Positions 1 through 64,000 of a DNA stretch of 64,000 nucleotides are shown in pieces. The number at the start of each line of letters is the position of its first letter. The first letter of the stretch is position 1. A program made the position numbers and the translations under genes. The DNA comes from Candidatus Saccharimonadota bacterium (GTDB taxonomy: Bacteria > Patescibacteriota > Saccharimonadia > Saccharimonadales > Saccharimonadaceae). Where the stretch lies: positions 4,120-68,119 of the forward strand of contig JAFUCF010000012.1 in NCBI GenBank assembly GCA_017459845.1. Direction: 5' to 3'. The notes below the pieces were generated by a model. It saw only the letters and a program-made list of their open reading frames with translations. It did not search any database and was not told the origin of the DNA.

Positions 1-2
1 TT

Positions 3-170
3 GTAATTATGCCTTTAATTATTACGAAAATGGTTATAAAAAATGGTAAGAATTTAGTAGCAATTCAAAAATGGCGTATTGAAAATAAAATGTTTTTCAG
101 AGTTTTTACAGGAGTTTGTTATTTAGTAATGGCGGCCTTCCTAGTCGCTTTTAAAATTATGGGAGTATAA
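3..170 (+). CDS. C-terminal fragment of a membrane protein; the gene starts before the window
   Basis: Open frame from nt 3 to TAA 168-170 (VIMPLIITKMVIKNGKNLVAIQKWRIENKMFFRVFTGVCYLVMAAFLVAFKIMGV*), with a hydrophobic C-terminal helix; the next ATG is 2 nt downstream. Confidence 0.55.
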   Translation, partial: VIMPLIITKMVIKNGKNLVAIQKWRIENKMFFRVFTGVCYLVMAAFLVAFKIMGV

Positions 171-172
171 TA

Positions 173-502
173 ATGGCTTTAATTGAAAAAGTAAAAACTA
201 GACGACGATATAGTAAGGCGGTTGCTGAAGAAAAGATAATGACTAGCCGGGCAAGTAAGACTAAAGTGAAGTTTTCTAAAAAGAAACTGGTTGCAGAAAT
301 TCTGTTTGAAGCAAGGGTGTTGAATCGGCATCTTGGAGCGGCAAAAATAATTGCAGAAAGGGTGGCAGACGAGGTAGAAACATGGGCAAGCGAACGCTCT
401 TTTATAACGGAAGATGATATTACACAGGTGGCCAGCAAGAAAATTGCAAAATACGATAAAGATTTAGCTTATATTTTTAAAAATCGTGGTAAAATAATAT
501 AA
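173..502 (+). CDS. Small stand-alone ATP-cone-like domain protein
   Basis: 109 aa; the pattern FSKKKLVAEI...AKIIAERVADEV...ITEDDITQVASKKI...LAYIF resembles an ATP-cone helical bundle; operonic with both neighbours. Confidence 0.5.
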   Translation: MALIEKVKTRRRYSKAVAEEKIMTSRASKTKVKFSKKKLVAEILFEARVLNRHLGAAKIIAERVADEVETWASERSFITEDDITQVASKKIAKYDKDLAYIFKNRGKII

Positions 503-504
503 AG

Positions 505-1923
505 ATGGGAAAAAAGATTGATTACGACGTTATAATAATTGGTGGTGGCGCAGCTGGGGTAACTGCCGCGCGAAATCTTGCTAAGGCAAAAAAGCACGTT
601 GCCATTGTTGAAGAGAGAAAACTCGGTGGGGCGAATCTTAATTATCGTGATATTCCATATGCGGCAGCACTGAACTTTTCACATTTATATACAGAAGCGA
701 TGGCGGGAGTGAAGTTTGGGATTACCTCTACTAACCTACGCTATAATTATCCAACTGCTCTTAAAGCACAATTACGCGCAATAGTCAAATCTGGCGAGAA
801 CTACACAAAGAAATCTCTGGAAGACGAAGGTATTACCTGTATTGCTGGGAGAGCACACTTTGTCTCTGCCCACGAGATTTCAATCCGTAAGCGAACTACT
901 GCTTCCCCGACGATAGAAGAAGTTAAGGCCGGGCTGGCTGGACAGACTTTGACGGCGAACAAGTTTTTAATCGCTACGGGGGCTGTTCCGAAAATATCAG
1001 GTATCACTGGGCTAAATGAGGCAAAGCATTATACTCCGGAGACGATCTTGAAAATTGAAAAACTGCCAAAGAGTATGTTAGTGATTGGCGGTGGTGCAAG
1101 CGGGGTGGAAATTGCCGAATACTTTGCAGGGTTAGGCGTAAAAGTAGTGTTAGTAGAACTAGCAGAGAGATTGTTACCTCGTGAAGATGAAGAAGTCGGG
1201 CAGCTTTTGGCGGCACACCTAGAAAAGAAGTTAGGCGTAAAGATTTTAACTAAAACTCGCGCCGTGGCTGCGCAAAGCGACACGATTTCTACAAAAATTA
1301 CTTTGTCTCATGGTGGACAAGAGAAGACCGTACGCGTAGAGTGCGTTGTAGCAGCGGTTGGTTCAGAGCCAAATACTGATCTTGGGCTGAAGAACGCCGG
1401 TGTAAGGTATGACAAAAAAGGTATTTACGTTGAGAAATCATTACAAACTACTGCGAAAAATATATATGCGGCTGGTGATGTTATCGGTGGAGATAGCGCA
1501 ACTGAGCTAGCAAATTATGAGGCTGGGGTTGCAGCGGCTAATATTGTTGGTAAGAATAGGAATATGGTAAATTACAACGGTTTTACCAGGGTAGTAAATA
1601 CTAACCCGCAGATTGCTACGGTGGGGATGACAGAAGACGATTTAATGAAACGCGACGTAAAATACGGTAAGGCATTGTTACCACTTTCGGCGGTTTCGGC
1701 AGCGGCTACTTCAGAACAGAAGCTTGGGTTTATCAAAATGCTGTCTAATAACCAAGGGAAAATACTTGGTACTACTTTGATGTGTCCAAATGCAGCGGCT
1801 TATCTGCAAGAGGTTGCACTTTGCGTCAGACACGGTCTTTCTGTGGTAGAGATAGCAAGTACGCCACACTTAAATACTGAATGGGGTGAGCTCGTAAGAC
1901 TAGCCGCGAAGAAGCTAGTCTAG
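505..1923 (+). CDS. Class I pyridine nucleotide-disulfide oxidoreductase family flavoprotein (lipoamide dehydrogenase-like) lacking the redox cysteines
   Basis: FAD motif IIIGGGAAG, ATG motif, NAD motif VIGGGASGVE, IYAAGD and a C-terminal dimerisation domain; GGANLNYRDIP replaces GGxCxxxGCIP. Confidence 0.85.
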   Translation: MGKKIDYDVIIIGGGAAGVTAARNLAKAKKHVAIVEERKLGGANLNYRDIPYAAALNFSHLYTEAMAGVKFGITSTNLRYNYPTALKAQLRAIVKSGENYTKKSLEDEGITCIAGRAHFVSAHEISIRKRTTASPTIEEVKAGLAGQTLTANKFLIATGAVPKISGITGLNEAKHYTPETILKIEKLPKSMLVIGGGASGVEIAEYFAGLGVKVVLVELAERLLPREDEEVGQLLAAHLEKKLGVKILTKTRAVAAQSDTISTKITLSHGGQEKTVRVECVVAAVGSEPNTDLGLKNAGVRYDKKGIYVEKSLQTTAKNIYAAGDVIGGDSATELANYEAGVAAANIVGKNRNMVNYNGFTRVVNTNPQIATVGMTEDDLMKRDVKYGKALLPLSAVSAAATSEQKLGFIKMLSNNQGKILGTTLMCPNAAAYLQEVALCVRHGLSVVEIASTPHLNTEWGELVRLAAKKLV

Positions 1924-1928
1924 TAATC

Positions 1929-1957
1929 TTGACGAACAGAGTTTTTTGGTGTATACT
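1929..1957 (+). promoter_or_regulatory. Sigma70-type promoter of tRNA-fMet
   Basis: TTGACG (1929-1934), 17-nt spacer, TG-containing extension, TATACT (1952-1957), ending 11 nt before the tRNA. Confidence 0.7.
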
Positions 1958-1968
1958 CGTAGGTATAT

Positions 1969-2045
1969 CGCGGGGTAGAGCAGCCTGGTAGCTCGTTTGG
2001 CTCATAACCAAAAGGTCGTTGGTTCAAATCCAACCCCCGCCACCA
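1969..2045 (+). tRNA. Initiator tRNA-fMet (CAT)
   Basis: Cloverleaf CGCGGGG...CCCCGCC-A-CCA; anticodon CAT at 2003-2005; C1 unpaired (C1:C72) and A11:U24 are initiator hallmarks; CCA is encoded. Confidence 0.95.
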
Positions 2046-2251
2046 CGATAAGCCTCCAGTGAGGCCTTTTTTACTTGGGAACCAACGTAGCGTCCCAAGG
2101 GGCTAGCGTTGGTTCAAATCCAACCCCCGCCACCACGATAAGCCTCCAGTGAGGTTTTTTAAATTGGGAACCAACGTAGCGTCCCAAGGGGCTAGCGTTG
2201 GTTCAAATCCAACCCCCGCCACCACGATAAGCCTCCAGTGAGGCCTTTTTT
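2017..2251 (+). repeat. Tandem 90/89-bp repeats (about 2.6 units), each with the tRNA-fMet 3' end, a terminator and a 32-nt core
   Basis: CGTTGGTTCAAATCCAACCCCCGCCACCACGATAAGCCTCCAGTGAGG starts at 2017, 2107 and 2196; TTGGGAACCAACGTAGCGTCCCAAGGGGCTAG occurs in units 1 and 2. Confidence 0.95.
2050..2072 (+). terminator. Intrinsic terminator after tRNA-fMet, repeated in each tandem unit
   Basis: GCCTC-CAGT-GAGGC followed by CTTTTTT. Confidence 0.65.
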
Positions 2252-2260
2252 GTGCTATTA

Positions 2261-2692
2261 TCAGGCGCCAAATAGGAACGACATCCACTTCTCAAAATTG
2301 GTGCGTGTATCTTCTTGATCTTGGGTGATAATATTGTTATTCTCGGATTGATGTTTAGTCTTGGCGCGCTCTGTATTCTTAGGGAGGTAGACCATAATTT
2401 CACCATCGTACATTTTATTCTGCTTAGCACGGGCGGCAAGCTCTTGGTATTCTTCTGAGGCATAGTATTGGTTTTCTAGCTCAGCGGACTCTACTTCTAA
2501 TTCTAAAATCCTCAGTTCCTTCTGGCGGGAAGAAACCCGCTGCTCTAGCTCCCAGTTTCTAGCAACGGAAGATATCGTGCCCCAAACACAGGCAGCAAAG
2601 AAAAGCAGCGCTACGACAAAAAGGAATTTGTCCAGCGGGAAATCGTGCTTGATGTTGTATTTTATCTTACGCAATTTATTCTGCATAGACAC
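2261..2692 (-). CDS. Septum formation initiator (FtsB/DivIC-like) protein
   Basis: Single N-terminal TM helix, coiled coil, and EEYQELAARAKQNKMYDGEIMVYL resembling the FtsB E..AR..L...GE motif. Confidence 0.65.
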   Translation of the reverse strand: MSMQNKLRKIKYNIKHDFPLDKFLFVVALLFFAACVWGTISSVARNWELEQRVSSRQKELRILELEVESAELENQYYASEEYQELAARAKQNKMYDGEIMVYLPKNTERAKTKHQSENNNIITQDQEDTRTNFEKWMSFLFGA

Positions 2693-2712
2693 TAATATTA
2701 TAGCACAAGTGT

Positions 2713-2741
2713 TTTACTTTTAGTGTTGGCGGTGATAAAAT
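2713..2741 (+). promoter_or_regulatory. Sigma70-type promoter of tRNA-Ile2
   Basis: TTTACT, 17 nt, then TG-A-TAAAAT (extended -10), ending 10 nt before the tRNA. Confidence 0.55.
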
Positions 2742-2751
2742 ATAAATGGTT

Positions 2752-2827
2752 GGGGGCATAGCTCAGTGGTTAGAGCAGTCGGCTCATAACCGATTGGTCC
2801 CTGGTTCAAGCCCAGGTGCCCCCACCA
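2752..2827 (+). tRNA. tRNA with CAT anticodon, probably tRNA-Ile2 (lysidine type); elongator Met not excluded
   Basis: Cloverleaf GGGGGCA...TGCCCCC-A-CCA; anticodon arm GTCGG-CTCATAA-CCGAT with G27.U43 and C29:G41 as in known Ile2 tRNAs; G1:C72 paired, so not an initiator. Confidence 0.88.
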
Positions 2828-3109
2828 GATTTTATATAAAGCCGATTTTTCGCCATTTCGCCCCTGTAATTCGCTGTTAAGTACCTTGCGAAGTTCAGGG
2901 GCTAATTTTTTTGACGATTTTTCGATAAAATCGAGCCATGGATACGGCTCTACCTCTATATTTTTGGCTGTTAATACCCTTGCCTCTAGTTTGATATCTT
3001 CTTCAAGTTTGACTGACCTGTACTTGCCTTTTTATGGAAATATGATATAGTATTATGCAGAGGCGTTAGTGCCTTGTGTTTTTACAGATAGTAGAAAGGG
3101 TGGTGAAAA

Positions 3110-4084
3110 ATGACTATTGACATAATCGTGCCGGTTTTTAATGGTGGAAGAAGCATCAAGAGGTGTATAATGAGTGTACTTCGCAACAGCGAACAGTGTC
3201 CAAAAGGAGTGTCAACCAATCTAGTGATTGTAGATGACGGATCAACCGACGAGACATCCAGTATTATAGCACGAATTCAGGCCGAGTATGGCTCGGTTCA
3301 ATACCTAAAGCAAGCAAATTCTGGCGTAGCGTCAGCAAGAAACTATGGGATTGATAAAGCTACTGGGGATTACATTGTTTTTCTAGATGCCGACGATTGG
3401 CTTCCTGATCATAGCATCCAGAGACTACTTAAGTGCGCCTTGGAAAACGATACAGATATTGCTATAGGCAAAAGCCGATATTATCTCGGTAAAATACCTG
3501 TTACGAGTACGTCTGAGACTTGGCATGCAATTTCGCCTGGAGTAATTGACATAGCAAAGGACAATTTCTTAGTTGAAATAACCCCAGGGATACGTGCGAA
3601 GATTTTTAGCCGTAGTCTATTTGAGCATTCTCGTTTTCCAAAAGATAGAATAAAATGGGAGGACTTAGCGCTAGTCCCTGCATTAATTGCTAAGTCTGGA
3701 ATAGTTTCATATGTAGATGATGTAGTCTACAATTATACTGTTCACATGAATACTACAGTAAAAGATTTTCTTTTTCAGTGCAACGTCTTAGACATAATTA
3801 AAAGCCTAGACATCCTCAAAGAAAATCTTCAGCAATTTGATGTCTATGATAGACTGACGGCAGAGTACAACTCTATGCTTACTCTCCATACGCTGTTCAG
3901 GGCAGAAAATGTTGTAACATGGATAAATGCTAATAGACATGAAAAGAAAAAGATTACTCGCAAACTTATCCATGAACTTAATCGACGCTATGCAGACTGG
4001 AAAAATGACGCGGTGCTCACTGATCCTGAAAAACGTTACAAAGATTTATTCTTTAATTTCATGTTGAATAAATGCTATCTGTAA
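3110..4084 (+). CDS. Glycosyltransferase family 2
   Basis: IIVPVFN, VDDGSTD, NSGVASARN, VFLDADD and WEDL motifs. Confidence 0.9.
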   Translation: MTIDIIVPVFNGGRSIKRCIMSVLRNSEQCPKGVSTNLVIVDDGSTDETSSIIARIQAEYGSVQYLKQANSGVASARNYGIDKATGDYIVFLDADDWLPDHSIQRLLKCALENDTDIAIGKSRYYLGKIPVTSTSETWHAISPGVIDIAKDNFLVEITPGIRAKIFSRSLFEHSRFPKDRIKWEDLALVPALIAKSGIVSYVDDVVYNYTVHMNTTVKDFLFQCNVLDIIKSLDILKENLQQFDVYDRLTAEYNSMLTLHTLFRAENVVTWINANRHEKKKITRKLIHELNRRYADWKNDAVLTDPEKRYKDLFFNFMLNKCYL

Positions 4085-4094
4085 ACACCTGTGA

Positions 4095-4120
4095 AACCGG
4101 GCCTTAGTGGCCCGGTTCTT
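4095..4120 (+). terminator. Hairpin terminator after GT2
   Basis: Perfect 9-bp stem AACCGGGCC-TTAGT-GGCCCGGTT, then CTT. Confidence 0.6.
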
Positions 4121-4220
4121 AATTATCCTCGCTATTTCTGAACAATTCGCCCCCACCAGAATTAAAGAAGTCCACTAGGACTTATTTTTATTCTTGAGCT
4201 CTAGACAAGGAGGCTATACT

Positions 4221-5096
4221 TTACAACCTCCTGATTACGACAACATTTTGATCTTTATCAAAATAATACTCGAAATGATACTCGTTTTTGTCGTCTCTTA
4301 TATCAAATAAGTATTTACTTGTACCGCTACCACTAATTTTTAGATTATATCCTTCTTCGTTCTGAATTACTTCGGCGCCACCTTTATTACTACCAGACCA
4401 GTACGTAACAATCGGCTCACCAACAAACTCAATGTTATTCTCTTCGAAAATGGTATTATTATATAATTCGTATGGTATGTTAGTATTAAGTATTGAAATA
4501 ATATAGATAATAGCTGCAATTGCTGTAACAATTCCAGTAATGAGGCGTGGTTTTTTACTTTTTAGAATTACAAAAATAAGAACAGGGATCGCTGAGAAAC
4601 AATAAATAACAGAGATGAGGTGATTTGGGAAATGCTCACCAAAACCACTAATATACGCAATACCAGTAATCGCAAGATAGGCGGTCATAACTGAAAGAAT
4701 TAAACCAGAATACCACTTATCTTTTTTGATATACCAGCCAATAAAAGCACCCGGAAAAGTGAGAATAGTAACTTTAAACCAGAAAGGATAGTAGCCGAAG
4801 AGACTCCACCCCATACTGTTAAATGGAACTTGGACGAGATAGACAAGCGGTTGAGAAATGAGGAAAAAGACGAAGGTTTTAAGTGCAGCCTCAAGCGGCT
4901 TTTTACAGTTAACGATAACGAGAATGGCCGGGAGAACCCACCATTCGGGCGTGACGGCAATATCATGGAAAGAGTTACCATCTGGTACAAGCATAGCCAT
5001 AAAAGCAGTGTAAACACCCATGATAATAGCAAAGATAACCAGTCTTGGCCAAGTTAGCGTAATGCCTCCAAACAGCTTTTCGAGAACCTTTTTCAT
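4221..5096 (-). CDS. Multi-pass membrane protein of unknown function with a C-terminal soluble domain
   Basis: 291 aa; about 7 hydrophobic segments, then a polar tail; TATAAT 6 nt upstream of the ATG. Confidence 0.75.
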   Translation of the reverse strand: MKKVLEKLFGGITLTWPRLVIFAIIMGVYTAFMAMLVPDGNSFHDIAVTPEWWVLPAILVIVNCKKPLEAALKTFVFFLISQPLVYLVQVPFNSMGWSLFGYYPFWFKVTILTFPGAFIGWYIKKDKWYSGLILSVMTAYLAITGIAYISGFGEHFPNHLISVIYCFSAIPVLIFVILKSKKPRLITGIVTAIAAIIYIISILNTNIPYELYNNTIFEENNIEFVGEPIVTYWSGSNKGGAEVIQNEEGYNLKISGSGTSKYLFDIRDDKNEYHFEYYFDKDQNVVVIRRL

Positions 5097-5204
5097 ATTA
5101 ACATTATAACATTTTCTTCGACATATTCATCCTGTAAATTGATAATAGGCTTGGCCGTTATTGCCATAATAATCCAAGATGCGGGTATCGGTATCCATGC
5201 TATA

Positions 5205-5239
5205 AAAACACAAATCGGTATTGTATCGATTTGTGTTTT
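5205..5239 (-). terminator. Hairpin terminator downstream of the lipase gene
   Basis: AAAACACAAATCGGTA-TTG-TATCGATTTGTGTTTT inverted repeat, 8 nt after the lipase stop. Confidence 0.6.
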
Positions 5240-5247
5240 AAAGGACC

Positions 5248-7101
5248 TTACTGCCTCGAGAGTTTTCTTTTTAAGACATAGCAGGCGGAGGCTACAATTA
5301 CTATCGTGAATATGGATGTATATGCCACTAGCTGAGCCTCCTGGACCGTGGCGTTATCGCCAGTATTTGGGACGGCCGGTGCCGGTATACTATCTTCGTT
5401 TTCTATGATGACAACTGTTTCAGCGGATTCATCTTCCCTACTTTCTTCTTCCTCCTTCTCTTCTGGTTTATCTTCTTCTGGCTCATCATCAATCACAATT
5501 AAACTCTTTAAAATTGGCATAATGCTCTCTGGGATGTGCCCGTAAACTAAGTTTTTAAAGTTGGAGGCAAGGGAGTAGGTGTAATATAACGAATAGTTAC
5601 TACCAAAGGTATCTTGAGTGTATTTTGCGTCGGCAACGATAAGCGGCGCTAGGGCCTTGACTAGTTTTGGAAGGTTCTCTTTTATAACGGAGTATTCTGC
5701 CATTGTTACCTTTGGTACCTCACCGAAGTTGTTTTCGTAATCTTCATATTCGCCCATGTACCTTGAGAGGTAGGAAATGAAATCGTCGATATCGGCTTCT
5801 ACGGCGGTACCCCTTAGGATTTTAACTAAATCTTGGTAAGGCGGGAAATTGCCTAGTATTTCTGCTAGGGTGCTACCAGGATATGTACCGCTTAGTAAAT
5901 CAGCAAAAGCGTTACCGGCTACCATACCAGCAAGGCCACTATCTGTATTCTTAAGAAAATCTGTAAACTCACTTTGTTTGTCTAAGGTGCGTAGCTGATA
6001 AAGTTGCATGATGGCCGAAAGTGGCGACTTAACTTCCGAATTGAAGTACTCGCGCGTTAGGCCATGCGCAATCATAAATCCAAACCAATCGTCCATAAAT
6101 TCTTTGCCATTTTCTTTGCCGACTTCTTTAGTTAATCCTTCATTAGACGAAAGGAGATTGAGCGCTCTAGAGCTGTCCGTTAAATCGGAGATATCAACTA
6201 CGGAGGTGCCAATTTCTAAGTCGGCGGGGTGTATTTCTTCATAAACGCCCGTATTGTAGAACCCCCAAAGTTCTGGGAATACGTACCCGAGTAGGAGATC
6301 GTTCCCGTCTTTTACGTCGTGAATGTTGGAATACTGAGTTTCTTCTACACTAGCTTTTGGCGCACCAAAAGTGTACGCATACAAGTTTTCTGGAGAGAGC
6401 TTGAAGCTAGCAATATTATCATTAATGTTTTTAGCTGCTAGATCAACAACGGCACCACCGCGAGAATAACCCACAATCCAGAGTTTGTAATTACTGAGAT
6501 TCCGACTAGCAATGTATTGGCTTAGCCTGTCTGTGATGAGACTTGCAGACTCGGCAAAGCCAGCATGATCGCCGCTCGTGCCGACATTGAAATTCGATAG
6601 CCACTCGGTCATATAGTTATAATTGCGTGGGGCAACGACTACTAGTTTTTCCCCGCTCATTAGCGTCTTCTCAGCGATGGTCGTGCCCATGGAATGCCCA
6701 TCAATCTCAGAACTAACATCCCATGACTCATAGTCGTGGAAGCCAAGTTGATTAAGAAGATCCCAGAGCTTAGGGTTTGCAACATCCGATTCTATAGGAT
6801 AGCCATCTGATAAGTTTTCATAGCCAGCCAAAGCCAAAGCATAAGATAGGGCGCGTAGCTCTGGATGCTCCCCTGCTGACGGCTCATCAAAGAATGTATC
6901 GCTATATTCTATGGTGCCTGTTTCGTCTAGGGCATCATAGACCGAGCCCCAAGGGTTATCAGGATCTTCAATGAACCCATAGTACGGGTATGTTACGGTG
7001 AACTTTTCGGCTGCCTGGACGTTTAGGGCTAGTGGGTTTAACAAAGAAACACCAACAACCAAGCCTACGCTGGCGGCGAGTATATTGCGGCGGCTAATCA
7101 T
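5248..7101 (-). CDS. Secreted class-3 lipase-like alpha/beta hydrolase with a C-terminal VPNTG-TM-basic anchor
   Basis: N-terminal signal ending AQA-like (VQAA); nucleophile elbow GYSRG; YTFGAP; candidate Asp (NDLL) and His (GHIPE); acidic linker; VPNTG, a hydrophobic helix and KRKLSRQ. Confidence 0.75.
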   Translation of the reverse strand: MISRRNILAASVGLVVGVSLLNPLALNVQAAEKFTVTYPYYGFIEDPDNPWGSVYDALDETGTIEYSDTFFDEPSAGEHPELRALSYALALAGYENLSDGYPIESDVANPKLWDLLNQLGFHDYESWDVSSEIDGHSMGTTIAEKTLMSGEKLVVVAPRNYNYMTEWLSNFNVGTSGDHAGFAESASLITDRLSQYIASRNLSNYKLWIVGYSRGGAVVDLAAKNINDNIASFKLSPENLYAYTFGAPKASVEETQYSNIHDVKDGNDLLLGYVFPELWGFYNTGVYEEIHPADLEIGTSVVDISDLTDSSRALNLLSSNEGLTKEVGKENGKEFMDDWFGFMIAHGLTREYFNSEVKSPLSAIMQLYQLRTLDKQSEFTDFLKNTDSGLAGMVAGNAFADLLSGTYPGSTLAEILGNFPPYQDLVKILRGTAVEADIDDFISYLSRYMGEYEDYENNFGEVPKVTMAEYSVIKENLPKLVKALAPLIVADAKYTQDTFGSNYSLYYTYSLASNFKNLVYGHIPESIMPILKSLIVIDDEPEEDKPEEKEEEESREDESAETVVIIENEDSIPAPAVPNTGDNATVQEAQLVAYTSIFTIVIVASACYVLKRKLSRQ

Positions 7102-7177
7102 TTATTCTCCTCTTTCATTATTGTTTTTGTATTCATCGAAATATGACCTTTTCTTTATTATAGCATAAGAATAATTT

Positions 7178-7714
7178 TTATGTGTTTTTATTTGCTTTAC
7201 TGCAGTTAATGAGGCCGTCTATATTGTGGTTGGCAAGGATTTTAACCTCGCCTTTATCATTGGTAACCTCGGTGGTTTTGAGGCCAATACTAGTGACCGT
7301 GCCCTTGAAGCCATCGGCTTGGAGAATAACTGTATCGCCAACGCTAAACTGGTCTTCGGCGATAATGGCGATGCCAGCAATGAAATCTTTTATCATATCT
7401 TGGAAAGCTAGGCCGACAATTGCGGTCATAATGCCAAGGCCAGCAAGCAGGGAAGTGACGTTTACCCCAATATCTGCGAGAATTACAAGCAAGACAATAA
7501 TTAGCATTAAGTATCTCAAAACGCTTAAAATCATCTGCGAAACCGTTTTAATCCGTTGCTTCTGAGCGCCAGTGGCCTTCTTGCCACCGGCCCGCTCAAA
7601 AGAAACCTTCAAGATACGGCGCAAAATGAGATAGATAATGAAAACAACAATCAAGTAGATTACTGAGTTAACTATTTTTTTAACGCTAATTTCTGTCCCG
7701 AAAAAGTTTAACAT
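7178..7714 (-). CDS. Short MscS-family mechanosensitive channel
   Basis: GVNVTSLLAGLGIMTAIVGLAFQDMIKDFIAG, FSVGD and GTVTSIGLKTT; lacks the C-terminal alpha/beta domain. Confidence 0.85.
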   Translation of the reverse strand: MLNFFGTEISVKKIVNSVIYLIVVFIIYLILRRILKVSFERAGGKKATGAQKQRIKTVSQMILSVLRYLMLIIVLLVILADIGVNVTSLLAGLGIMTAIVGLAFQDMIKDFIAGIAIIAEDQFSVGDTVILQADGFKGTVTSIGLKTTEVTNDKGEVKILANHNIDGLINCSKANKNT

Positions 7715-7722
7715 ATGTTACC

Positions 7723-8673
7723 CTAAGCTTTCTCAATTAACTCCGTGCTGTTTACATCAAAGTCAGAAAGAGCGGCTTTCTTGATAGCTGGATCCTCATA
7801 AGTATTCCAATAGTAAGTATTAGTAGCGGTAGAATAACCGCCTGTGTAAACTGTCTTTTCAAAATCACCACTAGCCATGGCGGCGGCACCATCAATCATT
7901 GCGACACCAGTAAGAGTGTGGAACAAGCGAGAAACGTTCTCCTCCTCGGTAGATTTGGTTGGATAATGGGTGTTAAGGTATGCTACGCGAACAAAGCGAG
8001 ATGGGGAATAATAGTCACCAGGAATACCGCGCATTAGAGAGCCTGAGCCAAAAGCGGTCATCTCGGCCTTACCCCAAACAACCTTCTCTGGCTGTGGGCT
8101 AGAGAGGTTAAGATAGTTGCGGAGATTTTCTTTGTGCCAGCCATAGCCGGGCTGGTTAGTAAGAACATCTACATCGTTATGGAAAATCTCCAGGCCATTT
8201 TTTGTATATTCTACAACTATACTGCGGTCTTTATCGCCGATAATCCAATGGAGGAGAGAAACCGGATATTTATCATTAATAGGCTTAGCTACGATAGCTA
8301 CATCTTTTAGAGCCCGCTCAACCTCATCTACGGTGGAGAAGTTCATCGCTACCCAAAGAGGGAATTCATAAGCTGCCAAGTTAGTCTTGCCATCAACTGG
8401 GGATTGTTCATATTGTGCATAGCCCGGGAAGTTGAGGCCAGCCACAGCGAGGCCAGAATCATTACCGCAGTCAAAGTATAGCGGTACGTTTTCCTGGACA
8501 ATACCCATGCCAATAACAGCAAATCTTGGGTGAGCCTCGCCCACGAAAGCATAATGATAATTATAGCCCTTTGGGGTAACTACAATTCTCTGCCCGTAGC
8601 CAACTGACCAATCTAGATTACGGCCAAAATACATATGGCCTTTATCGTCACTAAAACGTACTCCTGTACACAT
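7723..8673 (-). CDS. bsh: Choloylglycine hydrolase (bile salt hydrolase, Ntn hydrolase)
   Basis: Starts MCTGVRF with the Cys2 nucleophile; GRNLDW, GLNFPGYA, LTNQP and IPGDYYSPSRFVR; SD AAGGAGG upstream. Confidence 0.9.
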   Translation of the reverse strand: MCTGVRFSDDKGHMYFGRNLDWSVGYGQRIVVTPKGYNYHYAFVGEAHPRFAVIGMGIVQENVPLYFDCGNDSGLAVAGLNFPGYAQYEQSPVDGKTNLAAYEFPLWVAMNFSTVDEVERALKDVAIVAKPINDKYPVSLLHWIIGDKDRSIVVEYTKNGLEIFHNDVDVLTNQPGYGWHKENLRNYLNLSSPQPEKVVWGKAEMTAFGSGSLMRGIPGDYYSPSRFVRVAYLNTHYPTKSTEEENVSRLFHTLTGVAMIDGAAAMASGDFEKTVYTGGYSTATNTYYWNTYEDPAIKKAALSDFDVNSTELIEKA

Positions 8674-8734
8674 AATTCCTCCTTAAAAAGTATTGCATCT
8701 ATTATACCATAGTGTTTATGCTTATACAAACAAA

Positions 8735-8761
8735 AAGGCCGGGATTTGCTCAGCCGGCCTT
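8735..8761 (-). terminator. Intrinsic terminator of the 68-aa gene
   Basis: On the minus strand: AAGGCCGG-loop-CCGGCCTTTTTG. Confidence 0.7.
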
Positions 8762-8776
8762 CGTAATCTATACTGA

Positions 8777-8983
8777 CTATTTCTTCTTGGAAAGAGTCAA
8801 GAAACCATTCCTTGGGTTTTCATTGACAACGCGATCCTCTGGAAGATCACAAGGAGTGCCCTTGCCGCCATCTTCAGTCTTGGTGAAGAAATAGATTGTC
8901 TGTGGCTTGCCACCGCGGAGAGTGACCTCGGACTTTCTTAGATAATAAGTTGTACCTTTGCTGTTGACATGTTTGTAAGCCAT
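8777..8983 (-). CDS. Small basic conserved hypothetical protein
   Basis: 68 aa with SD AAGGAGG upstream and its own terminator; MAYKHVNSKGTTYYL...LRGGKPQTIYFF pattern. Confidence 0.75.
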   Translation of the reverse strand: MAYKHVNSKGTTYYLRKSEVTLRGGKPQTIYFFTKTEDGGKGTPCDLPEDRVVNENPRNGFLTLSKKK

Positions 8984-9077
8984 GTTCCTCCTTAGTTGAT
9001 TGTATTTCTATCTTATATCTCTTTACAATACCTGTCAAGGTTTTTCTAGCTTGATTGTAAATTCTACCTAGCGTCTC

Positions 9078-9210
9078 GCATAATCAGCTCGTAACTTGGG
9101 TATTTTGGGGCCCTGTCTTCAAAAGCAATCCCATAAATTTCTTAAGGAAATTTATGGGCCCCTCTTTTGAAGCCACCCCAAAATAGCCCTAAGTAGGTCA
9201 CTGATTATGC
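9078..9210. repeat. Imperfect palindromic element, copy A (133 bp)
   Basis: Nested inverted repeats GCATAATCAG/CTGATTATGC, TATTTTGGGG/CCCCAAAATA, CTTCAAAAG/CTTTTGAAG and CCCATAAATTTC/GAAATTTATGGG; motifs shared with 13870-14011. Confidence 0.85.
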
Positions 9211-9888
9211 TTGGCTATGTTTTATCCTCAGCGTTATTCTCAAGGTGAGCCAGACGAAGAAACGGATGATAATAACAATGAGGAGGATAAGAGTAAGGAG
9301 GGAAACAATGCCAGACGGGGTGAAGGTGAGAATAGGGGAGATGAAATCATAGCGGTAGAGGGAGGTGGATGGCAAGCTGACTGTTACGTCAGAATCTATC
9401 GTATCCGTGGCAGGATACTTGCTGAGCTCGTTTTGGTAACAAGCGATATACTCTGAAGTGTTCCAATCCCAGCCGTTTTCATGGGCGAGCGGCTGACAAA
9501 CGGACATGGCCTGCGCGTAAATGTTGCCGTTGGGATTGGCATATACGCCTGCCGCCTCTTGGGCTTGGATTTTCATGGCAGTAGCAGTACGTTCGTAGGA
9601 TTTAGCTAAATAGATTTCGCCAGAGCCAAAGTAGAGGACAAAGTTGCCGTTTTTTTCTTCTATATTAACGACATTATGACTTTCTACAAAAGATTTAAGC
9701 TCGTTTAGGGCGGCTTTAGTTTTTTCGGCATCGCCAGTTTCGTCGGCGGCAACGACTGCATTCTTTAAATCGTTCATTTTGAGATGGTCGTAGCGAAGAA
9801 GGGTAGCAGAAATAAAAGCCAGCGGAATGAAAATTAGAACAAGCTGCCAGGTTTTGATTTTAGGGATTTTCTTAAAAGGTTTCTTCAT
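9205..9888 (-). CDS. Membrane-anchored hypothetical protein (N- and C-terminal TM helices)
   Basis: Likely start MKKPFKK at 9888; the longer ORF-track start overlaps murC and runs through a promoter region. Confidence 0.7.
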   Translation of the reverse strand: MKKPFKKIPKIKTWQLVLIFIPLAFISATLLRYDHLKMNDLKNAVVAADETGDAEKTKAALNELKSFVESHNVVNIEEKNGNFVLYFGSGEIYLAKSYERTATAMKIQAQEAAGVYANPNGNIYAQAMSVCQPLAHENGWDWNTSEYIACYQNELSKYPATDTIDSDVTVSLPSTSLYRYDFISPILTFTPSGIVSLLTLILLIVIIIRFFVWLTLRITLRIKHSQA

Positions 9889-9932
9889 GCTTCTCTCTAG
9901 GCCCACTAAGCCAATTATGTTATAATTATAAC

Positions 9933-11189
9933 ATGAATATTTATATTGCGGGAATTTCTGGAACAGGGATGGGGCCATTAGCTTTGATGGCAAAGGCGGC
10001 GGGATTTACCGTTTTTGGCTCAGACCTTAATGAAGGGGCAGTGGCGGCAGAATTACATAGAGAAAACATACCGGTAAAATTTGGGGCGCAGGATGGCGCC
10101 TTTCTTAGAAAATGCTACGAGGAGGAGGGGGTAGACTGGTTTGTCCATACCTCGGCGATGGGGAAAGATGCACCAGAGCTAAAAATGGCTGAAAGGCTGG
10201 GGGTGAGAATCACAAAGCGCGATGAGTTGATTGCATATCTTGTTAATAAGCTAGGGCTCAAAATGGTGGCCGTGGCAGGGACGCACGGCAAAACAACTAC
10301 CACAGCCCTTATTACTTGGGCATCGCTACAGCTAGGTTTGCCGGTAGCTTATCTCGTCGGCTCTACGCTTCCCTTTGCAGAAGCCGGGGCTTACTCACCA
10401 GATTCAAAATTTTTAGTCTATGAGGCGGACGAGTATGACCGCAATTTTTTGAAGTTTTACCCATGGGCAGCAGTGATTACGACGGTTTCTTATGACCACC
10501 CGGATATTTATCCAACAAAAGAGGATTACAAAGCGGCATTTGATAAATTCATTTCTCAGAGCGATCGTCTGATTTCAATCCCAAGCGAGCCGGATGATGA
10601 GTATCTAGCTGCGGTAAAGCAGCTAAACCTGGCCGGGGAAAAGCGGCGATACGATGCCGAGTTGGCATTAAACGCCGTGATGGCAATGTGCGAGGAAGTG
10701 GGAAAAGAAGTAAGCACTTCAGAAATTGTAGAGATACTAAATCAATTCCCGGGCGTAGGGAGAAGGTTTGAGAGAATCTCACCCGGAGTTTACTCTGATT
10801 ATGGGCATCATCCAGAAGAAATTGAAGCCACGGTACAGATTGCGATAGAAGAAGCAACGCGCCTTGGGCTAAAAGGTGTGGTAGTGGTTTACGAGCCGCA
10901 CCAGAACGTCCGCCAACACGAAGTGATTGATGGGTACCACAAAGCGTTTGAAGGGGCGAAACATATTTTTTGGCTACCAACCTATCTCACCCGCGAAAAC
11001 CCAGAGCTCAAGGTATTACAGCCGGCAGATTTTATCGCACGGCTAGACAATTCAGCCGAGGCTGAGCCGGGGGAGGTTAGCAGAGAACTATACGAAAAGC
11101 TCCGACAATATTTAGAAGACGGTTTCTTATTGCTCTTTATGTCGGCCGGCCCGCTTGACGCTTGGGTGAGAGAGCAGGATTGGAAATAG
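9933..11189 (+). CDS. murC: UDP-N-acetylmuramate-L-alanine ligase
   Basis: GISGTGMG, GTHGKTTT, EADEYD, DHPD, GVGRRFE and DYGHHPEEI motifs. Confidence 0.9.
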   Translation: MNIYIAGISGTGMGPLALMAKAAGFTVFGSDLNEGAVAAELHRENIPVKFGAQDGAFLRKCYEEEGVDWFVHTSAMGKDAPELKMAERLGVRITKRDELIAYLVNKLGLKMVAVAGTHGKTTTTALITWASLQLGLPVAYLVGSTLPFAEAGAYSPDSKFLVYEADEYDRNFLKFYPWAAVITTVSYDHPDIYPTKEDYKAAFDKFISQSDRLISIPSEPDDEYLAAVKQLNLAGEKRRYDAELALNAVMAMCEEVGKEVSTSEIVEILNQFPGVGRRFERISPGVYSDYGHHPEEIEATVQIAIEEATRLGLKGVVVVYEPHQNVRQHEVIDGYHKAFEGAKHIFWLPTYLTRENPELKVLQPADFIARLDNSAEAEPGEVSRELYEKLRQYLEDGFLLLFMSAGPLDAWVREQDWK

Positions 11190-12593
11190 ATAGACGTGGA
11201 GCGCGTTTGGCAACCCGCCGAAGAAAAACAGCGTAAAAGCAAATGCAACTAGTACGCTTATAAGAAGCGCGTCTGGTCTAATCCAATAGATAATAAAACC
11301 AACGGTAAGAGCAGCTAACAGAAAGCCGACAAGGCCTAGCTCTAGTAAAATAGACGCATACTGATTTTGGACGATTTCTTTAGAAAAACCTAGCTCTGGG
11401 TGCTTTTCATATAACTTAATCCCTGCTGAGCCGAGGCCGGTGCCAAAGAGAAGATTAGTAGGAGAATCATTCCAAACATCTAGAGCATCACGCGTGAGCT
11501 CGGAGCGGAAAGCGCTGGATTCCTCAACGTAGCCGTCAAAACTAGATTGCGTAGTTTCTGATTGTACTTCTGGAGCTGAACTAGTAGACACGGCTAATGA
11601 TTCAGTTGGGGAAGTTTGACTTGAAGCATCCGTTAGCTCGGCCGGCCGCAAATCTATCTTACCAAGCGAAAGCTGGTGGATGCTCTTGGAAACGCCCGTC
11701 CAAAAAGTATCGCTCGTAGGGGAAAGCTCTGCAAAAATACCCTGAATACAGAGTACGAAAAGAAAACAGCCTAAGGCAATAGGGATGATTAAGAAAGCCC
11801 TGCGATTAAAAGAGCCTTTATTTGACTTTTTCTTAATATATTTTATAACAGGGAATTGCGCGAGGAAAATTAGCCCTAACCCGATAATAAGAGCATAAAT
11901 AGCGCCACGCGAGAAAGTGAGAAAGATAGTGGAGATTAAAAAGATGGTAAAGATAGTCTGCCAGGCTTTCTTGAAAAGAGGATTTTTAGTAACTATCCCG
12001 TACACCGCTAGTAGGGCCGGGGCGAGCAAGAGGTTACCCGCGAATTGCGGCTCTATAGCAAAGCCATTAGGATGCGGATAGCCAAAAGAGAGGTAAGTGC
12101 AGCCGCGGCAAAGCAAAGTGACCGAGCGGCTGAGACCAAGCAAATCAAGAACACATTGTAGCCAACAGAATAGAGAAAACCCAATGCCGGCCAAGATGAG
12201 AATCTTTTGTAAGGTTTTTAACTTGGCTGGGTGCGTTTTAATAAAGTGATAAATGTTTAACCCAACAAAGACGAGGAGGAGAAGAAGGCCGGAAGTTAGG
12301 AGAGCACGGAGGTGGTTGGCGCTCCAGATAGAAGATAGTAGGGCATATACAGGGAATAATGAAAGTAAGAAAAGCTTTTTACCGTAAAACTTAATAAGCG
12401 ACTTTAGGTTTATAAGGCTAACTATGGCAAAGAGTACCAGCCAGATTTCAGCAAGGGAAAACTCAAAGTTGGTAGTATCAGTAGAGCCAATTGAGATGAC
12501 GGGGTGGTAAGAAAAGAATAGAGCAATTGGGCCAGCCAAAAGGAGCGCCCACTGCAAGGTTTGAAGGGAATTAACGAACCCCGATTTTTTCAT
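11127..12593 (-). CDS. O-antigen ligase / Wzy-like membrane protein
   Basis: About 12 TM segments; PNGFAIEP, TFSRGA and GTGLGS...QNQYASILLELGLVG, typical of the Wzy_C/WaaL fold. Confidence 0.75.
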   Translation of the reverse strand: MKKSGFVNSLQTLQWALLLAGPIALFFSYHPVISIGSTDTTNFEFSLAEIWLVLFAIVSLINLKSLIKFYGKKLFLLSLFPVYALLSSIWSANHLRALLTSGLLLLLVFVGLNIYHFIKTHPAKLKTLQKILILAGIGFSLFCWLQCVLDLLGLSRSVTLLCRGCTYLSFGYPHPNGFAIEPQFAGNLLLAPALLAVYGIVTKNPLFKKAWQTIFTIFLISTIFLTFSRGAIYALIIGLGLIFLAQFPVIKYIKKKSNKGSFNRRAFLIIPIALGCFLFVLCIQGIFAELSPTSDTFWTGVSKSIHQLSLGKIDLRPAELTDASSQTSPTESLAVSTSSAPEVQSETTQSSFDGYVEESSAFRSELTRDALDVWNDSPTNLLFGTGLGSAGIKLYEKHPELGFSKEIVQNQYASILLELGLVGFLLAALTVGFIIYWIRPDALLISVLVAFAFTLFFFGGLPNALHVYLFPILLSHPSVKRAGRHKEQ

Positions 12594-14025
12594 CTATGTA
12601 CTCCTTCATTTTAGCTTTAAAAATTTCTGTATCATAGGGAAGAGCGGTGGCGGAGATTTTGGAAGGGGAAAATACCTTAGGGCTAGTTTTTCTTAAATCA
12701 CAAAAGCGGTTAATACAACTAGCAAGAGAATCGGCCGTCTGATGGTCAAAGAATAAACCGTTTTCGCCATCCTTGATGTAATCTAGGGCGCCGCCTTTTT
12801 TGTAAGCCAAGACTGGGCAGCCGGCTGCGAGAGCTTCTACTGGCGCAATCCCAAAAGGCTCTTGGCTAGGGAAAAGATAGCCTTTGGCGTTTTTAAGATA
12901 GGTTTTTAGCTCGTCTTTATCCATTTTAGAGAGAAAAACAATATTGTCATGGCCTTTAGCCATACTTTGAAGTTTCCTGAGCTCTGGGCCATCGCCGATT
13001 AAGACTAAATTTTGGTGGGTTTTAATACAAGCCGCTATGGCAAGATCCAGGCGCTTCCAGTTAACCATACGAGAAGTAGTAATGAAATAACCATCTGAAC
13101 AAAAATCTTGCTCAAGAATTTGACTATTTGACATTTTTATTGTTTTATTATGGTTTTTATTTATTTGACTTTTCCCTACTTTGTTTTGTGATAAGTTTTC
13201 CACAGGGCTTGAATTTTCCCACATAAATGTTTTAGTATCAACTGGCGGGTAAATTACGGTTGCTTCCCTCTTATAAAAGCGCTTGATTTCCTGTTTGGCG
13301 TAGTTGGAAATAGTGATGTAATAATCTGGGAGTTTGGCAGCCGCGTAATCTTTTTTACGCATAGGTTTGACAAAAAGCTTTAGGCCTAGCCGGGCAAGCG
13401 GGTTAAGAAGGCCAAAGCCGGGATCTTTGAGGTACTGATCATATAAACCCCAATAGTACTGGGTAGGGACGTGACAAAAGCATATATGAGTAGTTTTTCC
13501 ACGGCTTGTGGAAATCTCTGTTCGGTTTTTTAAATTTTGTTCGGTTTTAATCTTATCTTTGTGAGTTTTGACATATTTTGCCTCGGCCCCCGTAACAGAA
13601 ATTACTAAGTCGTAATCCGTGAGGTCTAGTTTTTTGAAATAGCGAGCCCGGATTGGGCCAATAAATTTGCGGAGGCAATTGGGAAAATGCTGAAGGTAGC
13701 CGGTGCGGACATCGGCGTCTTTGAACCAGGTAATTCCCTTTGGATCGTATTTGGATGTATAGATAGGGGCAGATGGGAACATCTGGTGAAGCTCTAATAA
13801 AACCTTTTCCGCGCCACCAAAGTTTATAAGCCAGTCGCAGGCTAAGGCGACCTTTAAATCACTAGGCGCGCAAGCTGGCTCGTCCCGCAGGTGTTTTGTG
13901 GTCCTGTCCCGCACATCCCCAATAATCCTCGCCCGAGCTTCGCTCGTGCTCGGCTTTTGGGGGCCCCGTGCGGACCACCCCAAAACAGCCTTGCGAGGGT
14001 TACCAGCTTGCTTGTCGTCACTCAT
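12571..14025 (-). CDS. Glycosyltransferase family 4 carrying three in-frame insertions
   Basis: KVALACDWL..GGAEKV, YPPVD and EPFGIAPVEALAAGCPV; ATG at 14025 overlaps the upstream stop as ATGA. Confidence 0.9.
   Translation of the reverse strand: MSDDKQAGNPRKAVLGWSARGPQKPSTSEARARIIGDVRDRTTKHLRDEPACAPSDLKVALACDWLINFGGAEKVLLELHQMFPSAPIYTSKYDPKGITWFKDADVRTGYLQHFPNCLRKFIGPIRARYFKKLDLTDYDLVISVTGAEAKYVKTHKDKIKTEQNLKNRTEISTSRGKTTHICFCHVPTQYYWGLYDQYLKDPGFGLLNPLARLGLKLFVKPMRKKDYAAAKLPDYYITISNYAKQEIKRFYKREATVIYPPVDTKTFMWENSSPVENLSQNKVGKSQINKNHNKTIKMSNSQILEQDFCSDGYFITTSRMVNWKRLDLAIAACIKTHQNLVLIGDGPELRKLQSMAKGHDNIVFLSKMDKDELKTYLKNAKGYLFPSQEPFGIAPVEALAAGCPVLAYKKGGALDYIKDGENGLFFDHQTADSLASCINRFCDLRKTSPKVFSPSKISATALPYDTEIFKAKMKEYIDEKIGVR
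13870..14011. repeat. Imperfect palindromic element, copy B (142 bp), inside the GT4 reading frame
   Basis: Nested inverted repeats GCAAGCTGG/CCAGCTTGC, TGTTTTG/CAAAACA, TGGTCC/GGACCA, CCGCAC/GTGCGG and CCGAGC/GCTCGG. Confidence 0.85.
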
Positions 14026-15446
14026 TTTGCGCCTCGGCCGGTTATAACCACGGCGATGGTGCGGAGAAGGATTTGGAGGTCTAGCCAGAATGACCAATTC
14101 TGGATGTAGTATAGGTCTAGGGCGCGGCGCTCCTCAAAGGATATGTCGCGGCGGCCGGAGACTTGAGCAAGTCCGGTAAGACCGGATTTGACCGAGAGAA
14201 GCAAGGAGCGGTCGCCATAATCGCGTAGCTCGCCAGGTACTAAGGCGCGCGGGCCAACCAGCGAAATATCGCCCTTTAAGACGTTGATAAGCTGAGGGAG
14301 TTCGTCTAGAGAAGTACGGCGAATAAAATGGCCAATCTTGGTGACGCGCGGATCATCCTTGATGTAATCGCCACCGCTGCGATACTTTTCGATTAACTCT
14401 GGGCGGCCCATTTTAGCAAAGGCCTCCTCAGGGGAAAGCCCAGAATACTCTGGCTTTATAGAGCGGAACTTATAAATCTTCACCTTTTTATTGTAACGGC
14501 TAAGACGATATTCTGCGTAAAAGGCCGAGTGCTTAATGTCTGATAACTTAACAATGAGCCAGATAACACCCATAGGAATAGCGGCGATGATGACTGCGAT
14601 GAGACCAAGTACAATATCCATAATGCGTTTTACGATGCGGGCAGAGCCAACAAGCGGAGTGACCTTGACTAGCATAGCCGGCGTGCCGCCGATAAGCTCT
14701 AGCTCCCCAATATGGGAAGACAACGAAGATTCTGTTGGGACAAAATAATAACGCATGTGATGCTTGATAGACTCCGCATAGACATATTCTGTCCTTTCCT
14801 CATCTGTCTGGAAGATAACATCGGCATCAGTCTCCTCCAATGCGGCGGCAAGGGAGCTAAATTGGTACTTGCGGAGCTCCTCTGGGACAAAGCTATTACC
14901 GGCGACAATCCCCTTCAGCCGGAAGCCATCTTCTGGGAAATCTACAATATGTTCTATTAAGCGCTCGGTATTTTTATTGTTGCCAATAATAATAGTGCCG
15001 ATGCCGCTGGTAAGGCGGGTATTGAGAGCACGGCGCAGGAAACGGGCGATGAACCGAACAAAGAGCAGCATTACGAAACAGAAAATGAGCGCCCAAAGCG
15101 CAACCGCGCGACTTGGGAAAAGACTGGCCTTAGTAAAGAACTGGTAGGAAACAAGTATCATCATGCCTAAAACTGAGGCGGCAAAGGCACGGGCAATTTC
15201 TGGCAAACGAGAGCGGCCGTTGTATACCTTACGACTGTATAACCCAACGAGAGCTAAGATAATCCACCAAATCGGGATGAGCACGAGGACGGACAGAAGA
15301 AATGTCCAGGGATCCTTTTCAAAGTAAAATGGCCGGGAATCAAGATTAGTACGTACGAGATAAGCAAAGAAAAAGGAAGCCACAATCGCCAACGCATCGC
15401 CAAACATTAACCATAGGACGTAAACTAAACCTGGTTCTTTTTTCAT
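14022..15446 (-). CDS. Undecaprenyl-phosphate glycosylphosphotransferase (WbaP/WcaJ-type priming transferase)
   Basis: Four N-terminal TMs; KRIMDI, YKFRSI, DDPRVTKIGHFIRRTSLDELPQLINVLKGDISLVGPR, GLTGLAQV and DLYYIQNWS. Confidence 0.93.
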   Translation of the reverse strand: MKKEPGLVYVLWLMFGDALAIVASFFFAYLVRTNLDSRPFYFEKDPWTFLLSVLVLIPIWWIILALVGLYSRKVYNGRSRLPEIARAFAASVLGMMILVSYQFFTKASLFPSRAVALWALIFCFVMLLFVRFIARFLRRALNTRLTSGIGTIIIGNNKNTERLIEHIVDFPEDGFRLKGIVAGNSFVPEELRKYQFSSLAAALEETDADVIFQTDEERTEYVYAESIKHHMRYYFVPTESSLSSHIGELELIGGTPAMLVKVTPLVGSARIVKRIMDIVLGLIAVIIAAIPMGVIWLIVKLSDIKHSAFYAEYRLSRYNKKVKIYKFRSIKPEYSGLSPEEAFAKMGRPELIEKYRSGGDYIKDDPRVTKIGHFIRRTSLDELPQLINVLKGDISLVGPRALVPGELRDYGDRSLLLSVKSGLTGLAQVSGRRDISFEERRALDLYYIQNWSFWLDLQILLRTIAVVITGRGAK

Positions 15447-15536
15447 ATATGATAATATTATACCACGTATGGGGAGAAAGCCCTAATGATAGGCGCTTGC
15501 CCTGACTTTTGGAAAGTTTTGTGGTAGTATATTACT

Positions 15537-16526
15537 ATGAAAGTGTTAATTACTGGTGGTACTGGCTACATTGGCTCTCACACAGCGGTGGAGTTGATTC
15601 AGGCGGGGTACGAAATAGAAATCTTAGACAACCTCTTTAATTCTAAGGAGACGGTGCTAGATAAAATCAAAGAGATAACTGGCATACGGCCGGTTTTTCA
15701 TGAGGTGGATTTATTGGATTATCAGAAAACTTCTGAGGTGCTAGCACGAGGTTTTGATATGGTAATACACTTTGCTGGGCTGAAGGCCGTGGCGGAGAGC
15801 GTAGAAAAGCCACTCTGGTATTACGAAAATAATATTGAGGGGACGCTAAACTTGCTCAAGGCGATGAAAAAGACTGGCTGTAATTCCCTAATTTTCTCAT
15901 CCTCTGCGACTGTTTATGGCGACCAAGGTGTAACTAGGTTAGATGAGAGTATGGAAACTGGGAAAGGTATCACAAACCCTTATGGTCAAACCAAGTTTAT
16001 GATTGAGCAAATATTACAAGACGCTTGCGTGGCAGACCAAGATTTATCCGTAGTCTTATTACGTTATTTTAACCCAGTAGGGGCGCACCCGTCTGGGTTA
16101 ATTGGCGAGGAGCCAAAAGGTATACCAAACAACCTAATGCCAATTGTGATGAAGGTGGCTACTGGGGAGATACCTGCGCTATCAGTATACGGAGACGATT
16201 ACCCAACGCCGGATGGTACTTGTATTAGAGACTACATTCATGTAGTAGATTTAGCGCGGGGGCATTTGGCGGCGATGGAACATATGCAAAAAGGTTGTAC
16301 GGTTTACAATCTAGGTACTGGCAAAGGTACTTCTGTACTGGAGATGATTAAGGCCTTTGAAGATGCAAGCGGAAAAACCTTACCTTATCAAATCGCACCA
16401 AGGAGAGCAGGTGATTTACCAGAACTGATTGCGGTGCCAGATAAGGCAGAAAAAGAGTTGGGCTGGAAAGCCACACTGACAATTGATGATGCGATGAGAG
16501 ATACGCTTAAGTTTTTAGGTAGATAA
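15537..16526 (+). CDS. galE: UDP-glucose 4-epimerase
   Basis: GGTGYIGSH, HFAGLKAV, FSSSATVYG, YGQTK, LRYFNP and GTCIRDYIHV. Confidence 0.95.
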   Translation: MKVLITGGTGYIGSHTAVELIQAGYEIEILDNLFNSKETVLDKIKEITGIRPVFHEVDLLDYQKTSEVLARGFDMVIHFAGLKAVAESVEKPLWYYENNIEGTLNLLKAMKKTGCNSLIFSSSATVYGDQGVTRLDESMETGKGITNPYGQTKFMIEQILQDACVADQDLSVVLLRYFNPVGAHPSGLIGEEPKGIPNNLMPIVMKVATGEIPALSVYGDDYPTPDGTCIRDYIHVVDLARGHLAAMEHMQKGCTVYNLGTGKGTSVLEMIKAFEDASGKTLPYQIAPRRAGDLPELIAVPDKAEKELGWKATLTIDDAMRDTLKFLGR

Positions 16527-16934
16527 CTATTTGAAAACGATGAGTTTGCTTAGGACATAGTTTAAGATAATTACTACTACTTGGGCTGCGGTTTTAGAGA
16601 CAAGCTCATTGGTGTGCATAACCTCGATTGTGAGGTTTAGGAGTACAATTTCAATGCCAAGCGTGGCGAGACGAGCGAGCACAAACATGATGAACTCGCG
16701 GGTGGATTCTTTTTTACCCTTACCGCCCGTCTTAAACACGAAGAATTTGTTAGAGATGTAAACGAAAATAATAGTAATCACCCAGGCAATGACGTTGCTG
16801 ATCGTGATATCTAGGCCAAGCATACGGCAAAGAGTGAATGTGCCAATATTAACAACGGTGCCGAAGCCACCAGCAATAATATAATTGATTATTTCTTCGT
16901 ACTGTTTGTAGAGCGCTAGCAGCTTCTTAAACAT
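16527..16934 (-). CDS. GtrA-family flippase-like protein
   Basis: Four TMs; YIIAGGFGTVVN, SNKFFVF and LNYVLSKLIVF; likely start MFKK at 16934. Confidence 0.88.
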   Translation of the reverse strand: MFKKLLALYKQYEEIINYIIAGGFGTVVNIGTFTLCRMLGLDITISNVIAWVITIIFVYISNKFFVFKTGGKGKKESTREFIMFVLARLATLGIEIVLLNLTIEVMHTNELVSKTAAQVVVIILNYVLSKLIVFK

Positions 16935-16957
16935 AATACTATTATTATACCACAACA

Positions 16958-16990
16958 AAGATTGCTCGGATGGGGGTTCCGGGCAATCTT
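16958..16990. terminator. Hairpin, probable terminator of the AAA ATPase gene
   Basis: AAGATTGCTCGGA-TGGGGGT-TCCGGGCAATCTT. Confidence 0.55.
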
Positions 16991-17041
16991 AGTATATGTT
17001 TTTGTTTATGCTTATATTATAGCCTAGGAGGCGGCAAAAGT

Positions 17042-18379
17042 CTAGAGCTTTTCTGACAAAAATCGTTTTAATAAGAATGTTAAGAAATATGGAAAAGTAT
17101 AGAATTTACCGTTAAACCCTATGTTTTTGTATCCTAGCTTGATACCATATTTGATATCCTTGTATTTCTCTTCATCAATAAGGTGGTTCAGAGACGGCGT
17201 CGGGCCATCATTTGCCTTTACTTCTACCGGAACAAGCGTATTTGCGTCGCGCAAGAAAAAGTCCATTTCTATAGTGCTCTTTTCGTTTTTATAGAAGAAC
17301 AGTGGCTCACCAGATTTCCTAAGTTCGTCGGCAACAATATTTTCATAGATTGCACCCTTATAGGTATTAAAATTCTGGTTGTTTCGCAAATCTTCTTGTG
17401 CCTCATCATCTAGAGAGCCTATTAGAAGACCAGAATCTCTGAAATAAAGCCTATAATTGTCTGGGTTATAATTTCCTTTGAGTGGTAGACTGGCACTTTC
17501 AAGGCAATAGCAAACATTGACAATTCCGGCGCGATCTAGCCAGTCGACTACCCCAATATACTCTCTGTTTCTTGCATTGTTGCTAATTTTAGAAATTTGG
17601 AACTTTTTATTTTCATTCCCAAGGAATACTGGTATCTTTCGATAGACATTGAGAATTTTAGTCTGTTCTAGGCCAGAGGCGTATTTTGTAATATCTTCTT
17701 CGTAATCTGTAATGATTTGCCGTTGCAAGGCAAGTGTCCCCTCGTAATTCTTTTGCTTCATAAAAGTAAAAACAATCTCAGGCATACCACCGACTATCAT
17801 ATATTCTTTGAAATTATCAAACATGACTTCAATTTCTGTACTTGAAAGCGGCTCAATAGACTTCATATGTTTGAAAAGATTTTCAATCTGTTCCCCGCTA
17901 TATCCTTTGGCCCAAAGAAACTCTTCAAAATCTAGCGAATTCATTTCGTAATCTTCCTTGTTGCCGACACTGTTTGATTCGATTTCATTGTAATTTAGCC
18001 CCATCATGGAACCAGAACATATCACATCGTAACGCCCATCTTCATTAAAAGATTTGAGGGAGGTCGCGCAACTTGGGCAGTCTTGCAATTCATCGAAAAA
18101 GAGCAGCGTGCCCCCTGGCTCGAATGATAAATTTGGGTTAATAAGAGAGATATTTTTAATGATTGTATCAACTTCAAAGCCATCATCGAAGATTTTTTTG
18201 TACTGACTTTGGAGTGCGAAATTAATTGTTATAATATTATGGTAATGGTTTTTGGCAAAATGAGTAACAGCTTCCGTTTTGCCGATTTGCCTTGCACCCC
18301 TAATGATAAGAGGTTTATGTTCTGGATTGTTTTTCCAATCAATAAGGAATTGATCAATTTTTCTAGTTAATCTTTCCAT
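17042..18379 (-). CDS. AAA+ ATPase (AAA_14 + DUF4143 family)
   Basis: GARQIGKT Walker A, FFDELQ Walker B, GGMPE, LYFRDSGLL, GAIYEN and EMDF..PVEVK nuclease-like tail. Confidence 0.88.
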   Translation of the reverse strand: MERLTRKIDQFLIDWKNNPEHKPLIIRGARQIGKTEAVTHFAKNHYHNIITINFALQSQYKKIFDDGFEVDTIIKNISLINPNLSFEPGGTLLFFDELQDCPSCATSLKSFNEDGRYDVICSGSMMGLNYNEIESNSVGNKEDYEMNSLDFEEFLWAKGYSGEQIENLFKHMKSIEPLSSTEIEVMFDNFKEYMIVGGMPEIVFTFMKQKNYEGTLALQRQIITDYEEDITKYASGLEQTKILNVYRKIPVFLGNENKKFQISKISNNARNREYIGVVDWLDRAGIVNVCYCLESASLPLKGNYNPDNYRLYFRDSGLLIGSLDDEAQEDLRNNQNFNTYKGAIYENIVADELRKSGEPLFFYKNEKSTIEMDFFLRDANTLVPVEVKANDGPTPSLNHLIDEEKYKDIKYGIKLGYKNIGFNGKFYTFPYFLTFLLKRFLSEKL

Positions 18380-18430
18380 TTCTTCTCCTTTTCCCCTATT
18401 ATATCACAAAATTCCTGCGAATTTAGACCA

Positions 18431-18481
18431 ATTTTACACATTTTTCCAGCTATTTTTTGGGTATTTTACACACTTTTCCAG
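18431..18481. repeat. 19-bp direct repeat pair in the divergent promoter region
   Basis: ATTTTACACATTTTTCCAG (18431-18449) and ATTTTACACACTTTTCCAG (18463-18481); 18 of 19 identical, period 32. Confidence 0.75.
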
Positions 18482-18526
18482 GTGGTTGAGATTTTCCTTG
18501 ACTTTTTTTGTTTTTTGTGTTAAAAT

Positions 18527-19087
18527 ATGCCCATTGTGGGAAATACGGTAAATACGCGAGATAAACGTTGCGAAAGAACAAGAGCGGCGGTGGAAAAGTC
18601 GCTCTTTTATTATTATATGGAGCACCCATTTTTTGAACAGCCACCGGTCATATATCTGTGTAGGATGGCTAATATCTCCACGCCCACCTTTTACCGGCAT
18701 TTTAAGGGGGTGTACGAGGTTGTAGAGACTAGCCATGAGGCGATGAGAAACGAGCTAGTTGGATTGGTAAAATCTAGTAATTCACTGAAAACTAGTCTTT
18801 TTAAGCTATTCCACTTCATACGGAAACACGAGATATATTACCGGATGAATATATATCAGATGAGTTTTCGGCCGTTTAAGCAAATTGTAGAGGTTTTTGA
18901 ACCAAAAATAACAGCGAGCCTGTCAAAAGATATACAACAGAAAAGCTATTATGAAATCGAAAGCTACCTCATTGTTGAGCTTTCATGGTGGATAGTCAAA
19001 GATGGCTTCGACGACAGTTTAGTAGAAATGCATATAAAGGCTATTTTAGACTTTATGGAGCGAAAAGCTAAAGAATACCGGGGTTAA
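18527..19087 (+). CDS. TetR/AcrR-like transcriptional regulator (degenerate HTH)
   Basis: DKRCERTRAAVEKSL...LCRMANISTPTFYRHF N-terminal HTH pattern. Confidence 0.7.
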   Translation: MPIVGNTVNTRDKRCERTRAAVEKSLFYYYMEHPFFEQPPVIYLCRMANISTPTFYRHFKGVYEVVETSHEAMRNELVGLVKSSNSLKTSLFKLFHFIRKHEIYYRMNIYQMSFRPFKQIVEVFEPKITASLSKDIQQKSYYEIESYLIVELSWWIVKDGFDDSLVEMHIKAILDFMERKAKEYRG

Positions 19088-19854
19088 TTCCCTAGTTTAT
19101 AGAGCAGGTAAATGTTACCGCTAGCATCTTGGGCATAAGACATACTGCCGCCGCCTGCCCCGCTGGTGGTGGCCACGGTGCCGTGATAGAATTTTACAAT
19201 ATTTACTAAGCCTTCTTTTTGGCCAAATGATTTGAATTCGCCGCTTTCTGCAGCCTCTTTGACTGGGATATACTCTACCGTGCCATCTTCCATCAAGAAA
19301 AGAATTTCTTCACTCCCTAGCGTTTGGCCCGCGCTGGCAATAAAGACATCTGAAATATTTTTAGTGAACTCTAGTTCATAAACTGCATTGTTATCTGCAC
19401 GATTTTCAGAAACGAGGGTATGAGTGGAGCCATAGTACGTATTTAAATCCTGCCAGTTAACTGTGACCGAAGCAGTATTGACGCCGGCTGCAGAGGCAAC
19501 AACTTGTACCATATTACTATTAGAATTTGGTGCGCTGATTGAATCCGAGTAAAGTGCGCCGTAAACCTCGCCCTCTGTGCCATTGACAATCTTTTCTTGG
19601 CTAAAATAGAGGTGGTTGAGCTCAGCGGCAATCTGCCCTGACGCATTATTGGTAAAATCTTGGCTGGTAGCAGTATTAGAAGTAGGCGTATTATTGGATG
19701 ATGCTGGAGATTTACTTCGCTCTGCTGCCCAGAGAACACCAAAAGTGATGGCGGCGGCGAGCATCAAAACCATTAGGCAAGCCATGAGAATATTGGCCTT
19801 ATTTAGTTTCTTTTTCTTGGTTGGCTCAAGGCCAGCACCTAAAGTTTGTTCCAT
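19084..19854 (-). CDS. Membrane-anchored extracellular hypothetical protein
   Basis: Single TM at residues about 22-43, S/T/N-rich linker, then a globular domain. Confidence 0.7.
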   Translation of the reverse strand: MEQTLGAGLEPTKKKKLNKANILMACLMVLMLAAAITFGVLWAAERSKSPASSNNTPTSNTATSQDFTNNASGQIAAELNHLYFSQEKIVNGTEGEVYGALYSDSISAPNSNSNMVQVVASAAGVNTASVTVNWQDLNTYYGSTHTLVSENRADNNAVYELEFTKNISDVFIASAGQTLGSEEILFLMEDGTVEYIPVKEAAESGEFKSFGQKEGLVNIVKFYHGTVATTSGAGGGSMSYAQDASGNIYLLYKLGN

Positions 19855-19900
19855 AAAATAATACCCTTATTACTTATGGTTATATTATAGCACGGAATGA

Positions 19901-20824
19901 TTATTTGCGGAATTTTACGATGATTTCAGCCGGGAGTAACTTGAAGATATTTGTATATTTTAATTTGGCGGTGAATTTTTGGTTGCTTCTAGCAACGGCG
20001 AAGGCATGGGAGATATGGAAGCGGCACTTTAAAAGAAAAAGCAGCCGCCTTTCACGAAACTTATACGGGCCAATTTCTTGGGCAAAGTGTTGAAAATCTT
20101 TGAAGCTGTTTAACCAATTTTTCCAAACAAGAGAAGACTCACGGACGGTACTAGTCTCTGTGCCATAGTGATAAAGATAAGTAGCCTCTAGAACATAGCT
20201 AATTTTTAGTTCGTGGTTTTTAATAAGCGTGGCAAGATAATCCAAAACGAATTTAGTATCCTCTGCAAACTTTTTGTTAGTATCAAACCGAATGTTTCCC
20301 TTTTTAATGATATCATTCCTAAAGGCTTTGTTAGTGGCGGCATATAGACGGCCGTCTCTTACATCTTGGCGTAGAACAAAAGATAAATCAGTATCGTTTG
20401 GCTTTCTTTTGACGGGCGGGTTTACATACGTATCGTGAGATTTATCGTTATAAATACGGTGATAACGGTAGCCGCAAGAAACAAGCCCGGCGCCTTTTTC
20501 GTATTCATTGGTGAGCTTGGTGAAATGAGACGGCAAGACGTCGTCATCCGAATCAATGAAAAAAACATACTTACCGGTGGCATTTTTAAGGGCGAGGTTA
20601 CGAGCGCTAGAAGCGCCCTGATTTTTCTGGGAAAAAACGCGGAGGCGCTTATCTTTTGCGGCGATGGCTCTTAGAATTTTGAGCGAATCGTCGGTAGAGC
20701 CATCGTCTACGACGAGGATTTCTAGGTTTTTATACTTATCTTTTTGAATGGATTCGTAAAGCGCAAGAAAAGCCTCGCCGGTGTTGTAGACTGGGATGAT
20801 GAGGGAGAGTAGTGGCTTATCCAT
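19901..20824 (-). CDS. Glycosyltransferase family 2
   Basis: SLIIPVYN, VDDGSTD, NQGASSARN, FIDSDD and FAED. Confidence 0.9.
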   Translation of the reverse strand: MDKPLLSLIIPVYNTGEAFLALYESIQKDKYKNLEILVVDDGSTDDSLKILRAIAAKDKRLRVFSQKNQGASSARNLALKNATGKYVFFIDSDDDVLPSHFTKLTNEYEKGAGLVSCGYRYHRIYNDKSHDTYVNPPVKRKPNDTDLSFVLRQDVRDGRLYAATNKAFRNDIIKKGNIRFDTNKKFAEDTKFVLDYLATLIKNHELKISYVLEATYLYHYGTETSTVRESSLVWKNWLNSFKDFQHFAQEIGPYKFRERRLLFLLKCRFHISHAFAVARSNQKFTAKLKYTNIFKLLPAEIIVKFRK

Positions 20825-20882
20825 ATGGATATTATAGCACGCACGGCGCTAGAAAAGAACTTTCTTAAGAGAAAAGACCAGA

Positions 20883-22928
20883 TTAGAGGCTGAGCCAGTA
20901 TTGTCTACCACCTAGAATATCATAATTTACTAACTTGTAGGCATCGGTCGCTTTGCCAGAAGGCTCTTTATTATCTAAGTAATATGGAGTGAGAATTGGG
21001 TTCTCGCTGCAAGTTTTTTCTAATAGTGTTTGCCAGGCGTTGCGGCGCAAATTCAAAGTGCCATACAAGGCATTTGGCAGGCAGTTTGGAGTAGTAGTCG
21101 GGAGAGTAACATTCTCAGAGCGTATTTCTAAGGTATCTTGCTCGCCCGTGGCAAGTTCTTCTTTGGCTGGCTCGCCAAATTCTTTGAGAAAATCTTTGCC
21201 AAATTGACTATTGGCGTAATCACCTGGCATGGCAAAATTCGACCAAATAAAATACGGTGTAAGCTGGGTAAGCTGGGCCGCGTTCTCGTCTTCTCCCTGG
21301 TGAGTAATAGAGAAAATACCTGGGGCATGATCGCCGTAGAATAATACTACGGTTTTTTCGTCTAGATTATTTAAGTTCTCTAAGAACTCTCCTAAGTAGC
21401 CATCAGCACGATAAGCCGATTCCAGATAGGCCAAAATGGTATCACAGAAATTCTGATCCCAGCCTGGCACAGAAAAGGTAAAATGGTAATCAGAATCATC
21501 ATAATTTGATTTGTAGTACGGGGCATGATTTTGCATTGTGATGACGCTGACAAATTGCTTTTCTTTGGAGCCTCTAAGGACGTCGAGCGTTTCATTGTAA
21601 ACTGACTGATCATTAATATAAAGGGAGTTACCATCATGCGTTTGATGTTTCATTTCTAAATCAGTAATGAACGTGTCAAAGCCCTCCTTCTTCAATGCGA
21701 TGTCCCGTTTATACATACCGCCCGTGAAGGAGTGAATAGCTGTAGTATTATATCCAGCCGCCTTGGCGTCTTTTGCGTAGGAAATGATGCTATTCATTTT
21801 TGGTAGCAAATCGGTAAACGGAACAGTTTTGGCCCAAAAATTAGATAAACCTGTATCAACCTCGAATTCAATATTCGCGGTACCGCCACCGTAGTCAGGA
21901 GAATACATATAGCCAGCTGGGTATTTTGTCATCAGCTCATGGAAAATTGGCAGAGGATCTTCACCCTCAAATGGGTAGTCATCTTGAATCAATGAAGTAT
22001 CATAGTATGATTCGTTTAATACGACGACGATATTATAGTCAGCGTCTTTTAACGATTTCTTGCTAGCGTTTGGCTCGGAACCGGCTTCTTTTGAATATTC
22101 GGTTTTAATCTTTGAAATAGTGTCTTTACTGTAGTTAGCTGGCTGCTCTAAAGTAGTTTTATTGATGTTATAAAGAAATCCTAGTACAAACCCATTATTA
22201 TTATAATTTACTGATTGGTTCCAAGCGACGAACTTGGTATTATCTAACCAATCAACTTCTTGATAGGCGCTCCCGCCAAGGTGAGTAACGAAATTACTAG
22301 CAGAATGGAGGCCCCATATAGAGAGTGGGATTATTAGAATGCGTGGAATTAAAAAGACGGCTAAGTGTTTTTCTATGAGTTTTTTGTGATTAGCTCTAGC
22401 TTTCTTGGTTTTGAACTTCTTTTTTAGCGAGACCTTGGGGAGAGCTGGAATAATCTCTAACCTTGCTTTTGTGAGATAATCCAAGATGAACCCTAGTGCG
22501 ACTGCCAGTACAGAGGCAAGAATTACCCGCACTAACTCACCAAAATCAATAAACTTCGTTAGCGTGCCAGCTTGATCGGTTAGCTGGAAATCTTCTGGCA
22601 GAAGCGGCGTGCCACGAAATGAAACTTTAGTGTTATTGATATATGTAATGATGGTAATAATGGCAAAAGCAATACCTATCGTACGGAATGGCCGGTGGAA
22701 AACCCCATAAATTAACGCAACTAGGCAAAAGATTATCAGCGTGGAGTACCAAAAAATGTGGGGCTTTTCTTCCCAAAAATCCCAGGCAGCCTCGGCGTTA
22801 TTGCCAAGTACCCGGTACTCCATATACCACATGAGAAAAACTGTAGCTAAAGCGAGAATTCCCCACCTGATGAATATTATATATATTATTCTTCCTAAAT
22901 ATTGAAATAACTTCTTGGAGTTACCCAT
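20883..22928 (-). CDS. LtaS-family (sulfatase-fold) membrane phosphoglycerol/phosphodiester transferase
   Basis: Five N-terminal TMs; VLNES, GGGTANIEF (catalytic Thr), AIHS, TMQNHAPY and FYGDHAP. Confidence 0.85.
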   Translation of the reverse strand: MGNSKKLFQYLGRIIYIIFIRWGILALATVFLMWYMEYRVLGNNAEAAWDFWEEKPHIFWYSTLIIFCLVALIYGVFHRPFRTIGIAFAIITIITYINNTKVSFRGTPLLPEDFQLTDQAGTLTKFIDFGELVRVILASVLAVALGFILDYLTKARLEIIPALPKVSLKKKFKTKKARANHKKLIEKHLAVFLIPRILIIPLSIWGLHSASNFVTHLGGSAYQEVDWLDNTKFVAWNQSVNYNNNGFVLGFLYNINKTTLEQPANYSKDTISKIKTEYSKEAGSEPNASKKSLKDADYNIVVVLNESYYDTSLIQDDYPFEGEDPLPIFHELMTKYPAGYMYSPDYGGGTANIEFEVDTGLSNFWAKTVPFTDLLPKMNSIISYAKDAKAAGYNTTAIHSFTGGMYKRDIALKKEGFDTFITDLEMKHQTHDGNSLYINDQSVYNETLDVLRGSKEKQFVSVITMQNHAPYYKSNYDDSDYHFTFSVPGWDQNFCDTILAYLESAYRADGYLGEFLENLNNLDEKTVVLFYGDHAPGIFSITHQGEDENAAQLTQLTPYFIWSNFAMPGDYANSQFGKDFLKEFGEPAKEELATGEQDTLEIRSENVTLPTTTPNCLPNALYGTLNLRRNAWQTLLEKTCSENPILTPYYLDNKEPSGKATDAYKLVNYDILGGRQYWLSL

Positions 22929-22985
22929 GTATATATTATAACACGTTGTTTGACTAGGAGCGGTTAAAAGTGTATAATAAAGCCA

Positions 22986-23915
22986 ATGAGTAAAGATGTT
23001 GCCATCCTAATACCTTGTTACAATGAAAGCAAGACAATTGAGAAAGTCGTGAAAGATTTTAAAGAAGCTTTGAAAGATGCAAAAGTATATGTTTTTGATA
23101 ATAATTCTTCAGATGGTTCCGCAGAAATAGCAAAAAAAGCGGGCGCAATCGTCTATAAAGAAACAAGGCAAGGTAAAGGCAATGTAGTCCGGACAATGTT
23201 TAGAGAGATTGAGGCGGACTGCTACATTATGGTGGATGGAGATGACACTTACCCCGCTGATGCAGCAAAAGAAATGTGTAAATTAGTCTTGGAAGATGAT
23301 GTCGATATGGTAGTAGGCGATAGGTTGTCGTCTACTTATTTTGTAGAAAATAAGCGGATGTTTCATAACTTTGGGAACAAGCTCGTGCGTGGGCTAATAA
23401 ACCTGATATTTCATAGCAACATCCGAGACATCATGACTGGGTATCGAGCCTTTTCGCGTGATTTCGTAAAGACTTTTCCGGTTTTATCAGAAGGCTTTGA
23501 AATTGAAACAGAAATGACCATTCACGCTCTAGATAAGCGAATGGTGGTTAGTGAAATTCCAATCCAATACCGGGATCGCAAGGCGGGAAGTGAATCTAAG
23601 CTTAATACTGTTAGCGATGGAATGAAGGTTCTACTAACTATAATGCATCTTTTTGAAGAATATCGGCCGCTATTGTTTTTTGGATTGATTAGCCTAGTGT
23701 TTTTCATACTTGCGCTGATATTTGGAATTCCAGTTTTTATAGAATTCTTGCAGACACGCCTAGTGCCGAGATTCCCTACCCTGATTTTGGCAGGAGTATT
23801 ATTTACACTTTCAGTTTTAACTTTACTTTGCGGGATAATTTTGGACGTAGTTGTGCGGAAGCATCGCCAGGTGTTTGAGCTTTTCTTGCTTTCTTCTCGG
23901 AATAAAGATAAGTAA
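22986..23915 (+). CDS. GT2 polyprenol-phosphate glycosyltransferase (GtrB/DPM-like)
   Basis: LIPCYNE, QGKGN, MVDGDDTY, DIMTGYRAF and FEIETEMT; two C-terminal TMs. Confidence 0.88.
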   Translation: MSKDVAILIPCYNESKTIEKVVKDFKEALKDAKVYVFDNNSSDGSAEIAKKAGAIVYKETRQGKGNVVRTMFREIEADCYIMVDGDDTYPADAAKEMCKLVLEDDVDMVVGDRLSSTYFVENKRMFHNFGNKLVRGLINLIFHSNIRDIMTGYRAFSRDFVKTFPVLSEGFEIETEMTIHALDKRMVVSEIPIQYRDRKAGSESKLNTVSDGMKVLLTIMHLFEEYRPLLFFGLISLVFFILALIFGIPVFIEFLQTRLVPRFPTLILAGVLFTLSVLTLLCGIILDVVVRKHRQVFELFLLSSRNKDK

Positions 23916-25320
23916 TGAGCATCAGCATAGCTGGTGTGGTATAGGTGATTGGATAAAGATACCTCACCCCCTCTGGGTTGGTGGAGACCGGTGCTAGGTA
24001 ACAGCCAATGATGAGTGATAACAAAACTGGCACAGAGAGAAGATAATATTTTTTGTCTGTAGCCTTGCGACAAACAAAGAGGCTGACAATAATAAAATAA
24101 GGTAGAACCGTCGCTAGGAAGCAGAAAGTTAGGAGAAAACCAATCACAGGGATATTATAGATAAACTGGTAAACATTATCAAAGATAGAGGAAGTAGCTT
24201 TAAAAAATGCACTCCGCTCCGTGGCGGACTCTGGGATATAATAATCATTCTGTTGAGTATGCCAATCCATATTAGTTAGTGGCATATAAAGTGAAAATGA
24301 AAACCACCCCGCTAGTTGATCAACGGTGGCAGCAAGATAAGTGCCTGGGAATCTTAGGCCTTGAGATAGCCAGACTTTAAGATAGTTAGCATAATCAGAT
24401 TTTTCACCCCGCGCTTCATAACCTTTTACTGGATCAGCATTTGAGGGGTTGTAATCTTCGGCCAGAGTATCGTATTCTAAAACCTTTGAGATAACTGCTT
24501 TTTCCTCTGCGGTGACGCTATCCGGATGATCTTTAACAAGCCTGGCAGTCTGTTGGAAGGGCAATGACAGCATCTCTTGCGTCCCACTTTCTTCTATGTG
24601 AAAAGTGTAGCGGAATACTGGCAGAAGAATAAAATTTAAGCCAAAAACAGCTAAGATGGGGACAAGCAGTTTTTTACGATTCTCTTTTTGGAAGATTAGC
24701 ACCATGATAAGCGAACCTAGCATTACGTAAGCACCGGCTTTTTTAGATAAAATGCAGAAAAAGCATACTGTAAGAAAAATCACCATGAATTTTTGGCGCT
24801 TCAAACAGGCGCCTTTAGTACGCAATATTTCAATAAAGCCGATAATGAACAGAAGATAAATCCAGGCAAAGAGCGCATCCTTTGAAATTGTCTGGACGCT
24901 TGAAACAAAAATCGGGAAAAAGCAGTAGACCAAGAGAAAGATAAGTGAAACTTTGGTATTCTGGCCGAAGTTCTTCCTGAAGTAAGTGATGGAATATGCA
25001 AAAGCTAAACTTGTAAAGATAGCTTGGAGTAATACGTAAATAAAAAATGCAACGTGCCAATTACCAAATAGCCGCGCGGCGGGCAAAATGATAATGCTCA
25101 TGTAGGCCGAATCAAAGACGGGGTGATGAGCGCTAATAGTCCAAGAATTATCCCGGAGATTCATTACTTGGTTGAGCTGGCCCCAAGAATCGTTCACCAT
25201 AGTACCAGGATAAAGCATAATCAAAGCTGGTAACCAACATAAGAAAATAATCATGGCTAAAATAATGGTGCTATGCTTTGACTTAAAGATAAAAGCCGAT
25301 AATTTGGGAACCATCTTCAT
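23803..25320 (-). CDS. Polytopic membrane protein, probable GT-C glycosyltransferase (DUF6020-like)
   Basis: YPGTMVNDSWGQL, HHPVF, SKDALFA, LSLPFQQTAR and RYLYP; many TMs; 113-bp 3' overlap with the convergent GT2. Confidence 0.65.
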   Translation of the reverse strand: MKMVPKLSAFIFKSKHSTIILAMIIFLCWLPALIMLYPGTMVNDSWGQLNQVMNLRDNSWTISAHHPVFDSAYMSIIILPAARLFGNWHVAFFIYVLLQAIFTSLAFAYSITYFRKNFGQNTKVSLIFLLVYCFFPIFVSSVQTISKDALFAWIYLLFIIGFIEILRTKGACLKRQKFMVIFLTVCFFCILSKKAGAYVMLGSLIMVLIFQKENRKKLLVPILAVFGLNFILLPVFRYTFHIEESGTQEMLSLPFQQTARLVKDHPDSVTAEEKAVISKVLEYDTLAEDYNPSNADPVKGYEARGEKSDYANYLKVWLSQGLRFPGTYLAATVDQLAGWFSFSLYMPLTNMDWHTQQNDYYIPESATERSAFFKATSSIFDNVYQFIYNIPVIGFLLTFCFLATVLPYFIIVSLFVCRKATDKKYYLLSVPVLLSLIIGCYLAPVSTNPEGVRYLYPITYTTPAMLMLITYLYSEKKARKAQTPGDASAQLRPKLSRKVKLKLKV

Positions 25321-25369
25321 GTAGCTTTATTTTAGCATATTTTAGATAAATATGGTACAATTGTAGTAT

Positions 25370-26173
25370 ATGGAAGGTCTGAGAAATCGCAGAAATAGAA
25401 TCCTGTTACGAGAGCTAATTAAAACTGATTTTAAACTGAGATACCAGGGCTCTACGCTTGGTTACCTTTGGGCTGTTTTGAAGCCGCTTTTGATGTTTGC
25501 AATTCTTTATGTGGTGTTTTCTAAAATCCTCCGTTTTGGTGGTGAAATACCGCATTATCCAGTATATCTATTGACCGGTACGGTTTTTTGGAACTTTTTT
25601 ACAGAATGTACTTTCCAAGGTATTCACGCCATTGAGGATAGAGGCGATTTAATTAGAAAAATCAGCTTCCCTAAATATATTGTTGTACTTTCTGCTACGT
25701 CCACTGCGGTAATTAACTTGTTGATTAACGTCGGCGTGATTTTCGTGTTTGCGCTAATTAACGGTTGCACTCCTTCCCTTTCTTGGCTTTTAGTAATTCC
25801 ATCAATTATAGAGCTTTACGCGCTGGCGCTGGGTATTTCACTTTGGCTGGGAGCAGTCAATGTTAGACTTAGGGATATAGGCTCTATTTGGGAAGTTTTA
25901 ACTCAGGCGCTCTTTTATGCCGTACCTATTATTTATCCGATTTCAATGGTGACGGCCGTATCTTCAACGGCGGCGAATATTATCTTAGTAAACCCGATTG
26001 CACAGGTGATTCAGGATGTTCGCTATAACGTTGTGACTGACCAAACAGTAACGACTTGGGGGTTTACTGGCGTAGTATGGGGGCTGGTATCCGTCTTAAT
26101 TGTGATTGTGATACTGATTTTTGGCGCGTTGTATTTTAGGAAGCGTTCTAAGCGTTTTGCGGAGGAAGTTTAA
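25370..26173 (+). CDS. wzm: ABC-2 polysaccharide exporter permease (Wzm)
   Basis: KLRYQGSTLGYLWAVLKPLL, FPKYI, RDIGSIW, FYAVPIIYP and NPIAQVI. Confidence 0.92.
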   Translation: MEGLRNRRNRILLRELIKTDFKLRYQGSTLGYLWAVLKPLLMFAILYVVFSKILRFGGEIPHYPVYLLTGTVFWNFFTECTFQGIHAIEDRGDLIRKISFPKYIVVLSATSTAVINLLINVGVIFVFALINGCTPSLSWLLVIPSIIELYALALGISLWLGAVNVRLRDIGSIWEVLTQALFYAVPIIYPISMVTAVSSTAANIILVNPIAQVIQDVRYNVVTDQTVTTWGFTGVVWGLVSVLIVIVILIFGALYFRKRSKRFAEEV

Positions 26174-26174
26174 A

Positions 26175-26972
26175 GTGAAGCGAGTGGACGAATACCTAAA
26201 AAAGATGAGCAAAGAAGCCCGGGAGGAGCTAGAGCAAGATGATTATGCGTTGAAAGTCACTAATCTGCACAAGGATTTTCGTTTGCCAACCGAGAGGGCT
26301 TGGGGGCTAAAACAGGCCATCTTTAACCGCATAAAAGGAATTAAAGGATTTCGGACGCAGCATGTACTGAGAGGTATTGACTTTACCGTAGCAAAGGGCG
26401 AGTTTCTAGGTATCGTGGGGCGGAATGGTAGCGGAAAGTCTACTTTATTAAAAGTACTCGCTGGGATTTATGTACCAGAAAAGGGCTCAGTAAGAGTGAA
26501 TGGGAACTTAGTGCCGTTTATTGAGCTGGGCGTAGGGTTTAACCCAGAACTAACCGGGCGCGAGAATGTCTATTTAAACGGTGCTTTACTTGGTTTTTCA
26601 AATGCAGATATGGATAAGATGTACGACGATATCGTAGACTTTGCGGAGCTACGCGATTTTATGGATCAAAAGTTGAAGAACTATTCTTCTGGTATGCAGG
26701 TAAGATTGGCGTTTTCTATTGCTATCCGGGCGCGAGGTGATATTCTGATTTTAGACGAAGTGTTGGCCGTGGGAGATGCGGCCTTCCAGGAAAAATGCAA
26801 TGAGTACTTCAAGAGTTTACATGGCCAACAAACGGTTATTCTAGTGACGCATGATATGGCTAACGTAGAAAAGTTCTGCGATAGAGCGATTTTGATTGAA
26901 GAAGGCGTAATTGCCTGTGAAGGCAAGCCGGAAAAAGTCACTAAAGCGTATATGAAGCTTTGGGAAGATTAG
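26175..26972 (+). CDS. wzt: ABC polysaccharide exporter ATPase (Wzt, no C-terminal CBM)
   Basis: GRNGSGKST, YSSGMQVRLAF, LILDEVLAVGD and VTHD; likely GTG start at 26175 after GGAGGA. Confidence 0.92.
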   Translation: MKRVDEYLKKMSKEAREELEQDDYALKVTNLHKDFRLPTERAWGLKQAIFNRIKGIKGFRTQHVLRGIDFTVAKGEFLGIVGRNGSGKSTLLKVLAGIYVPEKGSVRVNGNLVPFIELGVGFNPELTGRENVYLNGALLGFSNADMDKMYDDIVDFAELRDFMDQKLKNYSSGMQVRLAFSIAIRARGDILILDEVLAVGDAAFQEKCNEYFKSLHGQQTVILVTHDMANVEKFCDRAILIEEGVIACEGKPEKVTKAYMKLWED

Positions 26973-27010
26973 TACTAGAGTTTGTACAACAGACTAAGAC
27001 CGTTGATGTG

Positions 27011-27976
27011 TTAATTCTTAATTTTACGAAAGATACGATAGAGGGATGGTACTTTTACGAGTTTTAGGTACAACTTTAATTTGCGTGTCAGAAATGGATT
27101 GTGGCGATATGTTTTAGAAAGCTTTTGGATTCTTAAAACAGTTTCTTTCCAAAGGCCTTTATTTTCTATCCGCCCGGCCGCAATGTTATCTAGATAGCCA
27201 AAAAGTGAAAGCAGATATGAAACTTCGGCTGCTTGTTTCAGCGCTATATCATCTTTAAAATAAGCAATCGATTCTTTTGCAGCACGTTCTTTCTGTTTGA
27301 GACGCGCTAAAACATCTTGTTTAGCAGTAATAGAACTAGACCTTTGACGATAGTAATATAAAGACACATCTACTACTACAATTTGTTTTGCGGCAGCATA
27401 AAGCTTATAGGTAGTCAGATTATCTTCATGAAGCTCGCCAACTGGAAAAGTGATGTTTTTAAAAACTGCTTTTTTGTAAAGTTTATTACAGGCTATGATA
27501 TCGATATTTTCTTGCCCAACAAGTAGTTTTGAAGTTGCCGTCACTCTGTCATAAGTGACCATTTTTGTTGCAGTTTTGGTAGTTTTTGGTAGATTGTCTT
27601 TATCAAACTCGTGAAAGCCGCATACAGCAATATCAGAATTAGTTTTCTCTAATGCTTCATATAATGTACTTAAGAATCTCTTTGCAACAAGATCATCTCC
27701 ATCTATAAAGGCAAGATACTCGCCCCTTGCACGCTTTATTCCGTTGTTACGAGCTGCGGATAAGCCGGCGTTTTTTTGGTGAAGAACTTTAATTATATTT
27801 GGATGAGCCTTTTCTAATTGGTCGCATATTTTTGGAGTGTTATCGGTGGAACCATCGTTTACGAGTATTATTTCATAATTCTGATATTCTTGGCTTAAAA
27901 CAGAATTTACGCAATCTTTGACATAAGAATCTATGTTGTACGCTGGTATAATGACTGAGATTAATGGAGAATCCAT
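27011..27976 (-). CDS. Glycosyltransferase family 2
   Basis: SVIIPAYN, VNDGSTD, NAGLSAARN, FIDGDD and HED. Confidence 0.9.
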   Translation of the reverse strand: MDSPLISVIIPAYNIDSYVKDCVNSVLSQEYQNYEIILVNDGSTDNTPKICDQLEKAHPNIIKVLHQKNAGLSAARNNGIKRARGEYLAFIDGDDLVAKRFLSTLYEALEKTNSDIAVCGFHEFDKDNLPKTTKTATKMVTYDRVTATSKLLVGQENIDIIACNKLYKKAVFKNITFPVGELHEDNLTTYKLYAAAKQIVVVDVSLYYYRQRSSSITAKQDVLARLKQKERAAKESIAYFKDDIALKQAAEVSYLLSLFGYLDNIAAGRIENKGLWKETVLRIQKLSKTYRHNPFLTRKLKLYLKLVKVPSLYRIFRKIKN

Positions 27977-27979
27977 AAT

Positions 27980-30502
27980 TTACTTTATAGCCGTTTTAAA
28001 TTTACTTTTCAAGGATGTAAACATTTCACGCAAGGTGCGGCGGGCGCCACTCATTTTTATGTAGTTGTTAATTGATGTGGGGGAAGACTTAACCGTAATC
28101 TCGATCAACTTAGGAGCGCAAATGTCTGATAAATATTTTTTAATATATTTATTGTCGTGATTAAACTGCAATGCTCTAAGTTTTTCGCTGAAAATAGCAA
28201 TATATTTTAGCCGGTCTTTACGACTTTCAATGTCTGCAATCGTATAAATTAAGATAACCAAAAGCTGGTGCGGAATTAATGCTCCTTCTAGTTTTTCTAG
28301 AAGCTTTGTGTTACCATCTACGCCGTCAAAACACATTTTAACTGTGTCAAATACGGCTAGGCGGTTTTCATTGAATACCCCACCATTACCCTGAATTGAC
28401 GACTCGCGCTGAATGTAATTATAGTAAGGCGCACTGATGTGTGTGATTTTAGTAGCTCGTGCCGCAACGAGTGGGATAACTGCAATGTCTTCGTTATTGA
28501 GGCCTTCTGGGAATGTAATACCATCAAAGAGACTACGCTTAAATATTTTGTTACAAGCTGAGGCGGCAAGATCTGTGCCCAGGAGCTTCAACAAGGGATC
28601 TTTATAAGAATCATTAGCAGTGGAATTCCAAATTTTGCGAGGCTCTACGGCAAGTGGATCATGATGATTGGGAGCTGGCGGGTAGACAACCATGATGTCG
28701 CAATAAACTAAATCCGACTCGGTAGTAATAGCCTTTTTTAACATTGTGGAATATGCATTGCGTGAAACGTAATCATCTGGATCTAGAAAAGTGACAAACT
28801 CGCCTGAGGCTATCTTGAGCCCGGCATTTCTAGCAGCAGAAAGACCAGAATTATTTGCAAGCTTTTGGTATTTTATTTCTGGATGAATTTTCATGTACTC
28901 GCGGATGATTTCCTCGCTACCATCTGGAGAATCATCATCGATGACAATGACTTCTGTCTTCTTAGGGAGATTCGTAAAGACAGAGTCAAAACAGATTTTG
29001 AGATATTCCTCTACGTTATACACAGGAATAATAATTGATAGTAAAACAGGAGTTTTAGTATAGCGGTGCAAAACAACATCTTTATAGTGTAGCTCGTCTG
29101 CTAGGCCCCAATTACGCAATAGCTCTTCACGGCGCTTTTTTATTAGCTGTTTGGATCTAGGCGGGAGGTGTACCATACTGGCGATTTCGTCTTGGACGGC
29201 GATAATTTCGTTGTAGTGGGTAAAATTATCTGTGGTTTTTGAAACAGAGCCATTATGGGAACGATATGTATTTAAAGACTCGGCATGATATGCAATGCTG
29301 CCGTGGTTTAAAATCTTTGCATAGAAATACCAATCCCCTGCCAACCGATACGTACTGGCAGTTTTAAGGTATTTGGAATATGGCAAAATCAACTTGCCGC
29401 CATCTTGATTTCGTAATTTAAATACTACCCCTGAAACATTAACAATAGTATTGTTGGTAGCCAAAACGTCAGCCATTTCTGCTTTGCCATCGTTGATGTA
29501 GCTTTTCCGCCAGTGGCCAGTTTCATCATAGTCAACCCAGGGACGAAAATTAGACATTAAGGTATAGCCCTCGTCGTCTATCATCTTGGATTCCGCGTAT
29601 GACATAACCACTTTTTGGTCTTTTTCAAAACCTTGCATGACGGCGTTTAGGAAGTGCTTATTACATAAATCGTCTGCCTCACAAATCCATAAATAATCAC
29701 CAGTGGCATTTTCAAATGCTTTGGCCCATTGCTTAAAAACTTTACCACTATTTTCCTCATTAGGGATGCACCTGGTTTTAATCCCGGGGTGAGTTTGTTT
29801 TAGTTCTGAAAAAATTTTTTTGATAACAGCCAGACTGTCATCAGTTGAAGCATCATCTAAAATAATCAACTCATAGATTGGATAGGTTTGGCCAATAATT
29901 GACTTTACCCTCTCTGGGAGATACCTTGCATAATTGTAATTTGGGATGACAGCGGTAACTTTGGCGGGAGACTTGGTGACAAAGTATTTCCGGAAAGAAA
30001 AATGAAAATAGCGAACAGAAAAGGCAAAGACTGCTAAAATTGGCGGTACAAGCGGGACGAAGGTTAGCAAGAAAAACATGATGGTAAAATTATGAGCAAG
30101 AATTACACCATAAAGAACAGCAGCGATTGCTACAATACTTACCCTAATAATGTTACGCGTACGAAAAGGATTTTGCCGATCAAAATAATGCAAAACGTAG
30201 ACAACAAAGACTGGCACAACAAAGGCAAAGAAGCCAATACTTGTGCGATAAGCTAGGTAAAGTGGCGGCGTCATGATTGCCGCTAGGCCTAGCGCAATGA
30301 TAGCAGCATAGTCCCCCTTTTTAAATGCGGCTAGCGCCATGAGCGTGATAATCATAACTAGGTATAAAAAGATGTTCAGTATTACTACTGGATTAATTGG
30401 CCCAATGATAAGGCCAACAACTAGGACAACGGCTGCTACAAGAAGCGCAACGAGTGCTAGCCTGTCTGCAAAAAAGCCTATAAAATCCTTCACTCTTTTC
30501 AT
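27980..30502 (-). CDS. Membrane protein with two tandem GT2 domains
   Basis: About 5 N-terminal TMs; GT2 domain 1 (VIPNYNY, LDDASTD, ICEADD) and GT2 domain 2 (IIPVYN, IDDDSPD, FLDPDD, NED). Confidence 0.85.
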   Translation of the reverse strand: MKRVKDFIGFFADRLALVALLVAAVVLVVGLIIGPINPVVILNIFLYLVMIITLMALAAFKKGDYAAIIALGLAAIMTPPLYLAYRTSIGFFAFVVPVFVVYVLHYFDRQNPFRTRNIIRVSIVAIAAVLYGVILAHNFTIMFFLLTFVPLVPPILAVFAFSVRYFHFSFRKYFVTKSPAKVTAVIPNYNYARYLPERVKSIIGQTYPIYELIILDDASTDDSLAVIKKIFSELKQTHPGIKTRCIPNEENSGKVFKQWAKAFENATGDYLWICEADDLCNKHFLNAVMQGFEKDQKVVMSYAESKMIDDEGYTLMSNFRPWVDYDETGHWRKSYINDGKAEMADVLATNNTIVNVSGVVFKLRNQDGGKLILPYSKYLKTASTYRLAGDWYFYAKILNHGSIAYHAESLNTYRSHNGSVSKTTDNFTHYNEIIAVQDEIASMVHLPPRSKQLIKKRREELLRNWGLADELHYKDVVLHRYTKTPVLLSIIIPVYNVEEYLKICFDSVFTNLPKKTEVIVIDDDSPDGSEEIIREYMKIHPEIKYQKLANNSGLSAARNAGLKIASGEFVTFLDPDDYVSRNAYSTMLKKAITTESDLVYCDIMVVYPPAPNHHDPLAVEPRKIWNSTANDSYKDPLLKLLGTDLAASACNKIFKRSLFDGITFPEGLNNEDIAVIPLVAARATKITHISAPYYNYIQRESSIQGNGGVFNENRLAVFDTVKMCFDGVDGNTKLLEKLEGALIPHQLLVILIYTIADIESRKDRLKYIAIFSEKLRALQFNHDNKYIKKYLSDICAPKLIEITVKSSPTSINNYIKMSGARRTLREMFTSLKSKFKTAIK

Positions 30503-30523
30503 GGTACCAATTATACCATAGAA

Positions 30524-31963
30524 TTATTTTTTGATGAACGACTTATTACTACTCTGTTTAACGTTTTCTGGAGGAGTGCCACCCTTCTTAACTACGAAGA
30601 TTTGAATTGCTTCTAACCGCTTGGCTAAACCCTCTGAGCCTGCCGCCTCCCCGTTTTTAGACCATGCAAGCCAACCATAATCTTGAACATGAGCACGATA
30701 ATAGATATCGTATGATTTAGCGGTATTATTATCAAGCTTAATCTTGATGGCTTCTAAGCGCTTTGACTTACCTGTAGTGCCGGTAGTATCAGCATCACCC
30801 TTCCATTCTTTTTCCCATCCTAGGTCTTGAACGTGGGACATATAGTAAACGTGAGCTCCTTCCGGTAAATTAGCTAGTTTAATATGCATGGCCTCCAAGC
30901 GCTTTGACTCGCCAACCGTACCGGATACCGTACCGTTTGCCACTGGCAACCAGCCACCCTCCCATCCGTAGTCCTCAAGATGTGACTGGTAAAGAACGCC
31001 TGGCATTGATTGTTCTGTAATGCCAATATAGGTTTCATCTGGCTCGCGCGTCTTACCAGAAACATTTTGTGTACTACCAAACCAATTGGTGTAAAGCGTA
31101 TAGAAGTTGTAATTGCCGTAGGCACTGCAACCGTCTGAGCGGCCGGCGAGGACGGCGGCGTTTGGCTGATATGGAGTATAGCGATAGAGGGAGGAAGTAG
31201 CAAGATTTTCTATATTTACGATACTGCCGCCACAAGAGGCGTCTTTATGATATTGAATATAGTTTCTACCTACCGGGTAGTTAGTCCAACCGCCGTTTAA
31301 GACAGAATGGAATAAGTAAGCGGCATTGGCAAGCTGAGCTTCTAGGCCGTAATACTTAGTATCGCACTCTGCAGTATCTGGGCAGCCAAAGCCCGTGGCG
31401 GCGCGATACTGAACCTCGTATGGCCACTTGTCAGTAATGAGGCTTTGCTCCTTTTCTAGAAGTACGATAAGAACCTTCGGATTGACATTATAGGACACGG
31501 CGGCATCCCAAATATGGTAGGCGGCAGATTTACCATTGATTGTCTCTTGGGCTAGACATACGAAATGGCCATCTTTGACATGGTAATAACCGCCGGTTAC
31601 ACCCTGCGGAGAATTAAAGTAGTAACGGCGATTATAGTTGATGCCATTCTTGGTAACATTGACATCTTCATACCAAAGTGCACCAACGGCAGAAGGCTCA
31701 GCAGATTGGTTACAAGTATTTTTAGAATTTAAGAACGACTGGATATCAGACACGGACATAGAATTATAATCAGCCATCACAGCATCAGAGATAATATTGC
31801 CCGCGTTAAAGCCTGCGGCCTCGGTCTTATCCTGACGAGAGGTAGCAAGAAAAGCAAGAGTAGCCGTGAAGACAAAAGCAAAAATACAGAAAATGACAAG
31901 ACGTGCTTTGTTTAAACGGCGAGATGTACGCGGTGAGGCCGCTGGGAATTCTATGTCTATCAT
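30524..31963 (-). CDS. Secreted cell-wall protein: lysozyme-like N-terminal domain plus three ChW repeats
   Basis: TM/signal; VNPKVLIVLLEKEQ...ATGFGCPD...LYRYTP domain; repeats YQSHLEDYGW, YMSHVQDLGW and YRAHVQDYGW with KRLEAI spacers. Confidence 0.7.
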   Translation of the reverse strand: MIDIEFPAASPRTSRRLNKARLVIFCIFAFVFTATLAFLATSRQDKTEAAGFNAGNIISDAVMADYNSMSVSDIQSFLNSKNTCNQSAEPSAVGALWYEDVNVTKNGINYNRRYYFNSPQGVTGGYYHVKDGHFVCLAQETINGKSAAYHIWDAAVSYNVNPKVLIVLLEKEQSLITDKWPYEVQYRAATGFGCPDTAECDTKYYGLEAQLANAAYLFHSVLNGGWTNYPVGRNYIQYHKDASCGGSIVNIENLATSSLYRYTPYQPNAAVLAGRSDGCSAYGNYNFYTLYTNWFGSTQNVSGKTREPDETYIGITEQSMPGVLYQSHLEDYGWEGGWLPVANGTVSGTVGESKRLEAMHIKLANLPEGAHVYYMSHVQDLGWEKEWKGDADTTGTTGKSKRLEAIKIKLDNNTAKSYDIYYRAHVQDYGWLAWSKNGEAAGSEGLAKRLEAIQIFVVKKGGTPPENVKQSSNKSFIKK

Positions 31964-32595
31964 ACGTTTACTTCCCCTTTAATTATGCCCTCTTTGCCGT
32001 CGCTTGACAAAGTTACCTCAATGTCATATTTGCCGTTAATAAGCAACTTGGTGGCGATGTCATAGCTGCAAGTACTGGTGGAGACGGCCGGAGTTATTTC
32101 ATCGGTTAGGCTAAAGGTATCGCCAGTAGTAGGCGATTTAAGCTCTAAGTAACAGGTACCACCATTTAAATACTGGTCGATGGAGACACGGATGCTAACC
32201 GTTTCGCCGTCTGACTCGGCGTAATTGATAACGCCAGTAAGCCCATTACTCTCTACTGAATTATTTTCCATGCTGGCTGGCGTTTTACCCTCTATAATCT
32301 CTGGCTCCTTTGGAGTAGATTTTTCCGGCGATACTTCTTCTGTCTTTTCAGTACTTTTTGGTTCCTCTGCTGGCGCCTTTTTCTCCGTATCTGCAGTTGC
32401 CGTAGTTGCCTCATTATTATTGTCAGGCTGCGGAGTATTCTTGTTGCGATTTAGCATCGCGAAACCAAATGCTGCGGCGCCGGCAATAAGTAAAAGCACC
32501 ACAACCGCAATAACCAAACGATAGCTGCGACGACGAATGCCTGGCCGCTCTGGATGCGACTCGGTTACTTCTGCGGATTTGGCGCTATTTTCCAT
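31960..32595 (-). CDS. Membrane-anchored protein with a low-complexity linker and a C-terminal Ig-like domain
   Basis: Single TM, E/K/P/T linker and a beta-rich C-terminus; start MENSAK at 32595. Confidence 0.7.
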   Translation of the reverse strand: MENSAKSAEVTESHPERPGIRRRSYRLVIAVVVLLLIAGAAAFGFAMLNRNKNTPQPDNNNEATTATADTEKKAPAEEPKSTEKTEEVSPEKSTPKEPEIIEGKTPASMENNSVESNGLTGVINYAESDGETVSIRVSIDQYLNGGTCYLELKSPTTGDTFSLTDEITPAVSTSTCSYDIATKLLINGKYDIEVTLSSDGKEGIIKGEVNV

Positions 32596-32656
32596 ACTAT
32601 AATAATAACACAAAGTAGCTTTTTGTGCTAGCGGAATGCATTTTAATATAATGCCG

Positions 32657-33724
32657 TTATTTATACAACCCTAGATGCTTGTTTCCGTCGTAAATCATGG
32701 TTGGGATGCCTTTAGGCTTGATTTGATTTTCTACCACCTCGCGAATTTTCTTGATGTGGTCTGAGACCTCGGAGGATTTGGCTTTCTCCGTAATGGTTTT
32801 AATCTGGGCGTCGCTCAAACCCCATTCTTTAAACCAAGATTTAATAGTTTTTTCAGCGGTTTCTTCATCGTACTCATTATCAAAGAGATACTGATAGTTC
32901 TGGCCGCTCGTATTTTGGCCAGTATATATTTGATTAATTAATTTGAGGCTGAGATTCTTATACGCCGTGCCGTCTTGGCTTGCCGACGTTAATAAGAGCG
33001 CATAATAGTAATTAGTAATGAGCGGTGAATTCTTAAACTTTGGAGTGCCACCATCCGCCTCAATCACATAAAGCATAATATAGACTTTGTGGTTTTTGAG
33101 GAATTCTTCATCTTTCATCTGATTGCGGAAAGATGAAAGACAAACTGTACAGCCTGGATCCATAATGTCTAGCGCGGACGGGATGTTATCTTCACCATTA
33201 TTTTGGCCAGATAGTTCATTGATGGTCTCAATAGGCGTAACAAGATAATCAGAGGCATTCCAATTCTTTAAACGATCTGGAATGGCAGCAAAAATCTCGC
33301 CCCATTCTGAAAACCAGTTTAGATTCTCCTCGTCTATAGAGCAAGATTCTGCGCCGAGGGCACAAGAGGCGGGATGAGAAACATTACAAGTGCCAAGCGC
33401 CCAAAGGGCGAGGCCGGCCTTTACGCCTTCTACGAGCGACCAAACCGTAATAACCACGATGAGCACACTGGCGATTTCTATAACTCTGCTAAGGGGTTTA
33501 ACTGCCTTTGGCTTTTTTAGGGCAACTTTTTTAAGTAATACCGCCTTTACGTCATCCTGAAAACTAGTGTCGCATTTTCTAAAGGTAATGTGGCGAGTAA
33601 AACAATGCCAAGATTTTTTTAAGACCTTTAAATACTTTTTGCCTAAATCGCGTTTAAAAATGCTAATGAACGCGACAAAGATACCTATAACAATTAAAAT
33701 AATAAATGCTGCAATGCAAACCAT
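32657..33724 (-). CDS. Membrane protein with a C-terminal DsbA/thioredoxin-like domain
   Basis: CTVC (CxxC) in DPGCTVC and a cis-Pro-like GIPT; N-terminal TMs with extra Cys. Confidence 0.6.
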   Translation of the reverse strand: MVCIAAFIILIVIGIFVAFISIFKRDLGKKYLKVLKKSWHCFTRHITFRKCDTSFQDDVKAVLLKKVALKKPKAVKPLSRVIEIASVLIVVITVWSLVEGVKAGLALWALGTCNVSHPASCALGAESCSIDEENLNWFSEWGEIFAAIPDRLKNWNASDYLVTPIETINELSGQNNGEDNIPSALDIMDPGCTVCLSSFRNQMKDEEFLKNHKVYIMLYVIEADGGTPKFKNSPLITNYYYALLLTSASQDGTAYKNLSLKLINQIYTGQNTSGQNYQYLFDNEYDEETAEKTIKSWFKEWGLSDAQIKTITEKAKSSEVSDHIKKIREVVENQIKPKGIPTMIYDGNKHLGLYK

Positions 33725-33759
33725 ATATTTATTATATCATAGTAATTTTTACATCAGAA

Positions 33760-33930
33760 TTACCACTATCTAGCCTTTGCTAGACGCTACTCGCCGCCCG
33801 CTACCGCCGAAAAAGCACAACAAATAGCCTATCTTCAGAGCGCTTATATTTGGCGCTCTTCAGATAGGTATTAGTTGTACTTTTTGCGGGGCGAGTAACG
33901 CATTGTCTAGCAAAGGCTAGGTGGTGGTAA
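33760..33930. other. 171-bp rod-like imperfect hairpin (candidate ncRNA or MITE-like element)
   Basis: 26-bp terminal inverted repeat with 2 mismatches, plus inner stems TACTCGCC/GGCGAGTA, AAAAAGCACAAC/GTTGTACTTTTT, CCTATCT/AGATAGG and AGAGCGC/GCGCTCT. Confidence 0.8.
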
Positions 33931-33943
33931 CAGACTGGCGTAG

Positions 33944-35119
33944 TTACAAGTTAGTTAGGGCTTGTTTTACTTTTTCAATGTCGGATGGGCGGGTGTGGTA
34001 GCCAAGGGAGAAGCGAAGGAGCGGCGGATAATGTTTGACGTGATCTAGATAGTAGTGGACGCAGAAGTAACCGGTGCGAACCATAATCCCCTGCTCAGCC
34101 AAGGCGGAGCCTAAAAAGTGAGAGTCAAAGCCTAGCTCGCTCCGGTCTACATAAAGCGAAATAGTAGGGTTAGGCAGTTCGTTAACGACGTGCAGGCTAG
34201 ACTTACTCTTGAGGAACTCATAAAGCTCAGTATAGTTTTGCTCTAAATTACGATGGTCGTCTTTGCCTAAACCTTCTAACCAATCTATTGCCGCGCCGAG
34301 CGCAATTATCTCACCCCACGCCTGAAGGCCGGACTCAAACTTAGTGTAGGCGTGTTCTGGATCTTCAGATAGGAGGCTATAGGCCTCTTTATCTACATCG
34401 CTAACCATACCGCCACCAACAAAACCCGTTTCTATAAATGGCAAGAAATCCCGCCGCATAATGATGCCACCAAGAGAAGGGGCATACATTTTGTGGGCGG
34501 AAAAACAAATAGCATCGGCTGAGGTCTTCTCTAGGATATCCTTAGAGTGAGCCATAGCCTGAGCGGCGTCAATGATAAGGAAGCCACCGTTCTTATGAAT
34601 ATGCTTTTCTAGAGCTGTGATATTTTCTAGCCGACGGCCGTCAATATTGGAGGCGGCATTCACAACGACTAAGGCATGACTAAAATCGGTGGCATCAAGC
34701 GAGATGCTGCCATCATTATTTCTTGTGACAACCTCCCGCGAGATACCCGTACGCTTAGAGAAAGCCATGGTAGAGAGGAATGGAGAGTTATGCTCTATGT
34801 CGCTCGTAACAATTTTCTTAATGCCGGCCTTTTCTGGATTAAACTGGGACAAAACTAGGTTTAAACCGTAAGTAGTGTTAAGAGTAAATGACACGAAATA
34901 TTCTTTTTTCTTAAGCTTTAGATATCTTAAGACCTTTTCGCGGGCGGCGTTGACTTTTTGGTCGGTGGTAACACCCCAAGGGTACTTTACCCGCTCGCCG
35001 CAAGAATTAAATTGCTTATAATATTCTGTCAAAGCTCTAATTACCGGCTCTGGGCGCAAGCTCTGGCAGGCAGAATCTAGATAAATATCATTTTCTTTGA
35101 GATAGTTAAAATCGTTCAT
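33944..35119 (-). CDS. Class V PLP-dependent aminotransferase, cysteine desulfurase (SufS-like)
   Basis: YLDSAC, EHNS, DAAQ, FSAHKM (PLP Lys) and RTGYFC (persulfide Cys). Confidence 0.85.
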   Translation of the reverse strand: MNDFNYLKENDIYLDSACQSLRPEPVIRALTEYYKQFNSCGERVKYPWGVTTDQKVNAAREKVLRYLKLKKKEYFVSFTLNTTYGLNLVLSQFNPEKAGIKKIVTSDIEHNSPFLSTMAFSKRTGISREVVTRNNDGSISLDATDFSHALVVVNAASNIDGRRLENITALEKHIHKNGGFLIIDAAQAMAHSKDILEKTSADAICFSAHKMYAPSLGGIIMRRDFLPFIETGFVGGGMVSDVDKEAYSLLSEDPEHAYTKFESGLQAWGEIIALGAAIDWLEGLGKDDHRNLEQNYTELYEFLKSKSSLHVVNELPNPTISLYVDRSELGFDSHFLGSALAEQGIMVRTGYFCVHYYLDHVKHYPPLLRFSLGYHTRPSDIEKVKQALTNL

Positions 35120-36072
35120 AAGTTCCTCGATTTCTTTTTATTAATAATATAAAGCGGGCGACCGAGAGACTCGGCGTGGATACTAGAGATATAGAGCGCG
35201 GTGACGGCCTGAGAGATAAGAACAAGACCAACAAGAAAAGTAATGAGAATAGCCATCTGGAGGGTGCCTGGCCAGTAGAAATGAAGCGGATCGCCTAAGA
35301 TATATTGATTAATTAGGCAAAAGAGGCCAAGTGCACCAGATAAAATTGTAATTATAATACCAATGTAGCCAAAGATAACAAGCGGAGTGGTAGACATAGA
35401 AACGAAGCTATCTATAGCAAGATGAAATAGTTTACCTAAATTATACGATGGTTTGCCGGCAAGCCGGACACCATAAGCATACTTAACGTATTTTTTATCA
35501 TAGCCAAGCCAATCTATGAGGCCACGCGTGATGCGTTTATGTTCTGGGAGCTTGTTAAACTCGTCTATGACGGGGCGAGAAATGAGGCGGAAATCGGTGG
35601 AGCCAGCGACGGTATCATGGTTGCCCATTTTGCGGAGAAGCCAATAAAAGAGCCGACTACCAGTCTTGGCGATAAAACCATGTTTAGTATAATGATCGCG
35701 TACGCCGATAATAACATCATGGCCCTTCTCCCACTCTTTAATAAACTCTGGGATAAGCTTAGGTGGCTGTTGACCATCCGCATCTATGGTGATGGCGGCA
35801 TCGCCCTTGGCATAAGCCAAACCGGCAGACAAAGCAATCTCTTTGCCAAAGTTACGCGAAAATGAAACAACCCGGAAATTTTTGGACCGATTGGCGTATT
35901 CATAAAGCAAATCTAATGTGCCGTCGGTAGAGCCATCATCTACGAAAACAAGCTCAAAATCATAGTTCTCTATTTTTTCTAACACTGGGAAAAGCTGATT
36001 TTCTAAAAAGCTAGAGAGACCAGCCACCTCATTGTGGGCAGGAATAACAATACTAATTAGTTCCTTACGCAT
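35116..36072 (-). CDS. GtrB-like GT2 (bactoprenol glycosyltransferase)
   Basis: FVDDGSTD, FSRNFGKE, IDADGQQPP, DFRL and RITRGL; two C-terminal TMs. Confidence 0.9.
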   Translation of the reverse strand: MRKELISIVIPAHNEVAGLSSFLENQLFPVLEKIENYDFELVFVDDGSTDGTLDLLYEYANRSKNFRVVSFSRNFGKEIALSAGLAYAKGDAAITIDADGQQPPKLIPEFIKEWEKGHDVIIGVRDHYTKHGFIAKTGSRLFYWLLRKMGNHDTVAGSTDFRLISRPVIDEFNKLPEHKRITRGLIDWLGYDKKYVKYAYGVRLAGKPSYNLGKLFHLAIDSFVSMSTTPLVIFGYIGIIITILSGALGLFCLINQYILGDPLHFYWPGTLQMAILITFLVGLVLISQAVTALYISSIHAESLGRPLYIINKKKSRNL

Positions 36073-36400
36073 CTTCCTCCAAATCTAGGCCGAGAATTAC
36101 GGCGGCCTGTTTTAACACGGCTTTCTCGCTGTCTGACGCAAGCGATATTCTAAATTTAAAGAGCGCAGTAGTCTCTGGATAAGAAATATCAACGACCTCT
36201 AGAGAACGGGCCTCACCAGAACTCTTACGGAGCGCCCCGAGGTTTACAAGATTATCAACGTGTTCTGCCACAGAAGAAACAGATGAAAGGCCTAGGCCCG
36301 CCATGATGTCACGATATGAGGGCGCATAACCATTCTCCTCAATAAACTCTTTTATGAAGTCATAGACCGCAGTCTGCTTCTTAGTTAGTTTTACGCTCAT
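36065..36400 (-). CDS. LexA-type DNA-binding domain protein lacking the S24 peptidase domain
   Basis: LTKKQTAVYDFIKEFIEENGYAPSYRDI..GLGLSSVSSVAEHV..L...G.L.....ARSL; only 111 aa. Confidence 0.8.
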   Translation of the reverse strand: MSVKLTKKQTAVYDFIKEFIEENGYAPSYRDIMAGLGLSSVSSVAEHVDNLVNLGALRKSSGEARSLEVVDISYPETTALFKFRISLASDSEKAVLKQAAVILGLDLEEDA

Positions 36401-36507
36401 ATTATTATTATAACACCCCCCCCCGATTTACAATGTGAAAAAAATAGCAGGTTTTAAGTATATGGCGGGTTTTTATGATATAATAGAAAAAGTATAAGTG
36501 GAATTTT

Positions 36508-38199
36508 ATGGCAAATAGAACGATTGATGGAATGAGAAGAAAGCCCGCTAAGCCAACTGCTGTTGGCGTGGAGGGGGTGCGCAATGTGCGAAAAAGGGTG
36601 GTAAGCCAGAACGGGCGCCCAGTAGCAGTAAGACGTGTACAGAGAGAGCCAGAAATACCCCCAGTTGTAAAAGCGACAACAAGAATTGAAGAGCCAGAAG
36701 TAAATTCGGCGAATAATATAGAGTTAACGGAGGAAGATGAATTGTTAGATAAAGCTTTTAGGGAAGAACCAAAGCGCACTAGCCGCAAACAGACTAGAGC
36801 CGATTTTGTGAAGCCGGTGAACGGGTTTGATATGGATTTATCTGAAGACGAAATCAAGAAGGACGCGCCAAAGAAGCGGCATATTTTAAGGACGGTTCTA
36901 ATTATCATTTTGGTTTTGTTACTTGCGGGCGGCGCGGTGGCTTATTTCTGGGGTGATGATATTATTAGAAAGCTGACTGGCGGTAGGTCTGGCATGGGGG
37001 ATTTGATTGGCGCCGTTGTGACAGATACCTATGTAGATTTGAAAAAGGACGAAAACGGACGTATTAATATCTTAGCCTTTGGCACTAGTGGCTGGACTAT
37101 GGAAGACGAAACACATGATGGCGCAATGCTGACGGATTCTATCATGGCAATATCGATTGATCCTGAGGCAGGGGATGTGGCGATGGTCAATCTCCCAAGA
37201 GATTTGTATCTTGGGACAACCTGTACCTCTACTGGTAAAATCAATGAGGTTTATTGGTGCAACAATATCGATGATAAAGATGAAGATGGTGGGGCCAAAG
37301 CACTTGAAGAAGAAGTATCAAAGGTACTTGGAATTGACTTTCAATATTATATCCACCTAAACTGGGGGGCGCTAGTACAGATTGTAGATATTCTTGGCGG
37401 TATTACTGTAACACTTGATGAAGATATTAACGATGCTGGGTGGACAGAGGTAGTGATTAGCGCTGGGGTGCCAACTACTTTAAATGGCGAGCAGGCACTA
37501 GGCCTAGCAAGAGCAAGGCATGGCACCGTGTCTGGCGATTTTAGCCGGGCAGCTAGCCAACAAAAAATCTTAATCGCAATTAAAGACCGTATTCTAGAGA
37601 AGGGGTTGAGCATTACTGATATCATCGGTATTATGAACACAGTTGGCGACAACGTAAGGACGAATTTCTCGTTAGAAGAAATCAAGAGCGCCTTCCATAC
37701 CGTAACTACAATTGACTTTAATAATATGCGCTCTATTTCCCTGTTAGACCAAGGTGATGGTACTAGCCTCGTTACTACTTCTTCCTTTGATCCAAGCGGG
37801 CTGGGGTATGAGGTATCATTCGTAGTGCCGGTAGCTGGCCGCTATAATTATACGGATATTCAGGATTTCGTGAAGAATCAACTTTCTAGCGATCCAATCG
37901 TACGAGAAGCGCCAAACGTCTTAGTACTTAATGGTACGGGCGAAAGCGGAGTGGCATCGGCTGAGAAGAGCAAACTTACCGCAGATGGTTTTGTGAAGAT
38001 TGACGTGGATGATGCGCCAGAAGGATACTGGGAGGGCGTAAAGGTCTATGACGCTTCTGGCCGGACGCCGGGTAGCTTAGCAAAAATTGCAGCCAAGTTT
38101 AGCGTTGAACCGTCCACAAAGGTGCCAGCAGAAATAAATGCTACTGGTTATGATATCGTAATTATAATTGGTGTGACAAAAACTTCTGAAGAAGAATAG
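36508..38199 (+). CDS. LCP (LytR-CpsA-Psr) glycopolymer-peptidoglycan ligase with a C-terminal LytR_C domain
   Basis: NILAFG..TDSIM..LPRD, KIN, ARARH...DFSRAASQQ; C-terminal VLVLNGTG..GVA...YDIVIIIG. Confidence 0.9.
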   Translation: MANRTIDGMRRKPAKPTAVGVEGVRNVRKRVVSQNGRPVAVRRVQREPEIPPVVKATTRIEEPEVNSANNIELTEEDELLDKAFREEPKRTSRKQTRADFVKPVNGFDMDLSEDEIKKDAPKKRHILRTVLIIILVLLLAGGAVAYFWGDDIIRKLTGGRSGMGDLIGAVVTDTYVDLKKDENGRINILAFGTSGWTMEDETHDGAMLTDSIMAISIDPEAGDVAMVNLPRDLYLGTTCTSTGKINEVYWCNNIDDKDEDGGAKALEEEVSKVLGIDFQYYIHLNWGALVQIVDILGGITVTLDEDINDAGWTEVVISAGVPTTLNGEQALGLARARHGTVSGDFSRAASQQKILIAIKDRILEKGLSITDIIGIMNTVGDNVRTNFSLEEIKSAFHTVTTIDFNNMRSISLLDQGDGTSLVTTSSFDPSGLGYEVSFVVPVAGRYNYTDIQDFVKNQLSSDPIVREAPNVLVLNGTGESGVASAEKSKLTADGFVKIDVDDAPEGYWEGVKVYDASGRTPGSLAKIAAKFSVEPSTKVPAEINATGYDIVIIIGVTKTSEEE

Positions 38200-38587
38200 A
38201 TTCTTCTTCGCCAAGCTCGGGGCTGACAACCTTAATGCGGTAAGAGCTGGCAGGGCGTTCTGGAGTGCCGAGCGATTCTAGCTTCTTTAGGGCGGCCTCA
38301 AAATACCACTCTACCGTATCTATGAGAATAGTTGGCTCGCCATCATCTTCGTACTGATAGCCAATGGTGTAAATAGCATTTTTAATAGGGAGGTAGGATA
38401 GGATGGGGTATTCTTGGCGTTCTTTATCCCCCTGCTCTATACTTATATTGCTCGCCTCGCCCTCGGCATCTCTTTCAGAGGCGGGCTTATCCATATTCAA
38501 GAAACCAATCAAAAGGAAGGCTGCTAGTGAGCCAAGTACAACAATTATCGCAACAATAATAATAGGGTTAAAATTCTTTGATTTCAC
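38162..38587 (-). CDS. Hypothetical protein with an N-terminal TM
   Basis: 141-aa ORF, co-oriented downstream of jag. Confidence 0.65.
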   Translation of the reverse strand: MKSKNFNPIIIVAIIVVLGSLAAFLLIGFLNMDKPASERDAEGEASNISIEQGDKERQEYPILSYLPIKNAIYTIGYQYEDDGEPTILIDTVEWYFEAALKKLESLGTPERPASSYRIKVVSPELGEEESILLQKFLSHQL

Positions 38588-38605
38588 TCTTTGATTATAC
38601 TAATA

Positions 38606-39064
38606 CTAATCTTTTTTGGCAATGATTAGATGGCGCTCGCGGCCCTCACCCTCGGAGTAAGTAGTGATATCGGAATAATCTTCTGCGAGTTTGTGAACGA
38701 CGCGACGATCGGCCGGGCTGAGCTCGATAGTCATAGGCTCGCCTGTGCGGCGAACTTTAGCAATCCAATTCTCGGCTTTTTCTGCGATGCGCTCAGCACG
38801 AGCACGCTTGTAATCTGCGACATCTACGTTGACGCGGGTGATTTCAGCACCGCGAGCAACTAGGGCTTGGGATACGATATATTGTAGAGAGCGCAGGTTG
38901 TCAGCATTGCGGCCGATAAGTAAAGAGTTGAGACTTGTGGACGGGACTTCGAGCTGAATAACCTCATCATCACAGGTGCTATCAACGGCAACATTAATAC
39001 CAAAAAAGCTCAGTAAATCCTCTAGGAACTTGGTGGCATAGCGGATGGCTTCATCTTTATTCAT
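38606..39064 (-). CDS. jag: Jag/KhpB (EloR) KH-R3H RNA-binding protein, lacking Jag_N
   Basis: LLIGRNADNLRSLQY KH motif and RRVVH R3H motif; adjacent to yidC. Confidence 0.88.
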   Translation of the reverse strand: MNKDEAIRYATKFLEDLLSFFGINVAVDSTCDDEVIQLEVPSTSLNSLLIGRNADNLRSLQYIVSQALVARGAEITRVNVDVADYKRARAERIAEKAENWIAKVRRTGEPMTIELSPADRRVVHKLAEDYSDITTYSEGEGRERHLIIAKKD

Positions 39065-39069
39065 TATAA

Positions 39070-40107
39070 TTATCTCCTTTTCTTTTTACTATCCTTTGCG
39101 GAGATGCGAGTGATTTTGGTGCCAGTCTTTTTGTTTTCTATGACCTCGGCCTCTTTGACCTTTTTAAGCTCTTTTAAGATTGCTTTGTCGGCAGATGCTT
39201 CCATTTTGTCTTCAGCTTTGTTTAAAACAATCTTCTGTTGGATGACGGTAATGATGTTAGTTAGGAGATAGTAGAATGAGAGAGAGCCTGGGAGGTTAAA
39301 CATAATTAAGAACATCATCAGCGGCATCATAAAGCCCATTTGGCGCGACATCATCGCGTTCATATCGGCTTGGTCTGGCTCTTTGCCGGCTTTGGCCTCG
39401 GCCATGATTTGCTTGAAAGTCTTTTTATCCTTCTTGTTGTTACCAGTTGGGAGCTGCTGGCGGGAGACAAAGTATTGCATAAGGGCGGCAGAAATCGCAA
39501 AGAGCAGAACAACAATTTCGGAAATAGTAACTGGGCCAGAGAATACACCAGAAGCGGTAGCGCTTAAGTCTACAAGGTTAAATAGCTTAGGAGAGAAATC
39601 ATAGGTAGCGTCATTATTGCCGTCTAGGCGAGCAGAAAGGTAGGAATCTTGCTTTTCAGCTAAATCGTGGATACGTTCTAGGCCCTGTACTGGCTCGTAG
39701 GCGCAATGAGAAATATTGGTATAACCACACATGCCACCGTTAGACGGGCGAGGATTGGCCACAACAGAGATAGCAGTATACAAAGCGATAAAGATTGGAA
39801 GCTGGATAAATAACATCAGGACAGAACGGAATGGCTTAATGTTGTTTCTCTTGTAGAGATCCATCATCTGCAAAGATTCCATCTGGCGGTTACCATTGCA
39901 GCGTTTCTTAATTTCAGCGAGCTCTGGCTGAATCTTACGCATTAACCTAGTCTGATGAAGCTGCTTTTTTACGAGCGGCCACATACAGAGTTTTACAAGC
40001 ACGGTAAAGATGATAATCGCGAGACCAAAATCGCCGACAAAATTATAGATAACAAAAAGAACGTTGACGAGCGGCCTTACAATCAGAAAGTCAATTAACT
40101 CAAACAT
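39070..40107 (-). CDS. yidC: Membrane protein insertase YidC
   Basis: DFGLAIIIFTVLVKL, QPELAEIKK, QLPIFIALY and LPGSLSFYYLLTN. Confidence 0.93.
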   Translation of the reverse strand: MFELIDFLIVRPLVNVLFVIYNFVGDFGLAIIIFTVLVKLCMWPLVKKQLHQTRLMRKIQPELAEIKKRCNGNRQMESLQMMDLYKRNNIKPFRSVLMLFIQLPIFIALYTAISVVANPRPSNGGMCGYTNISHCAYEPVQGLERIHDLAEKQDSYLSARLDGNNDATYDFSPKLFNLVDLSATASGVFSGPVTISEIVVLLFAISAALMQYFVSRQQLPTGNNKKDKKTFKQIMAEAKAGKEPDQADMNAMMSRQMGFMMPLMMFLIMFNLPGSLSFYYLLTNIITVIQQKIVLNKAEDKMEASADKAILKELKKVKEAEVIENKKTGTKITRISAKDSKKKRR

Positions 40108-40114
40108 ATTACGA

Positions 40115-40459
40115 TTATATCATACTTTCCTTTAGAAGGCTAGAAACTAGGGATTTTAGCTCTGTAAACGGCATCGTTTCTAAGGCCTTTGAATACACCA
40201 CGAAGATATTATCTTTTTTAAGAGACAAGTTTTGCTCGGCGCGAACCAGACGGATAGCCTCGTATACCCGGCGACGGATGCGATTCCTCTTAATAGCGGA
40301 TTTAGCTACCTTTTTGGAGACAACTACGGCATAGCGCTCGCGGCCACGGGAATTAACTGCGTGTACAAGCGTGATATTAGGGCGGCGAATACTTTTGCCG
40401 TGCTGGTAGGTGTATCTTACGCCACCACGAGAGTGGAAGCGAAGTCTTTTGTTTAACAT
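40115..40459 (-). CDS. rnpA: RNase P protein component
   Basis: AVVVSKKVAKSAIKRNRIRRRVYE RNR motif. Confidence 0.93.
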   Translation of the reverse strand: MLNKRLRFHSRGGVRYTYQHGKSIRRPNITLVHAVNSRGRERYAVVVSKKVAKSAIKRNRIRRRVYEAIRLVRAEQNLSLKKDNIFVVYSKALETMPFTELKSLVSSLLKESMI

Positions 40460-40481
40460 ATTGTATATTATACCATAAAAT

Positions 40482-42254
40482 CTATTTTTGTAGAGAGCGG
40501 AAGATGGCGCTCCTTTTTAACAAGGCCTTTGGGCTACCTTCGGCAACGAGGCGGCCATTATCTATCACTAAAACTTTGTCGGCGAGGTTCATAAGCTCTG
40601 GCTTATGAGTAATCATAATAATAGTATGATTTTTCTTGAGCTCTTTTAAGACTTTGATAATGCGCGCCGTGCTAGATGTATCAAGAGAAGACGTTACCTC
40701 ATCAAACAACAAAACTTCTGAGCGCGAAAGCAAGGTGCGAGCAAGAGAAAGAAGTTGCTTTTCCCCGGCGGAGAGATTAGAACCATCGGCGATAAGCTTG
40801 GTGTCATAACCCTTTTCTAATTTCATGATGTCTTCGTGAATACCGGCCAATTTACAAGCTTTTATTTGGTTTGATTTATTGCTGTCTACAAGGCTAAGGT
40901 TTTCCCGGATGGTCATATCAAAGACGAATGGTTTTTGAGTGACAATACTAACATTGGTAGAATAGACATTTTTGGTAAAATCATAAATATTCGTATCATC
41001 TAATAATATTTCGCCGCGCTTAGTTTTATAAAGACGAAGGAGAAGGCGGAAGATAGTGGACTTGCCAGAACCAGATTTACCAACAATAGCTGTAATTTTG
41101 CCGGGTTTAGCCGTGAAGGAAATATTCTTGAGGCTTGGAGCCTTTTTTAGAGGATGGGTAAGCCTGGTGCCATCAGGGGCAAATTTTGGCGGTTCTTCGT
41201 ATTTAAACGAGACGTTCTTAAACTCTACTAGACCGGTAATATCGTCCGTTTGGTTGCTACCAAACTCTAACATATGCGGAGTCTTGTAGTTTAGTAGCCG
41301 ACGGAGACGCTCAATGGCGACGGAAGTACGCGAAATATTATCAATAGTCTCTGACATTTCATCAAAGCTACCGATAATATCTTCGTAGTAACCCAGTATC
41401 AACACTAAGAGAGAGACATTGTATTCGCCATTGAGGATGAGGCCGGCGGCAATGAGGTAGAGCAGGATGCGCCCAGAGCCCAGAATAATCGGAGTGAAGC
41501 CAACGGCGAAATCACGATGGAAACGCTGCTTTTTGTGATACTTGCGCCACAGGATTTTCTCCTGTTCAAGCTCGGTTTTTAATTTATCTTTGAGATTTAG
41601 AGTTTGAACCTCTTTGTAGCCATCTATAATCTGAGTATACAGGCCAGTTATTTCATCGACATGCTCATGTTGCGTAGTTAAGTAATGGTCGCGAAGCTTG
41701 GTGTGGCGGATAAATGATATAAGAGAGATTAATAAAAGCCCAGCCGCTATTAAGCCAATACGCCAGTCCACGAAGCATAAGATGGCCGCACTTAGGATAG
41801 TGCTGATAATGTTGGCAAAATAATCTATTAGAAAATCTGGGAACTGGCGAGCCTTGTCTACGTCGTTAAACGCGGTAGCAATAAGCTCTGAGCGAGAGAT
41901 AGTAGTGGTAAAGCTCGGATCAAAAGTGACTAACTTTTCTAAGATGCGGCACTGCAAGCGATTGTGAATATCGTTAGCCGTTTTGTAATAGGCCCAGTAA
42001 TTATAGTGACGACACAGTAAATATAATATAGACGAAAGGAAGAAGAGAGCTAAACTCCAGTAGGCCCTGGCGTAATTCTCGTTGGCTAAATTATCAACAA
42101 TCAGCGAGGCGGTAAATGGAATGAGTAAGAAAGCAGAGATGCGCATGGTGGCAGAGACAAACAGATGGATTAGCCATTTTGGGCTGGTACATTTTAGGGA
42201 GAAGAAATGCTTGATGATACGATAATAATAGGTAAACATATAGTAGCTAAGCAT
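40482..42254 (-). CDS. ABC exporter half-transporter (TMD+NBD) with consensus Walker B and H-loop
   Basis: GKSGSGKS, LSAGE, LLFDE and ITHK. Confidence 0.9.
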   Translation of the reverse strand: MLSYYMFTYYYRIIKHFFSLKCTSPKWLIHLFVSATMRISAFLLIPFTASLIVDNLANENYARAYWSLALFFLSSILYLLCRHYNYWAYYKTANDIHNRLQCRILEKLVTFDPSFTTTISRSELIATAFNDVDKARQFPDFLIDYFANIISTILSAAILCFVDWRIGLIAAGLLLISLISFIRHTKLRDHYLTTQHEHVDEITGLYTQIIDGYKEVQTLNLKDKLKTELEQEKILWRKYHKKQRFHRDFAVGFTPIILGSGRILLYLIAAGLILNGEYNVSLLVLILGYYEDIIGSFDEMSETIDNISRTSVAIERLRRLLNYKTPHMLEFGSNQTDDITGLVEFKNVSFKYEEPPKFAPDGTRLTHPLKKAPSLKNISFTAKPGKITAIVGKSGSGKSTIFRLLLRLYKTKRGEILLDDTNIYDFTKNVYSTNVSIVTQKPFVFDMTIRENLSLVDSNKSNQIKACKLAGIHEDIMKLEKGYDTKLIADGSNLSAGEKQLLSLARTLLSRSEVLLFDEVTSSLDTSSTARIIKVLKELKKNHTIIMITHKPELMNLADKVLVIDNGRLVAEGSPKALLKRSAIFRSLQK

Positions 42255-43983
42255 TTACCACCTCCTTGCTAATAGACCTAAGCTGGAGAGCGCGATAGGT
42301 TTTGCTGGATTTCATTAGTTTAGAATGCGTACCGATAGCCTCTATTTCACCTTTGTTTAGAACAACGATGCGGTCGGCAAGGCGCATTAGCTCAGGCTTT
42401 TTAGTAATCATCAAGACGGTACGATCTTTTTCTAGACGCTTTAAAAGTGCTGGGACAAGCTTGGCGGTGTCTGGATCAAGGGAAGTAGTAATATCGTCTA
42501 GCAAAATAATTTCAGCGTCGGTGAGAATAGTCCTAGCGATAGATATCATCTGCTTCTGGCCGCCAGAGACGTTGGAGGCATTTTCTCTAAGAATAGTGTT
42601 GTAGCCCATTGGCAGGGTTTCAATAAAATTATGGATGCCAGCGATTTTACAAGCTTCAATTTGCTTTTTAATATTAGTGTCAACGAAGTCGAGATTATTG
42701 CGAATGCTAGTATTAAAAATAAACGGCGTTTGGTTAGCAACGGCTACACTCGATGTATATATCTCTTTGGAGAAATCTTTAATATTAATGTCGTCTAAAT
42801 AGACCTTGCCCTTGGTCGGCTGGCGGAGGCGAAGTAGCACATTGAAAAGCATAGTTTTCCCTGCCCCTGGGAAACCAACAATGGCTACGGTTTCGTGAGG
42901 CTTAATGTTTAAGTTGATATTTTTTAGGATGCTCTTACGATTTATTACGAGCGAGACATTTTTAAACTCAATGTGGCCAGAGAGATTATCTTTTACGACG
43001 TTGCCAAACTGATACTCCTTTTCTGGATGATATTCTAAAATCGTACGTACGCGGTGGACAGAGGCGTTAGTAAGACGGATGTCTATGCAGGCATCAATAA
43101 AATCGTTGAGACAGGTAGTGACGGACTCATGATAACTAATAATCAAGACTAGTACATCAATAGCGATATTACCATTTACAAAGCCGATAATCAGTAAAAG
43201 ATAGAGGATTGCTTGAAAGGCATAGAAAATATGCTTGCTATCATTATCGCGAATAGTTCTTTCAGCACGTTGCTTTTTGTATAATTTATCATAGCGTAGC
43301 TGAATTAAAGCTAATCTCCTTTTTAGCTTTGGCAACATATTGAAAGTCTTCACTTCTTGTAGGCCGCTTGCGGCTTGACCTAAGAAATTAGAGTAACGAT
43401 CGTCTTCGCGGCGGGTTTTTTGCCAATAGAAATTATAGTTTTTATCGGCTTGATTGCGGACGTAGAAATAGATAACATTTGAGATGAAGAAGATAGCTGG
43501 GTAAATAAGCCCATACTCGCCGACGATAATAAAGATTGCGATAGTCTGAAATGGAGTGGTGAAAAACTCGGCCAGCTCATCCGCCATCTCGCTGATAGAG
43601 ATGAGGTCTGAATTGATGGTGTTCATGAAAAAGCCTTTACTAATCTTGCGGGTAAAGTTTTGATCTACAGTGATTAGTTTGTTAAAGATTTGGTCGTGCA
43701 AGTGACAATAGCTATAATTGACATTCCATGAATAAGCCCGCCAATTAAGGTATAGTGCTAGGCGAAAGCCAAAATAAACGACTATGAATATAATAATATT
43801 ACGATATGTTTCCTCGGCATTTTGGTCGGAAAGAGATTTGATAATCATGGCGCCAACAAAAGGCTGGGCGATTTCTAGCGCTTTGTAAGCGGCGGCAGTA
43901 AGAAGGCTAACTAGAAAAAGCAAAGGCTTTAGCTCGGCAATAGCCCAATACTCACGAATAAACCTCCAGTATTCTTTAAGCAT
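42247..43983 (-). CDS. ABC exporter half-transporter (TMD+NBD) with degenerate Walker B and H-loop
   Basis: GFPGAGKT, VSGGQ, ILLDD and ITKK. Confidence 0.9.
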   Translation of the reverse strand: MLKEYWRFIREYWAIAELKPLLFLVSLLTAAAYKALEIAQPFVGAMIIKSLSDQNAEETYRNIIIFIVVYFGFRLALYLNWRAYSWNVNYSYCHLHDQIFNKLITVDQNFTRKISKGFFMNTINSDLISISEMADELAEFFTTPFQTIAIFIIVGEYGLIYPAIFFISNVIYFYVRNQADKNYNFYWQKTRREDDRYSNFLGQAASGLQEVKTFNMLPKLKRRLALIQLRYDKLYKKQRAERTIRDNDSKHIFYAFQAILYLLLIIGFVNGNIAIDVLVLIISYHESVTTCLNDFIDACIDIRLTNASVHRVRTILEYHPEKEYQFGNVVKDNLSGHIEFKNVSLVINRKSILKNINLNIKPHETVAIVGFPGAGKTMLFNVLLRLRQPTKGKVYLDDINIKDFSKEIYTSSVAVANQTPFIFNTSIRNNLDFVDTNIKKQIEACKIAGIHNFIETLPMGYNTILRENASNVSGGQKQMISIARTILTDAEIILLDDITTSLDPDTAKLVPALLKRLEKDRTVLMITKKPELMRLADRIVVLNKGEIEAIGTHSKLMKSSKTYRALQLRSISKEVVNA

Positions 43984-44000
43984 TACTTTTATTATAGCAC

Positions 44001-44032
44001 AAAAAGCCCGCTCTTTTTTGGGCGGGCTTTTT
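44001..44032. terminator. Bidirectional-type intrinsic terminator after the FISUMP gene
   Basis: AAAAAGCCCGC-loop-GCGGGCTTTTT. Confidence 0.75.
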
Positions 44033-44034
44033 AT

Positions 44035-46242
44035 TTATTTCTCGGACGCGTCGCCAGTGCTTACGCCAGGAGCATTGCGGGTGGTCATCTGGGTGGCGGT
44101 CCTTAAGAGACAGCGGACTGCGCTACCTTCTGTAGCATCGGTGCTGTTAATATCCCAGGTATCGCTATCGACGCCAGAACGGTGCGGGTTAAAGGCAGCC
44201 GGGCCGGTACCGCTGTTGTGAGTAGTAATGGTGTTCATAAAGTATGAGCCATACGAGCCAGCAGCTGCGGAAGTCGTACCCTTAGTGACATATTTATTAT
44301 TGGCAAAGTCCCAAGCCCCGTTAAAGGTAAAGTGTGGGCCGTGATACGTAGCATCATCGTTAGCGGCAAAGGTAAAGGCAGTTTTCCAAGAATCGCTCTT
44401 ACCGTCCCCACCGCCATTTGCGGTGCCAATGTTGTACTTTGCTAAATCCCATAGCTCGCCAGAAACGTTGCTAAATTGGTTGCTTAGTCTGCTGTAGGCA
44501 TCTGGCATTTTATAGTGCGCAGGACAGATAGAATCTGGAAGAAGCGTGTTAGCAGACTGGTTGCTCCAGGTGCCGGCCGTGGCGGCCTTGTAGTTGTAAA
44601 GCGTGCTGTAACCAGATTGCGTATGATATCTTGCGCCAGACGTACCGCTCGTAGCGATTGTTAAGCTGGTGCTGCTTGTGACATCCGAGGTGGATGGATC
44701 TAGCGTAACTGTACCGGTTGGGGTATAGTTCATGTCTTCCAGCATCCAGCAGCGGCCATCAGCATATTTTCTAACGTGGTAGTCCTTGTTGTCGCGCTTA
44801 TCTTTAAGGGCAAGCGTGTCTAGTACGTTCATGATGTCACACATTGCCGGAGTTAAATCTTGAAGATATGTAATATTCGGTGTCCAGATAGCATACAAAG
44901 TAATCGTTGGAATGTCTTTAGAAGTGTCTAGGCCACACTTACTTACGATATCAGAGACGCTGACGTTTGCTTGGCCACTAGTGTAATCCTTTGCGGTAGC
45001 GGTTTTCTTACAAGCCCAACCAACGAAGGAATAGTTGCTAATGGAGTAGCCGTTAGTGCTGAGGGTAACCGTGGTGTCATTTGCGCCGATATTCGTATTT
45101 GGGGTAGTGCCAGTGGCGGTAGTGCCAGTAGGGGCGTTAGCATCATAGACAATCTGCATCGGATTTTCTTCTTCATCGCCGTAGCAAAGCGCAGTTAATT
45201 CAACGTCTTTAGCTGGCATAACAAATTGGTAAATACCATTACTATTTGGGCCAGTGATGATAGAAACATTAATATCTTTACTGGACCATCCTAGGAACTG
45301 GCTGGTGGATGGGCAGTTTTGGCGGATGCTAACAGTAACGCCATCATTAAACCTACTCGTGGTTTCTGTGCCAGTGGTACCTACATACCCATTAAATGTG
45401 GTAACTTTGTAATTCGTTACTTCGTCTGTGTAAGCCGTGTAAATTACGCGACCATAATAAGTGCCATCTGGAAGGCTGTCGCCAACATTAACGCCATAGA
45501 ACACTTTTGTAACATCAGTGTCGGCACTAGTAGAGGTCTTGTTTACGATGGTCTTAGGAGTAGTTGGGACGGCCCCCCAGATTTTGCCAGTAGTATCGGA
45601 ACCAATCAAGCTCATTCCCCATTCATTGGTACTAAGGCTTGATAGGTTACTTGGATTAGTGCTGGTAATATCGCCGCTAGTAGAGCTAAGACAATCGCTC
45701 GTGCTGCCGCTTAGACAGAATTTGCTATTATCGGTCGAAACCTGGAGAGTATAACCTTTACCACCTGCACTAACCGAGACGTTGTCCGTAAGAGAGGCGG
45801 ATTTTCCGCGCTCGGCATCGAAGGTCATTTCGGACGTGACGGATACACCAAGCTCAGTGCTAGCAGCATCGGCACTCCTTTCGTTCTGGCTAAACCCACG
45901 AGCGAGAATGGAGCTGCCTAAGAATGCTACGGCTAAAACTAAACTAGCGGTAACAAAAACTCTTGGGCGCATAGAAATATGGAAGGAGCCTCTGTCTGCA
46001 AAGGACATATGGCGATTCTTTTTGAGATATTTTGCTAGAAATACGCCTAAAGCTACGAGCCCAATGAGGATAAATAAGGTAGAAAAAACAGTCCCACTAA
46101 CATTGTCGCCGCTCGTAGTATTTTCACCAGTATTTGGAGAACCAACGATGGTCGTTGTATTCCCTGGTGTTGGAGTTGGGGTAGGGGTTGGAGTAGGGCT
46201 ACCCAAAGTAAATTTTAGTGTTGTTGTTGCGCTCATAAGCAA
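44035..46242 (-). CDS. Surface protein with a bacterial repeat domain and a C-terminal FISUMP (Fibrobacter succinogenes major paralogous) domain
   Basis: DKRDNKDYHVRKYADGRCWMLEDMNY, LYNYKAATAG, SICPAHYKMP and AVRCL; YDANAP..GTT...F.GW repeat. The ATG at 46236 may be the true start. Confidence 0.75.
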   Translation of the reverse strand: MLMSATTTLKFTLGSPTPTPTPTPTPGNTTTIVGSPNTGENTTSGDNVSGTVFSTLFILIGLVALGVFLAKYLKKNRHMSFADRGSFHISMRPRVFVTASLVLAVAFLGSSILARGFSQNERSADAASTELGVSVTSEMTFDAERGKSASLTDNVSVSAGGKGYTLQVSTDNSKFCLSGSTSDCLSSTSGDITSTNPSNLSSLSTNEWGMSLIGSDTTGKIWGAVPTTPKTIVNKTSTSADTDVTKVFYGVNVGDSLPDGTYYGRVIYTAYTDEVTNYKVTTFNGYVGTTGTETTSRFNDGVTVSIRQNCPSTSQFLGWSSKDINVSIITGPNSNGIYQFVMPAKDVELTALCYGDEEENPMQIVYDANAPTGTTATGTTPNTNIGANDTTVTLSTNGYSISNYSFVGWACKKTATAKDYTSGQANVSVSDIVSKCGLDTSKDIPTITLYAIWTPNITYLQDLTPAMCDIMNVLDTLALKDKRDNKDYHVRKYADGRCWMLEDMNYTPTGTVTLDPSTSDVTSSTSLTIATSGTSGARYHTQSGYSTLYNYKAATAGTWSNQSANTLLPDSICPAHYKMPDAYSRLSNQFSNVSGELWDLAKYNIGTANGGGDGKSDSWKTAFTFAANDDATYHGPHFTFNGAWDFANNKYVTKGTTSAAAGSYGSYFMNTITTHNSGTGPAAFNPHRSGVDSDTWDINSTDATEGSAVRCLLRTATQMTTRNAPGVSTGDASEK

Positions 46243-46369
46243 AAATCCTTTTGTTTTAATATGACCTGTTTTGTTTTATTCTAGCACAACCATTATAAGG
46301 ACGTCAAGTATTTTTTAAATTTTGCTTAAGCGGCTTGAATTGCCCGGCATTTTATGTATAATATATTAT

Positions 46370-47455
46370 ATGAGAAAGGTAAGGGATGGATTTACGATAC
46401 TTGAGATAATTTTGGTGTTAGCGATTTCCACGTTACTTTTTATGAGCATTTCAATTGGCCTTGGCCAGCGTATTTCTACTAGCCGTTATGAGACTGCGGT
46501 TAATGAGGCGGCAGAATACTTCCGGGGCGTATACTCGGCAGTGCTAAATACGGAAAATACTAGATTTGGGACAGAGGGTATACGAAACTATTGCACACTT
46601 GCTAGCGCGGCATTTTCTACAAGAAATGAAGATTTTTTTGCGACGCCGAATACTACTCTTTCAAACATAGCAGATAACCGTGAGGCGGGAGCTCCTGGTC
46701 GGAGCGACTGTGCAATTTATGGCAAACTACTGCTCTTCGGAGCAGAAGATAATACATCTTCAGATAATACGGCTGGGCGGGTTTTTGTATTTGATGTTGT
46801 TGGAGAAGTAATAAGCCCCAAAAAGGACGCTGATGGAACATCGCAGCTAGATAAGATGCAGGATTATACCACTATTGAGGCTTTATCTGCCTTACATGCT
46901 GATTATTTGGCGGCAGTGCCAGAAAACCCAGATTCGGCTAGCCCAACTTGTTACGTAGCGCCAGCTGGCAGCTATACAACTTACCAACCGAGTTGGGGGA
47001 CGAAGTTCACAACTGCAGACTATGGAGATACTTCTAGTAGTACCAAGGATACTCCATTTGTTGGCATGGTAATGATTGTTCGTTCCCCGATTACGGGTAA
47101 TGTTTCTACTTTCTTTGCAGAGCAAGATAGCGTCTTTTATAAAACAGCTACTGGCGGTTCGTCTTATACGCTAAACGATTTGGTCTCGCAGAATATGTCT
47201 ATTTCGTGCTCGGGGTTAGAAAAAACCAGTATTGAGCCATTTTCGCTTTCTTCTTTTATGAGCGCCTTTTCTGAGGAGCAGAGAGTTGATGGTTTTTGTA
47301 TGAGCTCTGATGATTTTTATGTTGCAGTCTCTAATAGGCGGAAGTTTATTAGATTTATACCTAATGGCCAAAATGCTTCCGCAGTAAAGTTGATAGAGTC
47401 TGACGTAGTAGATGATACACAGGAGGATTATAATCCATGCGCAAGAAGAGGCTAA
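46370..47455 (+). CDS. Type IV pilin-like protein (minor pilin, FimT/FimU-like position)
   Basis: Class III signal MRKVRDG|FTILE plus a hydrophobic helix; ATG at 46370 is 7 nt after TATAAT. Confidence 0.85.
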   Translation: MRKVRDGFTILEIILVLAISTLLFMSISIGLGQRISTSRYETAVNEAAEYFRGVYSAVLNTENTRFGTEGIRNYCTLASAAFSTRNEDFFATPNTTLSNIADNREAGAPGRSDCAIYGKLLLFGAEDNTSSDNTAGRVFVFDVVGEVISPKKDADGTSQLDKMQDYTTIEALSALHADYLAAVPENPDSASPTCYVAPAGSYTTYQPSWGTKFTTADYGDTSSSTKDTPFVGMVMIVRSPITGNVSTFFAEQDSVFYKTATGGSSYTLNDLVSQNMSISCSGLEKTSIEPFSLSSFMSAFSEEQRVDGFCMSSDDFYVAVSNRRKFIRFIPNGQNASAVKLIESDVVDDTQEDYNPCARRG

Positions 47456-48216
47456 ACGCCAAACGCGGCGATACTTTACTTGAAGTAGTCTTTGCTTTTG
47501 TAATCTTTAGCCTAGTGTCCGTATTGTCTATAACTACAATGAACTCTGGCATAAAGGGCGCTGAAGCAGCATTAGAACTTAGTCTAGCGCGGACAGAAAT
47601 TGATGCTCAGGCTGAAACATTGCGCTTTATTCAATCAGTATATGCATATGATAAGGGCTATAGAACACTTTGGAAAGCGCTTACTCTTGACGATTCTACT
47701 AAGGCTAGAAGCGTAGTGCTCGACAAGACAGAAGAAATTCCTACCCTTAATACCGCAGATTGTGCTCCGCTTTATTCCCAAACGGATTCAGGCATATACT
47801 CTGCACATGCTTTTATCCTGAATAGCCGTGCAGTTATTTCCGATACTGATACTTCTCCCGATAGTAGTTATAGTAAAACCTTGGTACTTTCTGCGGATGA
47901 TATTGGCAAAACCGAATCGGAGCGCGTTTTTAGAAATGCCACGCTTAATCCTCGCGTTGTCTATACATCGAGCGAAACTAGTGAGTCTAGCACGGACGAT
48001 GCTTTAAAGGAGGATAGTGATGGGGACTCACCAGTATTTGATACAATAATGTTCGCCGAGGGGATATATGATCTAGTAGTGAAGGATACGGAACATAGTA
48101 TACCAAATTACTACGACTTTTATATTCAGACTTGTTGGACGGCGCCAGGCGCATTACGAGCTACGACGATCGGAACCGTAATCCGCCTATATAACCCGGA
48201 GTTTTTAGATGCGTAA
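47437..48216 (+). CDS. Type IV pilin-like protein (PilV-like)
   Basis: KRG|DTLLEVVFAFVIFSLV: Asp at +1, Glu at +5. Confidence 0.8.
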   Translation: MRKKRLNAKRGDTLLEVVFAFVIFSLVSVLSITTMNSGIKGAEAALELSLARTEIDAQAETLRFIQSVYAYDKGYRTLWKALTLDDSTKARSVVLDKTEEIPTLNTADCAPLYSQTDSGIYSAHAFILNSRAVISDTDTSPDSSYSKTLVLSADDIGKTESERVFRNATLNPRVVYTSSETSESSTDDALKEDSDGDSPVFDTIMFAEGIYDLVVKDTEHSIPNYYDFYIQTCWTAPGALRATTIGTVIRLYNPEFLDA

Positions 48217-49018
48217 GATAGTAAATAAATCTGGATTTACGATATTAGAGCTGGCGCTTGCGATGGCATTTATTTCCTTTTTATTGCTATCAATTGGGTT
48301 TGTATCAGTGCAAATTGCCCATGTGTACCAAAAAGGCGTTACTGTTAAATTAGTCAATAGCAATGGGCGAGAGTTAGTCGAGGAATTCTCAAGAGCTATA
48401 ACAGCCAGTCGCTATAGCCCATCAGTTGATGAAGGGTTTGAGTATACTTTTTCGGTAGCCGAGATGCCGGTCGAAACTGTATCTTCACCAAGCGGTAAAG
48501 CCCAAGCGCATGGCGCATTTTGCACCGGAAAGTATTCTTATATATGGAATAGTGGCTATGTGTTTAATCCAGATACGGCCCCTGAAATTGCTAAAGCTAA
48601 TATGGCGTCCTTTAAACTGGGCGATAATAGCCCAATTGAAAAATTCCGTTTGTTAAGAGTAAATGATCCCGGAAGAGAGATTTGTATTAATTATGCTAAA
48701 GATTTGGAGAGCGGCGTGAGCGTTACTGAATATCACGCTTCCGATAAGGCTTCAAACCCTACAGAGCTGTTTCCGCCTTCTGAGTCAGAATTGGCATTAT
48801 ACGACTTAGTTTTTTACAAGCCATCATACGATAGTGACTCTGGAGCTGCCCTTTTCTCTGGTTCATTCATTATTGGGACGATAAATAGCAGTGTGGATAT
48901 TTTGGCCTCGGGAAATTTCTGTACTAACCCGCCTGACAGGTTTAGGACAGATTTTGTCTATTGTTCAATTAACAAATTTAATTTTGCCGCTCGGGCGACT
49001 GGAGGAATATCATCATGA
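48209..49018 (+). CDS. Type IV pilin-like protein (PilW-like)
   Basis: KSG|FTILELALAMAFIS. Confidence 0.85.
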   Translation: MRKIVNKSGFTILELALAMAFISFLLLSIGFVSVQIAHVYQKGVTVKLVNSNGRELVEEFSRAITASRYSPSVDEGFEYTFSVAEMPVETVSSPSGKAQAHGAFCTGKYSYIWNSGYVFNPDTAPEIAKANMASFKLGDNSPIEKFRLLRVNDPGREICINYAKDLESGVSVTEYHASDKASNPTELFPPSESELALYDLVFYKPSYDSDSGAALFSGSFIIGTINSSVDILASGNFCTNPPDRFRTDFVYCSINKFNFAARATGGISS

Positions 49019-50346
49019 AAAGTATGACTAAGAAAGGCATGGCTTCATTATATCTTGCAGCCTTTACAACACTACTGTTTGGTATTATTACGCTAAGTTT
49101 TACAAGTGTGATGATAGGTGAGTCAAAAGAGGCGCAGAATAGTGATTTGTCCCAATCGGCATATGATTCGGCGCTAGCTGGAATAGAAGATGCTAAAACG
49201 GCCTTAGTAATTTATAAGCGTTGTCTATTAAATCCCGAAAGTGGGCCATACAACGGACTAACCTGTACAAATATAATACAGCGCATGGAAGAAGGTTGGG
49301 AAAGTGGCAGTTGCGACGTAGTGTCTAGAGTACTAAATAGAACGCCAGATGAAGGCGAACAAAGAGTTGGGGTGGACTCTTCGGAGCAGGCTTATACATG
49401 CGTAACAATTGCGAATGACACCCTAGACTATAAATCTACGCTCAGCGAGGGTAGCCGTGTGGCGATTATACCTATTCTTACTTCTGGCACAGAGTTCCAA
49501 AGAGTTACGGGCATAGAGCTAAAATGGCATTCTCTCGACGCAGATGATAACTATGAAGATGATAAGTTCTTTGTTGATAAAACTAACCCAAGCAAACAGC
49601 TTGCGGTATCTAGTAATGTTTATACAGATTTATATACTAAAGGCGTTTTGCCGTTTGGGACAAAGGCGGATGCCACAGAAACTATCCCTATTTTGTCTTT
49701 CGAGCTTTTCCAGACAGATGGTAACTTTAGAATGGGGGATTTAGACTTGGTAAATGATAGTGGTACCGGGACCGACCATGCGATGATGATGCTTTATCCT
49801 GCCGACAATACCAATCGTGAAAGCGGTAAATATATCAATTCTACAAGTTTAATCAGTACTTCTAATAAAACCAGCACTACGGCAAGAACCTCAAATGCTG
49901 AAGGTCTTACCCCAACAGCAGTAACCTGTGGGTATACCGAGGGGTACAGGTGCCGTACGGTAATTGGATTTCCTGGAACATACGGCGGAGGGCCAAGAGC
50001 GAAAAACACTTTCTTCTTAAAACTTAGCTTGCCGTATGGCGTTCCGAGTACGGATTTTTCAGTTCGGCTATGTACAGAGATTGTAGACGGCAGCTGTGCC
50101 TCGCATACGGACTTTGTGGGGGCCCAGGCTATCGTAGACTCGACTGGCCGTGCAAGCACGCTTTATCGCAGAGTAGTGGCAAGAGTAAATACGGCAAATT
50201 CTAATGCTCTATTTCCAGAATTTGCAATTGCATCCAGCGACCAAATTGAGAAGCAGTTTTACGTAACAAACAACTGCTGGTTGACAGACGGAGAAGGAAA
50301 TTCTTCTCTTTGTGCAAATAATGGCGATGCGCCGGTCGATCTGTAA
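49015..50346 (+). CDS. PilX-like minor pilin (no Glu5)
   Basis: KKG|MASLYLAAF followed by SQSAYDSALAGIEDA, a PilX N-terminal pattern. Confidence 0.75.
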   Translation: MKSMTKKGMASLYLAAFTTLLFGIITLSFTSVMIGESKEAQNSDLSQSAYDSALAGIEDAKTALVIYKRCLLNPESGPYNGLTCTNIIQRMEEGWESGSCDVVSRVLNRTPDEGEQRVGVDSSEQAYTCVTIANDTLDYKSTLSEGSRVAIIPILTSGTEFQRVTGIELKWHSLDADDNYEDDKFFVDKTNPSKQLAVSSNVYTDLYTKGVLPFGTKADATETIPILSFELFQTDGNFRMGDLDLVNDSGTGTDHAMMMLYPADNTNRESGKYINSTSLISTSNKTSTTARTSNAEGLTPTAVTCGYTEGYRCRTVIGFPGTYGGGPRAKNTFFLKLSLPYGVPSTDFSVRLCTEIVDGSCASHTDFVGAQAIVDSTGRASTLYRRVVARVNTANSNALFPEFAIASSDQIEKQFYVTNNCWLTDGEGNSSLCANNGDAPVDL

Positions 50347-53300
50347 TTAATACCTTGGTGACAACTCTTGAGAAGAAGAAGTGACTGGGATATTCTTCTG
50401 AGACTGGCCGTAGGCCCAAAGGTTAACTAACGGATGGAGATCAAAGATCTCTGCTGGAGTAATAGAGCCATCGCAGCTAAGGTCGCGGCTGCTGGATGCT
50501 TCTGCGGAAACGGTCTTACTATTGGCAGAATAGTTCTCAGCATATTCGTAAGCTTTGCGTGCACTTTGGCCATACATACTCTCAGTTTCTTGTAGGAAAG
50601 ATTGCTTTACTAGGAAGGTTATTCTATTTTCCACACAGTTAACACTACTAACGCGCGCTTGGCAATACTGCCGGGCCTCTGGCTCTGCTGCAGCGCGCCT
50701 TGCTGGATCAGAAATAGCTTCTTCTAGTTTTTGGCGCAATGAATCATATGCTGGGTTGCCTACATCGCCGGCAAAGCCAGGCCATGCCCCGCCAGTACGG
50801 TTGAGCATTAGGGCGGCAGTAATGACTGGGCCATTTATTTTGAGTGTTTTATAGCATGTATTTGAGCCAGTAGTGCCATCCTTAAACTCTTGGCAGGTAT
50901 TAATATAGCCACCATCATAGAAGGAGCTTGGAGAATCCGTGATTAACCAAGCGTCAATCTGCGACACTTCTGAGGATATACTGATGCTTTCTGCGATAAT
51001 GATAATTTGCGGAATATTTGTAATATCATCAGCATTATAACTAATGCTATTACGACTAGTTAGAGATAAATTGTTAGAGTTTTGTTGATAATTCTCTGAC
51101 CAGAGCCCTGTATAGGCGGCTTCTTCACTGCAAATACCAGAGCCATCATCCAGACAGATATTAGCTTTAATATCTAGATGCCCTAAAATTTGGAGAACTC
51201 TTGTACCAGAGCTCTGAATAATTGGCTTATCTATCGTAAAGTTGTTACCAATTTTTACATAGTCTGCTCCAGATATTTGAGACCAATCGCTTGAGCCTTC
51301 TATTTGGCTATATTCCGTCTTGTTTATACTAGAAGTATCATTGGCATAGTATTCAGTTATCTTGCGTTTGTAGTTATCGATTAGGGCATCTTCTGTGGTC
51401 TTGGTCGTATATGAACCTACTGCACCCCCGGTAAGGCACGATGCCCCGCTTATAGAGTTGGCATTCGCAATGGTAAGACGTGAGAAATCACAGAAACCTT
51501 GGGTAGGAGCAAGCAAATCTTTTTCTATGGTTGCGCTACTAAAACCATCAGAAGTTAGCGCCCCCATATTCCAGCTATAGCCAAGTGCGGAGGCCGAGGC
51601 GAGCCCTGTAACTTCGCCTTTTGCCAAAATGTAATATTCTGCCCAAGAGCCAAAATAAGACGGGTTAGTAGCAATATGCTTAACATTTGGGCTGTCTTGG
51701 GTGCGGTTGGTGGTAAGCTTGGTGTTAACCGTGCGCTTCACGATTGAGGTAGCAATATCGCCACCGTACACGCCACCGTTCCAAGTTTGGAAGTTTGGAG
51801 CTTTTGCTACGGTGCGACATGAAGCTTGAGACAGGCGCCAACTGTTTGTCACAATATTACGAATGTCGCCATTAACACTGTAGCCGTTGGCAGCATAGTT
51901 AGGGTTGTCGGCATTGCGAATGCGATTGCCCGCCGCGTCGGTTTCATCGCGATATTCTGCGGTAGTTAGTTTATTATTCTGATCAATATATGGGTATTTG
52001 CTCAGCTCCTCGCCTGGTACTCCATGTGAATCTCCGTGATTTATGCCAACCATTATACAGTATTTATACCCAGCTTCTATGTCTGGTACGACGCGCTTAA
52101 TGGTGTTATGATAATAGTCCATTTCGCCCTCTGGGTTACTATCTTGGTTCCCTATTTTCGCCGCATTATCATCATTTTGGTAGACTTTACTAGCGCCCCT
52201 TCCCTTAACAGTTTCAGTAGTGCATTGCCTGTAATCTGAGGCTAAGTACCCTCTAAAATAGGTACAAATGCTGGTGCCATGGAAAGTAAGCCCTTTGCCA
52301 TTTAGGATTTCCAAGAGAGAGGCGTCTGACGAAGCTTCATCACCGTAAGTATATCGGTCTTCAAGTGAGATGTCTTCTGGCAAAAGAAGCTCAATGACGT
52401 CTACGCGTGTATTGCTCGGAGTAGTCGTAGCATATGGAGTACCACCGCTGCTCTCGACAAGCGGGTTAACCCGCGGGAGAATATCTACATCTGCTTCGAG
52501 CTCGATCGTATCGCCCGGATAAACTGTGCCACTATCATGATTAACAATCTTCGAGGAGATGTTTGTGTCAAAATTATATGGAGTCACTACGCTTGCGCTT
52601 TTAATTACTTGTGGAGCCGTAGTGCTGCTCACGCCGCTTGGTATAGTATATCCAGAGCGGTATGCCTCTAGAGCGCTCGTGTAATCTGCATTCTCGGCAA
52701 AGCTCCAGTTACCCCCTTGTGTTACCGCATCGAAAAATGGGCCACGTGTTTGGGAACCATTACTTAGATACCTTGGCATGCTAGTGACGGCATTGTATAC
52801 TAGCGATTGGCTAAGTGTGGTGCCAACCATATTACTCATGTATGTACCGGGGTTCCCCTCTTCGTCAGTTTTTTGTAGGGTGGCGCTGTTACAGTCCTTG
52901 TCTTCGTGGTTTTGGAAGCCTGGAATTTGGTAACCTCCGGTGGTAATGGCAATGTTAGTGTTTAAATTGTAGTTAGCGTAAAAGGCGCAATCGTACCAAA
53001 TCCCCCCATCTTCGTTGCTGGTCTCTGTCTCTTCTTTGGGCTTATTATCCGGGGAGGCAAATAGTAATTCCTTCTTCCCCGCCGAGAATGTAGCGAATCC
53101 AGTCTCCTTCACCCGATGAGACGGAGAGTAATTTATAAAGAGCGATTTGCCGCTGAATTTATTATTGCGAGCGTCAACGTTGTTAATATATACCGTTTGA
53201 CCAAGGATGTCATCGTTACGACCGAAAAGAAACTCGGTATTATCGTCGCCGTCAGCAGTGCTGCCAATTACTACTTTGAATTCATTAACGACGGGATTGT

Positions 53301-54657
53301 TTTCGCCGATTTTCTTAGTAACATATTTCCCATCTCTACCTGTAACATTATGCGCGCCAAAACACATCCCATACGAAAACTGAATAACGTCCCCAGGACG
53401 GGTAAATACTTTAATTTTATCATTATAGGCAGTCGAGGTGGTAACCTGGGCGAGTTTACCATTAAGGGACAAACCTACAACGGCAGCAGTGTTACCTATC
53501 GTGCTATTACTGACGAATGTAGAAGGATCGTTCCAGGCCGTACAGCTATCAACGGTCTCTCCCGTACTAGCAACAGGGATGATGGTAACGCACGCCTTGG
53601 ATGAAACCGGCGTGCCACCACCCGTCATTTGATAGTCAGTCAAGCTGTAACGAAGCCTAGAGCCCGCATTGAACACTACGGTTTCACAATAAGTAGCCTT
53701 GCTATTTATTTGGACGTTTTCAAGCTTAAAAGTAATAGTACCATTAGCATAATAATTACTACCACCAATATGGATTCGTTCTGTTAGATTTGTAGTTGGA
53801 ACTACACCAGTGCTACTACCATTTATGCCATCGCCACTTACGGAATAATCTATATTGGCGGCTGCTAATTGGTTTTCAATACTTTTGGCTAAATAGTGGC
53901 GAAAAGTAATCGACACGGTAGAGCCGGTTGGGACAATAATTGGATTAGCTAGATAGCTATTACCATTAACAACGGGCGCGCTAGTATAACTATCGTTTAG
54001 AGAAACAGTAGAAAACGAACTAAACTCGGCCGGAGCCGGGCGGCTATCACCTGCACAAAAGTAGCTAATTTTACCAGTGGACCAATCGGCATTAGTAGGG
54101 ATAGCAGTGGTATTTTTAAGGGATTCGTAAATTGCTTTGACATTTTCAAGCGTATCGTAATTCTTGGCAGCAACACCAGCGCTGTTTTTATCGTCTGGGG
54201 GGAGGTTTGGGATAATATATTTTATGGCGTTAGTGGCCGGCCAAGTATCGCTAGCCCCATCGCTTATAACATCGCTCAGTGTAATAGCCGAGGCTGGGCG
54301 GCCGGTAAGCTCGCCGGTGGTCTCGGAGGTCATTTTGTATTCGTTACGAAGAAGTACCCAAAACCCACCATAGCCTTGGCAGGTCTTGGCTGGGATAGCA
54401 GTTTTTGTAGCATAGTTGTTCCCAAAAGGAACATATAGCTTGTCATCATCGGTGTAAGTAATATTACTTGGAATAGTATAGTAGTACCAACTAGCACCAG
54501 AAAGGGTGCGGTGGTAACCTAGTTTTTCTTCTCCGTCTGAATAATAACTGACGTCTCGCGCCCCCCAAGCCGTACGAGAGGCTGCGTTAGTATTATTGGA
54601 GGATAAACCTAGAATGGCTAGTATAGATATTATTAGGACGAGATAAAGCTTTTTCAT
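50347..54657 (-). CDS. Large secreted protein (1436 aa), candidate pilus-associated adhesin
   Basis: Signal peptide (NTNA); Cys pairs; beta-rich C-terminus (IDAWLIT, LKINGPVIT, PAEIFDL); abuts the pilin operon tail to tail. Confidence 0.7.
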   Translation of the reverse strand: MKKLYLVLIISILAILGLSSNNTNAASRTAWGARDVSYYSDGEEKLGYHRTLSGASWYYYTIPSNITYTDDDKLYVPFGNNYATKTAIPAKTCQGYGGFWVLLRNEYKMTSETTGELTGRPASAITLSDVISDGASDTWPATNAIKYIIPNLPPDDKNSAGVAAKNYDTLENVKAIYESLKNTTAIPTNADWSTGKISYFCAGDSRPAPAEFSSFSTVSLNDSYTSAPVVNGNSYLANPIIVPTGSTVSITFRHYLAKSIENQLAAANIDYSVSGDGINGSSTGVVPTTNLTERIHIGGSNYYANGTITFKLENVQINSKATYCETVVFNAGSRLRYSLTDYQMTGGGTPVSSKACVTIIPVASTGETVDSCTAWNDPSTFVSNSTIGNTAAVVGLSLNGKLAQVTTSTAYNDKIKVFTRPGDVIQFSYGMCFGAHNVTGRDGKYVTKKIGENNPVVNEFKVVIGSTADGDDNTEFLFGRNDDILGQTVYINNVDARNNKFSGKSLFINYSPSHRVKETGFATFSAGKKELLFASPDNKPKEETETSNEDGGIWYDCAFYANYNLNTNIAITTGGYQIPGFQNHEDKDCNSATLQKTDEEGNPGTYMSNMVGTTLSQSLVYNAVTSMPRYLSNGSQTRGPFFDAVTQGGNWSFAENADYTSALEAYRSGYTIPSGVSSTTAPQVIKSASVVTPYNFDTNISSKIVNHDSGTVYPGDTIELEADVDILPRVNPLVESSGGTPYATTTPSNTRVDVIELLLPEDISLEDRYTYGDEASSDASLLEILNGKGLTFHGTSICTYFRGYLASDYRQCTTETVKGRGASKVYQNDDNAAKIGNQDSNPEGEMDYYHNTIKRVVPDIEAGYKYCIMVGINHGDSHGVPGEELSKYPYIDQNNKLTTAEYRDETDAAGNRIRNADNPNYAANGYSVNGDIRNIVTNSWRLSQASCRTVAKAPNFQTWNGGVYGGDIATSIVKRTVNTKLTTNRTQDSPNVKHIATNPSYFGSWAEYYILAKGEVTGLASASALGYSWNMGALTSDGFSSATIEKDLLAPTQGFCDFSRLTIANANSISGASCLTGGAVGSYTTKTTEDALIDNYKRKITEYYANDTSSINKTEYSQIEGSSDWSQISGADYVKIGNNFTIDKPIIQSSGTRVLQILGHLDIKANICLDDGSGICSEEAAYTGLWSENYQQNSNNLSLTSRNSISYNADDITNIPQIIIIAESISISSEVSQIDAWLITDSPSSFYDGGYINTCQEFKDGTTGSNTCYKTLKINGPVITAALMLNRTGGAWPGFAGDVGNPAYDSLRQKLEEAISDPARRAAAEPEARQYCQARVSSVNCVENRITFLVKQSFLQETESMYGQSARKAYEYAENYSANSKTVSAEASSSRDLSCDGSITPAEIFDLHPLVNLWAYGQSQKNIPVTSSSQELSPRY

Positions 54658-56534
54658 TTTTCAAATTCCTTAGTACTGGTATTATCGCTGTAGCAGGTAT
54701 TTGGGAAATCGACCTCCATAACTTCGCTAAGGCTTGTATAATAAATGCGGTAGCCATCCATAAAATCGTTGTAGACGGAATTTTCGGAAACCGATTCAAA
54801 ATTACTTCTGTCATGATAATAGTATGTTCGCCCGTCTACGCTAACCGTGTCACCATCTCCCCCTACGCTAGGGATTTCACAATATTCTTCTAGCTCCATA
54901 CAGGTATACCATTTTAATTTGCTAATACCGATATCACCAAGTAAATCATTAATCGTATAAGGATCGTAATCCGTATACTTACTGATTTGGATTTTACGGA
55001 GGATTTGGTCGGAGTAATTAGGGAGGTTTTCCATAACAAAATCATCTTCTGATAAAGGCTTGCCGTTTATTTCTTCATACTCACTTCTAAATGTTTCCAT
55101 CGATTCTCTTAACTCATCTGGTATACTGGACGGATCGTCTAAAATAACATATGCAACTGGGACCGATTCTGAGCTTGCATAAGATCCCCAGCCAAAGCCT
55201 GATTGATAAACAACGGTGAATGGCTCCTCATGCGAGGATGTAAAAGAAAACCAAACCGAGGTATTACGATTTTCAGGTGAGGAGGAAACCGTGCCGTGCC
55301 AGTTATAGTCACATGGTAAATCACCAGCGCTGCTGCGATCCTTCTTTAGAGGACATATTGCTTTATACCATGCTGGTGGGTTTTCAGGGCTACCACATGA
55401 GCCGACTCTCCCGTTATAACAAAGCCAAGCTAGCCCATTCCCCCAACTAAAACCGCCAGTTAAGGCCTGCGTGGTTAGAATGTTGCTAGTAGCGGTAGAA
55501 TAGACGTTCTTTACTCCTCTCGCTGGTAGATAGCCTTCTTCAGGGGCGTCCATGTCCTGGTAACGCACGTAACCCTTAAAGACGCCTGTCTGCTCTTGTC
55601 CAAGAAGACGGATGGAATTCTCTAACTCTACCAACCGCGCTTCATAATCTATGGCTGTAAGGACCTCCCCGGTGTCTGGATTGGTATATGTACCGGTGTA
55701 GATAATATTGCCATCCCCGTCGCGATAGGCATAAGTGTCATAATAATAGGTAGTAGTCTCTTCTTTAGTAACCTTATCTTTAACTGTAACCTTGTAGTCC
55801 CACTTATCTGTCTCCTTAACCTCGATATCATTGCCGTCTGAACTATAAACATATTTGCTTAGCTCTTTAAGCGAGCCACCAGGATAGAAGTGGTACTCTT
55901 TAACGTGGCCTTTCCAGCACATATCATGAGTGCTAGCGCCAGTGTGCTTCTTAGCACTATTCCATCCATAGCACGCTATCCAATCTTCAGCTATCATAGT
56001 ATTGTATGGGAGCCAAACATACTCGCGCATATCATAGAGATCGCCGGCGTAAGCCGCGGCCTTGTAGTGGTCTACATAGACGCGCGGATCTTTTTGGTTT
56101 ATAGCGGTAACGCAAGAACCTTGCGAAGGCCAGACACGGTGCATAGTTCTATACTTTCTTGTCTTCACATTCCAGACCTTTTGGTTAGAGCCATATATTT
56201 TACTGCTACATAATCGTTCAATATTCTTCGCATTACTAAGATACCCTAGCCCATAATCTTGGTCGATTGGCTGATAATATTTGATGCAGTTAAGCGTACG
56301 GTTTGCTGCGGCCGGCCCCCGCTCTAGCCATATAGTTTCCTTGCCGCATTTATACCACGCATTATCTTTACCGCCCGCACCGTAGGTAGTGCGGTCAACA
56401 GTAGTTAGCTGAGTACCCCTTCTACGGGCCGCAATTGCGCTTTGCCCTAAAAGAGTACCTAAAAACCCAGCTAAGATGACAACAATAAATGCACCCCATA
56501 TATACAACGTTATGTTTTTAGATCGTATCTTCAC
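54654..56534 (-). CDS. Secreted or anchored Tyr/Trp/Cys-rich hypothetical protein (626 aa)
   Basis: N-terminal hydrophobic signal; 4-bp overlap with the downstream gene. Confidence 0.7.
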   Translation of the reverse strand: MKIRSKNITLYIWGAFIVVILAGFLGTLLGQSAIAARRRGTQLTTVDRTTYGAGGKDNAWYKCGKETIWLERGPAAANRTLNCIKYYQPIDQDYGLGYLSNAKNIERLCSSKIYGSNQKVWNVKTRKYRTMHRVWPSQGSCVTAINQKDPRVYVDHYKAAAYAGDLYDMREYVWLPYNTMIAEDWIACYGWNSAKKHTGASTHDMCWKGHVKEYHFYPGGSLKELSKYVYSSDGNDIEVKETDKWDYKVTVKDKVTKEETTTYYYDTYAYRDGDGNIIYTGTYTNPDTGEVLTAIDYEARLVELENSIRLLGQEQTGVFKGYVRYQDMDAPEEGYLPARGVKNVYSTATSNILTTQALTGGFSWGNGLAWLCYNGRVGSCGSPENPPAWYKAICPLKKDRSSAGDLPCDYNWHGTVSSSPENRNTSVWFSFTSSHEEPFTVVYQSGFGWGSYASSESVPVAYVILDDPSSIPDELRESMETFRSEYEEINGKPLSEDDFVMENLPNYSDQILRKIQISKYTDYDPYTINDLLGDIGISKLKWYTCMELEEYCEIPSVGGDGDTVSVDGRTYYYHDRSNFESVSENSVYNDFMDGYRIYYTSLSEVMEVDFPNTCYSDNTSTKEFEK

Positions 56535-57123
56535 TGAAAGGCTCCTGTTCTACTTGAGAATCTAGTTCTTCTACGTCTTCCTCAACCTCTGATTCTTCCT
56601 GGTTTACAGTCTGCCCGTCATCAATACCCGCAATATAATCCAGGATGCCCTCATCGGAGATTTTTTGTTGGTATTCAGCTACAGCATCTTCATCCCCTTG
56701 TTGATTAAATAGATAAATATAAGTACTGTAGAGATAATACCTTGCGTCAAGCGGGAGCAGAGCGCCTTCAATTGTATCTAGAAGCTGGAGGCCACTAGCC
56801 GGATCGCCCGTGTTACCATAGAATATGCTAAAATCAAGCTGGAGATTAAACTTTTGCTCTCTATCTGTAGCCGCAGCTATCTGGGAGTTATAATACGCAA
56901 GAGCCTCGTCGTACCCAAAAGTAGGGGCAGAATCTTTTTCTAGATCTAAGAGATGGTAAGCATACTGCTCTACTTCTGTTGTGGTAGCACCATTTTTAAT
57001 GGTAGGGTATTTATTTTGGAAATTTAGCGAAACTCCTAAAAAAATGATAACTAGTAGTATAGCAAACAGAAAAAGCGATGGAATAATAAAATCCCGGTTT
57101 TTTATACTACCTTCTTTCTCCAT
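56518..57123 (-). CDS. Membrane-anchored helical hypothetical protein
   Basis: Start MEKEGS at 57123, 6 nt after TATAAT; single TM; acidic tail. Confidence 0.7.
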   Translation of the reverse strand: MEKEGSIKNRDFIIPSLFLFAILLVIIFLGVSLNFQNKYPTIKNGATTTEVEQYAYHLLDLEKDSAPTFGYDEALAYYNSQIAAATDREQKFNLQLDFSIFYGNTGDPASGLQLLDTIEGALLPLDARYYLYSTYIYLFNQQGDEDAVAEYQQKISDEGILDYIAGIDDGQTVNQEESEVEEDVEELDSQVEQEPFSEDTI

Positions 57124-57177
57124 ACTTATATTATAACACAAGCGGCATCATAATATCTATTTTTATTTTTTATTTAA

Positions 57178-57198
57178 AAATAGCCCCAGGGGCTATTT
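57178..57198 (-). terminator. Terminator of rpmH
   Basis: On the minus strand: AAATAGCCCC-T-GGGGCTATTTTT, immediately after the rpmH stop. Confidence 0.7.
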
Positions 57199-57201
57199 CT
57201 A

Positions 57202-57339
57202 TTAGGCGGTGAGGCGGGCGCGGCCTTTAATGCGGCGACGGGCTAAGACTTTGCGACCGTTTTTAGTACTGTTTCTCTTCATGAAGCCATGCTCAACTTT
57301 GCGCTGACGCTTGTGTGGCTGATATGTACGCTTTGGCAT
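57202..57339 (-). CDS. rpmH: 50S ribosomal protein L34 (missed by the ORF track)
   Basis: Manual translation: [45 protein letters not shown]; divergent from dnaA. Confidence 0.95.
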
Positions 57340-57403
57340 AATTTTATATTCCTATGTTATAATATTTTATTATTTAACGAAATTTTGGTATATTATAGCA
57401 CAG

Positions 57404-57531
57404 TTTTCCACTAAATCCAAGGGGTTTTCCACATGATTATTAGGTTAAAGCTCCTTCTTGTGGAAAAGTCCCCCCTGTTACTCAAAATATTATTATACAA
57501 TAAAAATTTGGGTGGGGTGTCTTGTGGAAAA
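57404..57531. promoter_or_regulatory. DnaA-box cluster in the rpmH-dnaA intergenic region
   Basis: TTTTCCACT 57404, TTTTCCACA 57425, TGTGGAAAA 57459 and 57523; another TGTGGAAAA at 57606 lies within dnaA. Confidence 0.8.
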
Positions 57532-57595
57532 GTTTGAGTTTGTTTGCTATAATAGAAGCATTAGAAATCAATAAAGAAGGTAAAGGAGGACACCT

Positions 57596-58984
57596 GTGTT
57601 TGATGTGTGGAAAAATGTCTTAGCAGATATAGAACAGTCTGTACCCCATACTATTTATATCACCTTCTTTACCCCTACTAAGCTTATTTCTATTGAAAAC
57701 CAGGTAGTAAAAATTGGTACGCCAAATGTGTTTGTTGTAAGGCAACTCCGGGGCAAGTATAATAAAAATGTTATAGCAGCGCTACAGAAAAACGGTGTAG
57801 ACTTTAAGGAAGTAGAATATATAGTGGAGTCTTCCACAAAAATTAAAAAGAAAAGCTCTGGCCGCGAGGTTTTAGAAAAAGATGTAAAAACCGCTAGCTC
57901 TGTAGTAAAAAGCCTACCAAGCAAGCTACCGGAAAAGCACGCGAAAATACTCGGCACCGGGCTAAACCCAAATTATACTCTAGATTCGTTTGTGGTGGGC
58001 TCTAATAATGACCTAGCCGTATCTATCGCTAAGAATGTTATTAAAAACCCTGGCTCTAAATATAACCCCTTCTTCTTATACGGTGGTCCTGGGCTTGGAA
58101 AAACCCACTTGGTGCAGGCAATCGGGAATGAAATTATTAAGCTTCACCCAGAAATAAAGGTGCTTTATACTCCAACTAATCATTTCTTTTCTGAATTTAT
58201 TGAGTTGATTAAGAAGAATAGAGGCGATGAGTTTGCCCAGAAATATCGGAAACTCGACGTTTTAATTATTGATGATTTTCAGCAGATTATCAATAAGGAT
58301 AGAAGCCAGGAGGAATTCTTTAATATCTTTAATGATTTACATCAGGCTAATAAACAGATTATCGTTACCTCTGATAGGTTGCCAGAACAGATTGAGAAAT
58401 TAGACGTAAGGCTATCCTCTAGACTAACCTGGGGTTCTGGGGCGATTGATTTACAAATGCCAACCTTTGAAGATAAATGCGCAATTTTACGCTCGATGGC
58501 AGAGATTGGTGGATATGAGATTGAGGATGAAGCAATAGCCTATCTTGCAGAAAATGTTAAAACTAATATCCGTGATTTAGAAGGCCAACTACACAGATTA
58601 ATTGCAATTGCAGAACTTCGTAATAAAACACCGCTTGAAATTATCAATGATAGCTCCATAGGCGAGGTAGTAGTACTAAGCAGAGCTAAAGGTGGGGCTA
58701 TCCAGCCAAGGAAAATAGTTGAAAAGGTGGCTAAGGCTTATGGGTTAACCGTGGAAGAAATGACTAGCAAAAGCAGAGTCTCGCATATCAAGAACGCACG
58801 GCAAGTCGCAATGTATTTACTACAGGAGGAGGCAAATCTTTCTACTAATAAGATTGCTTCAGAGGTGGGTGTGAAAGACCACTCTACGGTGATGCATGGG
58901 ATTAGGAAGATTAAGAAGGATTTAAAACTAGATTTTGGCTTGAGAGAACAAATATCTTCTATTCGTGGGAGCCTATATGACTAA
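57596..58984 (+). CDS. dnaA: Chromosomal replication initiator DnaA
   Basis: GGPGLGKTHL, LIIDDFQ, SRLTWG, IRDLEG and KDHSTVMHG; GTG start after AAGGAGG. Confidence 0.97.
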   Translation: MFDVWKNVLADIEQSVPHTIYITFFTPTKLISIENQVVKIGTPNVFVVRQLRGKYNKNVIAALQKNGVDFKEVEYIVESSTKIKKKSSGREVLEKDVKTASSVVKSLPSKLPEKHAKILGTGLNPNYTLDSFVVGSNNDLAVSIAKNVIKNPGSKYNPFFLYGGPGLGKTHLVQAIGNEIIKLHPEIKVLYTPTNHFFSEFIELIKKNRGDEFAQKYRKLDVLIIDDFQQIINKDRSQEEFFNIFNDLHQANKQIIVTSDRLPEQIEKLDVRLSSRLTWGSGAIDLQMPTFEDKCAILRSMAEIGGYEIEDEAIAYLAENVKTNIRDLEGQLHRLIAIAELRNKTPLEIINDSSIGEVVVLSRAKGGAIQPRKIVEKVAKAYGLTVEEMTSKSRVSHIKNARQVAMYLLQEEANLSTNKIASEVGVKDHSTVMHGIRKIKKDLKLDFGLREQISSIRGSLYD

Positions 58985-58987
58985 TTT

Positions 58988-59225
58988 AGTGGAAAAATTG
59001 CGAAAAAATTCGTGGAAAAATAGGTGGGAAAGTAGTGGGAAAGTTTCCACTTTTTTGACAGAATATATGTTTTATGATGATAAGCTGTGGAATATGTTCG
59101 GTTTTTCACAGGGTTTTTGGCAGCTTTCCACAATATTTTCCACCGAACTTTTGTTCGGTTTTACAGAGGTTAGGGAGGTAGATTTCCACTTTTACACATA
59201 GCCTATTACTACTATTATTAAATAT
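58988..59225. other. Replication origin oriC: DnaA boxes plus DnaA-trio unwinding element
   Basis: About 11 NTTTCCACN-like boxes in both orientations; last boxes at 59182-59198, then GCC, TATTACTACTATTATTA (59204-59220) and an AT run; gene orientation switches from mostly minus to plus around here. Confidence 0.85.
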
Positions 59226-59242
59226 TTAAGAAAGGAAGAATT

Positions 59243-60349
59243 ATGGAAATTGAAGTAACACAAGAAAAATTATCAAAAGCTCTAGCCGTAGTAAGTAGAG
59301 TGGCAGCAAGTGCTAGAACTACTCTACCAATCCTTTCTAATGTTTTAATTAGGGCTGAAGGAAATAAGGTAAGCCTAACGGCTACTAATTTAGATATGGC
59401 CGTAGTAGAATATGTTCCAGTAATTTCGGCTAAGGATGGGGTAATAACTGTACCAGCTAGATTATTATCAGAGTTTGTTGGCAACTTACCAAAGGGAGAG
59501 AAAATCTCGATTAAGACCGATGGTATAAAAGTAAAGATATCGGCTGATAACTATCGTTCTACTATTAATGGTGTAGTGGCAGATGATTTTCCGGAATTGC
59601 CAGAGATTGATGAAAAAGAAGCAGTAAAATATGAGATAGGTGTAGATGAATTTAAAGTAAGACTATCTGAAGTAATTGTGGCAGTAAGTAATGATACGAC
59701 TAGACCAGCTCTTACAGGCGTGTATTTTAATACGGATGGAGGAAATTTATATGTTGCAGCGACAGATGGATATAGACTGGCAGAAAATAAGATAATATCT
59801 GGGGTATCCTCAGAGGTTAAGGCGATTGTACCAGCGAATTCCTTACAGGAGGTACTTCGTTCCCTTTCGGACGATATGGAAAAAATCGAAATTTTATTTG
59901 ACGAAGCTCAAGTAAGATTTAGAATGGGGGAAATCGAAATTACTTCAAAATTAATTGATGGAACTTTCCCAGATTACAGAGCTTTAATACCAAAAGAGAC
60001 AGAGATAGAGCTCGTTCTAGATAAAAGCGAATTGATTAGAATTACGAAAATGGCGGCAGTTTTCTCGCGAGAGGTAAATCAATCTATTGTTTGTGAGATA
60101 GATGCTGAAAAAAGTGTATTTATAGTGTCATCTATTTTGAATGAAGTTGGGGAAAACCGCTCGGAAATCAGTGTAAAAGCAGAAAAGAGTGGGAAGGTAA
60201 AAGTAGATTCAAGATATTTAATGACAGCATTCAACGCGCTAGAGGAGCCGATGGTGCGATTTGGGATGTCTGCTAAAATTGGACCAGTTTTAATACGAAA
60301 CGAAAAGAGTAATGACTATCGCCATCTAGTGATGCCACTTGATATATGA
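59243..60349 (+). CDS. dnaN: DNA polymerase III beta clamp
   Basis: LPILSNVLI, ATNLD, RPALTGV, VAATDGYRLA, LIDGTFPDYR and LVMPL. Confidence 0.97.
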   Translation: MEIEVTQEKLSKALAVVSRVAASARTTLPILSNVLIRAEGNKVSLTATNLDMAVVEYVPVISAKDGVITVPARLLSEFVGNLPKGEKISIKTDGIKVKISADNYRSTINGVVADDFPELPEIDEKEAVKYEIGVDEFKVRLSEVIVAVSNDTTRPALTGVYFNTDGGNLYVAATDGYRLAENKIISGVSSEVKAIVPANSLQEVLRSLSDDMEKIEILFDEAQVRFRMGEIEITSKLIDGTFPDYRALIPKETEIELVLDKSELIRITKMAAVFSREVNQSIVCEIDAEKSVFIVSSILNEVGENRSEISVKAEKSGKVKVDSRYLMTAFNALEEPMVRFGMSAKIGPVLIRNEKSNDYRHLVMPLDI

Positions 60350-61341
60350 TAATTAAAGATATTAAATTAAGTAATTTTCGTTGCCATAAAGAATATGGGC
60401 TAGATTTTGATACACACACTACGCAGATTTTAGGCGAAAATGGTTGGGGAAAGACATCTGTGCTCGAGGCGATATATCTGGCGGTGCAAGGTAAGAGCTT
60501 TAAGGCGGTAGATAGAGAAATCTTAAGGCGAGGTGCGGAATTTTATAGAGTAGAATTATCATTCTTAAATGGTGAAAAAACTACGGTAGTATATGATGAA
60601 GGGATAGCAAAAAAGTCTTTTTTAATTACAGATAAAAAATGGGCGAGATTACCTAAGAAAAACCGTTATCCAGTAGTATTATTTGAGCCGGCGGATTTAT
60701 CTTTAATTACTTCTAGTCCGACAAGGCGGCGGGATTATTTTGACCGTTTTTTGGCTCAGCTTTTTGACGAATATAACCATTCCCTATCGCAGTATAATAA
60801 GGCATTAAAGCAAAGGAATGAGCTATTAAAAAAAGAATATGTAAGACAAGAAAATTTATTCCCTTGGAATATTTTACTTGCTAGATACGGTGTAAAGATA
60901 CGAATGATGCGAGCTAGATTAGTGGCAAACCTGAACGATAGTCTAACTGGAGTATATCGCGGAATTGCGGAAAATCGAGATGAAGTGGCTTTAAAATATG
61001 ATTCTTATACGGGCGAGGCTTTAGAAAGTGAATATCTTAGATTACTTGAGATGGATTACAACCGAGACGTTTTGACTGGACATACAAACTTTGGTATACA
61101 TAAAGATGATTATATTTTTCTATTTAATGGAGTACCGGCGGATGGGACGGCATCACGGGGAGAGATGCGCTCGGTGATATTAGCTTTAAAATTTGTTGAG
61201 GCAGAAATGTTATTTGAGGATTTAAGGCGGCGACCACTAGTTTTATTAGATGATGTGTTTTCAGAGCTGGACGATACTAGGCAGAAGGCATTAGTGAAAA
61301 ATTTTCAAGAAAACCAAGTAATACTGACAAGTGTTAAATAA
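60346..61341 (+). CDS. recF: DNA repair protein RecF
   Basis: NFRCH, GENGWGKTS, RRDYFD, ASRGEMRS and LLDDVFSELD. Confidence 0.93.
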   Translation: MIIKDIKLSNFRCHKEYGLDFDTHTTQILGENGWGKTSVLEAIYLAVQGKSFKAVDREILRRGAEFYRVELSFLNGEKTTVVYDEGIAKKSFLITDKKWARLPKKNRYPVVLFEPADLSLITSSPTRRRDYFDRFLAQLFDEYNHSLSQYNKALKQRNELLKKEYVRQENLFPWNILLARYGVKIRMMRARLVANLNDSLTGVYRGIAENRDEVALKYDSYTGEALESEYLRLLEMDYNRDVLTGHTNFGIHKDDYIFLFNGVPADGTASRGEMRSVILALKFVEAEMLFEDLRRRPLVLLDDVFSELDDTRQKALVKNFQENQVILTSVK

Positions 61342-61367
61342 AAAACATTAGTGATATAATATAGGTA

Positions 61368-62648
61368 ATGAAAAAGGTTATATTTATTGCATTACTGGTC
61401 TGTATTGGAATACTACTACCTGGGCGTACTTTTGCTGATACTAATGAAGGCGAATGTAAGATTGTAAATGACTATGATAAGTTGGAAAAGACGGGGGAAA
61501 TTAGACGATATGCAGAGGATAATATTTTATATTACAGCCCATACTATAATAGTAAGAACGCGTGTGATAATAGCGAAGATTGGGAATTACCTGGTTTTGA
61601 AGGGAGTATAGATTGCTCGGCGGATGGGATAAAAAATTACGCCGGGGAGGATATTTTAACAAAAGCCTTTTTAAATGCGATTAAAGAAAATTACCCGTAT
61701 TATAAAAAATCGGCGGAAAAATATGGTATCCCCTGGCAAGCATTGGCGGCAATACATTACAGGGAGACTAGATTTGCAAGGACGGATAATTCCTACCAGG
61801 TAAGTGGTGGAGGAGGAGGTGATTTTGCTAGTCAGACAGATGAGGCGGCAAGTATTTTAAAGGCAAAAGGCTCTTTTGGTAGTGATGACGCGGCAAAAAG
61901 TGCTTTCTTTGGCTATAACGGTAGGGCGGCGGCATATAAAGAGCAGGCTAAAAGATTGGGGTTTTCTGATGCGGAAGCTAATAATGGCGAGGGCTCACCA
62001 TATGTGATGAATAAGTATGATGAGAAGAGAGATCCGAATAAGAATGGTTCGTCTTGGGGGCAAATTAAAAGAGATGGCGGGGGGTTATCATATCCAGCTA
62101 ATCAAGACTTTGGTGCCTTTGTGGTATATAAGGCGCTTCTAAGTTGTAACGTGGGGGATAATGGTGGGCTAATTGGCTCTTATGCGGAAGCAATTAACCA
62201 GTTTGCTATTAATTTAGCCTGGCCAGATAGGACGCATGATATTAACGATCCAAAGCCCGCTTATCGCGAAGCCTTACAACAGTATGGATATACGTCTAGT
62301 GGCGATATAAATGTTAGAAGGGGTTCTAGCTGTGGTGTTTTTGTGGCGTCTGTGCTAAGAAAGGCCGGTGCGATTAGTAGTATTAGCCTTGGTGCAGCAA
62401 ATCAGCGGGCCTACTTAGAGCGTTCGCCTGATTGGGTTGAAGTACCAGTTGGGAGCGCGCAACCGGGGGATGTAAGGACAATTAGTAGAATTTGTAGTGG
62501 GAAGCATTGTAATCATATAGAAATTGTAGTTTCGATAAATGGATCATTAAAGATAGCGTCGGCATCATATGGAGATAGAACTGCAGGGATAGGTAATTAT
62601 TATTCCCCATCGGCTGGCACTGATATGAGAGTATTCAGGAGAAAATGA
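61368..62648 (+). CDS. Secreted two-domain murein hydrolase: lysozyme/SLT-like plus NlpC/P60-CHAP-like
   Basis: Signal peptide; YGIPWQALAAIHYRET; C-terminal SSCGVFV...QPGDV...NHIEIV (Cys/His). Confidence 0.7.
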   Translation: MKKVIFIALLVCIGILLPGRTFADTNEGECKIVNDYDKLEKTGEIRRYAEDNILYYSPYYNSKNACDNSEDWELPGFEGSIDCSADGIKNYAGEDILTKAFLNAIKENYPYYKKSAEKYGIPWQALAAIHYRETRFARTDNSYQVSGGGGGDFASQTDEAASILKAKGSFGSDDAAKSAFFGYNGRAAAYKEQAKRLGFSDAEANNGEGSPYVMNKYDEKRDPNKNGSSWGQIKRDGGGLSYPANQDFGAFVVYKALLSCNVGDNGGLIGSYAEAINQFAINLAWPDRTHDINDPKPAYREALQQYGYTSSGDINVRRGSSCGVFVASVLRKAGAISSISLGAANQRAYLERSPDWVEVPVGSAQPGDVRTISRICSGKHCNHIEIVVSINGSLKIASASYGDRTAGIGNYYSPSAGTDMRVFRRK

Positions 62649-63091
62649 TGAAGAATAATAATAAATTTTGGTTGATTGGTGGAATAATAACATTTGTAAT
62701 ATTAATAGGGTTAATCGTGGTGGGTGTCATAGTGAAAATAAATGAAAATAGCGCCGTAAATCTTACGTCGGAAGAGCAGGAATCAATGTATCTTGGCGAT
62801 AAAGAAGCGGATAAAATGGCGGCTGAAGAATTAGCACGGTTCCCTATTTTGAGGTATATTCCTTTTGTTGTGGATGAGTACGGAGAAAAGATGACTAAAT
62901 ACACTCATTTTGAAATTCGCCCAGAAATTAATAATGAAAAAATGACAGTGCTTATAAAAGATTATACTGGCGGAAATGAGCAGACTGCAAGGGAGATAAT
63001 GGCAAGCTGGGATGTGGATCTAGGACAATATGAAATTAAATATACCGATTTATCATCTGAATATGGTTCAGTAAAAGTCCCAGACGATTAA
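62645..63091 (+). CDS. Membrane-anchored hypothetical protein
   Basis: Single N-terminal TM; ATGA overlap with the upstream gene. Confidence 0.7.
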   Translation: MMKNNNKFWLIGGIITFVILIGLIVVGVIVKINENSAVNLTSEEQESMYLGDKEADKMAAEELARFPILRYIPFVVDEYGEKMTKYTHFEIRPEINNEKMTVLIKDYTGGNEQTAREIMASWDVDLGQYEIKYTDLSSEYGSVKVPDD

Positions 63092-63999
63092 GGTTTTCGG
63101 TACCAGCGGACGGTAGTACCATTGCCAAAAGTAAGTGATTCGTGGCCAGCCATTGGGGCCCGAGCAGAGTTATCGCCATATGAAGCAGAGGCGATTTTTG
63201 AATTAAAGCCTGGTATATCACCAACGTAAATAAAGGTGTGGCCGGTAGTAAAAGCAACGTCTCCGGGTTGAAGAATGCTAGTATCTATGGTGCCATTAGG
63301 ATTTAGCATAGTCCAGCCATTGGCCTTTACCCATGCTTCTTGAGCGGCAGTATTACCTCTGGCAGAATTGTAATTTGGCGCGAAGCCAGATTCTTGCATT
63401 AAGGTAGTAACAAAACCGCCACAATCTATGCCAGCAGCGCCATTTACTGTGCCACCAACATATTTACCTTGGGCAATACGGTGGGCGATAGCTTCGGCAT
63501 AGGCGGATTTTCGTTCAATATATGGCGGCGAGTGGTATTCTGGCCAAGCGTATTTTAAGACAAGCGACTGTAATGCACCGGCATCGCCAGATGAGGTGAG
63601 GTTGGACGAATTAGTACAGAGCGGATCACCAGATGAGCTACTAGAAGGTTTAATGCCAGAGGAACCAGTTTTGCCGGCGTATTGATTATAAATAGCTTGA
63701 GCCTGAGTAAGCCGTTCTGGGTGGGCGGAAAGAGTGGGGTTTTTAGGGGCTTCTACGTGTTCTAAGAAATAGGCCGTTGCTTCCTCTACTGTGCTAGTAC
63801 TATAAAAACCAGAATATGCATTGCTAAGTTCATCACGTAGGTATTCTATTTCTATAGATATTAATTGGTCTGTGATAGAACTGCCAGCTTTTTCTAAAAA
63901 TACATTACCAGTTAGATGGCCATAAGTTTGATAATCATCTAGATAGGTTAAAAGATCTGGGGCGCGGTCTTTGATGAAACCATATAGGCGAATACGGCG
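63088..63999 (-). CDS. Phage-tail-lysozyme-like plus NlpC/P60 murein hydrolase (5' part outside the window)
   Basis: The frame stays open from 63999: ...QLISIEIEYLRDEL...STVEEATAYFLEHVEAP...RLTQAQAIYNQY, then GIDCGGFV...QPGDVAFTTGHTFIYVG; the ORF track shows only the last 103 aa. Confidence 0.75.
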   Translation of the reverse strand, partial: RRIRLYGFIKDRAPDLLTYLDDYQTYGHLTGNVFLEKAGSSITDQLISIEIEYLRDELSNAYSGFYSTSTVEEATAYFLEHVEAPKNPTLSAHPERLTQAQAIYNQYAGKTGSSGIKPSSSSSGDPLCTNSSNLTSSGDAGALQSLVLKYAWPEYHSPPYIERKSAYAEAIAHRIAQGKYVGGTVNGAAGIDCGGFVTTLMQESGFAPNYNSARGNTAAQEAWVKANGWTMLNPNGTIDTSILQPGDVAFTTGHTFIYVGDIPGFNSKIASASYGDNSARAPMAGHESLTFGNGTTVRWYRKP

Positions 64000-64000
64000 A

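Follow-up and report, generated by a model that had tools for sequence, protein, structure and literature searches.

Structure and setting of the palindrome

The stretch of DNA analysed here (64,000 nt, referred to as the window) carries on its minus strand an aminotransferase gene followed by a gene of 355 aa, and a 171-nt imperfect palindrome can be read directly from the sequence in the spacer between them. The palindrome begins 13 nt beyond the stop codon of the aminotransferase gene and ends 35 nt ahead of the ATG of the 355-aa gene. The features of the locus, listed in the direction of transcription with the palindrome and its parts between the two genes, are:

33944..35119, minus strand: upstream gene, class-V aminotransferase (PF00266)
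33760..33930, no strand assigned: the palindromic rod in full, 171 bp, belonging to a repeat family (from the fold, the match to covariance model R1 and the relatives' spacer, which is without the rod)
33905..33930, plus strand: right outer arm, paired with the left arm (2 T.G wobbles)
33845..33851, plus strand: apical loop TATATTT, A/T-rich
33802..33809, plus strand: conserved one-sided 8-nt bulge TACCGCCG (family consensus CTACCGCC/CTAACGCC)
33784..33906, plus strand: conserved core, matched at 98% identity by the copy at C38:80851-80973
33760..33785, plus strand: left outer arm, locus-specific in sequence but showing the family's degenerate pattern TAGC..TTTGCTAG
33731..33739, minus strand: extended -10-like element TGATATAAT, seen in the sequence between the rod and the downstream gene
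32657..33724, minus strand: downstream gene, 355 aa, syntenic with the aminotransferase gene across the genus; no Pfam match

A preliminary description of the locus had reported a 171-nt hairpin between co-oriented genes, with a 26-bp terminal inverted repeat, an 8-nt one-sided bulge and the flanks CAGAA and CAGAC, and all of these elements were recovered. The outer arms were found by a repeat search (26 nt each, 92% complementary), and their two mismatches are both T.G on the plus strand. RNAfold gives the 171-nt rod -101.4 kcal/mol on the plus strand and -102.2 on the minus strand (z = -12.0 and -10.6, respectively), with none of 200 shuffled sequences folding equally well, and the single-strand fold is an almost fully paired rod without a central bubble. 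The same description had seen no clear homology between the rod and two other palindromes of the window, copies A and B (9078-9210 and 13870-14011); our comparison agrees, and such homology is rejected.

Intrinsic terminators consist of a short G+C-rich stem followed by a U tract. An identity of this kind is also rejected, given that there are no terminator-like sites in 33500-34100 and that the sequence 3' of the rod on the transcribed strand, TTCTGATGTAAAAATT, offers no U tract. The element TGATATAAT stands exactly 6 nt upstream of the ATG at 33724 (minus strand; window 33725-33739), and a TATAAT-type motif is present near the ATG of the 355-aa gene in most of the aligned relatives. It was read from the sequence and is conserved in relatives, a two-hexamer promoter scan did not call it, and it is predicted to be a promoter of the leaderless type. 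With this promoter-like TATAAT lying between the rod and the next gene, the aminotransferase transcript most likely takes in the rod as a passive part of its 3' end. Among the sequencing runs, none clearly labelled as RNA contained the locus. The family-consensus orientation corresponds to the plus strand of the window and is antisense to both neighbours.

A repeat family of Candidatus Nanosyncoccus

The genome that contains the window (G000; 737 kb, 41 contigs) belongs, by its ValRS relatives, to a ruminant-gut Candidatus Nanosyncoccus (Saccharibacteria), and DNA sequencing runs of sheep or goat small intestine contain this organism. A genome-wide copy search, which the preliminary description had proposed, established that the rod is multi-copy with at least 19 copies: 18-19 copies on 13 contigs were found by blastn, nhmmer and a covariance model, and a sister subfamily adds two further copies. 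The covariance model (R1), built on 14 copies, matches the window copy at 33768-33922 with 169.5 bits. Every copy folds as a rod of 155-211 nt. In the family alignment 91% of the cells are paired and 46 of the 62 base pairs show double-sided changes; none of 500 shuffles did as well, and slid partners were paired in about 40%. Mismatches of the G.T and A.C kinds stand at 45:14, with the G.T excess on the strand opposite most flanking genes, a count that was not used to choose an RNA strand because it is partly inherited from shared positions. The apical loops of most copies (e.g., window 33844-33852) read TATATT, TATAAT, TATAGT or TATGTT in family-consensus orientation, thereby resembling a -10 hexamer, without TG extension, that points antisense to most neighbouring genes.

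With R1, copies were detected in 18 of the 201 species of the genus and in none of the 184 other genera of the order. Copy number ranges from 0 to about 14 across the species of the genus, with at least 19 in G000, and it is high only in G000, G166 (14 copies), G020 and G181 among the 201 species. The weaker R1 matches carry the core motif AAAAATACAAC.GTTAG...CTAAC.GTTGTATTTTT and, on the strength of this motif, are taken to be real relatives. In this survey the family is confined to the genus Candidatus Nanosyncoccus, with a patchy copy number. No paper linking Saccharibacteria with palindromic elements of this kind was found in the literature searched, and the family is apparently unpublished.

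Gain and loss of copies

The order of the aminotransferase and the 355-aa gene is kept across the genus, which permits a comparison of filled and empty sites, another check put forward in the preliminary description. In G000 the two genes are separated by 219 nt, made up of 48 nt and the 171-nt rod. G020, the closest species (85% protein identity), has a spacer of 55 nt, and the spacers of ten aligned genus members span 3-55 nt, all without a rod. These alignments show that a short spacer gained the 171-bp rod in its entirety, once the lineage had parted from the nearest species sampled.

The reverse case is found in G166, where a copy (L190, C86:2622-2778) faces a clean empty site in G000 (C41:30729-30742). 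The native left flank at this site, AGGGGCTAAG, contains the stop codon of the gene, and the insert ends with a 10-nt inverted copy of it, CTTAGCCTCT, with no direct duplication. Loss is illustrated in G000 at C18 (~5440-5515), where a left outer arm and 24 nt of core are fused to a right outer arm, and G166 has a full element (L191) at the place of this remnant. As read from such a comparison, copies decay by internal deletion. In other metagenomes, all related strains keep the rod at the window locus, with no empty allele and no within-species insertion polymorphism, and the contigs of these strains break inside the repeat. The uniform presence of the rod in strain variants counts against its reading as a selfish repeat.

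Copies within protein-coding genes

Five rods of G000 lie in frame and free of stop codons inside genes:

ArgRS copy, C18:6640-6807: found in the main search, wholly inside a long reading frame
ValRS copy, C14:1500-1672: found in the main search, wholly inside a long reading frame
DnaX copy, C23:5135-5292: found in the main search, wholly inside a long reading frame
PheT and LepA copies, C20:19893-20060 and C20:7551-7727: DnaX-type subfamily (the sister subfamily), in frame, stop-free

The frames in use contain no stop codon in any of these copies, and the intergenic copies of the main subfamily have stop codons in all six frames. ArgRS, ValRS and DnaX are each encoded by a single copy in G000, and the insert of 56-65 aa is missing from most orthologues. 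Two types of insert peptide recur, ...RSSEDRLNVV... in ArgRS and ValRS and ...KEISPRETTT..VVVSNGREISRSE in DnaX, PheT and LepA. The ValRS genes of G020 and of three other species have recognisable copies at this same position, and one further species has its copy elsewhere in the gene. The pattern of frames and stop codons indicates that copies within genes survive only as stop-free, in-frame peptide insertions.

Several details of these genes are worth recording. A 9-nt direct repeat, AATCTTCTT, lies 10 and 13 nt outside the ArgRS rod (G000 C18:6615-6830); it is the sole such case among 17 copies and possibly due to chance. Directly past the DnaX rod (G000 C23 ~5290-5560), two tandem copies of the peptide EISRSENPPSPASQDLKT.QRTP, together with degenerate ones, form a repeat array that starts with the peptide of the rod's outer arm. 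In G020, contigs end at the element within both the ArgRS and the ValRS gene (C54/C120 and C20/C92), so that such rods break short-read assemblies.

Core and outer stem

The window copy and the copy at C38:80851-80973 are 98% identical over 123 nt, and their outer arms are unalike. Among 23 copies, mean identity amounts to 0.77 in the core and 0.43 (ungapped) in the outer arms, with a correlation of 0.13, and the arm-to-arm complementarity within each copy is 0.89. The outer arms share a degenerate pattern, TAGC..(A/G)GG..TTT..(A/G), ahead of ACGC, and are therefore part of the element, though faster evolving. At one orthologous site in three species, the copies are closer to paralogues of their own genome than to each other. 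At orthologous sites, conservation is higher in the core than in the adjoining coding DNA, which could also reflect host-level selection on the core.

The occupant of a site may also differ between species. The ValRS site is occupied by one subfamily in G000 and by another in G020, and at two intergenic sites the palindrome family present depends on the species. At the site corresponding to window 9078-9210, G000 has a family-A palindrome and G020 a rod-family copy (L023, C8:4782-4940), and both occupants are bracketed by the same outermost 8-bp stem, ATAATCAG...CTGATTAT. Elsewhere in G000, a family-A palindrome (C17:8709-8838) adjoins a rod-family copy (8850-9033), where G020 and G166 have the rod-family copy only.

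These observations can be tentatively read as the ~120-nt asymmetric core being a cassette that enters, as a copy, palindromic stems already present at and specific to each locus, or is exchanged among such stems, by hairpin-targeted homing or gene conversion without a transposase and with an inverted duplication of the flank added at fresh insertions. The 98%-identical core in unrelated stems, the three sites with differing families or subfamilies and the 10-bp inverted flank of L190 all point in this direction; we regard this joint proposal as possible, with the balance of probability against it.

Origin and spread of the rod

We consider it highly probable that the rod belongs to a family of selfish DNA, non-autonomous, shaped as a hairpin and specific to Candidatus Nanosyncoccus, of which it is a copy lying between genes. 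Besides the uniform strain variants, the G.T excess and the strong conservation of the core are points against this reading. The explanation that competes best with this reading, itself unlikely, is that of an RNA element useful to the host, such as a 3'-UTR hairpin that shields mRNA from 3' exonucleases, an RNase III site or an insulator of leaderless genes; the window rod would then be the functional 3' end of the aminotransferase mRNA, and such a role would be compatible with a selfish origin. Most intergenic copies begin 0-40 nt past the stop codon of the upstream gene or overlap it, the covariation is very strong, the core at orthologous sites is better conserved than its coding surroundings, and the window rod lies directly upstream of the TATAAT of the next gene, all of which would suit a role of this kind. 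The position at 3' ends is, however, also where purifying selection would leave a parasite, and copies inside genes cannot act as 3' ends. The missing U tract and terminator-like sites and the ten aligned genus members without a rod at the locus, the closest species included, argue against such a role, as does the occurrence of intergenic copies in both orientations (about 12 to 4).

As a canonical MITE, the rod would be a deletion derivative of an IS, moved in trans by way of conserved terminal inverted repeats and leaving a direct target-site duplication. The preliminary description had offered a MITE-like insertion with a degenerate target-site duplication as one of its two readings. Its first half stands, as the rod is multi-copy and the relatives' spacer is empty; its second half does not, as the presumed duplication does not exceed random controls. 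The best flanking direct repeat of 17 copies averages 1.94 against 1.97 in random controls, and a test with wide slack gave 4.8 against 4.4 (P = 0.16). A direct target-site duplication is rejected by these two tests, and the resemblance of CAGAA to CAGAC is attributed to chance because flanking direct repeats match the random controls. There are no conserved termini across the copies beyond the degenerate TAGC..TTT pattern, and a search for the Y1 (HUH) transposase PF01797, the one transposase family searched, found it in none of ten genomes (G000 and nine relatives, the high-copy ones included), with controls matching in six. IS were otherwise sought as multi-copy sequence in G000, and no multi-copy IS is among its long multi-copy sequences, which lie at contig ends and represent surface-protein paralogues. 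Size, palindromic shape, patchy copy number and the filled and empty sites of related genomes would all fit a canonical MITE; given the differing termini, the chance-level duplication and the missing multi-copy IS and Y1 transposase, we hold this explanation to be very unlikely. The lack of a target-site duplication, conserved termini, a Y1 transposase and a multi-copy IS points instead to a behaviour like that of the Rickettsia palindromic elements (RPEs).

The contig-end paralogues (C2, C5, C16, C31 and C40; C9, C17, C20, C30 and C33) are 1.1-1.9 kb long, 85-94% identical, and encode large secreted repeat proteins; these, rather than IS, are the long repeats that fragment the assembly.

The other reading of the preliminary description, a structured non-coding RNA with a size and shape compatible with 6S RNA, did not hold. 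6S RNA is typically encoded by a single conserved gene and has a large central bubble that mimics an open promoter. The proposed Infernal search with RF00013 and all of Rfam gave no match for the rod: at gathering score the whole window yields two tRNAs only, a permissive scan of 33600-34100 (E <= 10) returns chance matches only (e.g., a plant miRNA precursor with 19 bits against a 107-bit cut-off), and RF00013 finds nothing in the whole 737-kb genome, with control genomes matching. A stand-alone structured RNA gene is hence extremely improbable and the 6S identity is rejected, for beyond length, overall rod shape and compensatory base changes the rod shares little with such a gene, having an 8-nt bulge in place of a central open bubble, at least 19 copies of which five are in frame in genes, and no counterpart at the syntenic locus of relatives.

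For the selfish repeat favoured here, spread would proceed without a classical cut-and-paste transposase, as the absence of a target-site duplication, of conserved termini and of a Y1 transposase suggests. The probable route is either the folded single strand, at replication forks, or recombination among rods already in the genome. Whole rods would insert at new sites, and their cores may later be homogenised or replaced among the resident rods, so that gene conversion, or renewed insertion at sites already occupied, would keep the ~120-nt core alike within a genome. The outer stem would drift yet stay paired, through intrastrand template switching (quasi-palindrome correction) or selection for pairing.

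Relation to known palindromic repeats

The closest parallel is provided by the Rickettsia palindromic elements RPE-1 to RPE-10 (Ogata et al. 2000/2002; summarised in PMC10969869), palindromic repeats of ~150 bp in a reduced genome. They lie between genes as well as in frame in unrelated housekeeping genes, whose products thereby gain additional peptides; they comprise several coexisting families and have no known transposase. The rod family is likewise multi-copy, of similar length (155-211 bp), intergenic, and in frame without stop codons in unrelated housekeeping genes, a likeness claimed here as a functional analogy only. The rods differ from the RPEs by belonging to another phylum, by intergenic main-subfamily copies that are not open reading frames, and by a shared core within a locus-specific outer stem. 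The window rod is a real and ordinary member of this RPE-like family of repeats.

In the long-hairpin MITEs of bacteria, such as Correia/NEMIS of Neisseria, ERIC, RUP and the QMITEs of Coxiella, the terminal inverted repeats are conserved and the target site is duplicated, e.g., TA (PMC10969869, PMC5896051). They resemble the rods in being non-autonomous, 100-200 bp long, shaped as long hairpins, mostly located at gene ends and able to fuse with ORFs, whereas the rods have neither conserved terminal inverted repeats nor a target-site duplication. REPINs/RAYT and palindromic elements derived from IS200/IS605 depend on a Y1 (HUH) transposase (PMC3337134, PMC3733652). Like the rods, these repeats are built on hairpins, and they are considered to move in single-stranded form, leaving no target-site duplication; however, PF01797 is absent from G000 and nine relatives, and REPs are much shorter than the rods.

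Long palindromes in a reduced genome

The rod family is one of several kinds of long palindrome in this genome. A BLAST census of self-complementarity in G000 counted at least 53 long rods of 90-240 nt, about 1% of the genome, at least 11 of which lie inside long ORFs; copies A and B are the others within the window. By similarity they fall into 16 clusters, of which five are multi-copy. The window copy belongs to a cluster of 14, and the largest cluster, with 18 copies (e.g., C41:21820-22045; tandem pair C8:10281-10453 and 10459-10627), is unrelated to it.

Saccharibacteria have some of the smallest genomes among free-replicating bacteria, and here a reduced genome tolerates rods inside aminoacyl-tRNA synthetases, the clamp loader and LepA. 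The phenomenon of selfish DNA in protein-coding genes, described in Rickettsia, would thereby be extended to an unrelated and likewise reduced lineage. Rods of this kind break assemblies, inflate protein lengths and may be mistaken for non-coding RNA genes, and the pattern of a shared core within private stems makes a convenient system in which to learn how long palindromes persist and are exchanged.
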